Positions 1-64,000 of a stretch of DNA of 64,000 nt are shown one piece after another. Source of the stretch: Lama glama (taxonomy: Eukaryota); contig CM052824.1 in the NCBI GenBank assembly GCA_028534125.1, positions 42,718,001 through 42,782,000 on the forward strand, given 5' to 3'. Each line of letters starts with the position of its first letter. Positions within the stretch are counted from its first letter, which is position 1. Made by a program: the position numbers and the translations under genes. The notes beneath the pieces were generated by a model. That model was not told the DNA's origin. It saw nothing but the letters and a program-made list of their open reading frames with translations, and made no database searches.

Positions 1-454
1 CTCCAAGACCATTCAGTGTAAAACCAGAGGCACTCAGAGGAACCTTCCAGCTGGGCTGTGAGCAGAGAGGCAACTTAGCCATGCAGGGAGTGGGGCCAGA
101 TTTGCCCTAAATGTAGTGGGGAGGAGGGGGAGGGGACATCGAGGTCAGAATGACTCTCCCTCAGCCAGGAGAGTGTCTGTGAGGGATGTTCCTGGTGGCT
201 CCCGTGGCCTGGACAGGTTAGGAAGGTGCACGGCCACTTCACCAGCGCAGGCAGGGCCTTGTGTGTGGAGGGCTGTGGCATCTGGTTCCATCCTGGTGGT
301 TCTGGCAGACAGGAGCAAGCAGCTCCTGTCCACATCCTTCAGCACCTGCGGGGTTTGTCCCACACTGGCCCATGTCCCCTGTCTCATAATTCCCTCCCTC
401 CACCCAAGGGGCCTCCTGCTTCCCAGTGCCCAGAAGAGGCCAGGTCCCTGATAT

Positions 455-1080
455 GTTTAAGCACCTGCTCTGTACCAAGTATAGATGGGGTGCTGGGGTG
501 TAGGGTGACTAAGGCAGACACAGTCTGTGACCCCTGGAGTTTCCAATCAAGTAAGATTCATGGACATCAAAGCAATAACTACGTAAAGAATCAGGCATCA
601 CAGGACAAGGGCCGCAGGGGACCTGCCCTGTCAGGAGAGGTCAGGTGGGCTTCCTGGAGGAAGCAGTACTCCAATGCTGAGACCTGATGGACTCATAGGT
701 AAGATCTCTGGAGGATGCTCCAGGCAGAGGGAACAATATGTGCAGAGGCTCAGAGGTTCAAGTGGCAGAAGAAAGGCCTGTGTGATGGGACCATCATGAA
801 TGGGGGGAATGTGGCAGGTGCTGAGGCTGCAGAGATGGGCAGAGCCAGACTGCCGGGGCTTCAAGGCCAGGGGGGACTCTGGGACAAGTGCCCCAGGAAG
901 CCAGTGCAGAGTATTGAATCATGCTTTTAATGCTCCCTCTAGCGGCCGTGGGGAGAATGGATGGTTGAAGGGGAGAGACCAGAAGCAGCAGGACAAGGAC
1001 GGAGGCTACTGCAGGGGGCAGGTGAGCAGTGACGGGGCCTGGCCTGCGTGCGGCAGAGAAGCAGTGGGTAGGGCAGGAAT
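455..1080 (-). mobile_element. LINE-2 (L2) 3' fragment, degraded
   Basis: Resembles antisense L2 3' end (tttaagcacctgctctgtacc...gacacagtctgtgacccctggagttt...ggcttcctggaggaag...caggcagagggaacaatatgtgcagaggc); boundaries approximate. Confidence 0.65.
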
Positions 1081-1086
1081 ATTGAT

Positions 1087-1186
1087 NNNNNNNNNNNNNN
1101 NNNNNNNNNNNNNNNNNNNNNNNNNNNNNNNNNNNNNNNNNNNNNNNNNNNNNNNNNNNNNNNNNNNNNNNNNNNNNNNNNNNNNN
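1087..1186. other. Assembly gap (100 N)
   Basis: Run of N. Confidence 0.99.
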
Positions 1187-1559
1187 GCTGTGTCCGGAGC
1201 TCAGAGCCCAGCCCCGGCCGCGACCTCGGCAGCTGTGTGAAGCCAGGGGGGTTCCCAGCCAGGCCACGCCTGCGACCTCCTGTGAGAACAGGGGTGTCAC
1301 CAGCAGCTGCGCCCCGGGGCTGCTGTGACAGGTAACGGGACAGTGTCACCTTTAGGACAGCGTCTGACACGGGAGCGGAGCCAGCACTCCGGGCACTCAG
1401 CTCTGCAGCAAGTGTCCACCGACAGCCCCGGGGGCGGGCCCTGCATCGGCCCCAGGGAGAAGCCCAGGTTCCAGGAGAGGAGACACTGGCGTTAAGGGTG
1501 GACCGCGGTGGGGAGGTCGGGGAGAGAGCCAGGAGGACAAGGAAGCAGGGGAGGAGGTG

Positions 1560-2050
1560 GCGGGTGCTGGGGTCACAGTTGTAAACAGGGGGGTCAGGAA
1601 AGGCCTGTCAGAGGAGGTGACACTGGGGCAAAGACCCAAAAGAGGGGAGGGAGGGAGCCGGGAAGACACGGGAAGAGGCTCCGCCTGGAGGGAAGGGCAA
1701 GGCCAGGCCATGAGGAAGAGCAGGCCCAGGGCTCCTGGTCCAGGAAGGATGCAGGGCTGGAGGGGAGCCAGTGAGGGGGAGGGGCTGCGGGATGGGGGAC
1801 ACACACGGCCCTGGGCCACTGGCAGTGTGGACTGTGCCCCAGTGAGGCAGGAGCTCTGGGGCATGAGGCAGAGCAGGGACGGGTCCACCCTGAGTCCCAG
1901 AGGGTCACCCAGCTCTGTAGGGAGAGTGACGGGAGAGGGGCCAGGGCAGAGGCAGGGACCAGGCAGGAGGCCGCTGTGCAGGTCCAGGCGTGATGGTGAT
2001 GGACCAGGGTGAGAAACTGGAGAGCAGGAGAAGACCCCAGATGTGGGGTC
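1560..2050 (-). mobile_element. L2 fragment, degraded
   Basis: gggtcaggaaaggcctgtcagaggaggtgacact...ggagggaagggcaaggccagg...gtccaggcgtgatggtgatggaccagggtg are L2 antisense-like motifs. Confidence 0.55.
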
Positions 2051-2276
2051 ACGTGAAAGTCATGCCAAAAGAAGCTGGGGAGGTCTATCCATCAATATTA
2101 AGTATTATTAGTTTTTTGAACTTCACACTATTTTACCGAGCATCTCTTCCCGGGAGAAAGATTCAAGAATGAATTCCATAGCAATGTTATTTATGAAAAT
2201 TAAATCACTGGAATTGTCCAAATTTTTCAGTGGGAGTTTAGTTAAATAAAGTATGGGACATTAATTAAATGAACTA

Positions 2277-2469
2277 CAGTTGACCCTTGAGTGGGACTGG
2301 GGTTCATCCATGAGTAACTTACAGCCTGGCCCTTGGCATCCTCAGTTCCTCCACACTCACAGATCCAACCAGCCATGGACCGTGGAGAACTGCAGTATTT
2401 ACTACTGAAAATTATCCACGTGTACGGGGACCTGCACAGTTCAAACCTGCATTGTTCAAGGGTCAGCTG
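2277..2469. mobile_element. Tigger2/MER8-family MITE (TcMar-Tigger DNA transposon)
   Basis: Terminal inverted repeats CAGTTGACCCTTGA (2277-2290) and TCAAGGGTCAGCTG (2456-2469), flanked by TA target duplications at 2275-2276 and 2470-2471. Confidence 0.85.
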
Positions 2470-3909
2470 TATTTTCAAAAATACGTAAGGAAACAGGAAA
2501 CTGATCAGACCGGAGCATCAGGTAAGAAAGCTAGACCTCTACACGCAGCCTGTGGAGGCTACGTACGGCGGGGTTTCCTCAACACCCCTCCTCCTCTGGG
2601 CCCCCCACAGGGGAAGAGCACATCCCGCCGCCTTCACGTCAGGGCTGGGAGGCCTGCTTTAGTCAAAGAAACATGAGTGGCAGTGGAGAGCGTTGCTTCT
2701 GGGTGGGAGCATTCACACCCAGGGTTCAAAGTCCCTTCTCCCTCCTGGAAGTGGCCATCGGGGATACATGTGGGGATGCCAACGTCCTAAGATGGTGGTG
2801 CTTCCCTCAGCCCAAGTCCCTGAGCAAAGCCCTCCCCACGGACACACCAGACATGTGACACGAGCTTGGCTGTCTCAGGAGAGGAAGGAGGTTGTCTCAT
2901 CTCACCCCAGCTTATCCTGATATTCTGCCTTGTGAGCCCCAAGTTTTCAAGTGTTGCCTTGACATCTCTGACATTGGCAGGACCTCAAAGGCCCACAGAG
3001 GGTACCCCTCTTCCTGCCAGAGATGCCCCCCAACCCCCAGCAGAAAATCACCCCATCCAGCTAGTTCCCCTATTAGCTGGAGCACCTGCACTCCCCCAGG
3101 TCCTCACAAAATGGGCTTCAGCTGCCTGCCAGTATGGAATCATTCAGTCAAACCCATCGCATCCTCTGCGGGAACCAGGAGACGCCTCATCCTCTTGTTA
3201 CTACAAAGCCTGCCTCCCCCAACCCCTGCAGCTTCACTCCGCTCCCAAGCAAGCCTCGCGTGGCCCCGCATGGCGGGCAGCATCCTCCTCCCCCCGGCTG
3301 TGGGCATCTGTGGCTGATAAACCGCTGCCGCTCGCATCTGTCCAGGGACAGGTGTTGTGTGTTTAGCCATTTCATTCTACTCAGGGTAAAAGAGCCCCCC
3401 TCACCCAGGTGGGGAAATGGAAGTAATCAGAGCACAGTCACACCAACGGGAAACCAATTGCAAAAGTACGTATTTGTATATAAATAGAAAAAGAATGAGG
3501 AGAAGCATCAGCTATTATCTTTGGAGGCGAGGAGCCAGTGCTTTACATACATTTGGCTCGTTCTCAGTGTTTCCCAGTAAGTGTGCGTTACTTAGATTCA
3601 GAGACCACTCAGTGTTACAACCGAGAGCGCCAGGCCCCGGCGGCCATCCTGTCCCCGGCTGCGTCTCCGGCTCCTGGTGCTCTGAGCGTCTGTCCCACCC
3701 CGTTAGCCCTTTATCACAGACAGTTTTGTTCTCTAATTGTCTGCCCTGCATAATTTAGCACGGTCATATACTGTCTTGTTCTCAAACATTTAATTTAGTG
3801 TGTCTTGACCTCATTCTCTCATCTCAAGAGTGCAGCGGTGGCAGGAAGGGGGATTTTTCCAGGCCCCTCAACACCATCACTCCCTCAGGACCTGGGGTAA
3901 TAAAAGCTA

Positions 3910-4110
3910 ACTGTGCCAGGCCTGTGCTCAGCACTTCACCTGCGTTAGTTTAGGAGTCATTTCAACAATCCCATGAAGGAGGCACTGCTGCTATGCCCCG
4001 ATTTTACAGATGAAGATCCTGTAGCACAGAGAGGCTTAGAAACTCATCCAAGATCACACAGCTCAGAAGTGCCGGAGCTGGGCCCTGAACCTGAGCAGTC
4101 TGCTCCCCAG
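3910..4110 (-). mobile_element. MIR SINE
   Basis: MIR core antisense: attttacagatgaaga...cacagagagg...ccaagatcacacagct. Confidence 0.75.
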
Positions 4111-5019
4111 TCCCTGCTCTTCCTGCTCTGTTGAGTGTCTGCCTGGACTGTGCCCGGACCCTGTGCTGGGTGCTTGGTACCGAAGTCCAGACGGGGGCGT
4201 CTGTCCCCGCAGGGGCCCAGCTGCCTCACAGCAGCACTGCTCTAGAGGGACAGCATCACTGTGTGACTGTGGCCAGCGCCGTCCGCTGGATGGAGACCAT
4301 CAGGCACAGCCGCCGCCTCAGGCTGGCGGCCGCCTCAGCTCCAGAAACTCACTGTCAGTCCTGAATCCTGTGGAAGTTTATGGCCCAGCGTAATTGTTCT
4401 AATTGCCGTTGTCATGGCTAATAACATTATGTGACAGCCATAAACTCAGAAAATCTGAAGTGGGCCCTGGAGAAGGGAGCCACTGACGATGGTTTGGATG
4501 AGATTCAAAGGGAAGCAGGAGGGCTTCGGTTCAGGGGACTGGCTGTGCGTTCTGGAGACGGAGTGTCTTTTCCTAGATTCACCCAAAGCCACATTCACAG
4601 GAGATTAGAATCAGAGAGCGTTAAGCAAAACTGGATGATGAAAGGTTAAAATCATTGGGGATGATCAATGCAGAGCTTAAGATAAATGACACGATCCTAA
4701 TGCAAGGGATGCGGAACAGGACAGTCGGGGGTAAGAGGGGGACGTCTCTGCACCCTCAGAACGTGAGCATCGCGGGACCTTAGAAACAGCACGGCAGCCT
4801 CCAGGGCACAGAGAGGTACAAGTGGTGTGAGCTGGGGGCCCAGGGGCCTGGATTTAGTCTCAGCTCAGCTGTTTATGAGCTCTGGGACCACTCACTTACC
4901 GGGTCCGAAAAGCAGGGAGGCTGGAGGCTTCCTTTATGGAGTCAGTGAATCTGAAATGGTGTGATGGGTGAACAGTGTTGAGCACAATGCCTGCACCTTG
5001 TTGTAACTGATAGATGTGG

Positions 5020-5115
5020 ATGCAGATATAGATGGATGATGGGTGATAGATACAGATAGATGATGGTTGGGTGGATGGATGGATAGATAGATGGATAGAT
5101 AGATAGATAGATAGG
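5020..5115. repeat. (GATA/GGAT)n compound microsatellite
   Basis: gatagatacagatagatgatggttgggtggatggatggatagatagatggatagatagatagatagatagg. Confidence 0.9.
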
Positions 5116-8100
5116 CAGATGTATTATCAGGGCTAGAAGGACTCTTCTGAAATCTTCAGACCTCTGTCTGCCCGTTGGAGTCAACTGAGGCCTCTAGAGC
5201 AACCCCATGGCAGAAGCCCACTAGCAGGGCTGGTCAGGTTGGTCCCTGCAGCATCCCCGGCACCCAGGACAGAGCTTGGCTCAGAGTCAGTGCTCTCCGT
5301 TTCACCAGCTGTGACATCAGGGCAGGGGTAGCGCCAGCCTCAGGAAGGAGGGTGAATCCGGGGCGAGCTGACAGGAGCCGGGCACAGAGTGGCTGTGAGT
5401 GAACCTTCTGATACCTACTGATCCATGTTCCATCCACAGTCCAGCCAGGAATTCCACAGGGAAAGGAAGAAAAGGGATGGCGGGGTGCAGTGAGGTGAGG
5501 CCCCGTCCTGGGCGCCCTGAGTGCTGGCTTTCATCACCTCAGCTCTCACTCCTGCCTGATGCAGCCGTATCTCCCACCCTCACTCCTGACCTGGCGCCCC
5601 AGGCCCACCAGTCTGCTCCCCCCGCTCCCCCAGCCTCTCCTTCCTCACATAGCTTGTCTGTCTCAGTCCTCCAGGTTCCTGAGCCCCTCCTGCCCCAAGG
5701 CCCTCTCTCTCTCTTCTCTCTGCCCGGGTGGAATGGCTTCTCCTCGCGTTCCCCACCCCTGAGTCCCCAGTTCACCCTCCAGACTCCCCTCCAGCCATTA
5801 ACCACGCAAAGCCATCTGCGCACCTGGGCAGGTCCTGAATGTTCCCTTCAGAGTCACGATCCCATTTGTAGTTTTGATGTGATGATGGGAGCCTTTGGTC
5901 ACAGGTCCAGCACAGGAGCTTCCAAGCCCCAGGGCCCCACACAGCCTGGCGCAGAGCAGTCCTCCAGAACCGTGGGCTGGTGAATGAAGCAATGAAGGTG
6001 GGTAGAGTTGACGATTCAGGGCCACCTGGGGCACAAAGGCTCAAGGGCCAGAGGGGACACAGCACTTGGGGACCCAGGAGGGAGGTGTTCTGACGGGGTG
6101 GCAACAGGTCAGACCATGGTCTAGAATGACCAGGGTGCAGGTGGAGGCTGGACACAGCCCTCCTGCGGGGCTGCCCCACCCAGAGCCCTTGGGCACCTGC
6201 ACATGGGCCCTGGGCAGCCAGAGGCCTGAATATCTGTGGACCTTGGGGGTAGGAGTACCCTGAGCGGCACAGGGCAGAAATCAGGAGTCCTCCGGGGCCC
6301 CATCTAAGGGCTGTTTGGGGCAGATCATGGGTCTTTGAACCCAAAGTGCTGGGTTCAAATTCTAACTGTGAGCCTCCTCGATGTGGGAGTTTACCTAAGT
6401 CCCTGTCCCTCTGCAAGTTGTACTTTCTTTGTGCATCAGTAGAGCCACTGACCTGACCCTGCACTCTGCAGAAGGTCAAGGTGAAGGTCAAGAAAGCCAG
6501 ACCTACTTTCTGCTTCTTAAAGGACAGAGTGTCACCCAGTGCCCCAAAACAGTGCATACCTGCAGCCCTCCGAGCCTTTGCCGCGCTGTGCCCTCCCTGG
6601 GCAGACCCTTCTCCATCCTCCTGTCCGCGAGCGCTGCTCTTCTCTCCCATCTGAGGTTAATGTCTCCATCTCTGTCACTGCCTCCCCCTCCCCGGGGCCT
6701 CTTAGCTGCAGTGCATGCTGGCTATTCAAGCAAATGGTTTTATTACGCACCCAATGCCTGTGAGGCCTTCAGCACAGGGATGCTCTGACCTCTTCCCAGC
6801 TCCATGATTTCCAAACCATGGAGACGTGGGGCCCGTCCCTCGGTGTCCTCATCTGTGATACAGCATGACGCTAGCAGCACCCACCCCACAGCGGGGCTGA
6901 CGTCTGCAGCCCAGTGACTGCCCCGTCGGCACAGCACGAGGACTCCGTGTGTGGACAGTCCCCAGGACACTTCGGCTGCAAACAAAGACAGATGCTCAGA
7001 CTGCAGCAGAGGAGGAGTGTGTTGGCTCAAATCCCAGGGTGATGCAGAATTGTCGGACAGGAGGTTACCAGGTCTACACCTCCTTCTCCTCCCTCCCTGT
7101 GTTTTTCCCTTCTCTCTTTCAAGCTCTGACTCTATGATTCTCTCCAAAACTCTGTCTCATTTCTCTCTTCTAAAGAGCAGTGGGGTTAGGTGGATGGGAA
7201 ATGAGGAGGGCACAGACATCTCTTGCTCTATTGACCCTAAAACGAAGAGACAGCGGCCTCTGTTGGAGCCTAAGTGTAGAATCCCAGGAAGAATTCTGAC
7301 TGTCTGGCCTTGATTCCCAGGGCGCCCACCCCACCGATCCCTGAGGCCCAGGGTGCAAACACCACGGGGAGTGGCTTCCAGGAGAAGCAGCTGGAGTCAG
7401 GGGGCCAGCTCACAAAAGGATGGGGACCCAGGGCAGGAAGGGACAACAGACCCCACCATAGGTGGCCCTGCTCCTTCCAGCTCACGGTCCAGTAGGGGAA
7501 TCCACATGCCACCGGAAGACATGGTGAATCCCAGCTCCCCAGAGGGGGAAACAGAGGCTCCGGGAGCTGAAGAAGGAAGTGCCCACGTGAGGACTGAGCC
7601 CAGGTCAGTCGGGGTCCACCCTGCGCTGCCTCTGCTTCTCTCTGCTCCTGGGACATCGCCCCCACCCCAGTCAGCACCCTGACCACCAGGGACTGTCATT
7701 TACCTAAGCCCCTGGGTCTCCACGGGGTCCTGAGGACAGGGACCTACCCTTGCTTCTCTCTGCTCTCTCCACTCTCAGCAAGGGGGTCCGCCTTTGCTGA
7801 ACCTTTGCTGAACCTGAGAGTGGGTGGAGGGACGTCCTCCCCAGGTAGGCTCGGTCCCCCTGCCTGCCAAGCCTGGGTACCAGCACGGCTCCGCCCTCAC
7901 TTCCTTCAGTGTTACCTGCTCAGCAAGGTGCTCACAGACAGCCCACAGCCCTCCCATCACTCTCTCCCGCTGCCCACTTCAGGACCCTGCACGTGGCCCA
8001 TTCACCTGACACTGTCGTCTGTCCACACCACTGGGACACCAGCTCAATCCCGGTGCCTAGAACAGAGCCTGGCACCTTGTAAGTTGTTGGGTGAGAGGGT

Positions 8101-9340
8101 GAATGGGTGAAGCCTCAGTTTCCCCGTCTGGAAAAGAGAAGTCACTCTCTGTGGTCTTCAGGGTCTCTCTTACGTCCATCCCCCATAAGGTCTATCTCTG
8201 GGAAGCTGGGAGAACCAGGAAGACTGGAAACAGTGGCGATGGACGGGTGCAGGTCTGAGTGGGGGACCCGGCAGGGGTGACAGCCAAGCCCTCCCCCAAG
8301 AAGGGCTGGGCTGAACGTTTCGTTTCACACTTGGTGCCCAAGCTTGCGTCATGGTGCTGGCCAGGAGCCCTGTGTGCAGTTTTTAAATGTGATGTGCTGT
8401 AGGTGTATAATTGTCAGAGTGGTTTTGCATATTTTGATAAATCTATAAATATGGAGGCTAATTATCCATCAATAACATATGCTTATGTTCTGCATAAGTG
8501 TCTATTGTTTCCCACAGAATGCAAGGTGCCAATTCATGACCAAGACACAGTGACACCAGCCTGATGGTCACGTGTCCCCACCACCCAGGTCACAGAACAT
8601 GTCCATTCATCGTCCTGGGGAGAAGGGCACTGGGGACGGTGGGCAAATCTCCCCACACCACAGGCAGGTCCTGGGGTCCTGGAGCTCTGGGAGGGACAGA
8701 GTGTGGGGTCAGGGTAAGGTCGGCCCCAGCCACCAGCCTGGACAGGTTACCTGGGCACCTATCTGTGGCTCCACCCAGGGACCTGCAGGGGTTCAGAGCA
8801 CAGTGGCTGGAACCTGAGGATCCTGGAGCCCCGTCTGCCCTCACTTGACCTGGGGTCACCACCGACCCTCAGTTTCCTCAGCTGTAAAGTGGGGGTGAGC
8901 ACAGCTCCCTCCTCACGGGGTGGCTGTGAGGACTCAGGGAGTGAGGGCAGGGGAAGGGCGCCCAGCACCCGCAGAAAGTGTTCACCTGTGTGAACTGATG
9001 CTCCCACTGTCATCACCCTGGGGCTGTGACAGAGGAGGCACATGGGCCCATTTTACAGATAGGGATAATCTCTGCAATGGCCACCAGCTGCTAACACCCC
9101 CTTGGGCCCGGTGCCTGCACGCACGACCCCACGTCACCTTCACAAGCGCCCTACGCAGCAGGTGCTGTTATGTCCCCTCTCCCAGGGGAGGAGGCTGTGC
9201 CTCTGGTGGGTCCCGTACTTCCCTGATCACACAGCCGGCAGGGGACAGAGGCTCAGAGCAGGGCTTTCTGCCCCCAGGGCTCAGGCTTGGCCACCAGCCC
9301 AGACCCCATACGGCCTGGAACAGTCACAAGCACTGATGAG

Positions 9341-9875
9341 AAGGTGGTGGACACTCATGGCTGCCCGCCCAGCAGCCCACCCCTCCTTCTTTCACTCACA
9401 GAACCCTGAGTTTGTTCTGCAGTAATAGGCTCAGACCTGGTGGGCCTTCCCAGCCCAAAGGTGAAGCCAAGCCTTTTCCAGACATTGTTCTGGGAGTGGG
9501 TATGTGACCCAGATCAGGCCATTAAGATGTGAAGGAAAATCTGCTGGTAGAGGGACTGCTTCTGGGAAATATTTTTTCTGCCTCCCTCCACTCTCTTCTT
9601 CTCAACTTGAATGCTGTAGTATAAGACATGATGTTTGGAGCAGTGGCAGCCATCTTGCAACCATGAGGCGATAAGCTAAGGAAAAAGGCCAATAAGATCA
9701 AGTTTGATAAACAGAAAAGAGGGAGAGACCTTGGGGTTTTGGCATCACTGAGCATCTGGCCAACCCCAGAACTACCTCCCTCCAGACATCTTTTTATGCT
9801 CGATCGTTACATCAATTGCTTGAGCCGTTGTTGTTGCATATTCTGTCACTCCATACCCAGTACATTGTAACTGAT
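9341..9875 (+). mobile_element. MLT1-family (MaLR) solo LTR, old subfamily
   Basis: gcagccatcttgcaaccatgagg, cctccagacatctttttatg and gcttgagccgttgttgttg...ttctgtcact motifs typical of old MLT1 LTRs. Confidence 0.7.
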
Positions 9876-11025
9876 GGAAGCTCATGTCTCTCCTGATCCT
9901 CAACACAGAGAGTCAGACCTACACCTCTACACCTCTGTCTCCCATATCAGGCCTTGGTAAGTGTTGTATCTTGTTGCATCTGACCCCCACACAGGTCACA
10001 GCCCTACAGTGAACCCCGATTGCCATGAGCTGAATAACATGGATGGATGAGGGAAGGAGTAAATCAATGACTAAATGAACATAATGGATGTAAAATGCTT
10101 TGCAAATACAAGATAAGATTCTGGAAGTTTCACGGAGATGGGGGTTGGAAGAAGGTGCAGGGTGGAGAGCAGGGATTAGAGAAAAAGATTCTTCAGGGAC
10201 AGGAGGCTGCATCTTCTTCCCAGATGTCCCCCTGCCTCTGCATCCTGCTCCCACTGACATCAGGACTGAAACCGCACCTACCCCGTTTGCAGTCAGCCCC
10301 CTGGGCTGCTGGAAACTGACAGCCAGCGCCTCTCTCTCTCCCCAAACAGACCCAGAGAGACAGACTTGATGCTCTGTCATTTTCCCCCTAAAAATTGTTT
10401 CAAGAATCCAAACGGTTATCATTGCTTCAGCAGCAATTCTCTGCTGTGTTATTTTGTAAGAGATGGAGGGCGGAGCCCCGGGAGACGAGGCGGCTGGAGA
10501 AGTGAGGAAAATCGTTTAGGGTGAACAGGCTGGAAAATTTCAGCTCCAGGTTTTGCAGGGAAACTGGATTAAAGAATCAAATCAAATGCATTTTGCCATC
10601 AGAGTAAGAGATCTGTCTCCCCCCAAATGCCTTACTTTGACAGTTGGCTTCAAGAGATTTGAGAGAATTTATCTATCCAGCAAATAAATCAAGTCTGACT
10701 GAAATAAGACTCATTCCATCACGAGAACTCTGTTAACCACTTGGCGTAATTGTGGGTTACCCAGAGAGGGTTTTTTTTCGGCAAAAGTGATGAGTCTTTT
10801 TTGTTGCTGTTCTTTTTCCCACCGAAGCCTCATGTTTCTGGTGCCTGGAAAAGTGCAGGGAGGTTGGAATCAGCAAGTCCGTGGCGGGAGAAGGTGTGGA
10901 AGCCGGAGCCCCAGCCCAGCACAGCCCTCGTCCTCCTGCTCCCCTCAGTCAGAAAGAGCACCAGGACGGGGAATAGCAAAGGCATCTTTCCTCCTCTGAA
11001 AACATCATTAAAAGAGGTTACCAGT

Positions 11026-11138
11026 GGGGGAGGGTAGAGCACGTGCCTAGCATGCACAAGGTCCTGGGTTCAATCCCCAGTACCTCCATTAAAAATAAAT
11101 TTTAAAAAATTAATTACATCCTCCCCCACCCCCCCAAA
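11026..11138 (+). mobile_element. Vic-1-like camelid tRNA-derived SINE with internal 5' deletion
   Basis: ggggagggtagagcacgtgcctagcatgcacaaggtcctgggttcaatccccagtacctccattaaaaataaat...taattac...ccccc-An; Pol III B box GGTTCAATCCC; imperfect TSD aaaagaNNttaccag at 11010-11024 and 11139-11153. Confidence 0.85.
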
Positions 11139-12019
11139 AAAAGACATTACCAGAGTGAAACATATAGAAGATCCAGCAGCAGCCAACTGCCTCTGTTTCC
11201 TCATTTTTAAAAACAATAAACTTGATGACGATCATTCCCTAGAGAGCTGTGGTTTCCTTGAGACACAGATGGGAAGTCTTCTGTGCAGCCTGGCACATAG
11301 CAGGATCTCAAGAAGTAGCTGTCCCCACTTCCTGACCCACCCACCTCGCAGACCTCTGGGAAGGGCCTCGGGGCCGAGTCCTAAGCCACAGTTTGCAGGA
11401 AGTCCTCTAGAATATTCTCCACGTCAGCTTCCCTCCCCAAACTAAACACTGTCACTTCTCTGTGTCTTCGGAAATGACAGAAATGACACATCGTGTCCCC
11501 ATCTCTAAAAACAGCATGTTTGCAAATGTCAGATCCCTTGCCTCCCCGCAAGGGTGTGCATGGGCACACGGGTGTGTTCGTGTGTGTGCATGTGCATGCG
11601 TGTGTGAGGGGCTCCGTGGGAGAGGACCCTATACCTCACATCCTTCAATGCCTCCAGGGTGATCTCCTGCCACTGTCTCTAAAATAGGGACCTGGGGACC
11701 AGGGCAGGGAAGACAAGGCCCCCACTAACAGCCTCCAACAGGTGTCCTAGGTCCTCTCCATTCTGCCTCAGTGTGGCAGGAATGCACTTTTTCACAAATC
11801 TCGGGATCATCTGGTGAACCCCACAGCTGATAGCGCATCATGGATCTGCTGATGAAAGCATTCATTTGTACAATATCAATATTTGAGTTATCGCCCAGGG
11901 TTTGTGACTGTTGTAGCATTTCTTCATTTCTCAATCTTCTGGGAGCCTCGAAGCAGGAAAGAGGCTCACTTTACAGACGTTGATTGGGATCCGCTCTGTG
12001 ATGTCTGGGCAGCAGGACT

Positions 12020-12440
12020 GACAGCAATGAGCCAGGCCCCCAGGAATCTCACAGCCCAGGTGGGAGGCAGACACACAGAAATAAACACCCTCACCAAGCA
12101 CGGCCAGTGCTCCAGGCTCCAGGTAAGCACGGGGTCCTGAGCCCAGAGCAAGATACATGATAGAGCTGAGGAGACCCTGGTGGCTTCCTGGAGGAGGTGG
12201 CATCCCAAATGAGTCCTGAAAGGTGAGTAGGAGTTGTCCAGGCAGAGAGGAGGCGGGAGGCCTCTCCAGGCAAAAGGAGCAGCTTTTGCAAAGCCTTGGA
12301 GGGGAGACAGAGGGAGGGACTTTGGGGAAGTGGATGAAGTTCAGTCACTGAAGCAGCAAGGGAACTGGATAGAGGAGGGTCAGGGAGGGCACCCAGGCAG
12401 GGCACAGGCTACTGGAGGACGCAGGGACCAAGGTCATGTC
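12020..12440 (-). mobile_element. L2 fragment
   Basis: ggcttcctggaggaggtggcat...gagtcctgaaaggtgagtaggagtt...ccaggcaaaaggagcagc. Confidence 0.65.
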
Positions 12441-12509
12441 CAGAGGTGTAGGGACCACAGGGCCAGATCTGATGGAACCAAATGAGGAAATCAGTTTGCC
12501 TATGCAAGA

Positions 12510-12700
12510 TTTGGGGATTAAATCACGGCTCTGTTTCTCACTAGCTGTGTGACATCAAGCAAGTTGCTTGACCTCTCTGAGCCTGAGTTCCCCATCTGTA
12601 AAATAAAGGTTAGGATGTTATTAACCTCATAGGGTTGTGAGAATCAAATGAGATGATGCATGTAGAGTGTTGACACTTAGTAGGTGTTCAGTACACAGTA
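12510..12700 (+). mobile_element. MIR SINE
   Basis: ctagctgtgtgac...gcaagttgcttgacctctctgagcctgagttccccatctgtaaaat...acctcatagggttgtgag. Confidence 0.85.
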
Positions 12701-13909
12701 CCCTGGGCTAGGAGAGGTTACCTCTACCCCAGAAAAGGGCCAAGGGGCTAGGGTTCCCTGTGGTCTCTCCATCCTCCCTCCTCCCTCCCATCAGCTGAGG
12801 GGTGCTGGCAAGATGTGGGGGGAAACCTTCTAGAAGGAGACATCATAAAGCATGAAGCTCAGGGACCTACTCTGGGACCCCCTGGGATTCTTTGTCTACT
12901 CTGTCTACTGGATGGCTTCCAGAAGCTTCTAGACTATTTAATTTGTGTGTGACTTACATAAATCTAAATATTAAGGCAAAGACTTAACGTCAGGCACCCA
13001 TCAAGAGGATACAGAACAATCAGATGCAGTCAGCCAGGGTTAGGATGAAATGTGACCCTCAGAGGCGGGGCCGGGGCCCAGCCTGGGCTGTGGGGGGCTC
13101 TGTTTGAGAGAGGAGGTTCTATTCCTGGCTCCTCCTCCCTTCACCTGTTGTGTGACCTCAGCAGGGTCACTTCACCTCCCTGACCCTTGGGGTCCTCACC
13201 TGAGAAGCTGGGAGTTGAAAATGTCCTCTCAGGAGATAGGAGTTAAATGACACAAGACAGGACAGAGCCAAGTGCTGGGTCACCCGTGGGCAGGGCTCCA
13301 TGAATCAGACCCCTTGGTGAGGGCAGCAGCAGAACTCAGATTTAGCCCTGCCCCTTGAATTTCTCGCCGTGGGCAGGAAGGACCCCCATCACCCAGAGAA
13401 AGACAGAGGGGCCTCCCCAAAGGTCCCATGGACCAAGGCCAGACCAGCACGAGCAGATGAAGAAAGCGGGGCTGAAGATGTAGAAAAACCAACATACAAA
13501 CCTACATATATTCAGTGTTCCCAGACCTCCCTGCCAGCCCACCTCCCACCTGCACACATACCTCCTCCTGGCATCTGGCTCCAGGCCTGTGGAGTTAAAT
13601 GAGACACAGCATGGGAAGAGCTTAGCTGAGAGCCAGGCACAAGGTCAATGCTCAGTGCAGAGCAGCCTTTACTCTGTTGGAAACAGATAAGGGTTTGGGA
13701 AAGAGGCAGAGGACCTGAGTTCAAATCCAGGCTTCAGCCCTTCCTTGTTTAACCGCTCTGGGCCTGTTTCCTCATATGTGAAATAGGGAAAACATAACTT
13801 CACTTTTTGGCATGGGATGGGGGTGGGGGAAGAACCAGAGATGGAGGGAACCAATCAGACCCTGAAGAGCCAAGGCCAGCTCCACCCTTCCACGTGATAA
13901 CTGCTGGTC

Positions 13910-13950
13910 CCCTCCTCCTCCTCCTCCTCCTCCTTTCTCTCCTCCTTTTC
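13910..13950. repeat. (CTC)n microsatellite
   Basis: cctcctcctcctcctcctcctcc. Confidence 0.85.
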
Positions 13951-14929
13951 TTGTCCTCCTCCATCTCCACTTTGGTGTTGCGGTCAGATGAAGGATGGGG
14001 CTGCGAAGACGTGCAGAGATGGAGTCCCAGTCACAGCTTCGGTCCAGTGTTAGATGCCTCAGTTCCCTGCCAAGTGTTGTTCAGGCTCTGGGGACCCCCC
14101 TAGTGATGGGGAGCCCCCCACTCCTGGACTGGGTGGCAAGAATCCCAGGGCACCAGAGGACATGAGGCAGGGAGACCTGAGCTACCCCTGTCTCCAGGCA
14201 CCGGCCCTGCAGGGTGCAGCTGGCCCAGGGCCACATCCTGAGAGGTGCCCCCAGCATCGCAGGAGTGACTTTCCCCCAGTAACCCTAGCTTCTATGGGAG
14301 AGAGGATCTGTGTATAAGACAGACAGTCATAAAAATAAAAGAAAAAAAGAAAAAGAAACTCTAAAATCTCCTGGGAGAAAACAGTTTTTCAACTTCTCTT
14401 TGAGTCATTTGAAAAAAAAAATTAAGCTGTAAACACAGTGGCTCTTTAAATATTAATCCAGGGAGTGAAGGAGCCCTGAGCCCATGGCCTGCAAGGCAGG
14501 GCCTGGCATGCAGGGACCTCAGCCCCCTGCTGTGATGTCCAGAGAAGGGCAGAGGGCAGCACCGCGTGGAGAGAACCCTCTGCTCTGGGAGTTGCCTCCA
14601 GCTCTGCCTGATTTTGCTGTGTGGCCTTGGGAAATCCCACTCCTTCTCTGGGCCTCCTCTCTTCCTTGTCCCTTAGGGATGCATCCCTTAGGTACAGGGG
14701 AGGTTATGGAAAAGATACTGTGAAAAAAGACAAGAAGAGACTTCTTACACTTGGAAGGTAAGAAAGAAAGAAACCAAGGAGGGTTGGCCCTGGTCACCAT
14801 GACCTCCCCTTAAACCTGACTCCCGGGGCCTGACTGCACTGGAGCCTCCATCCTCCCCCGGGAACCCTGGCAGTGTCCCCGACCCTCTCGCTCCCTCTGG
14901 GTTTTTCCATTCCCCTCAACTCTCCACCC

Positions 14930-16012
14930 AGCTTCAGCGACCAGTGACCACCACTCAGGCCCTGGATTCACCTCCACCTCCCACCGCAGGGTCTTTGCAC
15001 ACGCTATTCCCTCCACCTGGGGACTTCCTCCCTGCCTCCCCAGAGTTTCCCCTTCTTACTCCTCAGATCTCGGTGCAGGTGTCCCCTCCTCCACCTTCCT
15101 GACAAGGTCAAACCCCGGCACAGGCTTCCCGAGCCCTGGGAACCTCGTCCTGGGCATGCTGGTCACAGGGTAGGTTCCAGGTCGTTTGGGGGCATCTGTG
15201 CCCCCACTGGGTGTGAGCTCCAGGCCACAGAGTGTCATTGTTCTGTTCACCTCTGTCGACCCCAGAACAGGGCTTGGCACATCGTAGGTGCTCAGTGAGC
15301 ACCGCGGGAGGAGGGCACGGAGGGAGAAGCGCTGGTGGAGTCACTCTGCTCTGAGAAGGCGCCTCAGAAACAGAAAACAGCGACACAAGGACAAGAGGGA
15401 GGGCGGGGGACTTGGGGCTCTGTCTCCAGCTAGGAGCCCCTGAGGCCGCATCAGGGGACAGAGGATGAGAGTCGCTCTGGGAAGCTCCGGGGGGAGGCCC
15501 GAGAGGCGGGAGGGACAGGACGGACACTTGGTCTCCCCAGAGGAATACTGTCTCCCACTCAAGGCTCCTGTCTTGAGAGGATCCACCACTTTGACCATGT
15601 CCCTCCCCGACTCCCAAACCACCCATGGCTCCCAGCACAGGCCTGATCAACCCACGTCCCTGCCTCACCTCCCTCCATTTGACCCCACAGGCCCTGGGCC
15701 TCAGGCCCACAGACTGTCCCCTGGTCCCTAATCCACCACACTCTTCAGCTCAAGTGTCACCTCCTCCAGGAGGCCTTCTCTGATTCCCTTTGGTGTTTGT
15801 CCCTCCTCTCTTCCCAGATAACCCAGCTTCTGTCCCTCTCACAGAGCTTGTTGCCATCTCATCCCCGGGCCGTGAGCTGCTGGAGGTGACAAGAGGTTTT
15901 ATTCTCTCTCCCTGATGCCTGGAACATGGCCCAGCACACAGTAGCTCTCAAAGTGGGCTGGACGGATGAGTGACTGAATGAATGAATGAGTGAATGGATG
16001 GATAAATATTTG
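14930..16012 (+). mobile_element. Two or more L2 3' fragments ending in a (GAAT)n tail
   Basis: ggtctttgcacacgctattccctccacctgg; gggcttggcacatcgtaggtgctcagtg; tgaatgaatgaatgagtgaatggatggataaatatttg; non-L2 sequence may lie between the fragments. Confidence 0.6.
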
Positions 16013-16014
16013 TA

Positions 16015-16220
16015 GCCTCTATTCATTCAGGACCCACGTGTACCAGGCACCGTGCTTACATTTTATAGGCACCGTTTCATTTACTCCTCCCTGCAACCCC
16101 TTGTAGAGTGCCTGATGTACGCCCATAATGAAAATGGGGAAACTGAGGCTCAGGGGTTGGGTTCCCTCACCCAAGGTCACACAGCGAGTTAGCTGAGGCA
16201 GTTGAACCCTTCCTGCTCAG
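16015..16220 (-). mobile_element. MIR SINE
   Basis: atggggaaactgaggctcagg...cccaaggtcacacagc. Confidence 0.75.
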
Positions 16221-17620
16221 CTCCACCTGATGTCTCTCGATCTCCTGAGCTGAGCCCATCTTTCTAGGTCACATCCAGGGCATCCCTGCCGATCCCTCCA
16301 CTCACTGAGGACCCACGATGGCTGCTTTGGCTGAAAATCATGATCACAGACATCCAGCCTCAGTTCTAGAGCAACAAAGAAGAACCTGCCTTTTCCCAGT
16401 GCGTGTGCAGGGATGAGCGTGTCTGCCCAGGGAGACCCCTGCCTAAGTGACAGTTGTATCCATGGGAGACCCCTCAGTCCTGCCCACAGACACTTTCCAC
16501 ACTCATTATTAGCAGGGACCCTGCTTCTCTCCCCTTCTGGGGCTGGCGGCCCTCCCAGGCCCACGCGGATGCTGGCAGTTCCCTCTCCGCTGCTCCGGCA
16601 TCATCACCTATCGATCATGATGACTGAGTGTCTAATGTCAGGGTCATTTGTGTATCTCCAAGGAGCAGAGGCCACGGGCTGTTCAAATCCCAGAGATTCT
16701 GGGGAGGGGAGGGAAATATCCAAATGAAAAGCAGAGGGAGTGAAGAGGAAATAGGACGTGCCAGGGAGATTAATCCGCTGCTCAGACATGAAAGAAATAC
16801 ATTCAATTATGTTTTATTGCATTTCATTTGAATGTACGCATCGTAGTTCGCTGCCTGCAAGCCTCGGATTACCCAGAGAGAGAGCACAATGAAATTTGAG
16901 AAAATAAAAACACAGACAGAACAGGCTCCTGAAATTGGAACCAATAAGACTGAGAAATAAAAGTCAGACTTGAGACAAAAGCAGCTACTTGGCACCAAGT
17001 CCCTCTCAGCACAGGCCCCAGGTCCCCATGGCTGCAGCCCAGAACCAGGAACCTTCAGCTAGATTGTTCTGATCCCCAGCATCAGGGAAAGACTCCTGAC
17101 AGAGTCAAAAGACCCAGGCTACCACCTTGAACCTGCCCCAACATGCTGTGTGACTTTGGGCAGGTCACTGTCCCTCTCTGAGCCTCATTCCCCAGGGGAG
17201 AAATGAGATGCCTGAACCAGATGCCCTTAAAGAATATGGGGAGCAAGAAGAAATCCCACAGGACCGGATACAGGTTAAAAGTAACCCCAGAGACATCCTT
17301 GGGGGCTGTGATCTCCCCAGAAGAGCCCTTTGGTGACCCTGTGCCAAAAGGTATGTCAGGTCAGCCAGACTGGACACAGTGTGGGAGGGAGGGATGGGCC
17401 CCTGGTGCCTCCCACCTCCCTTACCTCACCTTCTGTCTCCCCCATGAGTCCAGCCCTGTGCTCTGTCTTTCCACCATCAAAACTGCTCCCAGAAAAGGCC
17501 TTGGAAATCCTGCAGGTATCTGGTCCCCCAGGACGGCATCATCCACTTGCTAAGAAATGGGTACTAAGATTCTCAGGCATAAGAGAGAGAGTACTTTGGC
17601 AGAAGGGGAACATCCAGCTT

Positions 17621-18120
17621 NNNNNNNNNNNNNNNNNNNNNNNNNNNNNNNNNNNNNNNNNNNNNNNNNNNNNNNNNNNNNNNNNNNNNNNNNNNNNNNN
17701 NNNNNNNNNNNNNNNNNNNNNNNNNNNNNNNNNNNNNNNNNNNNNNNNNNNNNNNNNNNNNNNNNNNNNNNNNNNNNNNNNNNNNNNNNNNNNNNNNNNN
17801 NNNNNNNNNNNNNNNNNNNNNNNNNNNNNNNNNNNNNNNNNNNNNNNNNNNNNNNNNNNNNNNNNNNNNNNNNNNNNNNNNNNNNNNNNNNNNNNNNNNN
17901 NNNNNNNNNNNNNNNNNNNNNNNNNNNNNNNNNNNNNNNNNNNNNNNNNNNNNNNNNNNNNNNNNNNNNNNNNNNNNNNNNNNNNNNNNNNNNNNNNNNN
18001 NNNNNNNNNNNNNNNNNNNNNNNNNNNNNNNNNNNNNNNNNNNNNNNNNNNNNNNNNNNNNNNNNNNNNNNNNNNNNNNNNNNNNNNNNNNNNNNNNNNN
18101 NNNNNNNNNNNNNNNNNNNN
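17621..18120. other. Assembly gap (500 N)
   Basis: Run of N. Confidence 0.99.
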
Positions 18121-20310
18121 TGTTAAGTAACTGAAAAAGAGAAACCATACAATCACCACAATAGATGCCAAAAATAAAATTGATAAAATCCAATATTAAT
18201 TAGTTATAAAAAAAGATCAGCAAACTAGGAACATAGAGAAACTTCCTCAACCTGATAAAGAGCATTTATGAAGCACCTACAGTTAACATCATTCTTAGCA
18301 GTGAAATATTATTAAGATAAAGAACCAGACTGAAATACCTGCTCTCACCTCTTCTGAACAAATGTGTTTTAGAGGTTCTGCCAGGGACAATAAGGCAAGA
18401 ACAAGAAATTAAGACAAGGAACTGGAAAGGAAGAAGTAAAACTGTCTCTGTTCATAGACATGATTGCCTATGTAGAAAATCTAATAAAATCTACAATAAA
18501 AGTTACTAGAATAAATAAGTATGTTTAGAAATGTTGCAGAATAAAAGATCTTTATGCAAAAATTATGTTTCTATATAGTAGCAATGAAAATCAGAAATCA
18601 AAATTTTAAAACACTATTTACAATAGCATCAAAAATACGAAATACTTAGGGATAAATCTGACAAAAGATGTGCTGGATCCAAACTCTGAAAACGCCAAAA
18701 TATTGCTGAGAGAAGATGAAGAGAACTTAAATGAATAGAGAGAAACTCCATATTCTTGGTTGGAAAATGTCAATTCTCCCCAAATTGATGGATAGATTCA
18801 ATGCAATAACAAGCAAAATCCTAACAGTTTTTTTTTTAATAGAAAATGGCAAATTGATTTTGAAAATTATACAGAAATGCAAGGGGTATAGAATGGCCAA
18901 AAAGAAGAAAAAAGTTGTAGGACTAATACTATCTGATTTCAACATTTATTGTAAGGCTAGAGTAATTAAAATAGTGTGGTGTCAATAAAGGAAGATAAGT
19001 TGATCAGTGGAACAGAAATCTAGATACAGACTCACATCTACATGGACAATTTATTTTTGACAAAAGTGCAAAAGCAATTCAGTGGAAAGAGGATAGTCTT
19101 TTCAACAATTGGATGTCCATGTGCAAAAAAGAAAAATCTGAATTTATATCTCACACCATATACAAAATGTAGCTCAATATTTATTGTAGACCTAAATTCA
19201 AGACCCAAATTCAAAACCTCGGTCTATAAAGAGTTCTACAAAAAAATAGAGGAGAAAATATTTATGACCTTAGGTTAGGCGAGGATTTCTTAGATATGAC
19301 ACCAACAGTGCACCTTAAAGGAAGAGACTGATAGATTGGACTTCATCAACATTTAAAACTTCTGCTCTTCTAAAGAGAATAAAAAGGTAAGCCACAAACT
19401 AGGAGAAAATAGCTGCAACTTATATTAATAAAAGACTTGTATTCAAGCTACATAAAAATTCTGAAAAATCAATAAGAAAAGTAACCACTTAATAAAAAAT
19501 GGCCAAAGATTTGATCAAAAATTTCACTCAAAAAAAGACAAACACGGATGGCAAATAAGCAAATGACAAAATTTTCAATGTCACTCAACATCAGGGAAAT
19601 GCAAATTAAAACCATAATGAGATACCACTACACACCCATTAAAATGGCTGAAATGCAAAAGTCTCACCGTACCAAGTGCTGGTGAGGATGTAGAGCAGCT
19701 GCAATTTATTTACTGATGTCCTGTACTGCTTTGGAAAACAGTATGCTGTGTCTTAAACACTTAAACATATACCTACCATATGATCCAGTCATCCACTCTT
19801 TAGTATTTGTCCCAGAGAAAGCATATATCCACACAAAAGCTTGTGTACAAATGTTCATGGCAGTTTTATTTGTAATTTGCCAAGACCTGGAAACAACTCA
19901 AAAGTCCCTCAGCAGGTGAAGAAATAAACAAATTGTTGTATATCCATGCGGCAGGATACCATTCAACATTACAAAGAAAGGAAGTCCTGATTTGTACAAC
20001 AACGGAGATGAATCTCAAAATAACCATGCTGAGTACAGACTCTGCATGATTCCATTGCTGTGAAACTGTAAATGAAATCGAATCTGTAGTGCCGGCACGC
20101 AGATCAGCAGAGGGGGCAGTGGAGAGGGACGGGATGATGGGCGGGCCAAGGGGGCACGAGGAAAGTTAAGGATTTGGATGTGTTCCTTATCATGACTGTG
20201 GGGACGTTTTCATGGGTGTATAGCTGCGTCAAACTCATCCAATTGCACACTTCAAAAAGGGAAGTTTATTGCACGTCATTATACCTCAATAAAAGCTGTT
20301 AAAATATGTT
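18121..20310 (+). mobile_element. Ancient L1M LINE-1: degraded ORF2 3' half plus 3' UTR
   Basis: ORF 18731-18988 reads as L1 ORF2 (MSILPKLMDRFNAI...KLILK...LSDFNIYCKARVIKIVW); many stops and frameshifts; ends tatacctcaataaaagctgttaaaa. Confidence 0.92.
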
Positions 20311-21079
20311 AATAAAAATGGAAGAGAGGAGTAACTCCAGCCATCAGCTGCCTTCCATGGGTTGGTTTTGCTGTACTCTGCACCCCTGCACTGCCCTGGC
20401 TTGGGGTTTCCTGGCTGGCGCGTGGCCATCTCTTGCTCCGCCTTGTAGACGGGCACACCCAGCCTGCACCAGCTCTCCTTCTGGGAAAATCACTTCAAGT
20501 TCAACCAGTGTGATTAGGGAGGAGGCGGGGGAGAGGGGACAGGCCAAGACAGTACTCCCCGCCACCACCGCACTGGGGACACGGGAGCCTCAGGAAGCAG
20601 GCTGGCAGTGGGTGACAAGTGTCCTCTTACTGCTCACTCATGCCTTACGATTTCATACAGTTTTGACATTTCTCCAGCTGAGCCAGCCTCCAGCTGCATG
20701 AAATCAGGCAGATAAAAGCCGGAGTAAAGGGCACCGAGACCTTGGCTCCCTTTCATTTGGCTGCCGGCTCGCCAGGGCCCAGCTGGCAGGACCACTGGGA
20801 CTGAGAGCGAGAAGAGAGGAAGAAGGAGGGAGAATTCCCTGAAATCCTGAAATCGGCCCCTTTGAGAGTCACGTGGTTCTGCTGCTGTCCTTGCACAAAA
20901 GGGGGACATCGGGGGCCCATCCAGCCGTGCAGAGGAGACCCCGGCCCAGGGCAGTGGATTCTGCTCAGCTCCCTGCACTGAACACCTACTGTGTGCCAGG
21001 CCAGGGTGGGCCCCGGGGACACCATCACAATGATGATAGTAAATCCCACACCTTCGTGCTCTCGGCGCCGGCTCTGTGC

Positions 21080-21303
21080 TCACGGCTCCACTCCAGTGGC
21101 ACCCACCCAGGGGACAGCTGGTAACGCCCAGAGACATTTCTGGTTTTCACACCTGGGGGCAGGTGGGGAGGGCTACTGGCATCGTGGACAGAGGCCAAGG
21201 ATGCTGTACCTATCCTACAATGAGGAGGGCAATACATAGCACAGCCCCCCAACAGGGAACTATCTGATCCAAATGGTGATAGGGCCAAGGTTGAGGACCC
21301 CAG
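21080..21303 (+). mobile_element. MER20 (hAT-Charlie) DNA transposon inserted into a MIR
   Basis: cagggacagctggtaacgcccagagacatttctggttttcac...gctactggcatc...gaggccaaggatgctg...gccaaggttgagga; MIR antisense pieces on both sides (about 20975-21005 and 21310-21490). Confidence 0.8.
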
Positions 21304-24193
21304 ATCTGGATTCATTTCTCATTTCAGCCTCACAGCTGTCCTTTGAAGTAGGGTTATTATCCTTCCCATTTTACAGAAAAGGCAACTGAGACCCATGGAG
21401 GCTACGTAAGTCATCCATCGTGACACCTCTGTGGAAAGGCGGAAGCAGGACTTGAACCAGGTCTGTCTGTGCCCAGAGTCTACACCCTGACCCCCTGCAT
21501 GGGGCTGCACCCTTAGCACACCATACAGAATCCTCCAGGAGCCTGGGTCCCGAGTTCAAGTCTCCGTGGAGCCTGATGGAGCAATTGGGGAGTCATTAGA
21601 CCTCTCCAAATTGGGAGCACTTTACTTTGTAAACTGGGCCCTTCATCCACGGCCTGGATGAGCATGGGGTGTGTGAACAGCCTCCCAACTTGTGAAAATG
21701 TTGGGGAAACAGAAGGGATCTTACATTCACTCATTTATTTACCAAGTATCCTTGGGTGTCTACTCTGTGCTTGACCTTGCACTAGGCACCGGACAACCAG
21801 TGAATAAGACACAGAGTCCCTGCTTTTGGGGCATTTAGGTTCCGAAAGGAACCTGGAGTCAGGTGGGGCCTCAAGTCCCAGCTTTGCTCCTCACAAGCCG
21901 CCAGCCCCTGGGCACTTTCCACCCGAGGGTCTCCCCTCCCCTGTAGGATGTGAGAGCACCCTCACCCCCTCCAAGGCTGTGATTGGCGATCAGATGAGAA
22001 AACAGGTGTAAGGCTCTCGGCGCAGACTGGGCGCTTAACAAGGGTGCAATGAACATTGTTTTTATTATCAAGGATGATGACACCACTGCTTGAATAAAAC
22101 GTTAAGCTGGGGTTGTAATTTCCTTCTCTTTTGAGACTTCTGCCCCCTGTTAGCATCCATTCATTTATTCCCTTCTTTCCCTCAGGGCCTTCCAGGGATG
22201 GGACCACCACGCCCCCAGCCTTAGCCGACTGGACCAGGACTGGACACCTGCCCCAGGCCAGACCAACCAGACCAACCAGGCTTTGATTTGGCCTGAGAGA
22301 CCTTGGCCAGTCCTTGCTGGTGGCTAGCGCAGGAGACAGACTCTGGCTCCATGGCCCACGTAGACAGGAGAGAAAGAAGGCTGGGCTGCAGAAGGAGGGC
22401 ATAGAGCGGGGATGACAGGAAGGGGGTCTGGCCATCTTTTCTCCTAGGCCCTGCTGCCCCCTCCCTCCCCACCAGGTCCCTGTGCTGCCTTCCCCCTCCT
22501 CCCCATTTGAGCAATTGGTTCCCAGCTCTGACTTAACCCAGCCCAAGTCTCCTGACCCTCCTGTTTCCCTAGAAACCACATCAGTGCCCTCCCCTCCCCA
22601 CAGCTGCTCTGCATCCCTCTGGGCCGCACACCCACATTGTGTCTTCTCTGGGGCCTGAGCTGGACCCCGAGCTGCCCAAGGGCCTGGGTCCTGGCGGGTC
22701 CTCAGCCAGTTTCCTGAAGGAAGGAGTGAATGCATGAGGGAAGGAGAATGGAACCAGAGGGAGGAGCCGGCCCGAGGGGTGGACAGACTTGCATTTGATG
22801 CTGGCTCCACTGCTCTGGCCTCCCTGCGCATCTGCCTCCCGCCGCCCGCAGCATGGGGAGGCGGGAGAACTGCAGGTGACCTGGGGAAGCTGCCCAGCAT
22901 ATGACAGCACCCAGTCAGGGCCATCTGAGGTGACATTGGTGGTCTTAACTTTTTCAAAATGTCTTTGCACTTTCCTCAGAGATTGCCAATCTAGCCTCAG
23001 CTTCCTTCTTCTTCCTAAACATCTTGCAATGCCCCACTCCTGGAGCCGTCTCTTCTGGGGACAGGAAACAGGAGTGCCCCCACCATTGTCAGAGGCTGTG
23101 GAGGAAAAGGGTGGGTTTAGACATAGCTGCGTGGATTCTTGGTTGGCTGTGAACGTGGACCTAATCACCCAGAGCGGGAAGCGGCATCCCAGCCTGGAGC
23201 CCCTGGGATCTGCCCCCTTCCCCCAACTGACGGGAAGAAGTGGCAAGGTGGGAGAAGAGGGGACACCTTCAGCATCTGCCCCAGGAGGTGCTCAGCCAAT
23301 GGATGGTTGACAGGTAGGGAAAGGGAGGGCCCCAGAGGAGAGGCTCAGCACCCGCTGAGGGGGCAGGGGTGGCCTCAGGTCCCTGCCCGTGTGGGAACCT
23401 CACTACTTACAGCTCTGGGGATGAAGGTAACCCTCTTCTGGCTGCAGAGAGAGCACAGCCCTTTAATGTAATGGGTTGGGCTTTTTCAACATTTCTAGCA
23501 GCTCATCGACTTGAGAAACATATTAACTATAAATTGTTAAAATTCTATGTATCTAAATCTGGCCTTTTCTGATGCTCAGATTTCAGCCCCACATCATGGA
23601 CCTGCCCCCGGCCCTCCATCTAATCAGCCAGGCTCAGAGGCCCTGACTCTCTCCTCTCAGGCTCACGGACTGGCCCTGAGAGGTGACTGGACGGGGCCCC
23701 TTGCTCTCCGTCCTCTGACACCAAAGGCTCTGAGCGCTCATCTGGGAGGGAAGAGGGCTGATGCAGAGAGTGGCTGGACCAGCTCCCAGTCTGGAGCCTT
23801 GGGCGGGTCGCTTCCCCTCCTTGGGCCTCGGCATCCTCATTTCCTCACCTCTGGAAAGGAGTTGACGGCTTCAGTGGGCGATGGGACAAAGTGAGAGGTG
23901 GCAGCCCAGAGCAGTCACTCCTTCGTGCCCACAGCTCCACCCTGCGAAGACAGAGCAGCGTGGAGAATCGTGTGGAATATTTTAGCTACAAGTGGTGGGA
24001 AAGTCAACCACCAAAATCAACCTAAGCAGAAAGGGAATATGTTTTGAACACGGTAATGGAAAAGTATGTGGGTGTCCAGACCCCCGCTCTGCTCCTGCAG
24101 CCCCTCCCCCTGCCCCCTGCCCCACCCACCCAGCTTAGGGTCTTGGCACCCTCACTTGCGCAGCATCCACAGACCTTGTCACCACAACAACAG

Positions 24194-24197
<4 letters not shown>

Positions 24198-24248
<51 letters not shown>
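24198..24248. repeat. (AAT)17 perfect microsatellite at a MIR tail
   Basis: Uninterrupted aat run, followed by MIR antisense end (catttagtgagtaccaactatgtgccag). Confidence 0.95.
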
Positions 24249-24249
<1 letters not shown>

Positions 24250-24629
24250 GAAACATTTAGTGAGTACCAACTATGTGCCAGCCCTGTGATAAATGTTTTC
24301 CATGCATTATCTCATTTATCTCCTAGGGAGTAGAGATTCTGAGTTAATCTGCTGAAGATCCATTTAGTAAACAGTCAATTCATCAGAAGACCAGTTTACC
24401 AAAAATTCATTTGCCCAGTGATCTGTGAGATGCTCAGTGACAGGAGGTACATCAGCCCTGGTCTGGGCCTAGGAACCAGGCAGCGGTTTCACCAGAGAGG
24501 TGGAAACAGAGGCAGGGCAGTGGCTTCGAAAACCAGGATATAAATCTGCAAAAAAAAAGGACTTCCAGGGACTGCTGCTGAAAGGGAAGGAAGCGCATCT
24601 ATTTGATGAATTGCTTTTCTGTGAATGGA

Positions 24630-25760
24630 TTTCCTGAGATGAGGAAACTGAGGCACAGGGAACTCAGGTAACTGACCCAAGTTCACCCAGCAGGGGAGCA
24701 GGTGCTGGGAGTTAGATCCTCCCTTGTGGCTCTCAGGCTTCCTGCAACAGGGGATAGCCCTTAGACACCCACACAAGTCACCCCCCCCTCTCAGCGCCTC
24801 ATCTTCCCATGTATTTAAGAACAAGTTGGAATGGGTTGTCTCTCAGACCCTCTGAACTGCTTTCCATGAAACTGAGACTCAGAGACAACTAGCAACATGC
24901 CCAGGGCCACACAGAACATCAGCTGGATAGCAGTGCCTGCCCCAGCCCGGATTCTTAAGCCAGACTTCCCAGGTTCAAACTCTGGCTCTGACGCTTACCA
25001 CTTCCATGGTTTCGGGCAAGTCACTTACCTTCCTGTGCCTCAGTTTCCCCATCTGTTAAATAGGAATGCTAATGCAATGGACCTCAAACGGTTGCTATGA
25101 GGATTAAATGAGTTACTATGTGTGAACTCTTTAGAATAGAGCCCAGCTGGCTGACCTGAAGGAATCCGCTTTTCCTGAGAACCTCCTATATGCTCTGGGC
25201 CACACCCGGCATTTTCTGTAAATGATGCTAATGTACCTGGTTGCCATAACAAATTCACTCATTTAATTGTCACAGCATCCCCAGGGGGTAGGTACTAGCA
25301 GCATCATATTTTATAGTTCAAGAAACTGAGGCTCAGAGTGGCACTCTAACCCGAGGTCACACAGCCAGCACCTGGTGGAGTCAGGATGTGAACCCAGACA
25401 GCCTGGCTCCAGGCCCTGCCCTGCTCACCAGACCCTGTGCTGCCTCTCCCAACATGAGTTCATTCCAGTCTTACAGCAGCCGTGTGAGTTGTTAATCTTC
25501 AGCCCCATCAGAGACCACCAGGGCCCAGGCGGGTAATCACATCAGGCGCTGTTTTAACTGCCTTACAAGTTGGACTCCTTTCATCCTCACCGACATCCTG
25601 TGAGGTAAGAACTAGAGTTACCCCCATTTTACAGGTTAAGAAAACGAGGCTCAAATGAGGTAAATGACTTGGCTCAAGTCCCACAGCTGACAGCATCCAG
25701 GGGAGTTGGGATCCAGGTCTGTCTGAATCCAACGTCCAGGTTCTGTCCCCCCCGTCTGCA
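24630..25760. mobile_element. Cluster of four or more MIR SINEs in mixed orientation
   Basis: MIR cores at about 24635 (-), 24960-25140 (+), 25250-25420 (-) and 25580-25740 (-). Confidence 0.8.
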
Positions 25761-28439
25761 CTGTCCTCCCAGGGCACAGGGAGTCCTCATGCAGCGCAGT
25801 AACAGATACAGTAGTAACAGACAAGTACCCCTCCCTCTGCTGCTCTTCGCGACACAGCCATCGCACAGCCCGGCCACCCCTGCTGCTTCCCGGATGAGAA
25901 AACTGCCCTTTTCCAACCTGCATCCTATTCTAATCCTTGGTGATTTTTGATAACCATGGAGGGGACCTGTCTGAGGCCCTGGACTCCCCTCCTCCCCACC
26001 TCACCTGTCCTCCCCCAAGGTCTGCACCAACCCCCCTCCACACTCACTCCAGTCTCCACCTCCTAAAACCCCGACTCCACCAATCCATCCTTCCCACCAG
26101 GACCAGCAGGCCCTGACTCTTCCTCCTTTTCCATCATCCTCACCCCGTCCCTGCCCCCATGCCCCTCCTCCCCAGGGGGAGCCCCTGAGCCATGGCTGCA
26201 ATCACTCCCTCACACATCCCTTAACTCCTCCCTCTCCCCTTCCCTTATTACCACCTGACAAAAGCCCGGCTGTCTGTCCCCTCCACGCCTGCACCTGGGC
26301 AGCTGAGCACACCTGGAGACATCCCCGCCGCACATCCATGGCCAGCAAGCACAGGTGAGCCTGCTGCTGCCCGGAGCCACAGAACCTCCATGGACCAGTC
26401 AGGCTCCTGCTTTGAAACAAGAACTTCTCATGCTGTATCCTCTTCCCCAGCATCTCATCACCCTTTTAATTTTCAGCCCATGTCATTGCTTTTTATATCA
26501 TGGAGAAAGTAGGAGCCCTCAGGGAGAATGTCCACATGCTCCCCACCAGTCTGCTCCAGTGTCCCATCCTCTGCCTCCCCTCCTGTTACACAGATGAATC
26601 TTCTCCACCTTGTCCACTTGGCAAACTCTTATTCACCCATCAAAACCCAGGTCAGAGATCTCCTTCTCTGCCATGTCCTTTCTGCGCTCTCCCAATCCCT
26701 GAAAATAATCCTTCTCTCTCTCCAGCTTTTGACCCACAGAACTGCCTCTACAGGGTCCATAATGGGAGACTATTTTCTTGTTCTTAAATGTGTTTCCCCA
26801 GCCTGTCCACACAGCTGAACTTTCTGGCAAGAGGCCAGCACATACCCTGGACAGGTCTGTGGGACCATGAGCACACTCGGAGGCGTGGTTGTTCCCCAGG
26901 GGTCACAGAAGTTGGGGTTTAGGGGAGACGTCAAGAGCACGTGCTCCAGCCACTCCCCCATGTTTGGGTGACTGAGTGGGACTCCTGTTTGTGTGTCTGT
27001 GTGGCCTCACTGCCAGGAGAGGCTGGCACTTGTCTCAGGACCCAGGAGACAGTGGGTGTCGTGGACCTGGGAGGGGGCATTCTCTCTACTTCTGTGTAGA
27101 ACCCTGTCACGCTCAGGAAGTGTGAGGACCCAGCCACTTGGCACAGACATGCCGACTGGGGCACAGTGGAGTCACCTGGAGTGGCTTCCCAAGGACAGAT
27201 CAGGGACTTCGGGAAGGAGAGCAGAGCGGCCTCCTCCCGGTGACAGCAGCTACGGAGTTAGTTTTGAGCTCCCAGATGGAGGTTTGCAAGAGACCGCACA
27301 CAGGTCCCTTGAAATCAGGAGGCACCAGAGCTGTCAAGACCAGGTCTGCCCGTTACATGCCACATTCCCATCCACAGTCCAGTGAGACGGGACAGCCAGA
27401 GGCTGTGGCCATCTCGCCAGGAGTCCTCTTTCCCCCGAGGTCCCCTACGCCAGCCCCTTGCTCTCCAGATGCCAGCGTCTGCCCCAGTTAGGCTGGTCAA
27501 CACAGAGTCAAGATCCCAAGTCCAGAAGAAAACCTGGCCCAGTGTGATCCTGAGGCCCTGGGTCTCCCCGCCTCGGCCGGAAGCGGTCCCACCCACGAAC
27601 CCAGAGCTATTCATTAGCGCCTCCAGTGGGCATCGCGGTGGTCGGGGGCACAGGGCCAGGGACTGTCCGTCCACAGAAACACGGCCACCCTCACTCTGCA
27701 GATTTGTACCCAGGACATGGAGGCTCACCAGCACGTTTTATTTTCTTTGAACAAATCAACTTTTCACCACAACATAAAGAGTAGAATGTGTTCAGATACC
27801 AGAGGTCTAGGAGCAAATAGCAATTCTCCAGGTTTTATTGGCCTCACCCTCGCTCACACATGCTGTCCTGCTAGGGACCCCCCGCCTGGCTGTGTTCTCA
27901 AAGCCCCATGTGTCCCTCCCCCTAGCTGAATGGCAGTATTCTCTTTTCTTGTTTTGTCTCTTCCTCCCTCTCTCCTCCTTCTCTCCCCCTCCCACCCCCC
28001 CCATCCTCCCTTGCTGGTTATAATCTCTGAGAACAGGAAAACACAAATTCAGAACGCCATTGTCTTTTATTAATCAGGATTTATCTCCTTTATTGAAATG
28101 CTCTGAGGTGGAGTTTGCAAAAAAGACAATGACGGTGCCAGTCATAATTAACATAACATCTTTCTCCCTGGAAAACAGGGGTTTTTCCAGGCTGTGAATT
28201 TCTTTCCAAAGAGTGGGAGATGATGGGAGGCCAGCCCAGGGACTAGCAGATACCTCACCAAGCACAGCAGGAATTCAGAGAGAAGCAGGGTTACCAAGCT
28301 GAGAAATCAGGGGGTGAGCCTTGAGGAAGAATCAGGGAGACCCCACAATGGGGTCTGGAGCCAGTCTGCCCCTCCCGCCACTAGCAGGACAACTGGGTGC
28401 TCTGGGCCTCCGAGGGAGGGCCAGAAGGATCTGCCCAGT

Positions 28440-28850
28440 GGTGGGACAGGTGCCCTTGACAGGGGGTGAGCTCCCTGTCCCCACAGAAGTCTAAGCTAAT
28501 ACTCACAGGACGGTGAAGAGAGGGCCTCCTGCATCACCAGCGGGAGCTGGACTGAGGTCTCCTCCTGTGCTAAGATTCTCGGTCCAGAATGTCTGTTTCA
28601 GCTTCACATGCCTCTGCATCATTCTGCTCTTTCTGAGAGGCAGGCACGCTGTGAATATGTTTGCTAGTCTCTCTGAACAAATCTTTAATTTGAAGATACT
28701 TGGGGCCTGGGGTTCTATGAATACATCTGTGATCCTATAATTCTAGGATTTCGTGAAAAGCATAAGACTCTCGGATTCTGTGATTCAAAGACTCCACTAG
28801 GGCAGCTCTGAGTCTATGAAAGATGCTCTGATTCCAAGATCCTGTGTGTC
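28440..28850 (+). mobile_element. L3/CR1-type 3' end with degenerate (ATTCTRTG)n tail
   Basis: gggggtgagctccctgtcccc...ggactgaggtctcc...aagattct, then repeated gattctgtg/ttctatga/gagtctatga units at about 28710-28850. Confidence 0.5.
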
Positions 28851-31339
28851 ACAGATGTCACGAAAGGGACTAAAAAATCTGAAAATCCTTCACTGGGAGG
28901 GAAGGACCTTCTAAGACCCTCCCCTCTCACGTTTCAGCATCTGCAGGGGGGACACGGGGTCAGTGACCTGCAGGCTCCTCTCAGCACTAACACGTGGGGA
29001 CCCTGGGAGTCCCCGACTCCACATTCCACCCCTCTCCCTACCTGCCAACACCTGGCCCACCCCAGCCGCACACATTACTCCCCTGGGATAGGTATTAATT
29101 ACAAGGAGGATGGCGGGTGCAGCCTTGGACACCAGTGGAAATTTTCTGGTGTGAATCACTCAGAAAACAAAGCGAGAGGGAGCGAGAAGCAGGAGCCCAC
29201 TTTCCTTTCAGCACTGTCTGTGTTCCCTGATGCTCTCGCCCTGCTGCACGGAGCCCTTCTCCAATGTTCTCTCTGTGATCTGGGCACTCTCAGTGGGCTC
29301 TGAGCTCCGGCTGACCTGCTGGGTTCACTGTGGTTTCTCTGGAAAGGAATTCGATCCTGGGGACAGAGAAATGGGAGACGAGGCAGGGAGGGACTGGAAT
29401 TCCAGAGGAGGTGTCCCAAGACATCCCAGGGCGGCCCCCACCCACCCACCCCGACCTCAGCAGGAAGATGGGGTCCCAGGCACCTGTGGCAGACAGGGAA
29501 CCCGGAGCCCAGAGCCTGGCAGACGTGGCCGTGGAGGAGAGGAACAGGGGTGCTTGGGGCTAATTCCTCCCCAGCCTGGGTGCAGAGCCCTGCCTGTGAG
29601 GGAGAGGGAGTCACTTGGGGCCAGGCACCCACTATCCTGCTTCCTGTGGCCTTGGGCCCCATCGGCAAGAGCATCTCTGGTCAGATGTGAACAGAGGGGA
29701 GCCCGCACTTATCCCCGGCCGAGGCAGGACAGGCCTTTGGCTCAAGGACACCAGGCTGCCTCCCTGTAGGAAGATGCTGTGAGGCCAGAGCCATCAGGGA
29801 CAGATCAGAATGCACAGCCTCGTTACTGCTCTGGCCGGTTTTCCACCTCCCTTCTCTGGGGCTGAGGTGGCCGCTGTAGTAACGGGACAGATGCAGGCCG
29901 CTCCCGGACAGGCTGAGGGGAGAGAAACCAGGCCCCAGGGGGCTGAGGGCGGGGCTGGCCTGGGGGAGAAGGTGGTGGAGGGGAGGGATGGAGGTGGTTT
30001 GTGTTCGGAGCCCGCGTTCCTCACCAGGTCCTGTGATGGGCACTTCACACACTCTGTCTTATGCGATCCTCACCGTGTTGAACAGTGGAGCTGCAGCTTC
30101 TGTCTGGAAGCCTCCTGGCCCCTCACCCTGTGCTGGGCACTTACACGCGGTCTCATTTCCACCTCCACGCCCCAGAGAAGTGGGATTTTTTTTCTCCCCA
30201 TTTCCTAGATGAGCAAACTGAGACCCAGAGGGGCAGTCACACAGCACATCGGGGTCACACAGGGACCTGCCTAGCTCTTGAGCTTTGGAGTCTGGATTCT
30301 GGAGGGTGCTTCTCGGGGAGAGCCGGTGGGAAGGCCCTGAGCAGCTCCCCTCACCTCCTGTATTAATTGTATTTGCATCTGGAACAGATAGGGTGGTCGG
30401 TCTTTTTTCCCCGTTTTTCAAAGAACGCTGGTCCGGGAGATAACCACGTAATTAAATGAGGAGAAAAGCAAAGCGATCCTCCTAGACGGACCTCACCATC
30501 TTCCATTCCTTGTAAATCTATTAATGGACTGTAATTGCAAAGATTAAACCCTTCCTGAAACCTGGTAACCAGTTCATCATGCGGCAAAAAGACTCCCAAC
30601 GTCGTCCAAGAGCTCAAGAGGGAAAGAAAATCATGTTAATTAGCTCAGCTCGGTTTCTCTACACAAAAATAAAAGAACTGTATATTGGTTGCATAGCAAT
30701 GTGACATTTGCCAATAGACTCTGGCTGCCCTGGGGAGATGCTGGTTTTCCTTCTTCCTGGGGCTTGTTTATAACCTTCTGTTAATCAAACTGAAAGCTGA
30801 AAGAGATTTGGTAGTTGGGTCTCCTAAGGACTGGGAGCAGATGTGGGGAGAATGGAGATGAGTGAATGGCAGGGGTTGGGACAGGAGAGGGATCTTGAGA
30901 TGCTGCCTGCTCCCTTCCTCCAGGCCTGAAAGGGTAGAACTAATCCCCTCAGGCAGGGAGGAACGTGGGAGGGGGGAGCTGCGTGGAGGTGAGGGGTGGG
31001 GTCTCCAAGTGCGCTGGTAGCAGCCAACACTCATCACAGGTGGAGGACTGACCCGGGGAAGGACATCTTTGCCCTTCCCTCACCAACTCTGATCCCACCC
31101 ATCAGCGACACACACAGTGCTCCGCCCACTCCAGTATCATTTTCCTTGGGAGCCACAGCTCAGCCTTCTCACTTCTCAGTGTTCAAGGAATCGCTGCCCT
31201 ACCCAGATTCAGGAGTGAGCGGAGCCCCAGACCTGCATCTCCAGGCACAAGGATGGGTTCAGAGATGGGTGGGTTCAGAGACGGGTGGAGTCAGAGATGC
31301 TGATTCTCCTGCAAGCTATTTAAGAGAGAGTGTGTCCAT

Positions 31340-31880
31340 TTGAGTGGTTTCCAATTTTTGGCTAATGCAAATAAAACTTCCACACACATCCTTGTAATAG
31401 AGTTTTGAGGACATATGTTTTCACTTCTCTAGGGAAAATAGCCAGAGGGGGAACACTAAGTCATAGATTAGTGTGTTTAACTTTATAAGAAGCTGTTAAA
31501 TTGTTTTCCAAAGCCATGGAACCAGCCCACAATCCCACCAGCAGGGAGCAAGAGTTCCAGAGTCCCCACCCTCCCCAACCCTTAGTCTTATGAATTTTAG
31601 GCATTTCAATGGGAGTAAAGTATTGTTGTGGTTTTATTCTGCATTTCTCTGATAACCAGTAACACTGTCCATCCTTTCCTGTGCTTATTGGCCATAGTAA
31701 ATCTACTGTGAAGTGCCCCTTGGAGGACTTTGACCATTTTTATTGTACTTTTCATAGGGAAGTCTTGTACATTTTTTTGGTTGAATTTCATTAAATGTAT
31801 TTTTAGGTTGTGCTATCATATCATAGTGAATACCATTTTTCTTTCACTTGCCAGTTTTTACTTGCTAGTATGTAGAAATA
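31340..31880 (-). mobile_element. Old L1M fragment
   Basis: ttgttttccaaagc...cccaccagcagggagcaagagttcc...gttttattctgcatttctctgataacc; minus-strand ORF reads MANKHRKGWTVLLVIREMQNKTT (L1 ORF2 C-terminus-like). Confidence 0.8.
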
Positions 31881-34800
31881 TGAGTGATGTATATACAGCA
31901 AATATACACGTCCCATTTGGCACCCAAACCTACAGTAAACGAGCACTTAATTTGAGCTCCCTGAGTCTACTTACGTTTGATGGTACAGAAGACAGCAGAG
32001 ATGGAGGGAGAAGGAAGCTTTCCTCCTCTGCAAATGAGGGCAATGCTAATAGTTTACATTATATAGCACTTCGTATATGTCAGGCGCTATATTTAATGTG
32101 TGTGTGTGTAAACATATATACACCTGCATATTCACTCATTTAATCCTTAGATACACCCCATAAGGTGGGTGCTGTCATTACTCAGTCCATTTTACAAGAG
32201 GAAACTGAGGCCCAGAGAGCTTATGTAACTCCGTAAAGATCAGTAAATGCAGAGCCAGATTGAAATCCTGGCCTCCTAGCCTGTGCTTCCAGCCCTGACG
32301 CTGTCCTGTCTCCAGTATGTCCTTGCAGATGACCTTGAAGGTTAACTGATATATGCCTGTAAAGGCTGAGTACATTCTTGGCATATAGTCAGTGTTCAAT
32401 ACTTGCTGGCTTAGGATCGGGCGCCACCCTGTATTCTTAAGAAACAGCAGTGACTGAGCCAGACATAGAGCCCTAAGGGGCTTCCAGTCCCATGGAGAGA
32501 ACAGAGGAGTGAATGTTCACAGCACAGAGGAGAGCTGGACTAGAGAAACTTAAGGACTGTAGGAATCCAAGGAGGGGCAGGGAATAGAGGTGGAAACAGC
32601 ATGTGCAAAGGCCTGGTGGTGAGGAGGCTGGCCTGGCCCCAGGTCCAGGGATGAGCAGGGGGATCCACTGTAGCAGGAGCTAAGTACGGAAGCAGAGAGG
32701 ATTCACATGGTAATTTGGGGAAGTTCCAGGACCAGACTGAGGAAGACAAGCTTGGCATCGGGGGAAGGACAGTGCAAAGCATGCAGGATCAGGGCTGGGC
32801 TCAGGGTTAGCTCCCCACTCTGGCACTCCATGAGCATGGGGGCTTCCACAGTGACAGGTGCGGGGATGTGGGGGAGAGCCCCCTCCACTCTCTTCCCAAG
32901 CCCCCTACTCTGGGGGTGATGCTGTAGACAGACCCTGGATCCGTCAGGCTAAGGGGGTGTCAGGCGCCCCCACCTTCCCCGGGCCATCCCCTTCCTGTCT
33001 CCTACCCCGCCCTCTGAGGCTGTTCCAGCACATTAAATGATGACGCTGCCTCATTTTGGAAGCTTCCAGCTCATTAACCAGTGAGGAGGGGATGAGTTAG
33101 GGATGAGTCCCAGGAGAGAGCCCTTGCCCGAGAGCCCTCCCCTGAGCTTCCAGCGGGGAAGGGCAGGGAATGGATGTTCAGTGAGCAGCTCTGAGACCCC
33201 CATCCATGCCTTCAGGAGGCCCGACAGATCTGCGTCCTACTCACCGGAAAGGGAAGCGCCACACGAGGCCTCCCTCACTGGGTCCCTTCAGCCCTTCTAG
33301 GCAGGACCGTGACATGCTGGCTCTAAGACGGCAGACTCTGGGCCTGCTTGGGAACCGGGTTGTGGGAGCAAAGCCCAGGCCCTCGCGGGGTTCCCCTGCT
33401 GGCCACACGTGCCCCCTGTCAAGGGCCCCTTCTCCCAGGCGGCCAGCAGGGCCCACCAATGCCTCCCTGGGGATGGACATAGAAGCGGCCTGGGCAGGAG
33501 CCTGGAGCAGGCCTGTGGAGGGGAACCCACTGTGGCGGGACCACAGGGTGATGGCGGCCAGATGCTGGCTCTGGGCTCTGTGTCTCTAACCTCCCGTTTC
33601 CTTTAGAGGGAGAGAGGGGTTGAGAGATCATGAAATCTGAGTAGGGGTTGGGGAGGGGGCATTATCCCTGGCCCCAGGCTGAGAATGTGTTCCATGTGCC
33701 TGGTCCCCCAGGCAGACACTGAATAGGTGCACAAGTCAGCCTCCTCCCTACCTCCCAGGAGGTAAAGACGTGAAACTAAGGGTAAGATGGCCTCTCGTTC
33801 CCCGACCCCCTGGATGCTGGGGAGGGCTGGACGGGTAGGGAGGAGAGGGAAGCTGTTCCTGGCGGGCGGACAGGATACGCAAAGGCTCAGATGTGGGAGT
33901 TCAGATGGCACAGTAAGGGGCTGGTGAGGAGACAGGCCTGGGTGAGACAGGACACGTGCTGAGGACAAGGGACGGAAGTCTGTGTGCACAGGGAGAGCAG
34001 CCTGTTGTGTAGGACTCGGAAGGCTGAGGACTCATGTCCTAACAGGCAGATTGGGTGGCTGCTGTCACCTCTGTCTCTTCGTCCCTCTTTGTCCTCTCCA
34101 CCCTCCTGCAAGGACGGCACGCAGACCCTGAAGACTGGCAGGTGTCCCGTGCTCAGAGGAGATGAGGCTGATCCGGCGCATCTGGGTAGGGAGGGATAAG
34201 AGTGTTTTTCGTCCTCATGCTCCTTCTGTGACCATCACTGCCATCATCTACAAGGGGTAAGTGAGGCTGGTGCCCAGGCCCACCTCCAGGTGGCTGTAGA
34301 GGCCTGGTGGGCATAGAGACACAGTGGCTGGGGACAAGACGGCCATCTTCCTGGCGGGTGGGTGGGTGGGTAGGTGTGTTGAGGGATGGGGTCCTGCTGG
34401 CTCCTCCTCTGAGGGTCAGTTCCAGCCTGGACGGGGGAGGGGGGGGCTGTGGGTGAAGCCTGTCGGGGGAAGACAGGACTCTGCAAGCGGAGTGGCCTGG
34501 CTGGAGCCCAGGTCTGGTGACTGCCGGGAACCAGTGTCCAGGGAAGGGCGTTCAGTGGTGGGGCTACTCCGGTTTGGAAAGGTGTTTACAAGGCATGCTT
34601 TCCCTAGTGCCCTTTACAGCGAGCTGCATGAATCCCAGTACATCTTGGAACCCAGAACTTAGAGGCATAGATTTCTGGAGCTTCATAAACCCAGGATTTG
34701 GGATTCTGAGACTCTCAGAAAATAGAATTATAAAGGCTCAGATCCCAGAAAGTGAGCGCTCCCAGGTAGTTCAGGGCATCTAGTCTAGCAAATTATCTTC

Positions 34801-37800
34801 AAAATGTGGGAGGAGAATTATTTTAAACCATTACCTTGGAGCGCAAACTTGGAGCAGCTAAAGGCTGAGCCTCTGGCTTCTGAGACCCCTCTGCTCCTCC
34901 CCTCATCTCACTTCCCACCAGGCATCCCCAGGACACTGTGGTCCAAGCCCCTTATTTGAGGGATGGAGATGCTGAGGCCCAGAGGGGGTTGGACCTGCCC
35001 AGGGCCACCTGGGGAGCCAGAGGCAGAGCCTGCTCCACCTGCTCCCCACCTGGGCTCTGGCTTCTGTAGCCCTGGCTGCTGCCAGGCTGGGCACACGTGG
35101 GCGGGTTGGCTCTGGGTCTCTGGGCTGCCAGGAGCAGATAAGCAGGATCCAGGAGAAAGACAAAGAACTAACCGTGCCTGAGGCCAGGCACAGGCAGCAG
35201 AGATCCTGGGAGCGGCGGGGGGAGGGGCCTGTCCCGGGCACTAGGCATTTCCCTGCCCTTCTCCCCAGACAGCTTCTCAAAATGAAATATTTAAAACCAT
35301 AATTTGTTGAGTAATTGCTCTGTGCTGGGAGCTCTGCACATATCACCCTTTAGAACAGCAGTTATTGAGCACCTGCTGTGTGCCAGGCGCTCAGGATCCA
35401 TCAGAGAACTTTCCCATCTCAGATCCTGCCCCATGAAGCAGGTCTGAGTCCCTTTTCACAGATGAGGAAACTATAACTAAGCGACTTACCCATGTCACTC
35501 GGCTGATGAGTGGCTGGGCCTGGCTGAACCCAGGCCCGACTGCAAAGCCCGTCCTCCTCACAGCCCAGCACATGAAGGGCCTCCCCACAGCAGGTGCACA
35601 GTAGGTGCTTCTAAGCAGCAAGGCTCTGTTCTCCCAACAGGGGACCTGCCTGCAGGGGTCCTGGGAGTTGACGCTCAAGGCAGTGGTGGTGGGGGGTTGC
35701 AGATAGAGAGGGCTGTAAGGGAGGGTGCAGATGTTGGAGGGTTGCAGGTGTTACCTGGTAATACTTAGCATCTACCCTCAAGGAGGCAGAATTGGCAAAG
35801 TGGAGGCAGGGGTAGAGGGAGGCTGCCATCCAACCTAGCAAAGAGTGCTGGTGTTCAGTCCTTCCCACAGAACCCTCACAACAACAACCCTAAGGAGAGG
35901 CACGGTGATCACCCCATTTTACTGATGAGGACACTGAGGCTCAGGGAGATGAAGGAACTTGTCAGGGGTCACGGGACCTGCAGAGCTGGGGTTACAGCCC
36001 AGGCCCCCATCTGACTCCACAACCTGCTGACGCTGCTCTATGTTCTGCCTGGTGTTCTCTGCCTCTGCAAACCTTCCAGAACATTCCCCTGCCCCTGTGC
36101 TTGTTCCCTCCTTGCATAGCAGGCTCAGGTGGCCCCAGGCCAGCCCAGGGGACAGTGGTCTCTCACCTCCTCCCCGGGCCTTAGACTTGCATCGATGTCA
36201 CCCACAGTCACACTGGCTTTTCCAGCAACCACACCCTCGTCAACTCACGTGGAGCCTCCAGCTCGGCTTTTACAGGAAATGCTGACAAGGCAGCTCTCCC
36301 TCCCCCTCGACTTCTCAGTTAATTTCAAACCTAAATGCAGAACTTTTTAGAGCGTCCTTATTACACCACATCTGCTTGATCTCACCCCGAGGTCAGGTGG
36401 AGGCCTCCGTGCGAGTGTCCCTCCTGGTCCTGTCCTTGTGGATCTGGGCGGTGGTGTTTGTGGTTCTTCTTCCAAGTAGACAGGAGGCTGGGCGGGAGCA
36501 GAGCCCTGTGGCAAACCGCTGGAGACCTCCTTCTCGGCCACTGTCCATTTGTGGCACCACTGTTCAGTCATCCTGACTAGCCCGTCCTCTGTCTGTCTCC
36601 CTGAGGCTTGCTGGTGTCTGACCTGTCCCTCCCCCCAACCGCCCATCCCCTCCCCGTCTCTCTCCCTCTCCTTGTCATTGTTCCTTTGGTGTCTCCTCCT
36701 CCACCCCTGCCTCCTTCTCTGTATCCTCCTAATTCCCTTGCCTCCTCTCTTCTCCCTCCTCACCTCCCTCCCTGCTCCACCTTCTCTCTTATGTTCATGG
36801 TCAAGGTCACAGCCACAGAGGCTTCTTCTCACCTTCCCCAGAAGGGTCTCTGGCCACAGTGAGGGTGATGCCCCCAGCCTGTGGGTGCGGCTGGGGGTAG
36901 GAGGCCTGGGCTTGCTGAGCCGTTTCTCGTGCAGACTGGGAAGGCCTTGCCCACCTCCGTGCACAGCAGCCTGGTCCCCATTGTGGACACAGAGCCATCG
37001 TCTTAACACAGGAAAGACATCATGGTCCTGGCAGGAGGGGCAGCCAGAGGGCATCCTGTGCCCCACTCCTCGACCCCGGCCCCAGGCAGCTCTTGAGGCA
37101 GGACAGGACGAGTGGAGGTTGTCTGGGAGGATCCCTTCACTGGCCGCTTCATCTCCACAGACGATCAGTGTCCCTGAGCCCACCTAATCTGGAAGTCCTC
37201 CCCCAGGTCTGCCCTAAGTCCTGCATGCTGTAGGGCAGAACAGGTGAACAGCTTGCTCATCTCAAGCCTTCCCTTGATCAGCCCCAGCTCTTCTCCATTC
37301 AGCGCAGATCCCAGTCATCTCCCCTTTGCCTGTTGCTCAGCCTCTCAGCCATGGAGCTGTGGCCCTTCCTCCCCAGCCCCTGTTCTCCTACCCACTTTCC
37401 TCCGAGATCCCTGGGGTCACAAATTGCCATCCTTATCTATAAAGACGGGCTGGAGGCCTGGGTGGTGTGGGGCCCTTGCCAAGGGTCCTCTCCAGAAGCT
37501 CTGCTCTCTTAGGGAGGGACCGGGGCATCTTCTCTTCTCCCTCCGCTGCTTCTGGTGTCAGACGTACTGGTGGGAGTGGACATGAGGTGGGCCCTGTGTG
37601 GGTTTCTGTTCCAGGTACCTTTGTGCCTGGTGATGGGACCAGGCCTGGTGACCTCTGGGGGGAAGTGGGCATGGGGCTGAGCAAGGTGGGAGCTCAGCCC
37701 CTGGCTGTGGCCAGACCCCTGGTCACCAGGGAAGAGTGAGGCTGGCCTCATGCAGCCCATCCCCACGGCTGGAGAAAAATAATTCAGATTATAAGTCTCT

Positions 37801-38219
37801 GGAGCAGACACGGAGAAAGGAGGAGGGAGACGGGGATATTTTGGGGCTGGAGCTGGGCAGCCAGATTCCTCATTTGGAGTGAAGTGGGGGTGACTATCTG
37901 CTATGACACCAAAACAAAACCAGGGTGAACTTTGTCCCCGTTTCCTGGGTGGGGTCCCAGCCCAAAGTTACTGCTGCTCCATCCCTTGCCCACAGGAAAG
38001 GTCCCTGAGGCAGGGACCCCGCCCAGTCCTGCCTGGGGTGGCAGCGGCTCCCTGGGTCTGGTGAGCGAACGATGGAGGCAGAGTCCCCTCAGCATCCAGA
38101 GCTGCTTCTAGACTGGCTCCCGGCCTCAAGGCCCCCTGACTGCCCGGACTCCCCATCTACATCTGGGTGCTGTCCTGCCACACTTAGCACCCACATCTCC
38201 CATCAACCTTCCTCTGCAG

Positions 38220-38377
38220 GAAGCCAGTGAACATGACCAAGGCCACGGTCCTCTACCGCCAGGAGAAGACCCACATGATGAGCACCATGGACCGCAGCTT
38301 CACAGACCAGAGCACCCTGCAGGAGAACGAGCGGCTGGGCCTCTCCTTCATGGATGCCCACAGCTGCAACCCCCGGG
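38220..38377 (+). pseudogene. PTPRU: Isolated exon homologous to the PTPRU juxtamembrane exon (probable duplicated gene fragment)
   Basis: Translates to [52 protein letters not shown](G), matching recalled human [58 protein letters not shown]; acceptor ccttcctctgcAG (38218-38219), donor GTgagt (38378); 158 bp, phase 2 to phase 1; no other PTPRU exon seen. Confidence 0.85.
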
Positions 38378-38729
38378 GTGAGTGCCTGCCCCTTCCCTGT
38401 GGCCCCCAGGCACTCCTCCCCCAGAGCCAACGGCACAGTGCCCCGCATCAGATGGTTCTGTAACATCCAGAACCAGAAGTGCTAAGCATCCTGCTGGGTA
38501 CCAGCACTGGCCCTGGGAATACAGAGAAGGCACAGCTGGTGAGCTGTACTGTGCACTGGAGGAGCCTGCAAGGGGTTGTACAAAGGTAAGGGAAACACAA
38601 GATCAAATGTAACAACTGTCAAAGAGGAGCTGCAAGGTGACGCTGTCTGAACAGAGGAGATCAGAGCAGGCTCACCGTTTACTGAGGACCTGCTGTGTGA
38701 GAGGCGGGGGATCCAGGGGCTGAGAGGGA

Positions 38730-38910
38730 GTGATCTGGAGCCACCCAGACCTGGACTTGTCTCTCAGATCCCCTTAGCTGTGTGACCCGGGGCAAATCGC
38801 TTACCCTCTCTGGGTGTCTGCTTCCTCCCCCGTAAAATGAGGTAGATATCATAGGGCTGCTGTGAAAACGAAATGAGACGGTACGTGTCAACCCCTTGGC
38901 ACCGTGCCTG
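38730..38910 (+). mobile_element. MIR SINE
   Basis: cttagctgtgtgacccggggcaaatcgcttaccctctctggg...gtaaaatgagg. Confidence 0.75.
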
Positions 38911-38989
38911 ACTCCAGGAAAAGCATGGGAATTGTGTGTATGTGCTGGGCTCTGAGCTGGGAGCTTTTTATATACTACTTCACTAACTC

Positions 38990-41750
38990 TTTTCCTTTTA
39001 TGATGTACTATTGTATTTACTTAAAAAATTCTATATAACAAATGTGTAAATTGAGAAGCATAATAATCAAATAAACTGCTGTGACCCAGAGCTTGGGAAG
39101 TAGAAAGTTTCCAAGAGAACTGAAGCCTCTGGGTGACCCTCCCCAGCACATCCTCCCCCGTCCCCTGGAGGGGACCACCGTCTTGCATGTCGAGTTTATC
39201 CTGTTCCCCAGTTTTCTTTGTAGTTTGACCACGTATGTCTGAACCACCAAGCACATTATCAGTTAGTTGTGCTTCTGTGTGACCTTTATGAAAATGACCT
39301 CACAAGGTATGAGGTTTCCTGTGCCTTGATTCTTTTTTCACTCAACGTTGTTTCTAGACGTGGCCACGTAGATGGACGTGCATCTGTGGTTCCTTCGTTT
39401 TACGGACGGTATTTCACCATCTGAATATATCACAATTATGCGTCCCTCCTCTCTCCGTGGATATGAGTCGTTTCCAGTTTTTGTTTGGCTTTTTGGTTGT
39501 TTTGTTTGTTTGTTCTTACAAATAAGGCTTCTGTGAACACTCTTGTCCGAGCCTCCCGATGCACCTGCACGGCCGAGTCTCTGGGGTGTATTCCAGAAGA
39601 GGGATTGCTGACTTGCGGGGGAGGGGGGTGTTTGTTCAACTTCACAAGGCAGTGCCAAATTGTTTTCAAAAATGACTGCGGTTACTTCCACTTCCAGCAG
39701 CGATGTGTCAGAATTCCCATTGCTCTAGATCCAGACCCAAATTTGTCAAGCTCCTACATTTTTGCCGAAACAGTAGGTGTAATATGGTGAGTCCGTGCTC
39801 AGATTTTTCATTTCCCTGATTAATAATGAAACTAAACATATTTTCAAATGATTATTGGCTTTCGGGTTTCTTCTGTGAAATGCCCGTTTGTGTCTTTTAT
39901 CTAATTTTCTACTGTTTGTTTGTCACCATCCTAATGATTTTTAGGAGTCCTTTATCCATTTCAGATAATAGCCATTTATTGATTTCCATGCTGCAAATGT
40001 CTTCTCCCGCTTTGAGACTTGGCTTTTCACTCTATTTGTTGTCTTTGGATGAGCACAAAGTCTTTATTGGAATTTAGACTTTTTTTTGATCTTTTCTTTT
40101 TTTGCTTTGCACTTTTAGTGCTTTGGTAAAGAAATCCTTCCCTACCCCAGGTCATAAAAATAGTCTCTATTTTCTTCTAAAATATTTCAAGCTTTGCATT
40201 TCACGTTCAAATCTTTATCCATCTGGAATTGATTTTTGTAGTGCTCTGAGTTGGAGATTTGATTTTCTTTTCCCATATGGATCAACAATTGTTGCAGTAT
40301 AGATCACCCCGGGTCTACAATGACAATTCTGTCATATATTGACCTTCCTTATGCGTGTGAGCCTGTCTGTGGACACTCTGATTTCTTCCAGCGTGCTAAT
40401 ACTAATCAATGTATATTTATAAGTCTTGATATCTGGAATTGCAAGTCTCCTGCCTTGTTCCCCAGGTGTTTCTTGGTTATTTTTTCCCCCTATTCTTTTC
40501 CGTATGAATTTTATAATCAGCTGTTCAAGTTCCCTGAAATACGCCAAGGAATTTTGATTGGAATTTTATTAAATCTGTGGGACTATTCAAGACACTGTCA
40601 TCTTTACAACATTGAGTCTTCTCATCTATGAATATGATATATCTCTCTACATTTAGGTCTTGAGTACCTTTCAATAATTTTCTCCAAAAATGTCTTGAAC
40701 TTTTTTTTTAGACATATTCTTGTGCCTCTTACATTTTTTATTGTTACTGCAAGTGGTATTCTTTAAACTAGGATTTCTGACTCTTGCTGGTAAATGGAGA
40801 TACAAATGATGTTTCTATGTTAACCTTTTATCTATATACTTTTTTGAGTCTCTTATTTATTCTAACAATTTGTTTGTAGTTTCTTTTGGATTTTCTATGA
40901 GCAGAGTTAAAGAATCTTAGAATAATAAAATTTTATTTTATTTTTCTTATCCATTAGACTTTCATCTCATTTTCTTGTCTTATTGCACTGGCTCTGGTTG
41001 AGAAATTGTAACCTCCAACACAATATTGAGTGGAAGTGGTGATAGGAGCCATCTTGTCTTGTTTTCCTGATTTTAAAGGAAATTCTTCTACATTTCAATG
41101 TATGCCATAGACTTGTGATAGAAACATTTTATCAAGTCAGAAAATTCCCTTCTCTTCTAGTTTGCTAAGAATTGTTTTGTTGATGGGTGTTAAACTTCCC
41201 AGAAGCATATATTGAGAATAATCTGTTAATATGGCAAAAATCATTTACAGATTTTTTTCTAATGTTAGTTGATCTTTAAATTTCTCAGGTAACTCAACCC
41301 AATCATGATGTGTGATTATTTTTTCAGTAATTTAATAGTGTTTATGACTTTTAAAGTTATGATCATGAGATGTATATAAACTGTAATCTTTCTTTGTTTC
41401 TTGTAATACCTTTGTCTGATTATTGGTATCAGGAGTATAGTGGTCTCATAAAATTTATTGGGAGCTGTCCCTTTTTGTCCAATTTCTGGAATTTAGGGAT
41501 GATATATTCCCTGGAAGTTTGGTAGAAGTCATTGTAAAATAATCCAGGCCCGGCATTTTTCTTTTTGGAATGATTTTAAATTTCTAATATAATTTATTTA
41601 AATTAGCATAAAGCTATGCAGACATCTGTTTCTTTTTAGTCACTTTAAGTAAGTTATTCTTTTCTAAGAAGATATCCATTTAATCTAAGTTTCAAATGTA
41701 TTAGCATACAATAACTCATTCTATTATGCTGTTATTTTTTTGATACCCCT
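38990..41750 (-). mobile_element. Ancient L1M LINE-1 (3' UTR plus degraded ORF2), antisense
   Basis: T-rich; minus-strand ORF 40332-40547 YFRELEQLIIKFIRK...LAIPDIKTYK is L1 ORF2-like; gtgccaaattgttttcaaaa...ttccagcagcgatgtgtcagaattccc. Confidence 0.88.
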
Positions 41751-42670
41751 ATTAAATCTTTCAAAAGATTTACATTTTACATGAGGGGATAAAAAAGCTC
41801 AGGGAAAGGGAATTACTTGCTCAGGCCATGTATCCAGAGAGTGACAGAGCCAGGATTTAGAACTAGGTATTTCTAAGGGGCAAACACCTGCCATTCCTAC
41901 TGCACCGTGTTAGGCTTTGAAGAATGAGTGAGATTTGGACAGAGATTTATGGGAAGGGAAGGCATTCACAGCTGAAAAATAGCCCATCTAAGAACATACA
42001 AGTGGGCAAATGAGAAAGACATGGAAAGACCTGACTGGTATGGAGACTGGGCTGTGTTTTCAGGTGGTGAGGAGGACCATGGGGAAGGAGGGTGGGGAGG
42101 GGCAGTCTCTGTGTGAGTCTTGCTGGTGTGTTCAAAGAAACAGGAGACACAGGCTTTGCCGCCAGGAATCTCAGCATCTAGTTGGAAAGACATGACTGTC
42201 TTAAGGGAGGCAGGATCGGGCTCACTGCCAGATGGGTGGGGTGAATACAAGCCAGAGGACAATGGAATAATATATTTTAACTTCCGAAAGAGAAAAAAAA
42301 CCTGTAAGCTGGAACTCTGTATGCAGCAAATTCCTCTCCCTAAATGTAGGCAAATTAAAGACTTTTCAAGGAAACAAAAGTTGGGAGAATTTAACACCAG
42401 CAGATCTGGATTATATTAAGTGTTAAAGAAAGTTCTTCATATTGAAAGAAAATTATAACAAATGGAAAGCTGGATCTACACAAAGGAACGAATAGAGCCA
42501 GAAATTGTTAATCTGTGGATAAATACAAAATAGTGGGGAGTTCTGTTTCCATCTGAGATGTAGAAACTTATAAGAGAATGCCATTCCCATACTAAAATGA
42601 GCAAAAGTCAGATAATTCACTAAGTCATAACTTTTCCTCACTCTTAACATAGACCCAAGTTTACAAGACA

Positions 42671-43320
42671 TGTTAGGCAGAATCCAAAGATGTCACCCTC
42701 AAACCCACCAAGATTCTAATCTCCTGGATATTCACCCAAACACCAATTTAGTTACTGCTGTGAAGAGACTTTGCAAATGGAATTAAAGTTACTAATCAGC
42801 TGACTTTAAAACAGAAAGATTATTCTGGATTATCCAGGTGAGCCCAAGCTAATCACATGGGCCCTTATAAGCATAAGAGGAAGGCAGAGAGATTCAGCAG
42901 AAGAAGAAGAGGGCAGGTTGAATGCATGAGAGGAACTTGACCCCTTGCTGCTGGAGGGGGCCACATGGAAACTAGGAGGACGAAGGCAGGCAGCCTTTAG
43001 GAGCAAAGCCATGCCTCTCATGGACAGCTGACAAACTAACAGGGACCTCAGTCCTACAAACACAAGGAAATTAATCTGGTCAACAACTTGAAAGAGCATG
43101 GAAGAGGACTCATCTCCAGAGCCTCCTGAAGGTGCCTCTACCCGAAGGTGACTCCAAGGTGCCAGTTTTAGCCCTGATACTTTTATTTTGGTTGTTGAAA
43201 CCCAGAGAAGAGAATAACTGAGCCACAAAGTGCTGGACTTCTTACCTATAGAATTGTGAAATAATAAATGAGTGGTAATCACCAAATTTGTGGTAATTTG
43301 TACAACCAGAACAGAAACCT
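42671..43320 (+). mobile_element. MLT1D/E-type MaLR LTR nested in L1
   Basis: tgttaggcagaat...actgctgtgaagagactttgcaaatggaattaaagttactaatcagctgac...ggattatccaggtgagcccaa...tgtggtaatttgt. Confidence 0.85.
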
Positions 43321-45842
43321 TTAAAAAAAAAAAAAAGATAAACAGGTAACTGGAATTCCAAAGGATGACAAGTCCCTTTGAGGAAGCAGGCACACATGAA
43401 TTGTTTTATCTTTTGTAGAGCATGAATGAAGATGTTAGCCACCATAAAATCTGGAAGAAAGAAAACAGCTAATTTTTAATGAGTTTTTTAAAGGTTTGAT
43501 ATGGGCTAAAAAGACAGTTTAGAATACCTGGGAACCCCAGCCATGAGTGTACAGTAAGAAAAGCCCATCACTGGAGGAATTCAAAGTCTGTGGTGCACAG
43601 AAAATAGAGCACCAGCAAAATCCATCTACACTCACCTCTTTCCTAGTTATGACTCAAACCACCACACTACTGTCTTAAAAGAAAAATAAGTATGCTTGTC
43701 TCTGGACATAAATACTATTTACCTCCATCTCTACTGTTATACACACAATGTCCAGCATTTGCTCAAAAACTGTAAGACAGAGATCTCCAAAAAATCAAGG
43801 AAAAGCAACCTATCATCAAGAAGAAAGCAGTCATTTGATAGGATCAGATTTAGAGATGATCCAGAGGTTGGAATTTTTAAGCATAGATTTTTAAATATCT
43901 ACATTAAAATAACTAGTTTAAAGATGTAGTGAGAAAGGTGGAAAATGTACTTGAATAGATGAGAAATTTCAGCACCAAGAAGAAAATTATAAAGAAAAAA
44001 GTTCAATCATGTTGCAAGAAATCATTTTACAAAATATTATCAGAGATAGATGATTATTTTAGCAGATGTACCAGAAGACTGCACAGCAGATAAAAGAATC
44101 AATGAACTTGAAATAGATCAGTCATTAGAAATTGAGAAACAAAAATAAACTGAGAAACAAGGAGACAAAAAGTTGAAAATGCAGATCAGAGCACCCAAAA
44201 GCTGCAGTCTAACATGTAAATAATTTGAGGGAGCCTTAGAAGATAAAGAGATAGGAAAAGAAATACGTAAAGAGACTGTGGCCAATAAATTTTCCAAATT
44301 TAATAAAAGATGAGCCATAAATCTAAGAAAAAGCTCAAAGAACCTCATATAAGACACACACACACACCCCCAAAACACACAAGTAGACATACATCACCTA
44401 GATACATCATGGTCAAGCTTCTGAAAACCAGAGATTAAAAATTTTTGGAAGCAGCCAGAGAAAAAGAAAAATTACGTACAGAGGAACAAAGATAAGGACA
44501 CAGCTGGCTTCTTATCAGAAACTCTGTGGTCCCAATGGAAATGTACTCTTTTACATTTTTAAAGTAATATAAAGAAAAAAAAACTTGTCAACTAATCATT
44601 CTACACCCAGAAGAAATATCTTTCAGGAGCAAAGATAAAATAGGAGTTTTCTCAGATTAACAAAACTAAGAGAATTTATTATGAACTTACCTACACTATA
44701 AGAAATGTCAAAGGAAATTCTTCAGACAGAAGGATCATGGTACTTGATGGAAATTTAGGCCTACCTACATTAAAAAGAGCCCCAGAAATACTAAAAAGTA
44801 GGGTAAAATAACTTTTTTGTCATTTTTCATCTCTTTCAAAGATAGTTGGCTCTCTAAAGAGAAAATAATGACCCGTACCAGGGATTTAGAATATATGTAA
44901 TAAGCACAACCTATGACAAAATTAGCACAAGGAATGAGGGAAGAAATGGACATGTTCTATTATAACACTCTTACACTATAGGTTAAGAAGCATATTATAT
45001 GAAGGTAGACTGTGGTAAGTTGAAGATGGATATTGTAAATGCTAAGGCAACCACTACGAAAATAAAAGAGGTATTTCTAATAAGCCAATAGTGAAGATCA
45101 AATGGAATAATAAAAAAAAAATCACTCAATTGATCCAAAAGAAGGCAGGAAAAAAGAAACAACAAAGAACAGATAAAACAAAAAGGAAACAAAAAGTGAG
45201 ATGGCATGTTTAAATTTAACCATGTTAGTAATTCCACCAAATTTAAATGCTCTAATTCTGGAAAAGGCAAAACCAGAGGAATAGAAAACAGATTAGTGGT
45301 TGAGGGGCTGAGGGTTAGGGAAGGGGCCACAGTAAAGCAGAAGGGAACTTTTTAGAGCAATAAATGTTTCAATATATTGATAACGGTGGTGGTTTCATGA
45401 TTATATGCATTTGCCAAAACTCATAAAACTGTAAAACAAAGAGGAGAATTTTTTGGTATACAAACTATGCCTCAATAAATCTTTTTTTTTTAAGTGTAAT
45501 TAGTCCAACACCCCAAATGAAAGAAAAGGATCTTCACGTTGTTAAGAAAAGTTAAAGAAGATCTAAATAAATAAAGGGATACCGCATGTTCATGGCTCGG
45601 TATACGATGATGCTCCCAGAATTTATCTATAGATTCAACACAATACCCATCAAACTCCCAGGGGGATTTTTTGATGAAATTGACCAACTGGTTCCAAAAT
45701 TCATATGAAAAGGAAAGGACCCAGAGAGGCAAAACCATTTTGAAAGAGAATAAATTTGAATTCTTACTACCTGATTTTAAGACTCAATATAAAGTTACAG
45801 CGAGTGATATAATGAGGTGCTGCTGTGATAGACATAGAGATC

Positions 45843-46100
45843 TATATCTAGCAATACTGTAACATATACTTGCAAGCTGTTAGTAGAGTAGCTCTTAAAT
45901 GCTTTCACCGCAAAAAAAAAAAAAAAAAGGCAATTAGGTGACGTGATTGAGGTGTTAGCTAACCCTACTGTGGTAATCATCTTGCAATACATATGTAAGT
46001 GCATCAAATCAACATGTTCTGTACCTTAAACTTACACAATTATATATAGCAATTACATCACAATAAAGCTAAAAAATTTAAAAAGAAGCTTCAAAATATA
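45843..46100 (+). mobile_element. Short L1MA9/10-like 3' end nested in an older L1, with TSD
   Basis: gtagctcttaaatgctttcacc...ggtgttagctaaccctactgtggtaatcat...accttaaacttacacaat...aataaagct; TSD atagacaYagagatc at 45828-45842 and 46101-46115. Confidence 0.8.
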
Positions 46101-47239
46101 ATAGACACAGAGATCAATGGAACAGCATACAGTTCAGAAATAGATCCACGCATAGATGGCCAACTGACTTTCAACAGAGGTATCAACATAATTCAAAGAG
46201 AAAGAATATTCTTTTCAACAAATAGTGTTGGAGCAACTGGATAGCCATCAAAAGAAAAAAAAAAGAATGTAAACCTCAACTCCTCTCACCACACACACAC
46301 AAATTAAATAAATCACAGACCTAAATAGAAGAGCTAAAACAATAAGATTTCTGGAAGAAAATATAGGAAAGATCTTTGTAACCTTGAATCAGATAAATAT
46401 TTCTTAGGACAAAAACATACAAATATTAAAAAGAAAAGAATTTGGGCATCATCACAATTTTTAAATATTGGTTCTTTGAAGGACATACTCAAAGAAATGA
46501 AAATTCAAACCACAGACTAGAAACTGTTTCCAAATCAGGTATCTGATAAAATATATAGAACTCCTACATAATATATAAAAACTCATATACACATGTGTGT
46601 ATGTATATAAACTCTTACAACTCAATAATAAGATAAACATCAATTAACAATGGGCAAAATTTCTGAATAGACACTTCACTGAAGAAGACAGACAGATGGC
46701 AAATAAGCACCTGAAGGATCCTCAACATTATAAGTCACTGGGGACATGCAACTTATAACCACAATGAGACTCAAGCATGGCCAAAATTAAGAAGATTACA
46801 CTACCAAGGAGAGGATGCAGAGCCACCAGGAACCTCATACGTTGCTAGTGGGTGTGCAAAATGGGATAGTGCTTTGAGAAACAGTTGGGCAGTTTCTTAC
46901 AGAGTTAAGCACACATTTTCTATACAACCCAGTAATTTCTGGACATTTACCAAGAAAAAAAAAACATGTGTCTACACACAGACTTGGGCGAATTTCATAA
47001 CAGCTCTGCCCACAACAGTCGCAGACTGATGAATGAATAAACATAATGTGGTGCAATCCACACAGCAGAATACCACCCAGCCATGAAAAGGGATGAGCTG
47101 CTGATACACAGAACATCATATATGAATCTCAAAAGCATTATGCAAAGCATTCTATAAGCACAGGTCAGCCTCCACAATAAAGAGTTGTTTGGTCTAAGAT
47201 AACAATATTGCTAATATTGAGAAATGCTGGTCTATCGGC

Positions 47240-47480
47240 CACAGTAGGGAGTTTTTATGTTTAATGTTGAGGATGTTCTTTGCAGGTTTTGAGCAGGAAA
47301 GCGACGTGATTTGACTTATATGACCTTAAAGTAATCACTGTGGCTGCTCAGTAGAGCAGAGGCTATTGTGGGGAGAGGGAGTCAGGGAGACCAGATGAAG
47401 GAATTACATAAGTCCAGGTGAGAAACGGTAGTGGCTTGGATGTGGGTGGGGTAGAGGAAGGCATGAGAGGTGGTCACTCA
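47240..47480 (-). mobile_element. L2 fragment (its right part forms the start of the left inverted-repeat arm)
   Basis: ggttttgagcagg...atcactgtggctgct...agggagaccag...gtccaggtgagaaacggtagtggcttgga. Confidence 0.7.
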
Positions 47481-47655
47481 TATAAGAAGCTGTTGAAGAA
47501 GGAACCGGACACTCATCCTAAAAAGATTCTCAAGTAGACACAAGCATCCTCCAACTTCAGAAGGGTTGTCATGTGGACCAGAAGTTGGTACCATTCCGGG
47601 GGCCCCAAAGATCCAGGAACATGAGTGCAGCCAATAAAGCACTTTGCAAAGACAA
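47378..47655 (+). repeat. Left arm of long inverted repeat
   Basis: Reverse complement of 48228-48515; 15 substitutions in the first 259 nt plus a 10-nt indel near the inner end. Confidence 0.97.
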
Positions 47656-48227
47656 GACCTCCCTGGATGTCCGTGCTAGACCTGTTCCTCCCACTGATGC
47701 CAAAAGACACAGTGAGCTCTGGTATAACGAGCCACCTTTTTCATCAAATTTTAAGTGTGGAAAAGATCTTAATGGTCTTCTAGTTCAACTCTCTCTTTGA
47801 TACTTGAATTCCTTCAACAAACACGTACACTCAACAAAATTATTGTCACTAAAAACATCTTCACCATCATCATCATCATCTTCATCACAATATCATCACC
47901 ACCATCACTGACATTCTCATCATTTGTCAAGTACCTGCTTTATGTCAGGCAGAGTGCTGGTTGCTTTACTTACTTGGCTGCACTGAATTCTCACAACAGT
48001 GCAACAATACAGGTAGTGATCTTGATTTACAGAGAGGGGAAAGGAGGCTGGAAAGAGTGAAGTGGCCCGAGGCAGCACAGATAATAGAAGAAGGAGGCTT
48101 TAAGCCAGATCTCTTGATCACAGAGGCAAAACTGTCCACTACCTTGCTGCCCTGAAAGCTGATCTGTGCTTGTGCCCCTCCACCAAGAAGCATGCTCTCC
48201 ATTTGGTCAGAACTGCCAGAAAGGCCT

Positions 48228-48515
48228 TTGTCTTTGCAAAGTGAAACCACCTTCCTCATTGGCCGCACTCACAATCCTGGATCTTTGGGGCCCCCGGAAT
48301 GGTACCAACTTCTGGTCCACATGACAACCCTTCTGAAGTCGGAGGGTGCTTGTGTCTACCTGAGAATCTTTTTAGGATGAGTGTCCGGTTCCTTCTTCAA
48401 CAGCTTCTTGTATGAGTGACCACCTCTCATGCCTTCCTCTACCCCACCCACATCCAAGCCACTACCATCTCCCACCTGGACTTATGTAATTCCTCCACCT
48501 GGTCTCCCTGATTCC
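48228..48515 (-). repeat. Right arm of long inverted repeat
   Basis: Reverse complement of 47378-47655; the ORF track also shows the same peptide PGSLGPPEWYQLLVHMTTLLK on opposite strands (47513-47710 minus, 48192-48380 plus). Confidence 0.97.
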
Positions 48516-48519
48516 ACCT

Positions 48520-48802
48520 GCCACCCTCTCTGCCACCCTCAATAAAAGGGCCTGCACGTTCATACTTGGAGGACCCATAGGCACTTTTTGCCTGGATGGC
48601 CCACTGTTGCCTATAGCAGCATAACCACCAAATGCTTCCTTTGTTCTTTGTGCCAGAGGACACACAAGCACCGCTTGTCCGTGTGGCTCACTGTCACCTA
48701 TAGCAGTGAACCTAATAAACTTCCCTTTGTCCTTGCCTCCTCCTTGCCTTTGGTAAAATTCTTTTTATCCACCATGATGCTGACTCCTCCATGGGTCCAA
48801 CA
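48520..48802 (+). mobile_element. 3' portion of an ERV-type LTR (5'-truncated)
   Basis: TATA-like aataaaaggg (48541), polyA signal aataaa (about 48714), ggtaaaattctttt motif and terminal ...aaca; no recognisable 5' TG end. Confidence 0.55.
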
Positions 48803-48829
48803 AGTTCGCCCTAAACATTATCTCATGGA

Positions 48830-49120
48830 CACAATACAGCTCCCAAAGTTCCAGCAATCACAGCCCCATTCCAGACAAGAAGGAGAAGGGAGAGGGAGAG
48901 TAGAGGCTCCTGCCAGCTGCTTAAGCTTTTCTTGAGAAAGCTTTCCTAGGAGCTGTACCCATGACTTCCTTTCACATTTACTGCCACCACTTCCCTAGCC
49001 ATCTGTAAGAGATTTGCCTTTTTCGCAGAGCACATGGACAGGGCCAACTGTGTTGGCATTCCGTAACTAAGAGAGAAGGGGAGATGGGACATTAGGAGAT
49101 GACAGACAGTCTGTGTCCCA
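48830..49120 (-). mobile_element. Old MLT1 LTR fragment
   Basis: aaagctttcctagga...gacttcctttcacat...ccacttccctagc...aagagagaaggggagatggga. Confidence 0.5.
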
Positions 49121-50162
49121 ACCAGAGCCAGGATGCTTAAACATGGAAGAAGCTGAGATCAGAGCTCTACCCCAGGGCTTAATCCAGGAAGTCCTCTCGT
49201 GGGATGAGGAGATGTAAGGATTCTTTCTTACTGACATCCATTTTCAAAACATTAAAAACAATGTATTAGTAGTAGATGCTCATTACAGAAAATTTGGAAA
49301 GCATACAAAAGAAAATTAAAATCCCCTATAACCCCCCCACCAGAGATAACAACTGTTGGTATTTTTGCATGTATCTTTTATTAGTTTCATGTATAGTATA
49401 TTACAAAAAGTCAGAATGTAGTTTATATTCAGTTTTATATGCTGCTGATTTCTCCAGCTCTATTATAAGCATTTCCCAACATAAATTACTTTTGAAGGTT
49501 TCATTTTAAATGGCAACACAATATTGCATCATAATTATTTTTCATTCATAAGTGATTTAGCCAATCTGCCATTGTTAGGCATGTAAATGGTTCCCAGCAT
49601 TTGGTCATTAAAAATGATGCTGGCTGACCAACTCTGCACATAGATCTTTGTCTCCACCTCTGATTATTTCCTTACGACCGATTTCTGGCTTCACCGGGTC
49701 AAAGGGTATGGGTATTTTTAAGGCTTTTGATACATACTGTGAAGTTGCCCTCATGGAAAGCTGACCTGGTTACCACTCCCTACACAAGGTCTAAGAGCAT
49801 CCTCAACAGGTTGCTCTGACTTCCCTGCCTCAGCCACCCTTCTTGGCTCCCTTGGGAAACACAAAAGAAAATGGTTACATTCTGAAATAACTTAATTATG
49901 TTTTTATCTGAAGGTATTTTTAAAAGTCAACATAATTACTCCAGTCCCATTAAGCTTAATTTGTAGCAAATTATGCCTTTAGCACGAAGCTGGAGTTGCT
50001 TTGCTGGCTGGAGTGAAGATAGGGTCTGGCTGTTTATAACAAGAAAACAGCTGGGTAAACAGCTTCAGGTCTTTCTCAGGAAGGTGTTATTCCCAGGTGG
50101 GAGCCTCAGTACCTTGGAGCTCAGGAAATGCACCAGTGCCCCAGCTGACCGAGGAGACTGAG

Positions 50163-50600
50163 TGTATTAGTTATCTGTTGCTGCATAACAAATTGCCTCA
50201 AGACTCTTAGTGGCTGAAAGCAACGAACATTCCTTATGTTTTCTGGGGGTCAGGAATCTGGGAGTGGTTCTGGCTCAGGGTCTCTCAGAAAGTTGCCAGC
50301 AAGTTGTGAGCAGGCTGCAGACAGAGGAGGGGAGGGGCTGCTCGAGCTCAGTCACATGGATCTCTCCAAAAAGCTGCATCTTGAAATGGCAGCTGGCTTC
50401 CCCCAGAGCAGGTGATTCAAGAGCAAGCATCTGGGTTGGCAGCCACAAGTCTTTCATAATCCAGTCTCAGAGATGCCATCCCATCGCTGTTGACATATTA
50501 CATTTGTTAGAATGAAGTCACTAAGTCCAGCCAGCACTCAAGAGAAATTAATACCAAGAAACCAGAATCATTGGGAGCCATCTTCAGGGATGCCTACCAC
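50163..50600 (-). mobile_element. MLT1F/H-type MaLR solo LTR
   Basis: tgtattagttatctgttgctgcataacaaattgcc...ggtcaggaatctggg...atggcagctggcttccccc...ggagccatctt...ctaccac. Confidence 0.85.
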
Positions 50601-51389
50601 CCTGGAAGAGGGACAGAGGGAAGGAGGAGGGGAAGTGGTTATCTTGTTTATGGGGTGGGCCAAGGTTCAAGTTTCAGCAAGTCTGAAGAGCTGAAAAACA
50701 GCTCTTATACAGGTCAGCTTGGGTTAAAGAAGATCAGAACAGCCAAGTCACACCACATCCAAGATGCCACACCCTCAAAGCCAAGAGTTGCAATTGAACT
50801 GTTGCAGGCAGAAGTTTAGTGTGGTCAGGTTCATCTTTTGAGGAGCCCATTCTTGGTGCCTTGGAGAGGTAGACTGGATGGGCATGAGTGGAGATCAGAC
50901 TGATGATGATGGCTGAAGCAGATGTTATGATATTCAAGTCTCCTCACCAGCTCTGTGCTCACCCACAGCCGTGGTGGGCAGTTCCTCGCAAACTGACTGC
51001 TCCCCATTCAGGCCCTGCTTCCCTCTGCTTCTCCACCTGGTTCCCCAGTGCCCTGGGGGCTTGGCCATTCATGGGCAGGGCAGCCCAGAAGTGCCAAGGA
51101 TTTACCACCCCAAGGGCACCTCTCACCCAGGAAGGGATGGGACAGGGTGACCAAATAGATAATCAGTTTCTCTCTGAGGGACACGTCTGAGGCACATCCT
51201 AACACATCCTCAGAGGGTCCCCAGCAGAGCTGAGCCCACAGTGTGACCTGCCCTCTGATTCAGGCTTTAGGGCTTTTCTTCCTCCTGCCCCTGCCCCCTC
51301 CTCACTGCGCCTCCTGGGACCGCCTCCCACATAAACCACTTGCAATTTTGGAGGAAACCAAACTCAGAAAGCACTGATCACTCCAGGGC

Positions 51390-51950
51390 AGCAGACACAG
51401 ACACACAGAGACCCCTAGTCACCCAGGCATAAGCACACCACCACCTGGGCCCAGGTGGACACCCAGACCCGAAACTATTGACACAAACACAGATACACAC
51501 ATCGATGAAAACTGGTGTCGCAATAGAAACACAAAAACATAGATGTCAGAAATAGACACAGAGCAGAAACACAGCCACACAGACACACAAATAGACACAG
51601 AAATGGATACTGAAAGAGACACGGCTCTGCAGCCGCAGAGAATGCCACAAACATACTCACCACAGGCACGGGGAAGAAAGCATGGGCACAGAAAGACACA
51701 CAAATGGATGAGGATGCTTGGACACACAAACACATACACACAATCATGAACATTCAGACCACAGCTAGGCCCAGGATCCCATACTGCACATACAGGTGCA
51801 TGTGTGTCCACAGAATGGACCAGGTGTGGACACACAGGTGCATGCACACAGCTCTGCTGTGGCCGCGTTGATACCTGCAGGCATAAATTCATCCTCACAC
51901 AGACATGCAGGCTCCAGCACCGTTCTTCACCCAGACACAGATGCAGCCTC
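51390..51950. repeat. Degenerate CA-rich low-complexity region
   Basis: Repeated acacag/gacacac/cacaca units. Confidence 0.75.
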
Positions 51951-54900
51951 AGGCACTGGCAGCCCAGAGGGCTGGGCAGGGATCTGGTAGAGCAGAGGTA
52001 GCAATGGTGGGGTAGGGGGAGTCTCAGCCCAGTGGGTCTAGAATGGAGCAGGCAGCTGGCAGGCCCTACCCTGGCTTCTGAGTGGGGCTGACCTGAGGCT
52101 GAGGCTGAATCTGGTCATCTCTGTTCTGGGACTCCCCTGGCTGCACCCAGAGAGCATGTATGTTCTGGACTCTCAGGGGTAGACCTCTGCCATTCAGGTG
52201 GAAGTGGCCACACCCCTCAGCCCTGCCTCCACAGCCAGCCCTCCCGCAGGGCCCAACCAGTCCTGAGCAAGCTGCGTGCAGGGTGAGTGGAGAGCTTGTG
52301 CAGTGTCCCCACCTCCCTGGCAGTCTCCCTGCTGGTTGCTCGCTGATCCATCAGCCTGGCTGGTTTCTTCACAAGCCCTTATCCGTATCTGTTTGTCTTG
52401 TCTCTCCATCCCCACCCCCGCCTGCCAACTTTGAGTGCAGGAGTCTGTGCCCAGTGCCTAGAACTATGCTTGACACAGAGTAGGGGCTCAGAATTATTAC
52501 CATTGGTTGAATAAGTGAACACACAGGTCTTTGTTACAGCTGTGTATTTATACTCAGCCACACCTCACTTATCCAGAAGTTGGACACCTGGCAGCTTCAG
52601 TTATCTGGAACAACCAACAAATTCAAAACACCCTGAAGCTACCAAAATGCAAACCACAGGATTATGTTCTATAGCACAAATATAATAGTAGTAATTATTA
52701 TTAATTATTGCAATTTGAATCAGAAGTGCTCCCTTCACATCCTCACTCAGAGAACAGAGACTCCTGTCACCGACACGCCTGGTGATCGGGTTCCCCACCC
52801 GTATGGGGCAGGGCAGGACACTAGGAGGGGTGGGGACACTGCTAGAAGCAGGAACCCTGACAACAGCAAGAAGAAACATGCAGAGCTTGGAAAACACTGA
52901 TAATCAGACTGGGGAACTGCAGGGGAGAGCAGGCTGGACCTGAGTACAGGGCAAAGCATCTCGAGGTATGTCCCGGGGTTAGCATTTACAGGGGCGAGAG
53001 GGGGGCCCCAGACATGGAGCAAACTTAACGTGCGCTCCACGGTCCATGTTTTACAATTGCAGGGACCAGGCTTGGAGGTGCATTTTATTGATTGCTTTTT
53101 AAAACCTGCTTTGATTTAGTGCAGAAAAATAAACAGAGACACCTGTCTATTATGAAGATTAAGTGAGAGGTTGGATGGAAGCTTCTGGCACAAGTTGGAC
53201 ATACAGTAGGGGCTCAAGGAATGGGAGTTGTGGTCACTCTTAGGAAAGCCCCTTTTCCAAAGTCCTGGAGGCCAGACGTGGACTCCTGTCGCCTACTCCG
53301 AAGTACAGCGCATGTTCTAAACACTTGGGCTTTGGACCACGCACCTGAGGAGGAGAAAGCTCATATAACTACACATGGGGCCATCTGCACTGGGCCCTGC
53401 TGAATATGAAAGGAGATAGCCTCCTTGACTAGGCCAACCTTCAATAAAATGCAGCCCAGTGAGGCTGATTGTTGTCACCCTGTGGCCCACTAGGACTGGA
53501 GGGTTTTTTTCACATTGAACTGAGCCTCAGCCTATCGCAATGTCCTCCCAGCCTGGTACCTGGTATCTTGAACTCCTCCCAGATCCTGGGCCAAGGGGAT
53601 GAGGCACAATGTGCTTCTGGCAGGGAAGAGAGGACTCCTTCTCCGTCCAAATTTCTGGGAAAGTGATTCCAGCTGCCAGCCCAGACCCGTGCGGGGTAAT
53701 GGATGGCCTCTCTTTCACGCGCTCTGGGAGACGGGTCCCTCCTCAATCTGCTGCAGTGTCATTAAGAGAGAACACATTTGCTCCGTGGGGCTCCTGAAGG
53801 CCTTTACAAACTGCAACTTAAACACCAACCAGGAAGGGCTGCTCAAGGCTTAACCCTTTCCTTCCCAGCACAGGCCCGGGCCTCAGCCAGATGGGTCTAC
53901 CAATCACTGGGCTTAACTCCCTGGGAGCCCCTGGGTCCCCTTTCCAGGCTCTTCTCAGCCCAGTGAGCCAGTGGGTGTGAAGGTGGCGGGAGGATGAAGG
54001 GAGAAGCGGAATCCTTGACACCTGAGTCACTCAGTTTAGGTGTCTGTAGACAGGGGCCCCTCCCCAGGCTGCTTAGCGAGCAGAGCACTGGCAGGGGAGG
54101 GGGATAGCACTTTGGGGGCTGAGTGACTTTGAGCCACTCCCTTAACCTCTCTGTGCTGAGTTCTTACAGGGCAGAGGAGCCGGCGGAGGGGCCTCCCAGC
54201 TCTGAGGTTCTAGGGTCTGTGTTTCATGGCAAGTGGAGTCTGGTGGTCTTCCCTGAGAGGTGTGATGTGTCCTTGGTCCCCTGGATCCCTGCACTGAAGC
54301 CTGCTCCCCACTGGGACCACATGTGATCAGAGAGGGAGGCCACCTCTGGGGACAGCAAGTGACCTGGATGAGCAGACAGAAGGGAGAAAGCCCCTGTGAC
54401 AGAGACCCCCCCTGGGAGCCCAGCACTATGCCAGGACCCCCATCCATGCGCGCGCACACACGCACACACACACAACACCCCACGTCAGCCTCACGGCAAC
54501 CCTGTGAGGAGGGGGTGTTGTCACCTCCACTTCACAGCTGACAACGCTGAGGCCCCAAGTGCTGGAGGAACTTGTTCAATGTCACCCCAAAAGCAAGTTA
54601 TGTACATATCTGTCTGATTCCAAACCCAGACTCTTATCTATCACACCACTAGCAGGAGCACACAGGAGAGAGAGGTCTCACTTTGACCCTCCCCATCCCA
54701 CCTCCTGCTTCTGCACCTGCAGTCTCCCCCTCCTAGCATGTATTTTCCTCCCCTATCCAAGTCTCCAGGAAGACTTCCTTGCCTCCTCCAGGAAGTCCTC
54801 CCTGATGTCTGACAGCCAAACCCCCGATGCCTCCGCCCAGCTGGCTCTCTGGTTGTTCAATTTCCCAGCACACGTTTAGATTTTGGTGCCATGAGGCCCA

Positions 54901-56098
54901 GACACAGACATCAGCTCATTTCATTATCTAACCAGATTAATTGATACTTACTAGGTGCTGACTTGGAGCCAGGCAACGCGGAGCCCACATAGGAAACGGG
55001 AACAAGCATCTAGTGAGCTCCTGCAGATGCCCCCCACCCCTGTGCCCAGTGGGAGCCCATGTGGGGTCCCTACCAGCCCTTCATCCTGTTGGAAGATGAG
55101 GAACCCAAGGCCCAGAGATGGGGGTGGGTTGGGGTGTGCTCAGTTCCCGCAGTGAGTCAGTGGTGGGGATTCAAAACCAGGCCAGACTTCAAATCCACTT
55201 CGCCCCCTTACCTGCCCCAAGAACTCCTTAAACCCCCTTGGCTGGCTCAGAACTGGTCCCATGGCCTGGAGCCTTCTGGTCACACAAGTGGGGCTCAGGC
55301 GGCCACAGCTGTGCAGAGAGAGGAGTGGGACAGGAGGCAGCAAGGCAGGACCCTTACATCACCCCTCAGTGACACCCAGGGCCATGTCACTCCTCAGTGA
55401 AATGCTCTATTTAGTCCAAGCTGTGCCTCCACCCAGGGACTCTGTCCACACCCTACCCCCAAACTGTCCCCAGGGCCCCGCTCCAGCTGAGAAGCCTCAG
55501 GGCATAAATGAATTGTCTTCAGGCTTCTGGCTCCAGGCGCTCTTTTCTCTTGCTTTCCCGGACTGCTCCCTCTCCAGCTGATCCTCAGAGAAATGTTCAA
55601 GGAGCAGGTGGCACTGCTGGTCCTGGCCCGGGACTGGTGCCTGGTGGGAGCTCCCACCCTGGGAGCTGGTAACGATGTGACCCAGTGTGAGAAGGGGGTG
55701 TCTTCCGTGTGTCACAGACATGTGTCTGCACAGAGTGCAGTGATGCTTTCGTGCTCTGGACCGGGGCTCGGGGGCCGTGCAGGGCGGCAGGAGTGAGTCC
55801 CGGCTTTGCTGATGGAGGCCTTCCCTGGTGAGGAGAGGCACCTTACAAAGCCCTGGGCACCTCCTCACAGGCTTCATACTCTCAGTCGGCCTCCATTTGA
55901 AGGAAGTGGGGAGAGGCTGAGAGAGAAAAAGTCGAATTCCAAACTGCAACAGCCAAAAGGGGTCCCCAGATCAATTATAAGTCATTGCTACAGGTGGGGA
56001 AACTGAGGTTCACAGAAAGTGCCAAAGGCCTCACACAGCCAGCTGGTGGCAGAGCCAGGACTAACCCAGGGCTCCTGCCTGTCAGGGCAGCCCTGTGA

Positions 56099-56101
<3 letters not shown>

Positions 56102-56137
<36 letters not shown>

Positions 56138-56160
56138 TGAATGTGTGTGTGTGTGTGTGT
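56102..56160. repeat. (TG)n microsatellite, interrupted
   Basis: tgtgtg run broken by agtgaa. Confidence 0.95.
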
Positions 56161-57649
56161 CTTAGGGTGAGTACACGATTGTCCTAAACTGTATAGGACA
56201 GTCACTGCGCAGGTGTAGTTTGACTGTCTGAGCCCGGGCCCCTTCTCAGGGAGCTGTCTGGTCCTGAGAGGAGGAGGGGCAGGATGAAGGCAGAAAACCC
56301 ATTCTTCTTTATTTGGTCTTTAGATTATGGAATGAAAATTAAATCTAAACTCTTTGCAGGGAGGTAATTTTTCCTAATCACTCACCCTGCTGCACAGATC
56401 TCCACAACTTGATTATGTCTAATTAGATTAATTGGATGGAAAGTGATTTCTTTTCTCCGAGAATATGAACTACAGAGAAGGGGGTGCTGTTTGAGAACCG
56501 GTGACTCCCTGCCCCCCAAAAAGTCCGGCCTGGTGAGGGGGGCCGGGAGGTCCTTGCGCCAGGCCTCGCTCAAGCCTTGCCTCCCTCTGCTCCTCTCTCC
56601 TTGTTGCTGGCTCTGTCACTGAGTCCCTTTCAGTGTCTGTCTGCCCCTGTCCCCAACTATCTCCTGGTTTGGGTCTCAGTGGTCCCAGATTGGAGTCCTG
56701 ACCATCCCGGGGGTTCACCCTCCTGCACCCATTCTCTGCCAGGAGGTGACAGGGGCTCTCCCTGCATTACTGAGAGGTGTGACAAGGAGGAAAGAGGCAC
56801 CGCAGGACTTGCTCAAGGTCACCTACCACAGCAGCTGGGGTTGAGGTGTGGGGTCACATGGTTGAGCACCTGCAGAGGGTGGGTTGCAGGGCCAGGCTGG
56901 GCCACACCAGCTGCTGGGATCAGGGAGTTTTGGGCTGGAGGAATGGGGTCCAGGCAGTTCTGGACCAGGGCCAGCCATACTAGGGCAGAGGGTGGCTGAA
57001 GGATCTGGTCAGCCCAGCCCTCCTACAGCGCAGGATGGGCACTGCCACCTGCAGGGGCCCATGGTAGAGAGTCCCTGGCTCCAGACACTGCTCCTTCCAG
57101 GGTCCTGGACATGGCTCAGCATCCCCGCCCCTTCCGTTGCTGGAGCTGAAAAGCTGGGCCATCCTCAGCTACTGCCTCCCTGCATCCCCACCTAGGCATT
57201 CTCCCTGTCCTGCCTTCCCCGCTGTCTCTCCACGCTTGTATCTCCTGTCCACACTGTCCCCACCTAGTCCAGGGCACCATCTTCTCTCCCCAAATGCTGT
57301 ACAGCTGCCCTGATGCCCTGCACCCAGCACCCCTCCCCACTCCAGTGTACCATCTACAGCTTAAATTAAAGCACCAGGCCCCCTCTCAAAGACCTCCCAC
57401 TGCTCTGAGGACTAAAATACCAACAATCCACGTGGAATGCAAGGCTCTTATAAACTGGCAACTCCAACCTCCCCAGCCCCATCTCTCACCACCCTCCACT
57501 CCTATTCTGACCCCACAGACCTAGCTGTGTACAGGTCTTTGCATGTGCTGGTCTGTCTTCCGGGAACACCCTTTCCAGGCCTCCCCCAGCCTGACACCAG
57601 CTTTTTTCACAGCTTTGCTCAGTGGGCAATGCTAACATCTGGTGAGTAT

Positions 57650-57835
57650 TGAACCAATGTGTATGTTTCAGGCTGTGAGTATTGCATGATTATCTCATTT
57701 AATACAACTGCCCTGTGGGGAATCATTATTATCCCCATTTTACAGAAGAAGAAACTGAACTTCAGAGACATGAGGTACCTGGCCAAAGTCACTAGGCTGG
57801 GAAGCGGTGGAGCTGGGATTTGAACCCAGGTCATT
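57650..57835 (-). mobile_element. MIR SINE
   Basis: attattatccccattttacagaagaagaaactga...ggagctgggatttgaacccagg. Confidence 0.85.
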
Positions 57836-59976
57836 TGTCAACTATCCCCATCCCACCCACCCTCTCTCAGATTAGGGGTCTCTCCTCCACCCTCCAGTGT
57901 TTCCCCTATAAAAGTATTTGCCAGACTATTTCCCCATCACCCCATCAGGCCACCTGTCTCTGTTCCCTAGAGCCCAGCAGGGGTTAGCCATGTGGTAGAC
58001 ACTTGGCTAGAGTCTGCTGACTAAGGAAATCCAGTGGCAGCCCTGCTGGCTTCTGGGCCCCTCCCTCTCATAACTCTCACCCCCGCCTGCCACCAATATC
58101 CTGATTTTCAAGGCCTTTAACCCAAATAGAGTTTTACAGTTCATTTGAGTTAATCGCAGCTGCCCTTTCTGGAAACCCTCTTCCACAAATTGCCTGCAGA
58201 GAGGCAGGCATGCTGCTGGCAGCTCTCCCAACCCCAAGACCTCACTCCATCCTAGTGCCCTGGACCTCCAGGAGGGGAAATAAGACTGGCCTGAAGAGTA
58301 TGGCTACCCCAGGCTCAAAACTCCACTAGATCAGGAGGCTGTGGCCTTTCCAGGGGTCTCTGAGGCAGAGAGGACTGTTTGGTCCCTGAGCACAAGGTGG
58401 AAGCTTTCGGATGAGCTTGGCAAAGCCCCTGGTCACATCGTCAGCCTCACTTCCAGCCAGCCTCCCCGGGCTCCAGGCACTTTGGCTCCTTGCAGTGCCT
58501 CCCACACTCAGTTCCTTTTCTTCCTGCTAGCCCTTCTCCCCAAAATCCCCTTCCTCTACCTGTCACTTGTCTAATTCCAGCTCACACTTTAAGGCTCTGC
58601 TCAGGTATCACCTCCTCCCGGAAGCCTTTCCTCAGGACCCCCACAACCTCTGGGCTTACCCAGCTCATAGCACTTCCAGCTAGTCTTCCTTTGTGCTCCT
58701 CCCCACTCCCCAGCTCCTTTAGCCTAGCAGCTCCTCAAGGGCAGAGATAGCACGGGAGAGCACCAGATGCCCAGAGCCTGGGGCCAGGTCTCCCAGAGAA
58801 GGCACATTAGCATGGGATCACACCTGTACTATCCCAAGGTCATGGTGGTTGGTTGGGATCTGGAGAGGTGGAGGAGCCCAAACCTGGCATGTGGAGCCAT
58901 GTCCTGGCCTCCCAAATGACGACTTGCTCATCTCTCTCTCTCACTGTATGTCCTTAAACACTCAGCTCCTTACACTATAAAAGGGATGGTGGAAGGGGAA
59001 ACAACTCCAGGAAACCTAAACTTTGGCCAAGGAATTCAGAGATTCTGGGAGGTACTGGTGCCTGGCCCTCTGCCCTGACTCATCTAGCATCTTAATGGAT
59101 GTAGGTCACCATCAGAGCAAGATGGACATTGCCCACACAGCCTTAGCAGTCCACTCCTCCCCACCATCACTCCTGAGGTGACCTGACCACACTGGCAGTC
59201 TCGCTGTCCAGGCCTAGATCAGCCCTCACCCACAGTGTGATGGCTAAGCCCCAACCTCTGGGGTTCCTCACCAATTTTTGACCCTAAGCTTTGTCCTTTC
59301 TTCAAGATATCCTGTATTCAGTAACAGTCATCTCCCCATTCCAGCCCTCCCTACATTCAAAAGGCATTCACTAAGCCCCTGCCTTTCTGTCTCTGACATT
59401 GCCAGGGATACTGTGGTAAACAAGGCAGGCAAAGTCCCTGGCTTCTTGTTGCTGGCATTTCATTGAAAGAGACAGACAAGCAATAACAAGTGAAAAAAAA
59501 ATAGAAAATTTAGAGCGTGATGGGTTCTCGGAAGGAAAGGGGGCAGAAGAACGTGATGGAAAAGGACTTCCTCTATCCTTGGTCAGATGCCATCATTTCT
59601 CACCTGAGTTTTTCAATAGTCTCCTGGAGAGTCTCCTGGCCTCCAGGCTTGTCCCCATAAGTCCACATTTAAGCAAGTATGTCCCTTGCCTGTCTTATCT
59701 CCCCATGTTGACTGTAGCTCCTTGTCAGGGAGGTCCTGTGTTCTCTCCTTTCTTACAGCTCAAGGATAAGAAGATGTGATTAGGAGAAAAGGCCAACAGA
59801 GATGTGGCCTCACAACTGTGCTGTTGATCCAGGAACAAGTTGGGCAGCTCATGGGAAGAGGAGTAATCTGCTATCACGTTATATAATGGAGGTGCCAGCA
59901 ATGTAGCCAGAACCAAAGGGGGTCAAGTTCAAGGAGGACAAATGCTGAGATGAAGGATAGTTTCATAAGGCTGTGT

Positions 59977-59997
59977 TTCAGCACCATGGAGAGCTCT
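59977..59997 (+). promoter_or_regulatory. REST/NRSF binding site (RE1/NRSE)
   Basis: TTCAGCACCATGGAGAGCTCT versus consensus TTCAGCACCnnGGA(C/G)AGCnCC, with both half-sites and the canonical 2-bp spacer. Confidence 0.75.
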
Positions 59998-60442
59998 GCG
60001 GGCCAATGGATGGCTTTCCTCTTCAGCATTCTGGGGCTACCCATTTGCTTCTGTCTTTGGGTGGAATTAATCTGTCTACTAAAGGAAATTGGAGTCAGGC
60101 TACATGTATTCATCTTCTGCACCTATCACTTAGCAGTTGTTTGAACTGGGTCTCATTTCTTAATCTCTCTATGCTTTGGTTGCTGTGTCTGGCAAATGAA
60201 GATAAGAGTACCTACTTACAGGGTTGTGATGAGGATTAAATGAAATGATGAGGATCAAAAACTTAGCACTGAGATTTGTACATGTTAAGTGCTTTGAAAG
60301 TTTATTATTACTGTTATTTTTATTATCATCCTCAATAGATTTTCTTTATAATGGGGAGGGACTATGCTTCAGAGGGAATTCATATCCCCTGGGGTCTAAC
60401 AACCTTGTTGGGGGATTTTTTGAGGGGAGGGATTTTGAGCTA

Positions 60443-60826
60443 TGTCTTAGTAAGCTCAGGCTGCTATAACAAATACCATAGATTGGGGGTCTTAAACAAT
60501 AGACACAGTTCTGGAGGCTAAGTCCAAGGTCAAGGCACTGATAGATCTGGTGAGATCTCTAGTGAGAGCCTAGCTTGCAGAAAGCTGTCTTCTCATAGCT
60601 CATTTATGTGGCAAGATAGCAGAGAGAAAAAAGATCTCTCCTCTCTCCTCTCTCTTTTTATAAGGACATTAGTCCCACAATGATGGCTCCACCCTCATGT
60701 CCTAATTATTTCCCAAAGGTCACACCTCAAAATACCACCACAATGAGGATTAGGATTTCAACATATGAATTTGGTGATGAGGGTAGGGGTGGATGCCTGG
60801 GAGGACATAGACATCATTCCATAGCA
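60443..60826 (-). mobile_element. MLT1A/B-type MaLR solo LTR
   Basis: tgtcttagt...gctgctataacaaataccataga...gttctggaggct...aagtccaaggtcaaggc...tttcaacatatgaattt...ccatagca. Confidence 0.88.
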
Positions 60827-61260
60827 GGATATTTGATAGATTAAGAAATGCCAAGCTGATCCTGTTACCAGCTTTTTTTAATGAGCTGTCTTACTTTAAA
60901 TGAAGCCATATAAACATTCCAGACTCCATTCCTCATGTGAAAATGAGACTTATTTAATCCATATGGTTAGAATTTTTTTCTTTTCCTTTCCTTCTCTTTT
61001 TTTCTTCTTGTTTCCTTCCTTCCTTTCTTCCTTTTCCTCTATAAGAATATAGTATTCATAGATCAGGTAACCAGAACAAATTATACATTTTGTTTATTTC
61101 TTAATATCAGATAATCTAGTTATTTGGTTATCCATTCAGGCATATCACTCATTTCTATTGTATTAAATACCAATTTGTGAATAGAGATAGAAATTGCATC
61201 AGAATTTAAAGACATTCCATTATCAGAAAAATAAAATAAAATAAATAAAACTTACCTCTC

Positions 61261-62119
61261 TGAAGTAGGGTTCCTTCTGNNNNNNNNNNNNNNNNNNNNN
61301 NNNNNNNNNNNNNNNNNNNNNNNNNNNNNNNNNNNNNNNNNNNNNNNNNNNNNNNNNNNNNNNNNNNNNNNNNNNNNNNNNNNNNNNNNNNNNNNNNNNN
61401 NNNNNNNNNNNNNNNNNNNNNNNNNNNNNNNNNNNNNNNNNNNNNNNNNNNNNNNATGATGGCCANNNNNNNNNNNNNNNNNNNNNNNNNNNNNNNNNNN
61501 NNNNNNNNNNNNNNNNNNNNNNNNNNNNNNNNNNNNNNNNNNNNNNNNNNNNNNNNNNNNNNNNNNNNNNNNNNNNNNNNNNNNNNNNNNNNNNNNNNNN
61601 NNNNNNNNNNNNNNNNNNNNNNNNNNNNNNNNNNNNNNNNNNNNNNNNNNNNNNNNNNNNNNNNNNNNNNNNNNNNTTGAAGCAGCATGGATGTTCCTGG
61701 AGAATGTCATTCTAAGCGAAGCAAGCCAGAAAGAGAAAGAAAAATATCATATGAGATCTCTCATGTGTGGAATCTAAAAAAAAATTTTAAATGAACATAA
61801 GTACAAAACAGAAACAGACTCATAGATATAGAATACAAACTTGTGATTACAAAGGGGGCAGGGGGTGGGAAGGGACAGACTGGGATTTCAAAATGTGTAG
61901 ATACTGACAGGCATATGCAGAATAGATAAACAAGATTATACTGTATAGCACAGGAAATACATACAAGATCTTGTGGTAGTTCACAGCAAAAAAAATGTGA
62001 CAATGAATATATATATATATATGTTCATGTATAATTGAAAAATTGTACTCTACACTGGAATTTGACAGAACATTGTAAAATGACTATAACTCAATAAAAA
62101 TGTTAAAATAAAATAAAAT
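61261..62119 (+). mobile_element. Young lineage-specific (artiodactyl/camelid) L1 3' end, partly in an N gap, with TSD
   Basis: ORF2 end catggatg...ctaagcgaagcaagccagaaagagaaagaaaaatatcatatg, 3' UTR, aataaa and (taaaa)n tail; TSD aaaactta(c/a)ctctc at 61247-61260 and 62120-62133. Confidence 0.85.
61280..61677. other. Assembly gaps (61280-61455 and 61466-61677) separated by a 10-nt island
   Basis: Runs of N around atgatggcca. Confidence 0.99.
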
Positions 62120-62205
62120 AAAACTTAACTCTCACAAACAACAACAACAAAAAGAATATATTCATATATTGCTTGGTCAATTAGAAACAAAATAATATAA
62201 ATAGG

Positions 62206-62440
62206 TGTTATGGGCTGCATGTTTGTGTCCCTCCAAAATTCATATGTTGAAACCCTAGCCCCCAGTGGTATAGTATTAGGAGGTAGGACCTTTGGATGTG
62301 ATTTGGTTTAGATGGTGTCATAAGGGTGAAGCTCCCACAGTGGGATTAGTGTCCTCATAAGAAGAGACAAGAGCTCACTCACAGCCAGGTGAGGGTACAG
62401 TCAGAAGGCAGCCATCTGTAAACTAGTAAGACGGCTCTCA
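62206..62440 (+). mobile_element. MLT1A-type LTR 5' part, cut by the N gap at 62441-62619
   Basis: tgttatgggctgcatgtttgtgtccctccaaaattcatatgttgaaaccctagccccc...gtattaggaggtagg...gggattagtgtcctcataagaagagac. Confidence 0.88.
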
Positions 62441-62944
62441 NNNNNNNNNNNNNNNNNNNNNNNNNNNNNNNNNNNNNNNNNNNNNNNNNNNNNNNNNNNN
62501 NNNNNNNNNNNNNNNNNNNNNNNNNNNNNNNNNNNNNNNNNNNNNNNNNNNNNNNNNNNNNNNNNNNNNNNNNNNNNNNNNNNNNNNNNNNNNNNNNNNC
62601 TAACCAACCATGGGTCTTTGATTCTGCCTTTCCAAGAGTGCACAAAGTATTGGGCTATGATGATAAGCAGTGCCTTTGGGAAGGTCATGGGGACACCTAC
62701 TGAAAGGAGTTGGATGTCTTTGTTTTGGATACATCCAACCTCTTAATCCAACATTGGTCCTCCCCCTCTTTTTCCGATTTGTGCTCAGTGTTTTGGACCC
62801 CCTGAATCTTGATATACAGAGTCATCACTTTCTACTTTCTCATCAACCTTCAGCCACATTGGTATTCTTTCATACACTTTGATTCTTCCCCTGGGCTTTA
62901 TCATACATAAGCCCTTCCCTTTGGCAGGAATGTTCATTATCACA

Positions 62945-63450
62945 TAGGACTACTTTCAGTTGTAAGAGATAGGAACCCAATATGATTTAAATAAAATAAT
63001 ATAGGCAGGAATGGTGATAGTTTTAACTGGCTCCTTCACCTCGAAAGTCCAATTCAGGTATGGCTGGGTCCAGGGCATTAAATGATATTGTCAGGACCTT
63101 CATTTCAATCTCTTACCTGGATTTTTTTTTTTGTATTGCTTTCATTCTCAGGTGGGAGATGGCCACAGGTAGCTCCAAACATATCGCACAAACTTATCCC
63201 ACTTCTTTGCAGATAATTTAAGCAAAAGTCCTTGGTAGTTTTTCTTACTGGCACAGCTTGGATCATCTGCCCACCTCTGAACCACGAGTGACCAGGAGTG
63301 AAATTCACAGTTAATGAGGCCTGGGTGTTGTACCCACTCTGAAGCAAGAGCTTGGGGTCAGTCCCACTAATGTGAAATGAAAGTGAAGGAAGAAATTGTT
63401 TTGCAAAAGAAGATTAGGGTGTGTTAACTGTGGAAGAGGTAAAGGATGCT
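62945..63450 (-). mobile_element. Old ERVL/MaLR-type LTR remnant
   Basis: aggactactttcagttgtaagagataggaaccc...ttcaggtatggctgggtccaggg...ggatgctggtcaggcaaaa. Confidence 0.5.
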
Positions 63451-63639
63451 GGTCAGGCAAAAGAAAAAAAATAGATGCCCGTGGCTTCTCTTCTCTGTTC
63501 CCTTGGCTGATTGCCATTCATCCCTTTAGATTTCAGTTTATATGACATTTACTTAGGGAGGACCTCTCTGACTTACCGGTCTAAACCAGAACTCTTCAAT
63601 ATTTTTCTTTCCTATTTCAGTCTTAGTATATTAACAGCC

Positions 63640-63870
63640 AATATTAATTGAGCATGTACTATATGCCAGACACTATTCTGAGTATTTGACATATATTAAC
63701 AAAGTTAATTCTCATAACAACCCTAATAGGTAGTTATTTTATGATCTCAGTTATCTAGATGAGGACCTGAGGACTAGTAAGGTTAAGTAACTTGCTCAAA
63801 GTCTCACAGCCAGGACATTGCAGGGCCAGGGTTCAAACCCAGGCAGGGACTCTTCAGAGCCCACCCTCTA
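63640..63870 (-). mobile_element. MIR SINE
   Basis: ttgagcatgtactatatgccagacact...ttaattctcataacaaccct...gatgaggacctgagg...ggttaagtaacttgctcaa...ttcaaacccaggcag. Confidence 0.88.
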
Positions 63871-64000
63871 AGAAGGCTGTCCACCTTCTTACAATAATTA
63901 AGCAACAATCATGCAATAATCACACAGCGTACTTGTACTTACATGTATTATTGATGTGCTGATTTGCTCAACACCTGCCTCTGCCACCAGACTGTGAACC

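Follow-up and report, generated by a model that had tools for sequence, protein, structure and literature searches.

The window analysed here is the whole stretch of 64,000 nucleotides from Lama glama (GenBank assembly GCA_028534125.1, contig CM052824.1, positions 42,718,001 to 42,782,000 of the forward strand), and all coordinates below are counted from its first letter. Two exon copies of PTPRU, the gene of a type IIB receptor tyrosine phosphatase, lie on its plus strand. The first, referred to as TM', is a decayed copy of the transmembrane (TM) exon and covers positions ~34104 to 34256. The second, referred to as JM', is a copy of the juxtamembrane (JM) exon at positions 38220 to 38377; it is open, with seven amino acid replacements and no insertions or deletions. 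The two are separated by a copied intron of 3.96 kb (34257 to 38219, plus strand), and a further copied intron extends downstream of JM' (38378 to 39123, plus strand).

Structure and identity of the juxtamembrane exon copy

JM' is 158 bp in length, and the frame that begins at position 38221 runs through 52 codons without a stop; the remaining two frames are unlike PTPRU. On the upstream side, a polypyrimidine tract with an AG acceptor can be read from the sequence at 38180 to 38219 (plus strand), and this pyrimidine-rich tract ends in cag (...ccttcctctgcag). Over the final 15 bases it is almost identical to L001, a 1540-bp metagenome contig that carries an intact JM exon. On the downstream side, the donor GTGAGT is read at 38378 to 38383 (plus strand). 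An earlier, sequence-only reading of this DNA had claimed a real exon with splice sites at 38220 to 38377, and the acceptor AG, the GTGAGT and the open frame are all present as it described. That reading had also placed no N gap near the exon; the runs of N in the window (1087-1186, 17621-18120 and 61280-61455) are indeed all far from JM', the nearest being the second and third.

A search with the JM' peptide returned 88 matches in a representative protein library of 1.84 billion entries. The best of these are the PTPRU JM exon in genomic open frames from many vertebrates, and two long fish PTPRU proteins in the same library are matched as well. Among the search matches, those of PTPRU type outrank a more divergent family. 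Compared with the PTPRU protein of Camelus ferus (P0193), the JM' peptide is 85% identical (E = 1.6e-22), which bears out the PTPRU juxtamembrane identity proposed earlier. Seven of the 52 residues differ between them, namely N>L, A>T, V>M, D>N, G>S, Y>C and S>N, and the replaced residues are invariant from fish to mammals. All of these replacements except G>S, which is additional, had been listed in the earlier reading. One sequence, P0242, was left out of the JM' comparisons; it has a hominid-type exon ending and may be human. No Pfam domain is found on either copied exon, TM' or JM', no CpG island occurs anywhere in the 64-kb window, and a PDB sequence search gave chance matches only.

The transmembrane exon copy and the search for other PTPRU exons

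TM' lies ~4 kb upstream of JM' on the same strand and is recognized by collinear matches spread over three frames, by its resemblance to a gene model in camel and by its donor. The collinear pieces, relative to the camel TM exon, are the part before the helix, the start of SEEM, the GG..V..L core and the II.KG end, and they are connected through at least four frame switches and interrupted by stop codons. TM' ends in GG followed directly by the donor GTAAGT (34257 to 34262, plus strand). These two bases of a Gly codon fit the phase of JM', the first G of which, at position 38220, completes the codon.

A frameshift-aware alignment of the TM exon to both strands of the window has its best score at this place and ends at 34257, with a score of 46 versus 41 for the next-best location. 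The best single piece of TM' is weak at the protein level (E = 0.58). Positions 34162-34257 match exon 1 of the P0011 model from Camelus ferus at 87.5% identity, with damage in common. TM' is assigned to the PTPRU TM exon on the strength of its collinear pieces, its donor and the model in camel, and the score margin is modest. Over 19 residues, Kyte-Doolittle hydrophobicity peaks at 0.46 in TM' and at 2.99 in the true exon, and the helix is lost. Frameshifted and encoding no membrane helix, TM' is dead.

These observations overturn one part of the sequence-only reading, which had described JM' as an orphan exon whose transmembrane neighbour is absent: a decayed TM' is present at ~34104-34256 with a donor in phase. 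A scan of the window for PTPRU peptide motifs gave no match to TM', because TM' is too decayed. Simple repeats account for two other signals in the window. A (TAA)n microsatellite of ~17 units at 24197-24248 produces spurious poly-Ile matches to the TM query, and two (TG)n runs at 56102-56159 explain a minus-strand open frame of His/Thr repeats.

Further PTPRU exons were sought with tblastn, using as queries fish PTPRU (one comprising TM-JM-D1-D2 and one comprising ectodomain-TM-JM), a joined-exon model from armadillo and full-length camel PTPRU. Including runs with a small word size, JM' is the sole PTPRU match below E 1 in the window. Other PTPRU exons, as well as PTP-domain and fibronectin sequences, are undetectable in the 64 kb by sensitive tblastn and frameshift-aware alignment. 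The frameshift-aware aligner likewise gives no standout peak where the next two exons, the previous exon or the third exon of the camel model are expected. No MAM, Ig or fibronectin exon is found in the 34 kb upstream, and no D1 or D2 exon in the 25 kb downstream. The absence of downstream exons, which had been claimed before, is thus confirmed with camel, fish and armadillo PTPRU queries. Self-comparison reveals no second copy of the TM'-JM' block within the window. As read from the DNA, the copied unit is one of two exons, consisting of TM', the 3.96-kb intron and JM'.

Intron homology and DNA-level duplication

The origin of the block is addressed by its introns. The first 305 bases of L001 resemble a SINE of the Bov-A2 type, and L001 is for that reason taken to be ruminant host DNA. 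Its alignment to window positions 38012-39123 spans both borders of JM' at 79.3% identity and includes 173 mismatches and 16 gap openings. Identity is 91% in the exon blocks and mostly 77-83% in the intron blocks, two of which fall to 58-66%, and the splice cores of JM' and L001 are the same. Within the intron between the copied exons, homology to the ruminant intron covers 38012-38219. Since the Bov-A2-like SINE sits directly upstream in L001, the break at 38012 is attributed to an insertion in the ruminant rather than to an edge of the duplication. This upstream intron flank is also matched by open frames from other mammals. On the other side of JM', the downstream intron aligns with L001 to near the end of that contig. 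Positions ~38750-38920 of this intron consist of an old MIR-like repeat; it is common to L001 and is therefore older than the camelid-ruminant split.

About 1.7 kb past JM', the G+C content falls from 0.50-0.59 to 0.33-0.40 (window 40000-48000). The copied GC-rich block may end at this drop and repeat-rich DNA may begin there; homology is mapped to 39123.

The stretch from 34000 to 39900 was also compared with sequencing runs by word sharing. Sixteen DNA runs contain 86-90% of its sampled words, and the runs with words of this stretch come from three organisms and 11 studies in all. With so many DNA runs containing the words of the block, its sequence is not the product of a one-off assembly. 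In four RNA-type runs, 5-12% of the words sampled from this 5.9-kb stretch are present, a share that may come from repeats or unspliced RNA.

A processed retrocopy was considered and is ruled out by the intron flanks, by the splice sites and by the 3.96-kb intron, which separates TM' from JM' and so leaves them unjoined, not fused as in a retrocopy. Copies that do look processed exist elsewhere. The 'PTPRU-like' sequences P0028/P0229 of Dasypus novemcinctus and P0268 of Pseudorca crassidens carry a degenerate JM fused to the next exons, and they are probably processed copies and a phenomenon separate from this locus.

Parent gene and copy in Camelus ferus

In Camelus ferus, both an intact gene and a damaged copy are represented. 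The intact PTPRU is EPY87938.1 (P0193), which has normal TM and JM exons, and the small model EPY87939.1 (P0011) consists of a decayed TM copy and a JM copy. The two have consecutive accessions on one scaffold of 1,221,714 bp and are therefore considered to be neighbours in the camel. As the damage in TM' is common to the window and P0011, the block in the window is taken to be the orthologous camelid fragment, and that part of the block must predate the split of the two species. By analogy with Camelus ferus, the llama block probably adjoins an intact parent gene. The JM copies tell a different story, with three replacements in the camel copy, seven in the window and none common to both, though the TM' damage is common.

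That the window contains PTPRU itself, its exons spread over very long introns or separated by a misassembly, is very improbable. Intact splice sites and intron homology are what such a gene would have, and the assembly gaps at 17621-18120 and after 61280 would leave room for a break. However, the TM exon present here is unable to encode a membrane helix, seven replacements affect residues conserved among vertebrates, and the 34 kb upstream and 25 kb downstream hold no further PTPRU exon. The same damaged unit stands beside an intact gene in camel, and many independent runs contain the sequence.

The claim that JM' is part of a decaying, DNA-level partial duplication of PTPRU is well borne out by the intron homology, the 3.96-kb intron, the camel pair and the dead TM'. 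The accompanying suggestion that it is available for exon shuffling found no evidence in its favour.

Copies and gene models in other species

Decayed JM copies have been annotated as 'hypothetical protein' in Ovis aries, Ovis ammon and a hybrid, and as models named 'unnamed protein product' in Rangifer tarandus. A 147-aa 'PTPRU' of Manis pentadactyla derives from a JM copy, and Saguinus oedipus (tamarin) has a partial model. The upstream exons attached to the JM copy differ among the camel, sheep, reindeer and pangolin models. The first exon of the reindeer model P0005/P0089 maps to window 21018-21191, inside interspersed repeats; the surrounding region (20970-21300) consists of a MIR-like stretch followed by a second interspersed repeat, of the '...atcctacaatg...' type common in laurasiatherian genomes. 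In view of the differing upstream exons and the placement of the reindeer exon in repeats, the models look like ab initio predictions seeded by one strong exon, and the reindeer model is probably an artefact of this type. Being repeat DNA, the match at 21018-21191 was down-weighted as evidence of synteny. Another piece of reindeer sequence (window 22212-22388) and pieces of pangolin sequence (16492-16939) match unique-looking DNA with order and strand conserved, and these matches suggest a single old locus.

Decay of the juxtamembrane exon and possible gene conversion

JM' and the exon of L001 differ at 16 of 158 bases, with eight differences being nonsynonymous and eight of synonymous type. 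The eight nonsynonymous changes result in seven replacements, all of which lie on the window's side of the comparison with L001. The exon has 10 CpGs in L001 and six in the window. CpG decay had been claimed for two replacements: A>T does fall at a CpG of L001, and V>M would do so only if the parent codons were GCC GTG. A rough pairwise dN/dS between JM' and L001 is ~0.3 (8 of ~118 nonsynonymous sites and 8 of ~38 synonymous sites), and dN/dS on the window branch is ~0.65, which is indistinguishable from 1.

The expected extent of decay was estimated by a rough simulation that used a branch of 0.095 per lineage derived from the introns, CpG transitions ten times faster than other changes, the observed indel rate and the ruminant exon as ancestor. 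Under neutral evolution since the camelid-ruminant split, 13.4 amino acid changes are expected and the probability of seven or fewer is 0.019. The probability of an open frame with the AG and GT kept is 0.15. Simulated branch lengths of 0.03-0.06 substitutions per site fit the JM' data.

A similar pattern is seen in ruminants. Within the exon, the decayed sheep copy P0012 differs from L001 by eight amino acids and one codon; the 92 intron-encoded codons that follow are ~97% the same. P0222, which is decayed with two replacements, equals the intact P0228 over 109 intron-encoded residues. In these comparisons, L001, P0237 and P0228 are unnamed contigs that are taken to represent the parent gene because their exon is intact. 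The JM copies also carry lineage-specific lesions, namely a codon deletion in sheep and a 12-nt deletion in P0243 and P0244. In P0041, a ruminant ENA contig, a Bov-A2-like SINE is located inside the JM copy after ...EDEQLGL, and P0222 has the same two replacements without the SINE. Every artiodactyl JM copy seen is open with both splice sites kept, an openness that is partly a matter of ascertainment, as the library consists of open frames only, and that selection would also give.

The effective age of JM' appears to be younger than that of the duplication, and we infer that interlocus gene conversion by the parent is the most plausible cause. JM' would then look fresh because the exon is short and its effective age is below that of the duplication. 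Across lineages, the JM region of the copy seems to have been repeatedly near the parent and then to have decayed separately in each, for which conversion offers the simplest account; this reading comes from protein-level comparisons of unnamed contigs.

Two other accounts of the same pattern must be weighed. In the first, each lineage acquired its copy, or copied the exons anew, independently and recently, and no old shared duplicate was refreshed by conversion. The near-identity of the introns in ruminant copies and intact exons would fit such events, as would the fact that camel, window, sheep and reindeer share no JM replacements except at CpG-type sites. However, the TM' damage common to the window and Camelus ferus is older than their split, and the reindeer and pangolin pieces that match 22212-22388 and 16492-16939 in order and strand suggest one old locus. 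Separate copying is therefore considered unlikely.

In the second account, JM' is a working exon under selection that is spliced into a lineage-restricted transcript, encoding a small protein with a free PTPRU juxtamembrane segment or forming part of a non-coding RNA, with TM' as a dispensable leader. The rough pairwise dN/dS of ~0.3 relative to L001 points in this direction, as does a count of amino acid changes below the neutral expectation since the camelid-ruminant split, but all seven replacements lie on the window's branch, where dN/dS of ~0.65 is not distinguishable from 1, and they alter residues invariant from fish to mammals. The frame of JM' is open and its AG/GT splice cores match those of the intact exon, yet deletions and a SINE occur inside the exon in other lineages, and the intron identity in ruminants points to copying rather than to protein selection. 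Models exist in five or more species, but the attached upstream exons differ from one species to the next, one of them falling in interspersed repeat DNA. The 5-12% of sampled words present in four RNA-type runs may reflect repeats or unspliced RNA. The exon is also without a CpG island or a domain. On balance, a working exon is doubtful, and a decaying copy refreshed by its parent is preferred.

Discussion

The preferred explanation consists of three elements. The block would be a non-processed partial duplicate of PTPRU comprising the TM and JM exons, the intron between them and 0.75 kb or more of the intron downstream of JM. Interlocus conversion by the parent gene would overwrite the JM region, and decay driven by CpGs would then start anew in each lineage separately. 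Finally, the strong splice sites and the open frame would lead gene finders to build small 'hypothetical proteins' around JM' in several genomes. The reading as a whole, a dead non-processed PTPRU fragment with a JM' that has perhaps been refreshed by conversion, is given a probability of roughly 0.75.

As a gene, the TM'-JM' block appears dead, having neither ectodomain nor phosphatase exons and a TM' that is frameshifted and without a helix. Since it lacks the MAM, Ig, fn3 and phosphatase exons and has lost the TM helix, the block cannot make the receptor. Nothing in the window points to another function: Pfam domains are missing from the copied exons and CpG islands from the whole stretch, the helix is destroyed and conserved residues are replaced. 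It is conceivable, and improbable, that JM' has been kept usable across artiodactyls by selection or repeated conversion, either spliced into a transcript that provides a free JM segment or acting as a reservoir of variants that conversion returns to PTPRU.

Several known systems help to place the block. The functional gene, with its order MAM-Ig-fn3-TM-JM-D1-D2, has a JM exon whose sequence, phase and splice sites match those of JM', and the llama block differs from it in being without the MAM, Ig, fn3 and phosphatase exons and in having its TM helix destroyed. Processed PTPRU-like copies (armadillo XP_004473104 and false killer whale P0268) likewise contain a degenerate JM, but there the JM is fused straight to the following exons, whereas the llama block keeps its introns. 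The closest likeness is to duplicated pseudogene fragments that lie beside their parent. Like them, the block keeps an intron, its flanks and its splice sites, most of the gene is missing, one exon is frameshifted and the camel copy is located beside an intact parent. Unlike the usual fragments of this kind, JM' is far better preserved than TM', and the small unit has been modelled separately in several mammalian orders.

Interlocus gene conversion has been treated in general (PMC3966223), and GBA1 and GBAP1 form a pair of parent and pseudogene that is homogenised by this process (PMC12064688). As in such converted pairs, the PTPRU copy seems closer to its parent than its age suggests, the introns of decayed and intact ruminant versions are near-identical and decay seems to restart in each lineage. 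For the PTPRU copy, conversion is deduced from protein-level comparison of unnamed contigs.

A full-text literature search returned no description of a PTPRU partial duplicate. The block belongs to a common class, that of duplicated pseudogene fragments, here probably beside its parent, and its hint of concerted evolution with that parent is of mild interest. Spurious annotations in camel, sheep, argali, reindeer and pangolin, either 'hypothetical protein' models or short models of 'PTPRU', are explained by such copies. In practical terms, artiodactyl reads or variants that are mapped to the PTPRU JM exon may derive from the paralogous fragment. If the conversion reading is true, the locus would be a compact and clear example of a gene evolving in concert with a fragment of two exons, and there would be a slight chance of damaging variants moving back into PTPRU.

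What the first reader, a model, noticed from the sequence alone, without database searches (positions are those of the whole stretch)
47378..48515. 280-bp inverted duplication with G:U-biased mismatches: candidate long dsRNA hairpin on the minus strand
Seen: arms 47378-47655 and 48228-48515 with a 572-bp spacer, about 94% identical, including perfect blocks of 56, 49 and 65 bp. The arms span an L2 fragment plus unique sequence, so they are not two independent TE insertions. By hand alignment, 14 of 15 substitutions in the first 259 nt are transitions. Of these, 11 give G:U wobble pairs if the minus strand is transcribed and only 3 do so on the plus strand (two-sided binomial p about 0.06, suggestive only). 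Weaker homology with the same bias continues about 15 nt inward. Inference: the locus could give a stem of about 270 bp, suitable for ADAR editing or Dicer endo-siRNA production, kept intact by selection on pairing or by arm-to-arm gene conversion. It could also promote inversion of the spacer.
Basis: partly seen in the sequence, partly recalled or inferred. Interest (0 to 1): 0.75.

Follow-up and report, generated by a model that had tools for sequence, protein, structure and literature searches.

The report
Local inverted duplication, probably neutral
A 290-base stretch of this mammal genome was copied backwards about 550 bases downstream; it would fold into a long RNA hairpin if transcribed, but nothing found here shows that it is transcribed or kept by selection, so it looks like an ordinary DNA copying accident.

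Summary
The inverted repeat is real. Arms 47378-47666 and 48216-48515 match at 272 of 289 aligned columns (94.1%), with a 549-bp spacer. It is the only strong self-match in the window.

It is not a dispersed repeat within the window. It has no target-site duplication of 4 bp or more and no Pfam or Rfam match. Seventeen DNA-type runs under six organism labels hold 91-95% of its sampled words.

The wobble bias exists: 13 transitions fit G:U on the minus strand against 3 on the plus (p=0.021). It comes almost wholly from substitutions clustered in the last ~50 bp of each arm end (11:1). The 192-bp core is 98% identical and unbiased (2:2). That pattern fits event-linked or strand-asymmetric mutation, or core homogenisation, better than selection on RNA pairing.

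Verdict: an ordinary neutral templated inverted duplication. This scan has noted at least 11 others in this genome. Low interest.

The parts
47378..47666 (.). Left arm of the inverted duplication (289 bp). I take it as the likely parent copy, but only on a recalled reading that an old L2-type element runs on into its outer flank; no tool here tested that.
47667..48215 (.). Spacer (549 bp), with no homology to either flank. It holds a (CAT)n tract at 47856-47907.
48216..48515 (.). Right arm (300 bp), the reverse complement of the left arm. It is 11 nt longer through 4 indels near its inner end.
47427..47618 (.). High-identity core of the left arm, pairing with 48275-48466. It has 4 substitutions in 192 bp (K2P 0.021), split 2:2 between the strands.
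47378..47426 (.). Outer end of the left arm, pairing with 48467-48515. It has 6 substitutions in 49 bp, 5 of them wobble-compatible on the minus strand.
47619..47666 (.). Inner end of the left arm, pairing with 48216-48274. It has 7 substitutions (one run of three adjacent bases) plus 4 indels; 6 of the 7 are wobble-compatible on the minus strand.
48518..48540 (.). Perfect 12-bp tandem duplication (1.9 copies) starting 3 bp beyond the outer end of the right arm. It may be a junction scar.

Best explanation
This is a neutral, single-copy local inverted duplication. A ~290-bp stretch (47378-47666) was copied in reverse complement and placed 549 bp downstream (48216-48515).

The most likely cause (inferred) is a replication template switch or fold-back repair event. 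The nascent strand copied the opposite strand backwards and then returned to its template.

The locus sits in CpG-poor, repeat-rich DNA with no promoter-like feature and has been decaying since. The excess of transitions that would read as G:U on a minus-strand RNA is a by-product of mutation, not of selection on a hairpin. It comes from substitutions clustered at the two ends of the copied segment.

Three sources are possible:
- error-prone synthesis or single-strand damage at the switch points;
- a strand-asymmetric germline mutation process, which acts on opposite strands of the two arms;
- an older repeat whose core was later homogenised.

If the region happens to be transcribed, either strand would form a long duplex and would be an incidental ADAR substrate.
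For: Shown:
- The repeat is real and unique in the window.
- Homology stops at the arm ends. Free local alignments of the flanks score below the shuffled maxima. Anchored extension tests give P=0.18 for the outer end and 0.48 for the inner end.
- There is no target-site duplication of 4 bp or more.
- There is no Pfam family in 4 of 5 arm or spacer ORFs; the fifth has one chance-level match at E=0.19.
- There is no Rfam match at gathering score in the window, nor at E<=1 in 47200-48700.
- Seventeen DNA-type runs under 6 organism labels hold 0.91-0.95 of 152 sampled words. About 15% of positions give words specific to the right arm, so the second arm exists in independent data.
- Thirteen of 17 substitutions lie in the outer 49 bp plus the inner 48 bp. 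Tests: post hoc p=4e-4; quarters test p=0.024; permutation of distance from the centre p=0.011. The strand bias is 11:1 there against 2:2 in the core.
- All 4 indels and a three-base cluster lie at the inner end.
- A perfect 12-bp tandem duplication lies at the outer junction.
- No 500-bp window in the 64 kb passes GC>=0.55 with CpG o/e>=0.6; overall o/e is 0.23.

Literature:
- Template switching creates reverse-complement repeats that form perfect hairpins at birth (PMC8794818, abstract).
- SNP and indel density is about doubled beside breakpoints of germline deletions (PMC4937565, abstract).
- A>G mutations are enriched on the non-transcribed strand, and other processes track replication direction (PMC9217108, passages).
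- Long inverted duplicates are numerous in pre-mRNAs: 54,479 that are >300 bp and >96% identical across 49 species (PMC7006430, passage).
Against: - The transition:transversion ratio of 16:1 is high for neutral decay: P(at most 1 transversion of 17)=0.0096 at a transversion share of 1/3 and 0.05 at 1/4.
- The 13:3 split is stronger than the usual size of strand asymmetries: P(at least 13 of 16)=0.028-0.13 for a 55-65% asymmetry.
- The one study I read on breakpoint-linked variants found no special mutational signature (PMC4937565, section 10).
- No microhomology is visible at the junctions (sequence).
- No outgroup sequence was available, so the direction of each change, the age of the event and the parent arm are all inferred.
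Confidence: 0.75

Rival explanations
1. Functional long hairpin RNA transcribed from the minus strand (an endo-siRNA source, regulated ADAR substrate or innate-immune ligand), with the stem kept paired by selection that tolerates G:U-forming transitions.
For: - 13 of 17 substitutions keep a wobble pair on the minus strand. P(at least 13 of 17)=3.4e-4 if one third of neutral changes did so, or 6.8e-4 after allowing for the choice of strand.
- The minus-strand fold is 62 kcal/mol more stable than the plus-strand fold.
- Hairpin-type inverted repeats do give endo-siRNAs in mouse oocytes (passage in PMC6391682 citing Tam 2008 and Watanabe 2008).
Against: - The wobble-type changes are not spread along the stem: 11 lie in the 97 bp at the ends and 2 in the 192-bp core.
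- There are 4 indels in the inner stem.
- No CpG island or other promoter-like feature is present, and there is no Rfam match.
- RNA-type runs hold only 0.05-0.10 of the words.
- siRNA production from long dsRNA is inefficient with full-length mammalian Dicer and relies on a truncated oocyte isoform in mouse (PMC6391682 passages; PMC11239679 listing).
- Long near-perfect dsRNAs are selected against rather than for (PMC7006430).
- The scan lists 63 inverted-repeat or hairpin notes in this genome, so one p of about 0.02 is expected by chance.
Confidence: 0.05
2. An older inverted repeat that is actively kept alike by arm-to-arm gene conversion, or by a second template switch that re-copied the core. 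The ends then show its true age, and the repeat may also flip the spacer by recombination.
For: - The core has K2P 0.021 against 0.154 at the ends. The heterogeneity tests give p=0.011-0.024.
- First-reader notes in this genome describe other inverted duplications with a near-identical or homogenised core (s1-862002, s1-861234; unchecked).
Against: - The longest perfect block (65 bp) is not unusual for 17 random differences (P=0.20).
- Homology does not fade on beyond the arm ends, as an eroded older repeat would suggest.
- Conversion does not explain the 11:1 strand bias at the ends.
- The arms are short, and the perfect blocks fall far below the roughly 200 bp of identity that I recall as needed for efficient mammalian recombination (recalled, not looked up).
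- Distance and divergence between repeats lower their rearrangement potential (PMC10164571, abstract start in listing).
Confidence: 0.12
3. A non-autonomous DNA transposon of about 1.14 kb with long terminal inverted repeats.
For: The inverted arms lie at both ends of a compact 1138-bp unit.
Against: - No target-site duplication of 4 bp or more at or near the ends; the best match is 3 bp and off register.
- No second copy or fragment in the other ~62 kb by BLAST or nhmmer.
- By recall only, an old L2-type element runs through the left arm boundary and the spacer holds an old MIR-type element. Neither fits a discrete insertion.
Confidence: 0.02
4. Assembly artefact: the second arm was created by misassembly.
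For: The missing 5-9% of words in the best runs is about the share of junction-spanning words.
Against: - The right arm has its own 17 substitutions and 4 indels. These give about 15% of the stretch as arm-specific 31-mers.
- Even so, 17 runs under 6 organism labels hold 91-95% of the sampled words.
Confidence: 0.02

Closest known systems
Template-switch (fold-back) inverted duplications made during DNA replication (Loytynoja & Goldman 2017, PMC5453318, listing only; Monttinen & Loytynoja 2022, PMC8794818, abstract read)
   Same: A reverse-complement copy of nearby sequence that gives a perfect hairpin-capable repeat in a single event. There are no transposon hallmarks. Small scars (indels, a three-base cluster, a 12-bp tandem duplication) lie at the ends.
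   Different: By their titles and abstracts, those papers deal with short-range events; the scale of tens of bases is my recollection. Here 289 bp were copied and placed 549 bp away. The ancestral state was not available, so the four switch points cannot be shown.
Inverted repeat pairs in pre-mRNAs that form long dsRNA and are edited by ADAR (Barak et al. 2020, PMC7006430, abstract and passages read)
   Same: About 290 bp at 94% identity with a sub-kilobase spacer. This is the size and tightness class of the putative duplexes counted there, just under their >300 bp and >96% cut-offs.
   Different: Most of those pairs are two separate mobile-element insertions, whereas here the arms are one single-copy duplication. 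No transcript, host gene or editing is shown here.
Hairpin endo-siRNA loci of mouse oocytes (Tam 2008 and Watanabe 2008, as cited in PMC6391682, passages read)
   Same: The architecture: a long inverted repeat that would fold into a hairpin with a loop of a few hundred bases.
   Different: No transcription or small RNAs are shown. The mouse loci depend on a truncated oocyte Dicer isoform; whether this species has one is unknown.
Gene-conversion-maintained palindromes and inverted repeats (recalled from the literature on sex-chromosome palindromes; no paper read here)
   Same: The core is much more alike than the ends.
   Different: Those arms are kilobases to megabases long and over 99.9% identical. 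Here the arms are 289 bp with 65 bp as the longest perfect block, and there is no cross-species evidence of concerted evolution.

Membership tests
Local templated inverted duplication (template switch / fold-back) | Reverse-complement copy of sequence lying nearby on the same chromosome | tested here: met
   272 of 289 columns identical, 549 bp apart
Local templated inverted duplication (template switch / fold-back) | Single-copy source, not a dispersed repeat family | tested here: inconclusive
   No other copy in this 64-kb window. The rest of the genome could not be searched.
Local templated inverted duplication (template switch / fold-back) | Derived state: one arm absent in an outgroup | not testable with these tools
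Local templated inverted duplication (template switch / fold-back) | Microhomology or small scars at the switch points | tested here: inconclusive
   No clear microhomology. Indels and a three-base cluster lie at the inner end, and a 12-bp tandem duplication lies at the outer junction.
Hairpin endo-siRNA locus | Inverted repeat predicted to fold into a long stem | tested here: met
   MFE -730.5 (minus strand) and -668.4 (plus strand) kcal/mol, with both arms paired end to end
Hairpin endo-siRNA locus | One transcript spanning both arms | not testable with these tools
Three RNA-type runs hold 0.05-0.10 of the words.
Hairpin endo-siRNA locus | 21-23-nt small RNAs from the stem | not testable with these tools
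   No small-RNA data could be laid.
ADAR-edited long dsRNA | Clustered A>G mismatches in RNA reads but not in DNA | not testable with these tools
The DNA differences between the arms do not look ADAR-like: 4 of 9 A/G sites have a 5' G, a neighbour ADAR disfavours (recalled knowledge).
DNA transposon with terminal inverted repeats | Target-site duplication flanking the ends | tested here: not met
   The best direct match is 3 bp and off register.
DNA transposon with terminal inverted repeats | Multiple copies | tested here: not met
   None in the window. The genome-wide count is unknown.
Conversion-maintained inverted repeat | Identity higher in the core than at the ends | tested here: met
   4 substitutions in 192 bp against 13 in 97 bp; p=0.011-0.024
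Conversion-maintained inverted repeat | Arms more alike within a species than orthologous arms between species | not testable with these tools
   No outgroup sequence was available.
Any Rfam RNA family | Covariance-model match | tested here: not met
   0 matches at gathering score in the window and 0 at E<=1 in 47200-48700

The most novel reading that the evidence does not exclude
The repeat is transcribed from the minus strand in the germline or brain. The 13:3 excess of wobble-preserving transitions then reflects selection to keep a ~290-bp hairpin intact: a lineage-specific endo-siRNA source or ADAR/innate-immune ligand born from a single template-switch event.

A milder variant is more likely, at about 0.2. 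In it, the end-clustered, strand-coordinated transitions are a preserved footprint of the duplication event itself. That footprint may recur at other inverted duplications in this genome that first-reader notes describe as polarised (s1-270872, s1-862803; unchecked).
Probability: 0.05. Interest if true: 0.55.

Novelty: new member of a known kind. Interest (0 to 1): 0.15.

Why it matters
As it stands this is one more local inverted duplication, a common by-product of replication errors.

Its modest value is methodological. The two arms of an inverted repeat expose opposite strands to any directional mutation process. A G:U-versus-A:C imbalance between the arms is therefore expected without any RNA function, and must not be read as selection on pairing unless it is spread evenly along the stem and confirmed with an outgroup.

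If the end-clustered, one-strand transitions recur at other such duplications, fixed inverted duplications could serve as a natural record of mutagenesis during template switching in the germline.

Tried and rejected
- **Rfam.** The whole window at gathering score and 47200-48700 at E<=1 gave nothing.
- **Pfam.** I scanned five ORFs that overlap the arms or spacer, plus the exon-like segment. The only hit was a chance-level match at E=0.19.
- **Further homology.** I looked for matches between the spacer and flanks and between the two flanks. None scored above the shuffled maxima. Anchored extension of the arms was not significant.
- **Other copies in the window.** I tried sensitive BLAST (two scoring schemes) and nhmmer. 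One search printed nothing and its error output was not checked, so that scoring scheme may not have run. One search found none with BLAST or nhmmer.
- **Transposon reading.** Rejected for lack of a target-site duplication.
- **ADAR or APOBEC footprints in the DNA differences.** The neighbouring bases show no enrichment: 4 of 9 A/G sites have a 5' G, and the 3' neighbours of the putative G>A sites are mixed. The enzyme motifs are recalled, not looked up.
- **Gene-conversion tract test by longest perfect block.** Not significant (P=0.20).
- **Promoter search by CpG island.** None in the window.
- **Host-gene search.**
  - One exon-like segment lies at 38220-38377 (+).
  - A Tupaia fragment named receptor-type tyrosine-protein phosphatase U matches it at 81%.
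  - Residues 51-158 of that fragment, which would be the next exons, have no match in the window.
  - Recalled phosphatase motifs were not found.
  - So no transcription unit over the repeat could be established.
- **Searches not made.** I ran no further search on the arm ORFs, because the chance of finding a cross-species ORF there seemed too low for the cost.
- **Supplements.** Supplementary files of the papers were not consulted. The supplementary tables of PMC7006430 (counts per species) might refine how common such repeats are.
- **Species.** Not established. Earlier notes of this scan call the genome a camelid (one says equine). The hits to Camelus ferus and Ovis aries proteins are about equally distant.

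Full report
**Observation**

- The repeat finder reports one long inverted pair in 46500-49500: arms 47371-47635 and 48258-48522, 265 nt, 94% complementary.
- A gapped local alignment extends it to 47378-47666 against 48515-48216.
- In that alignment 272 of 289 aligned columns are identical. There are 17 substitutions (16 transitions, 1 transversion) and four indels of 1, 2, 7 and 1 nt, all in the inner ~30 bp.
- In a self-BLAST of the whole window this pair scores E=1.2e-113. Only 3 non-self hits were found, and the other two are ~70% identical over 138-175 nt.
In the ungapped 258 nt I count 14 substitutions, 13 of them transitions, split 10:3. Over the full alignment the split is 13:3.

**What the arms are not**

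- No further copy or fragment of 47101-48900 occurs in the rest of the window. One search (BLAST and nhmmer) found none; one search printed nothing and its error output was not checked, so that scoring scheme may not have run.
- Homology does not continue beyond the arms.
  - Free local alignments of the spacer and flanks score at or below the maxima of shuffled sequences.
  - Anchored extension tests give P=0.18 for the outer end and P=0.48 for the inner end.
- No direct repeat of 4 bp or more flanks the unit, so a transposon with long terminal repeats is unlikely.
- ORFs in the arms and spacer match no Pfam family, apart from one chance-level hit at E=0.19.
- Rfam finds nothing, either at gathering score in the window or at E<=1 in 47200-48700.
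I also read an L2-type element running on into the left flank, an MIR-type element in the spacer, an L1 tail to the left and an LTR-like piece to the right. All of these labels rest on recall, because no repeat library is available here.

**Is it an assembly artefact?**

- Seventeen DNA-type runs, under six coded organism labels and nine of the 11 studies that the call counts among all holders, hold 0.91-0.95 of 152 sampled 31-letter words of 47200-48700.
- The right arm carries its own 17 substitutions and 4 indels. About 15% of positions therefore give words specific to that arm.
- Shares of 91-95% mean that most of those words are present in independent data.

**The substitution pattern**

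- The bias is real in count. Thirteen transitions would leave a G:U pair in a minus-strand RNA and 3 in a plus-strand RNA (two-sided p=0.021).
- Transitions are also over-represented: 16:1, with P(at most 1 transversion)=0.0096 at a transversion share of one third.
- The differences are not spread along the stem.
  - Thirteen of 17 lie in the outer 49 bp plus the inner 48 bp, which is 97 of 289 columns.
  - Post hoc this gives p=4e-4. A quarters partition gives p=0.024. A permutation test on distance from the centre gives p=0.011.
- The strand bias is 11:1 at the ends and 2:2 in the 192-bp core. Fisher p=0.14, so the contrast itself is not significant.
- K2P distances are 0.154 for the ends, 0.021 for the core and 0.062 overall. 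At assumed rates of 1.0-2.2e-9 per site per year (general knowledge, not measured here) these correspond to 35-77, 5-11 and 14-31 million years.
- The inner end also holds all four indels and a run of three adjacent changes.
- A perfect 12-bp tandem duplication starts 3 bp beyond the outer end of the right arm.
- Three differences are at CpG sites, and two CpGs survive in both arms (and sequence). That is what methylated neutral DNA would show.

**Why this argues against selection on pairing**

- If wobble-forming transitions were tolerated and other changes removed, the tolerated changes should accumulate evenly along the stem. Instead, 11 of 13 lie at the ends.
- The indels also break the inner stem.
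- A neutral route to the same imbalance exists.
  - The two arms present opposite strands to any directional process. An excess of A>G or C>T on one DNA strand therefore shows up as G:U on that strand's transcript.
  - Such asymmetries are documented for transcription (A>G enriched on the non-transcribed strand) and for replication direction (PMC9217108, passages read).
  - With a 55-65% asymmetry, at least 13 of 16 has probability 0.028-0.13.
- Alternatively, the end clusters may date from the event itself.
  - Template switching makes reverse-complement copies in one step (PMC8794818, abstract read; PMC5453318, listing only).
  - Variant density is about doubled beside germline deletion breakpoints (PMC4937565, abstract).
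  - That study saw no special mutational signature, however (section 10).
- A third option is an older repeat whose core was re-homogenised. The longest perfect block is not unusual (P=0.20), so there is no positive sign of a conversion tract.
- I cannot choose among these three without an outgroup.
- The scan lists 63 inverted-repeat or hairpin notes in this genome, so a single p of about 0.02 is expected by chance.

**RNA side**

- Both strands fold with the arms paired end to end: minus -730.5 and plus -668.4 kcal/mol for 1171 nt. This follows from the repeat and the mismatch split, and is not independent evidence.
- No transcript evidence was obtained.
  - Three RNA-type runs hold 0.05-0.10 of the words, and two of them are only guessed to be RNA.
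- No 500-bp window in the 64 kb passes GC>=0.55 with CpG o/e>=0.6; overall o/e is 0.23.
- The only gene-like feature is an exon-like segment at 38220-38377 on the + strand, with AG and GT splice sites.
  - It is 81% identical to a Tupaia fragment named receptor-type tyrosine-protein phosphatase U, and to hypothetical proteins of Camelus ferus and Ovis aries.
  - The next exons of the Tupaia fragment (residues 51-158) have no match in the window.
  - Whether the repeat lies in an intron of an active gene therefore stays open.

**Compared with what is known**

- Inverted duplicates able to form long dsRNA are numerous in pre-mRNAs. There are 54,479 that are both >300 bp and >96% identical across 49 species, against 144,989 tandem controls.
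- They are depleted, and weakly expressed where present (PMC7006430, abstract and passages).
- This one, at 289 bp and 94%, falls just under those cut-offs.
- siRNA production from long hairpins is inefficient with full-length mammalian Dicer and relies on a truncated oocyte isoform in mouse (PMC6391682, passages; PMC11239679, listing).
- Distance and divergence between repeats lower their potential to cause rearrangements (PMC10164571, abstract start in listing).
- With a 549-bp spacer and at most 65 bp of perfect identity, spacer inversion should be rare. The identity threshold for recombination is recalled, not looked up.

**Earlier notes of this scan**

- At least 11 inverted duplications have been noted in this genome.
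- Three of the notes listed were followed up as neutral copying accidents: s1-857553, s1-859738 and s1-859304.
- Some first-reader notes mention a homogenised core or polarised mismatches: s1-862002, s1-861234, s1-270872 and s1-862803. All are unchecked. They suggest a genome-wide test rather than support for this locus.
- Note s1-860515 places this repeat at the end of a larger rearranged block. I confirmed the exon-like segment but could not test the block.

**Verdict**

This is a real, single-copy inverted duplication, most likely a neutral product of template switching. The wobble bias is a weak, end-localised mutational pattern and not evidence for a selected hairpin RNA. Transcription, editing, small RNAs, spacer orientation and cross-species history remain untested.

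Noticed in passing
window 38220-38377 (+): An exon-like segment with AG acceptor and GT donor, encoding 52 residues. It is 81% identical to a Tupaia fragment named receptor-type tyrosine-protein phosphatase U and to hypothetical proteins of Camelus ferus and Ovis aries. The next exons of the Tupaia fragment are not in the window, so this is either an isolated exon copy or an exon beside a very long intron. The three species differ at about 10 of 52 residues, many at CpG-type codons.
   Followed up: partly
window 34162-34257 (+): This stretch matches residues 1-32 of the Camelus ferus hypothetical protein P0002 at 87.5% (tblastn). That predicted protein was therefore modelled on the same locus. 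The sheep protein P0003 also reads on into 38484-38564 (85%).
   Followed up: partly
window 48518-48540: A perfect 12-bp tandem duplication (1.9 copies) lies right at the outer junction of the right arm.
   Followed up: no
window 48569-48706: Two 51-nt direct copies lie 87 bp apart at 75% identity. They sit beside poly(A)-signal-like motifs, in what looks by recall like a piece of an LTR.
   Followed up: no
window 47856-47907: An imperfect (CAT)n tract of 17.7 copies inside the spacer.
   Followed up: no
window 1-64000: No 500-bp window reaches GC>=0.55 together with CpG o/e>=0.6, and overall CpG o/e is 0.23 although GC is 50%. There are five N runs: 1087-1186, 17621-18120, 61280-61455, 61466-61676 and 62441-62599.
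   Followed up: partly
window 19452-19622 vs 46605-46769; 60645-60772 vs 62373-62236: These are the only other self-matches in the window, at about 70% identity over 138-175 nt. They are presumably old dispersed repeats.
   Followed up: no
window about 24140-24330: Frames reading long runs of N and of I point to a long AAT/ATT-type microsatellite.
   Followed up: no
other pieces of this genome (notes s1-270872, s1-862803, s1-862002, s1-861234): First-reader notes describe other local inverted duplications with polarised mismatches or a near-identical core. If that holds up, the pattern seen here may be general to such events.
   Followed up: no
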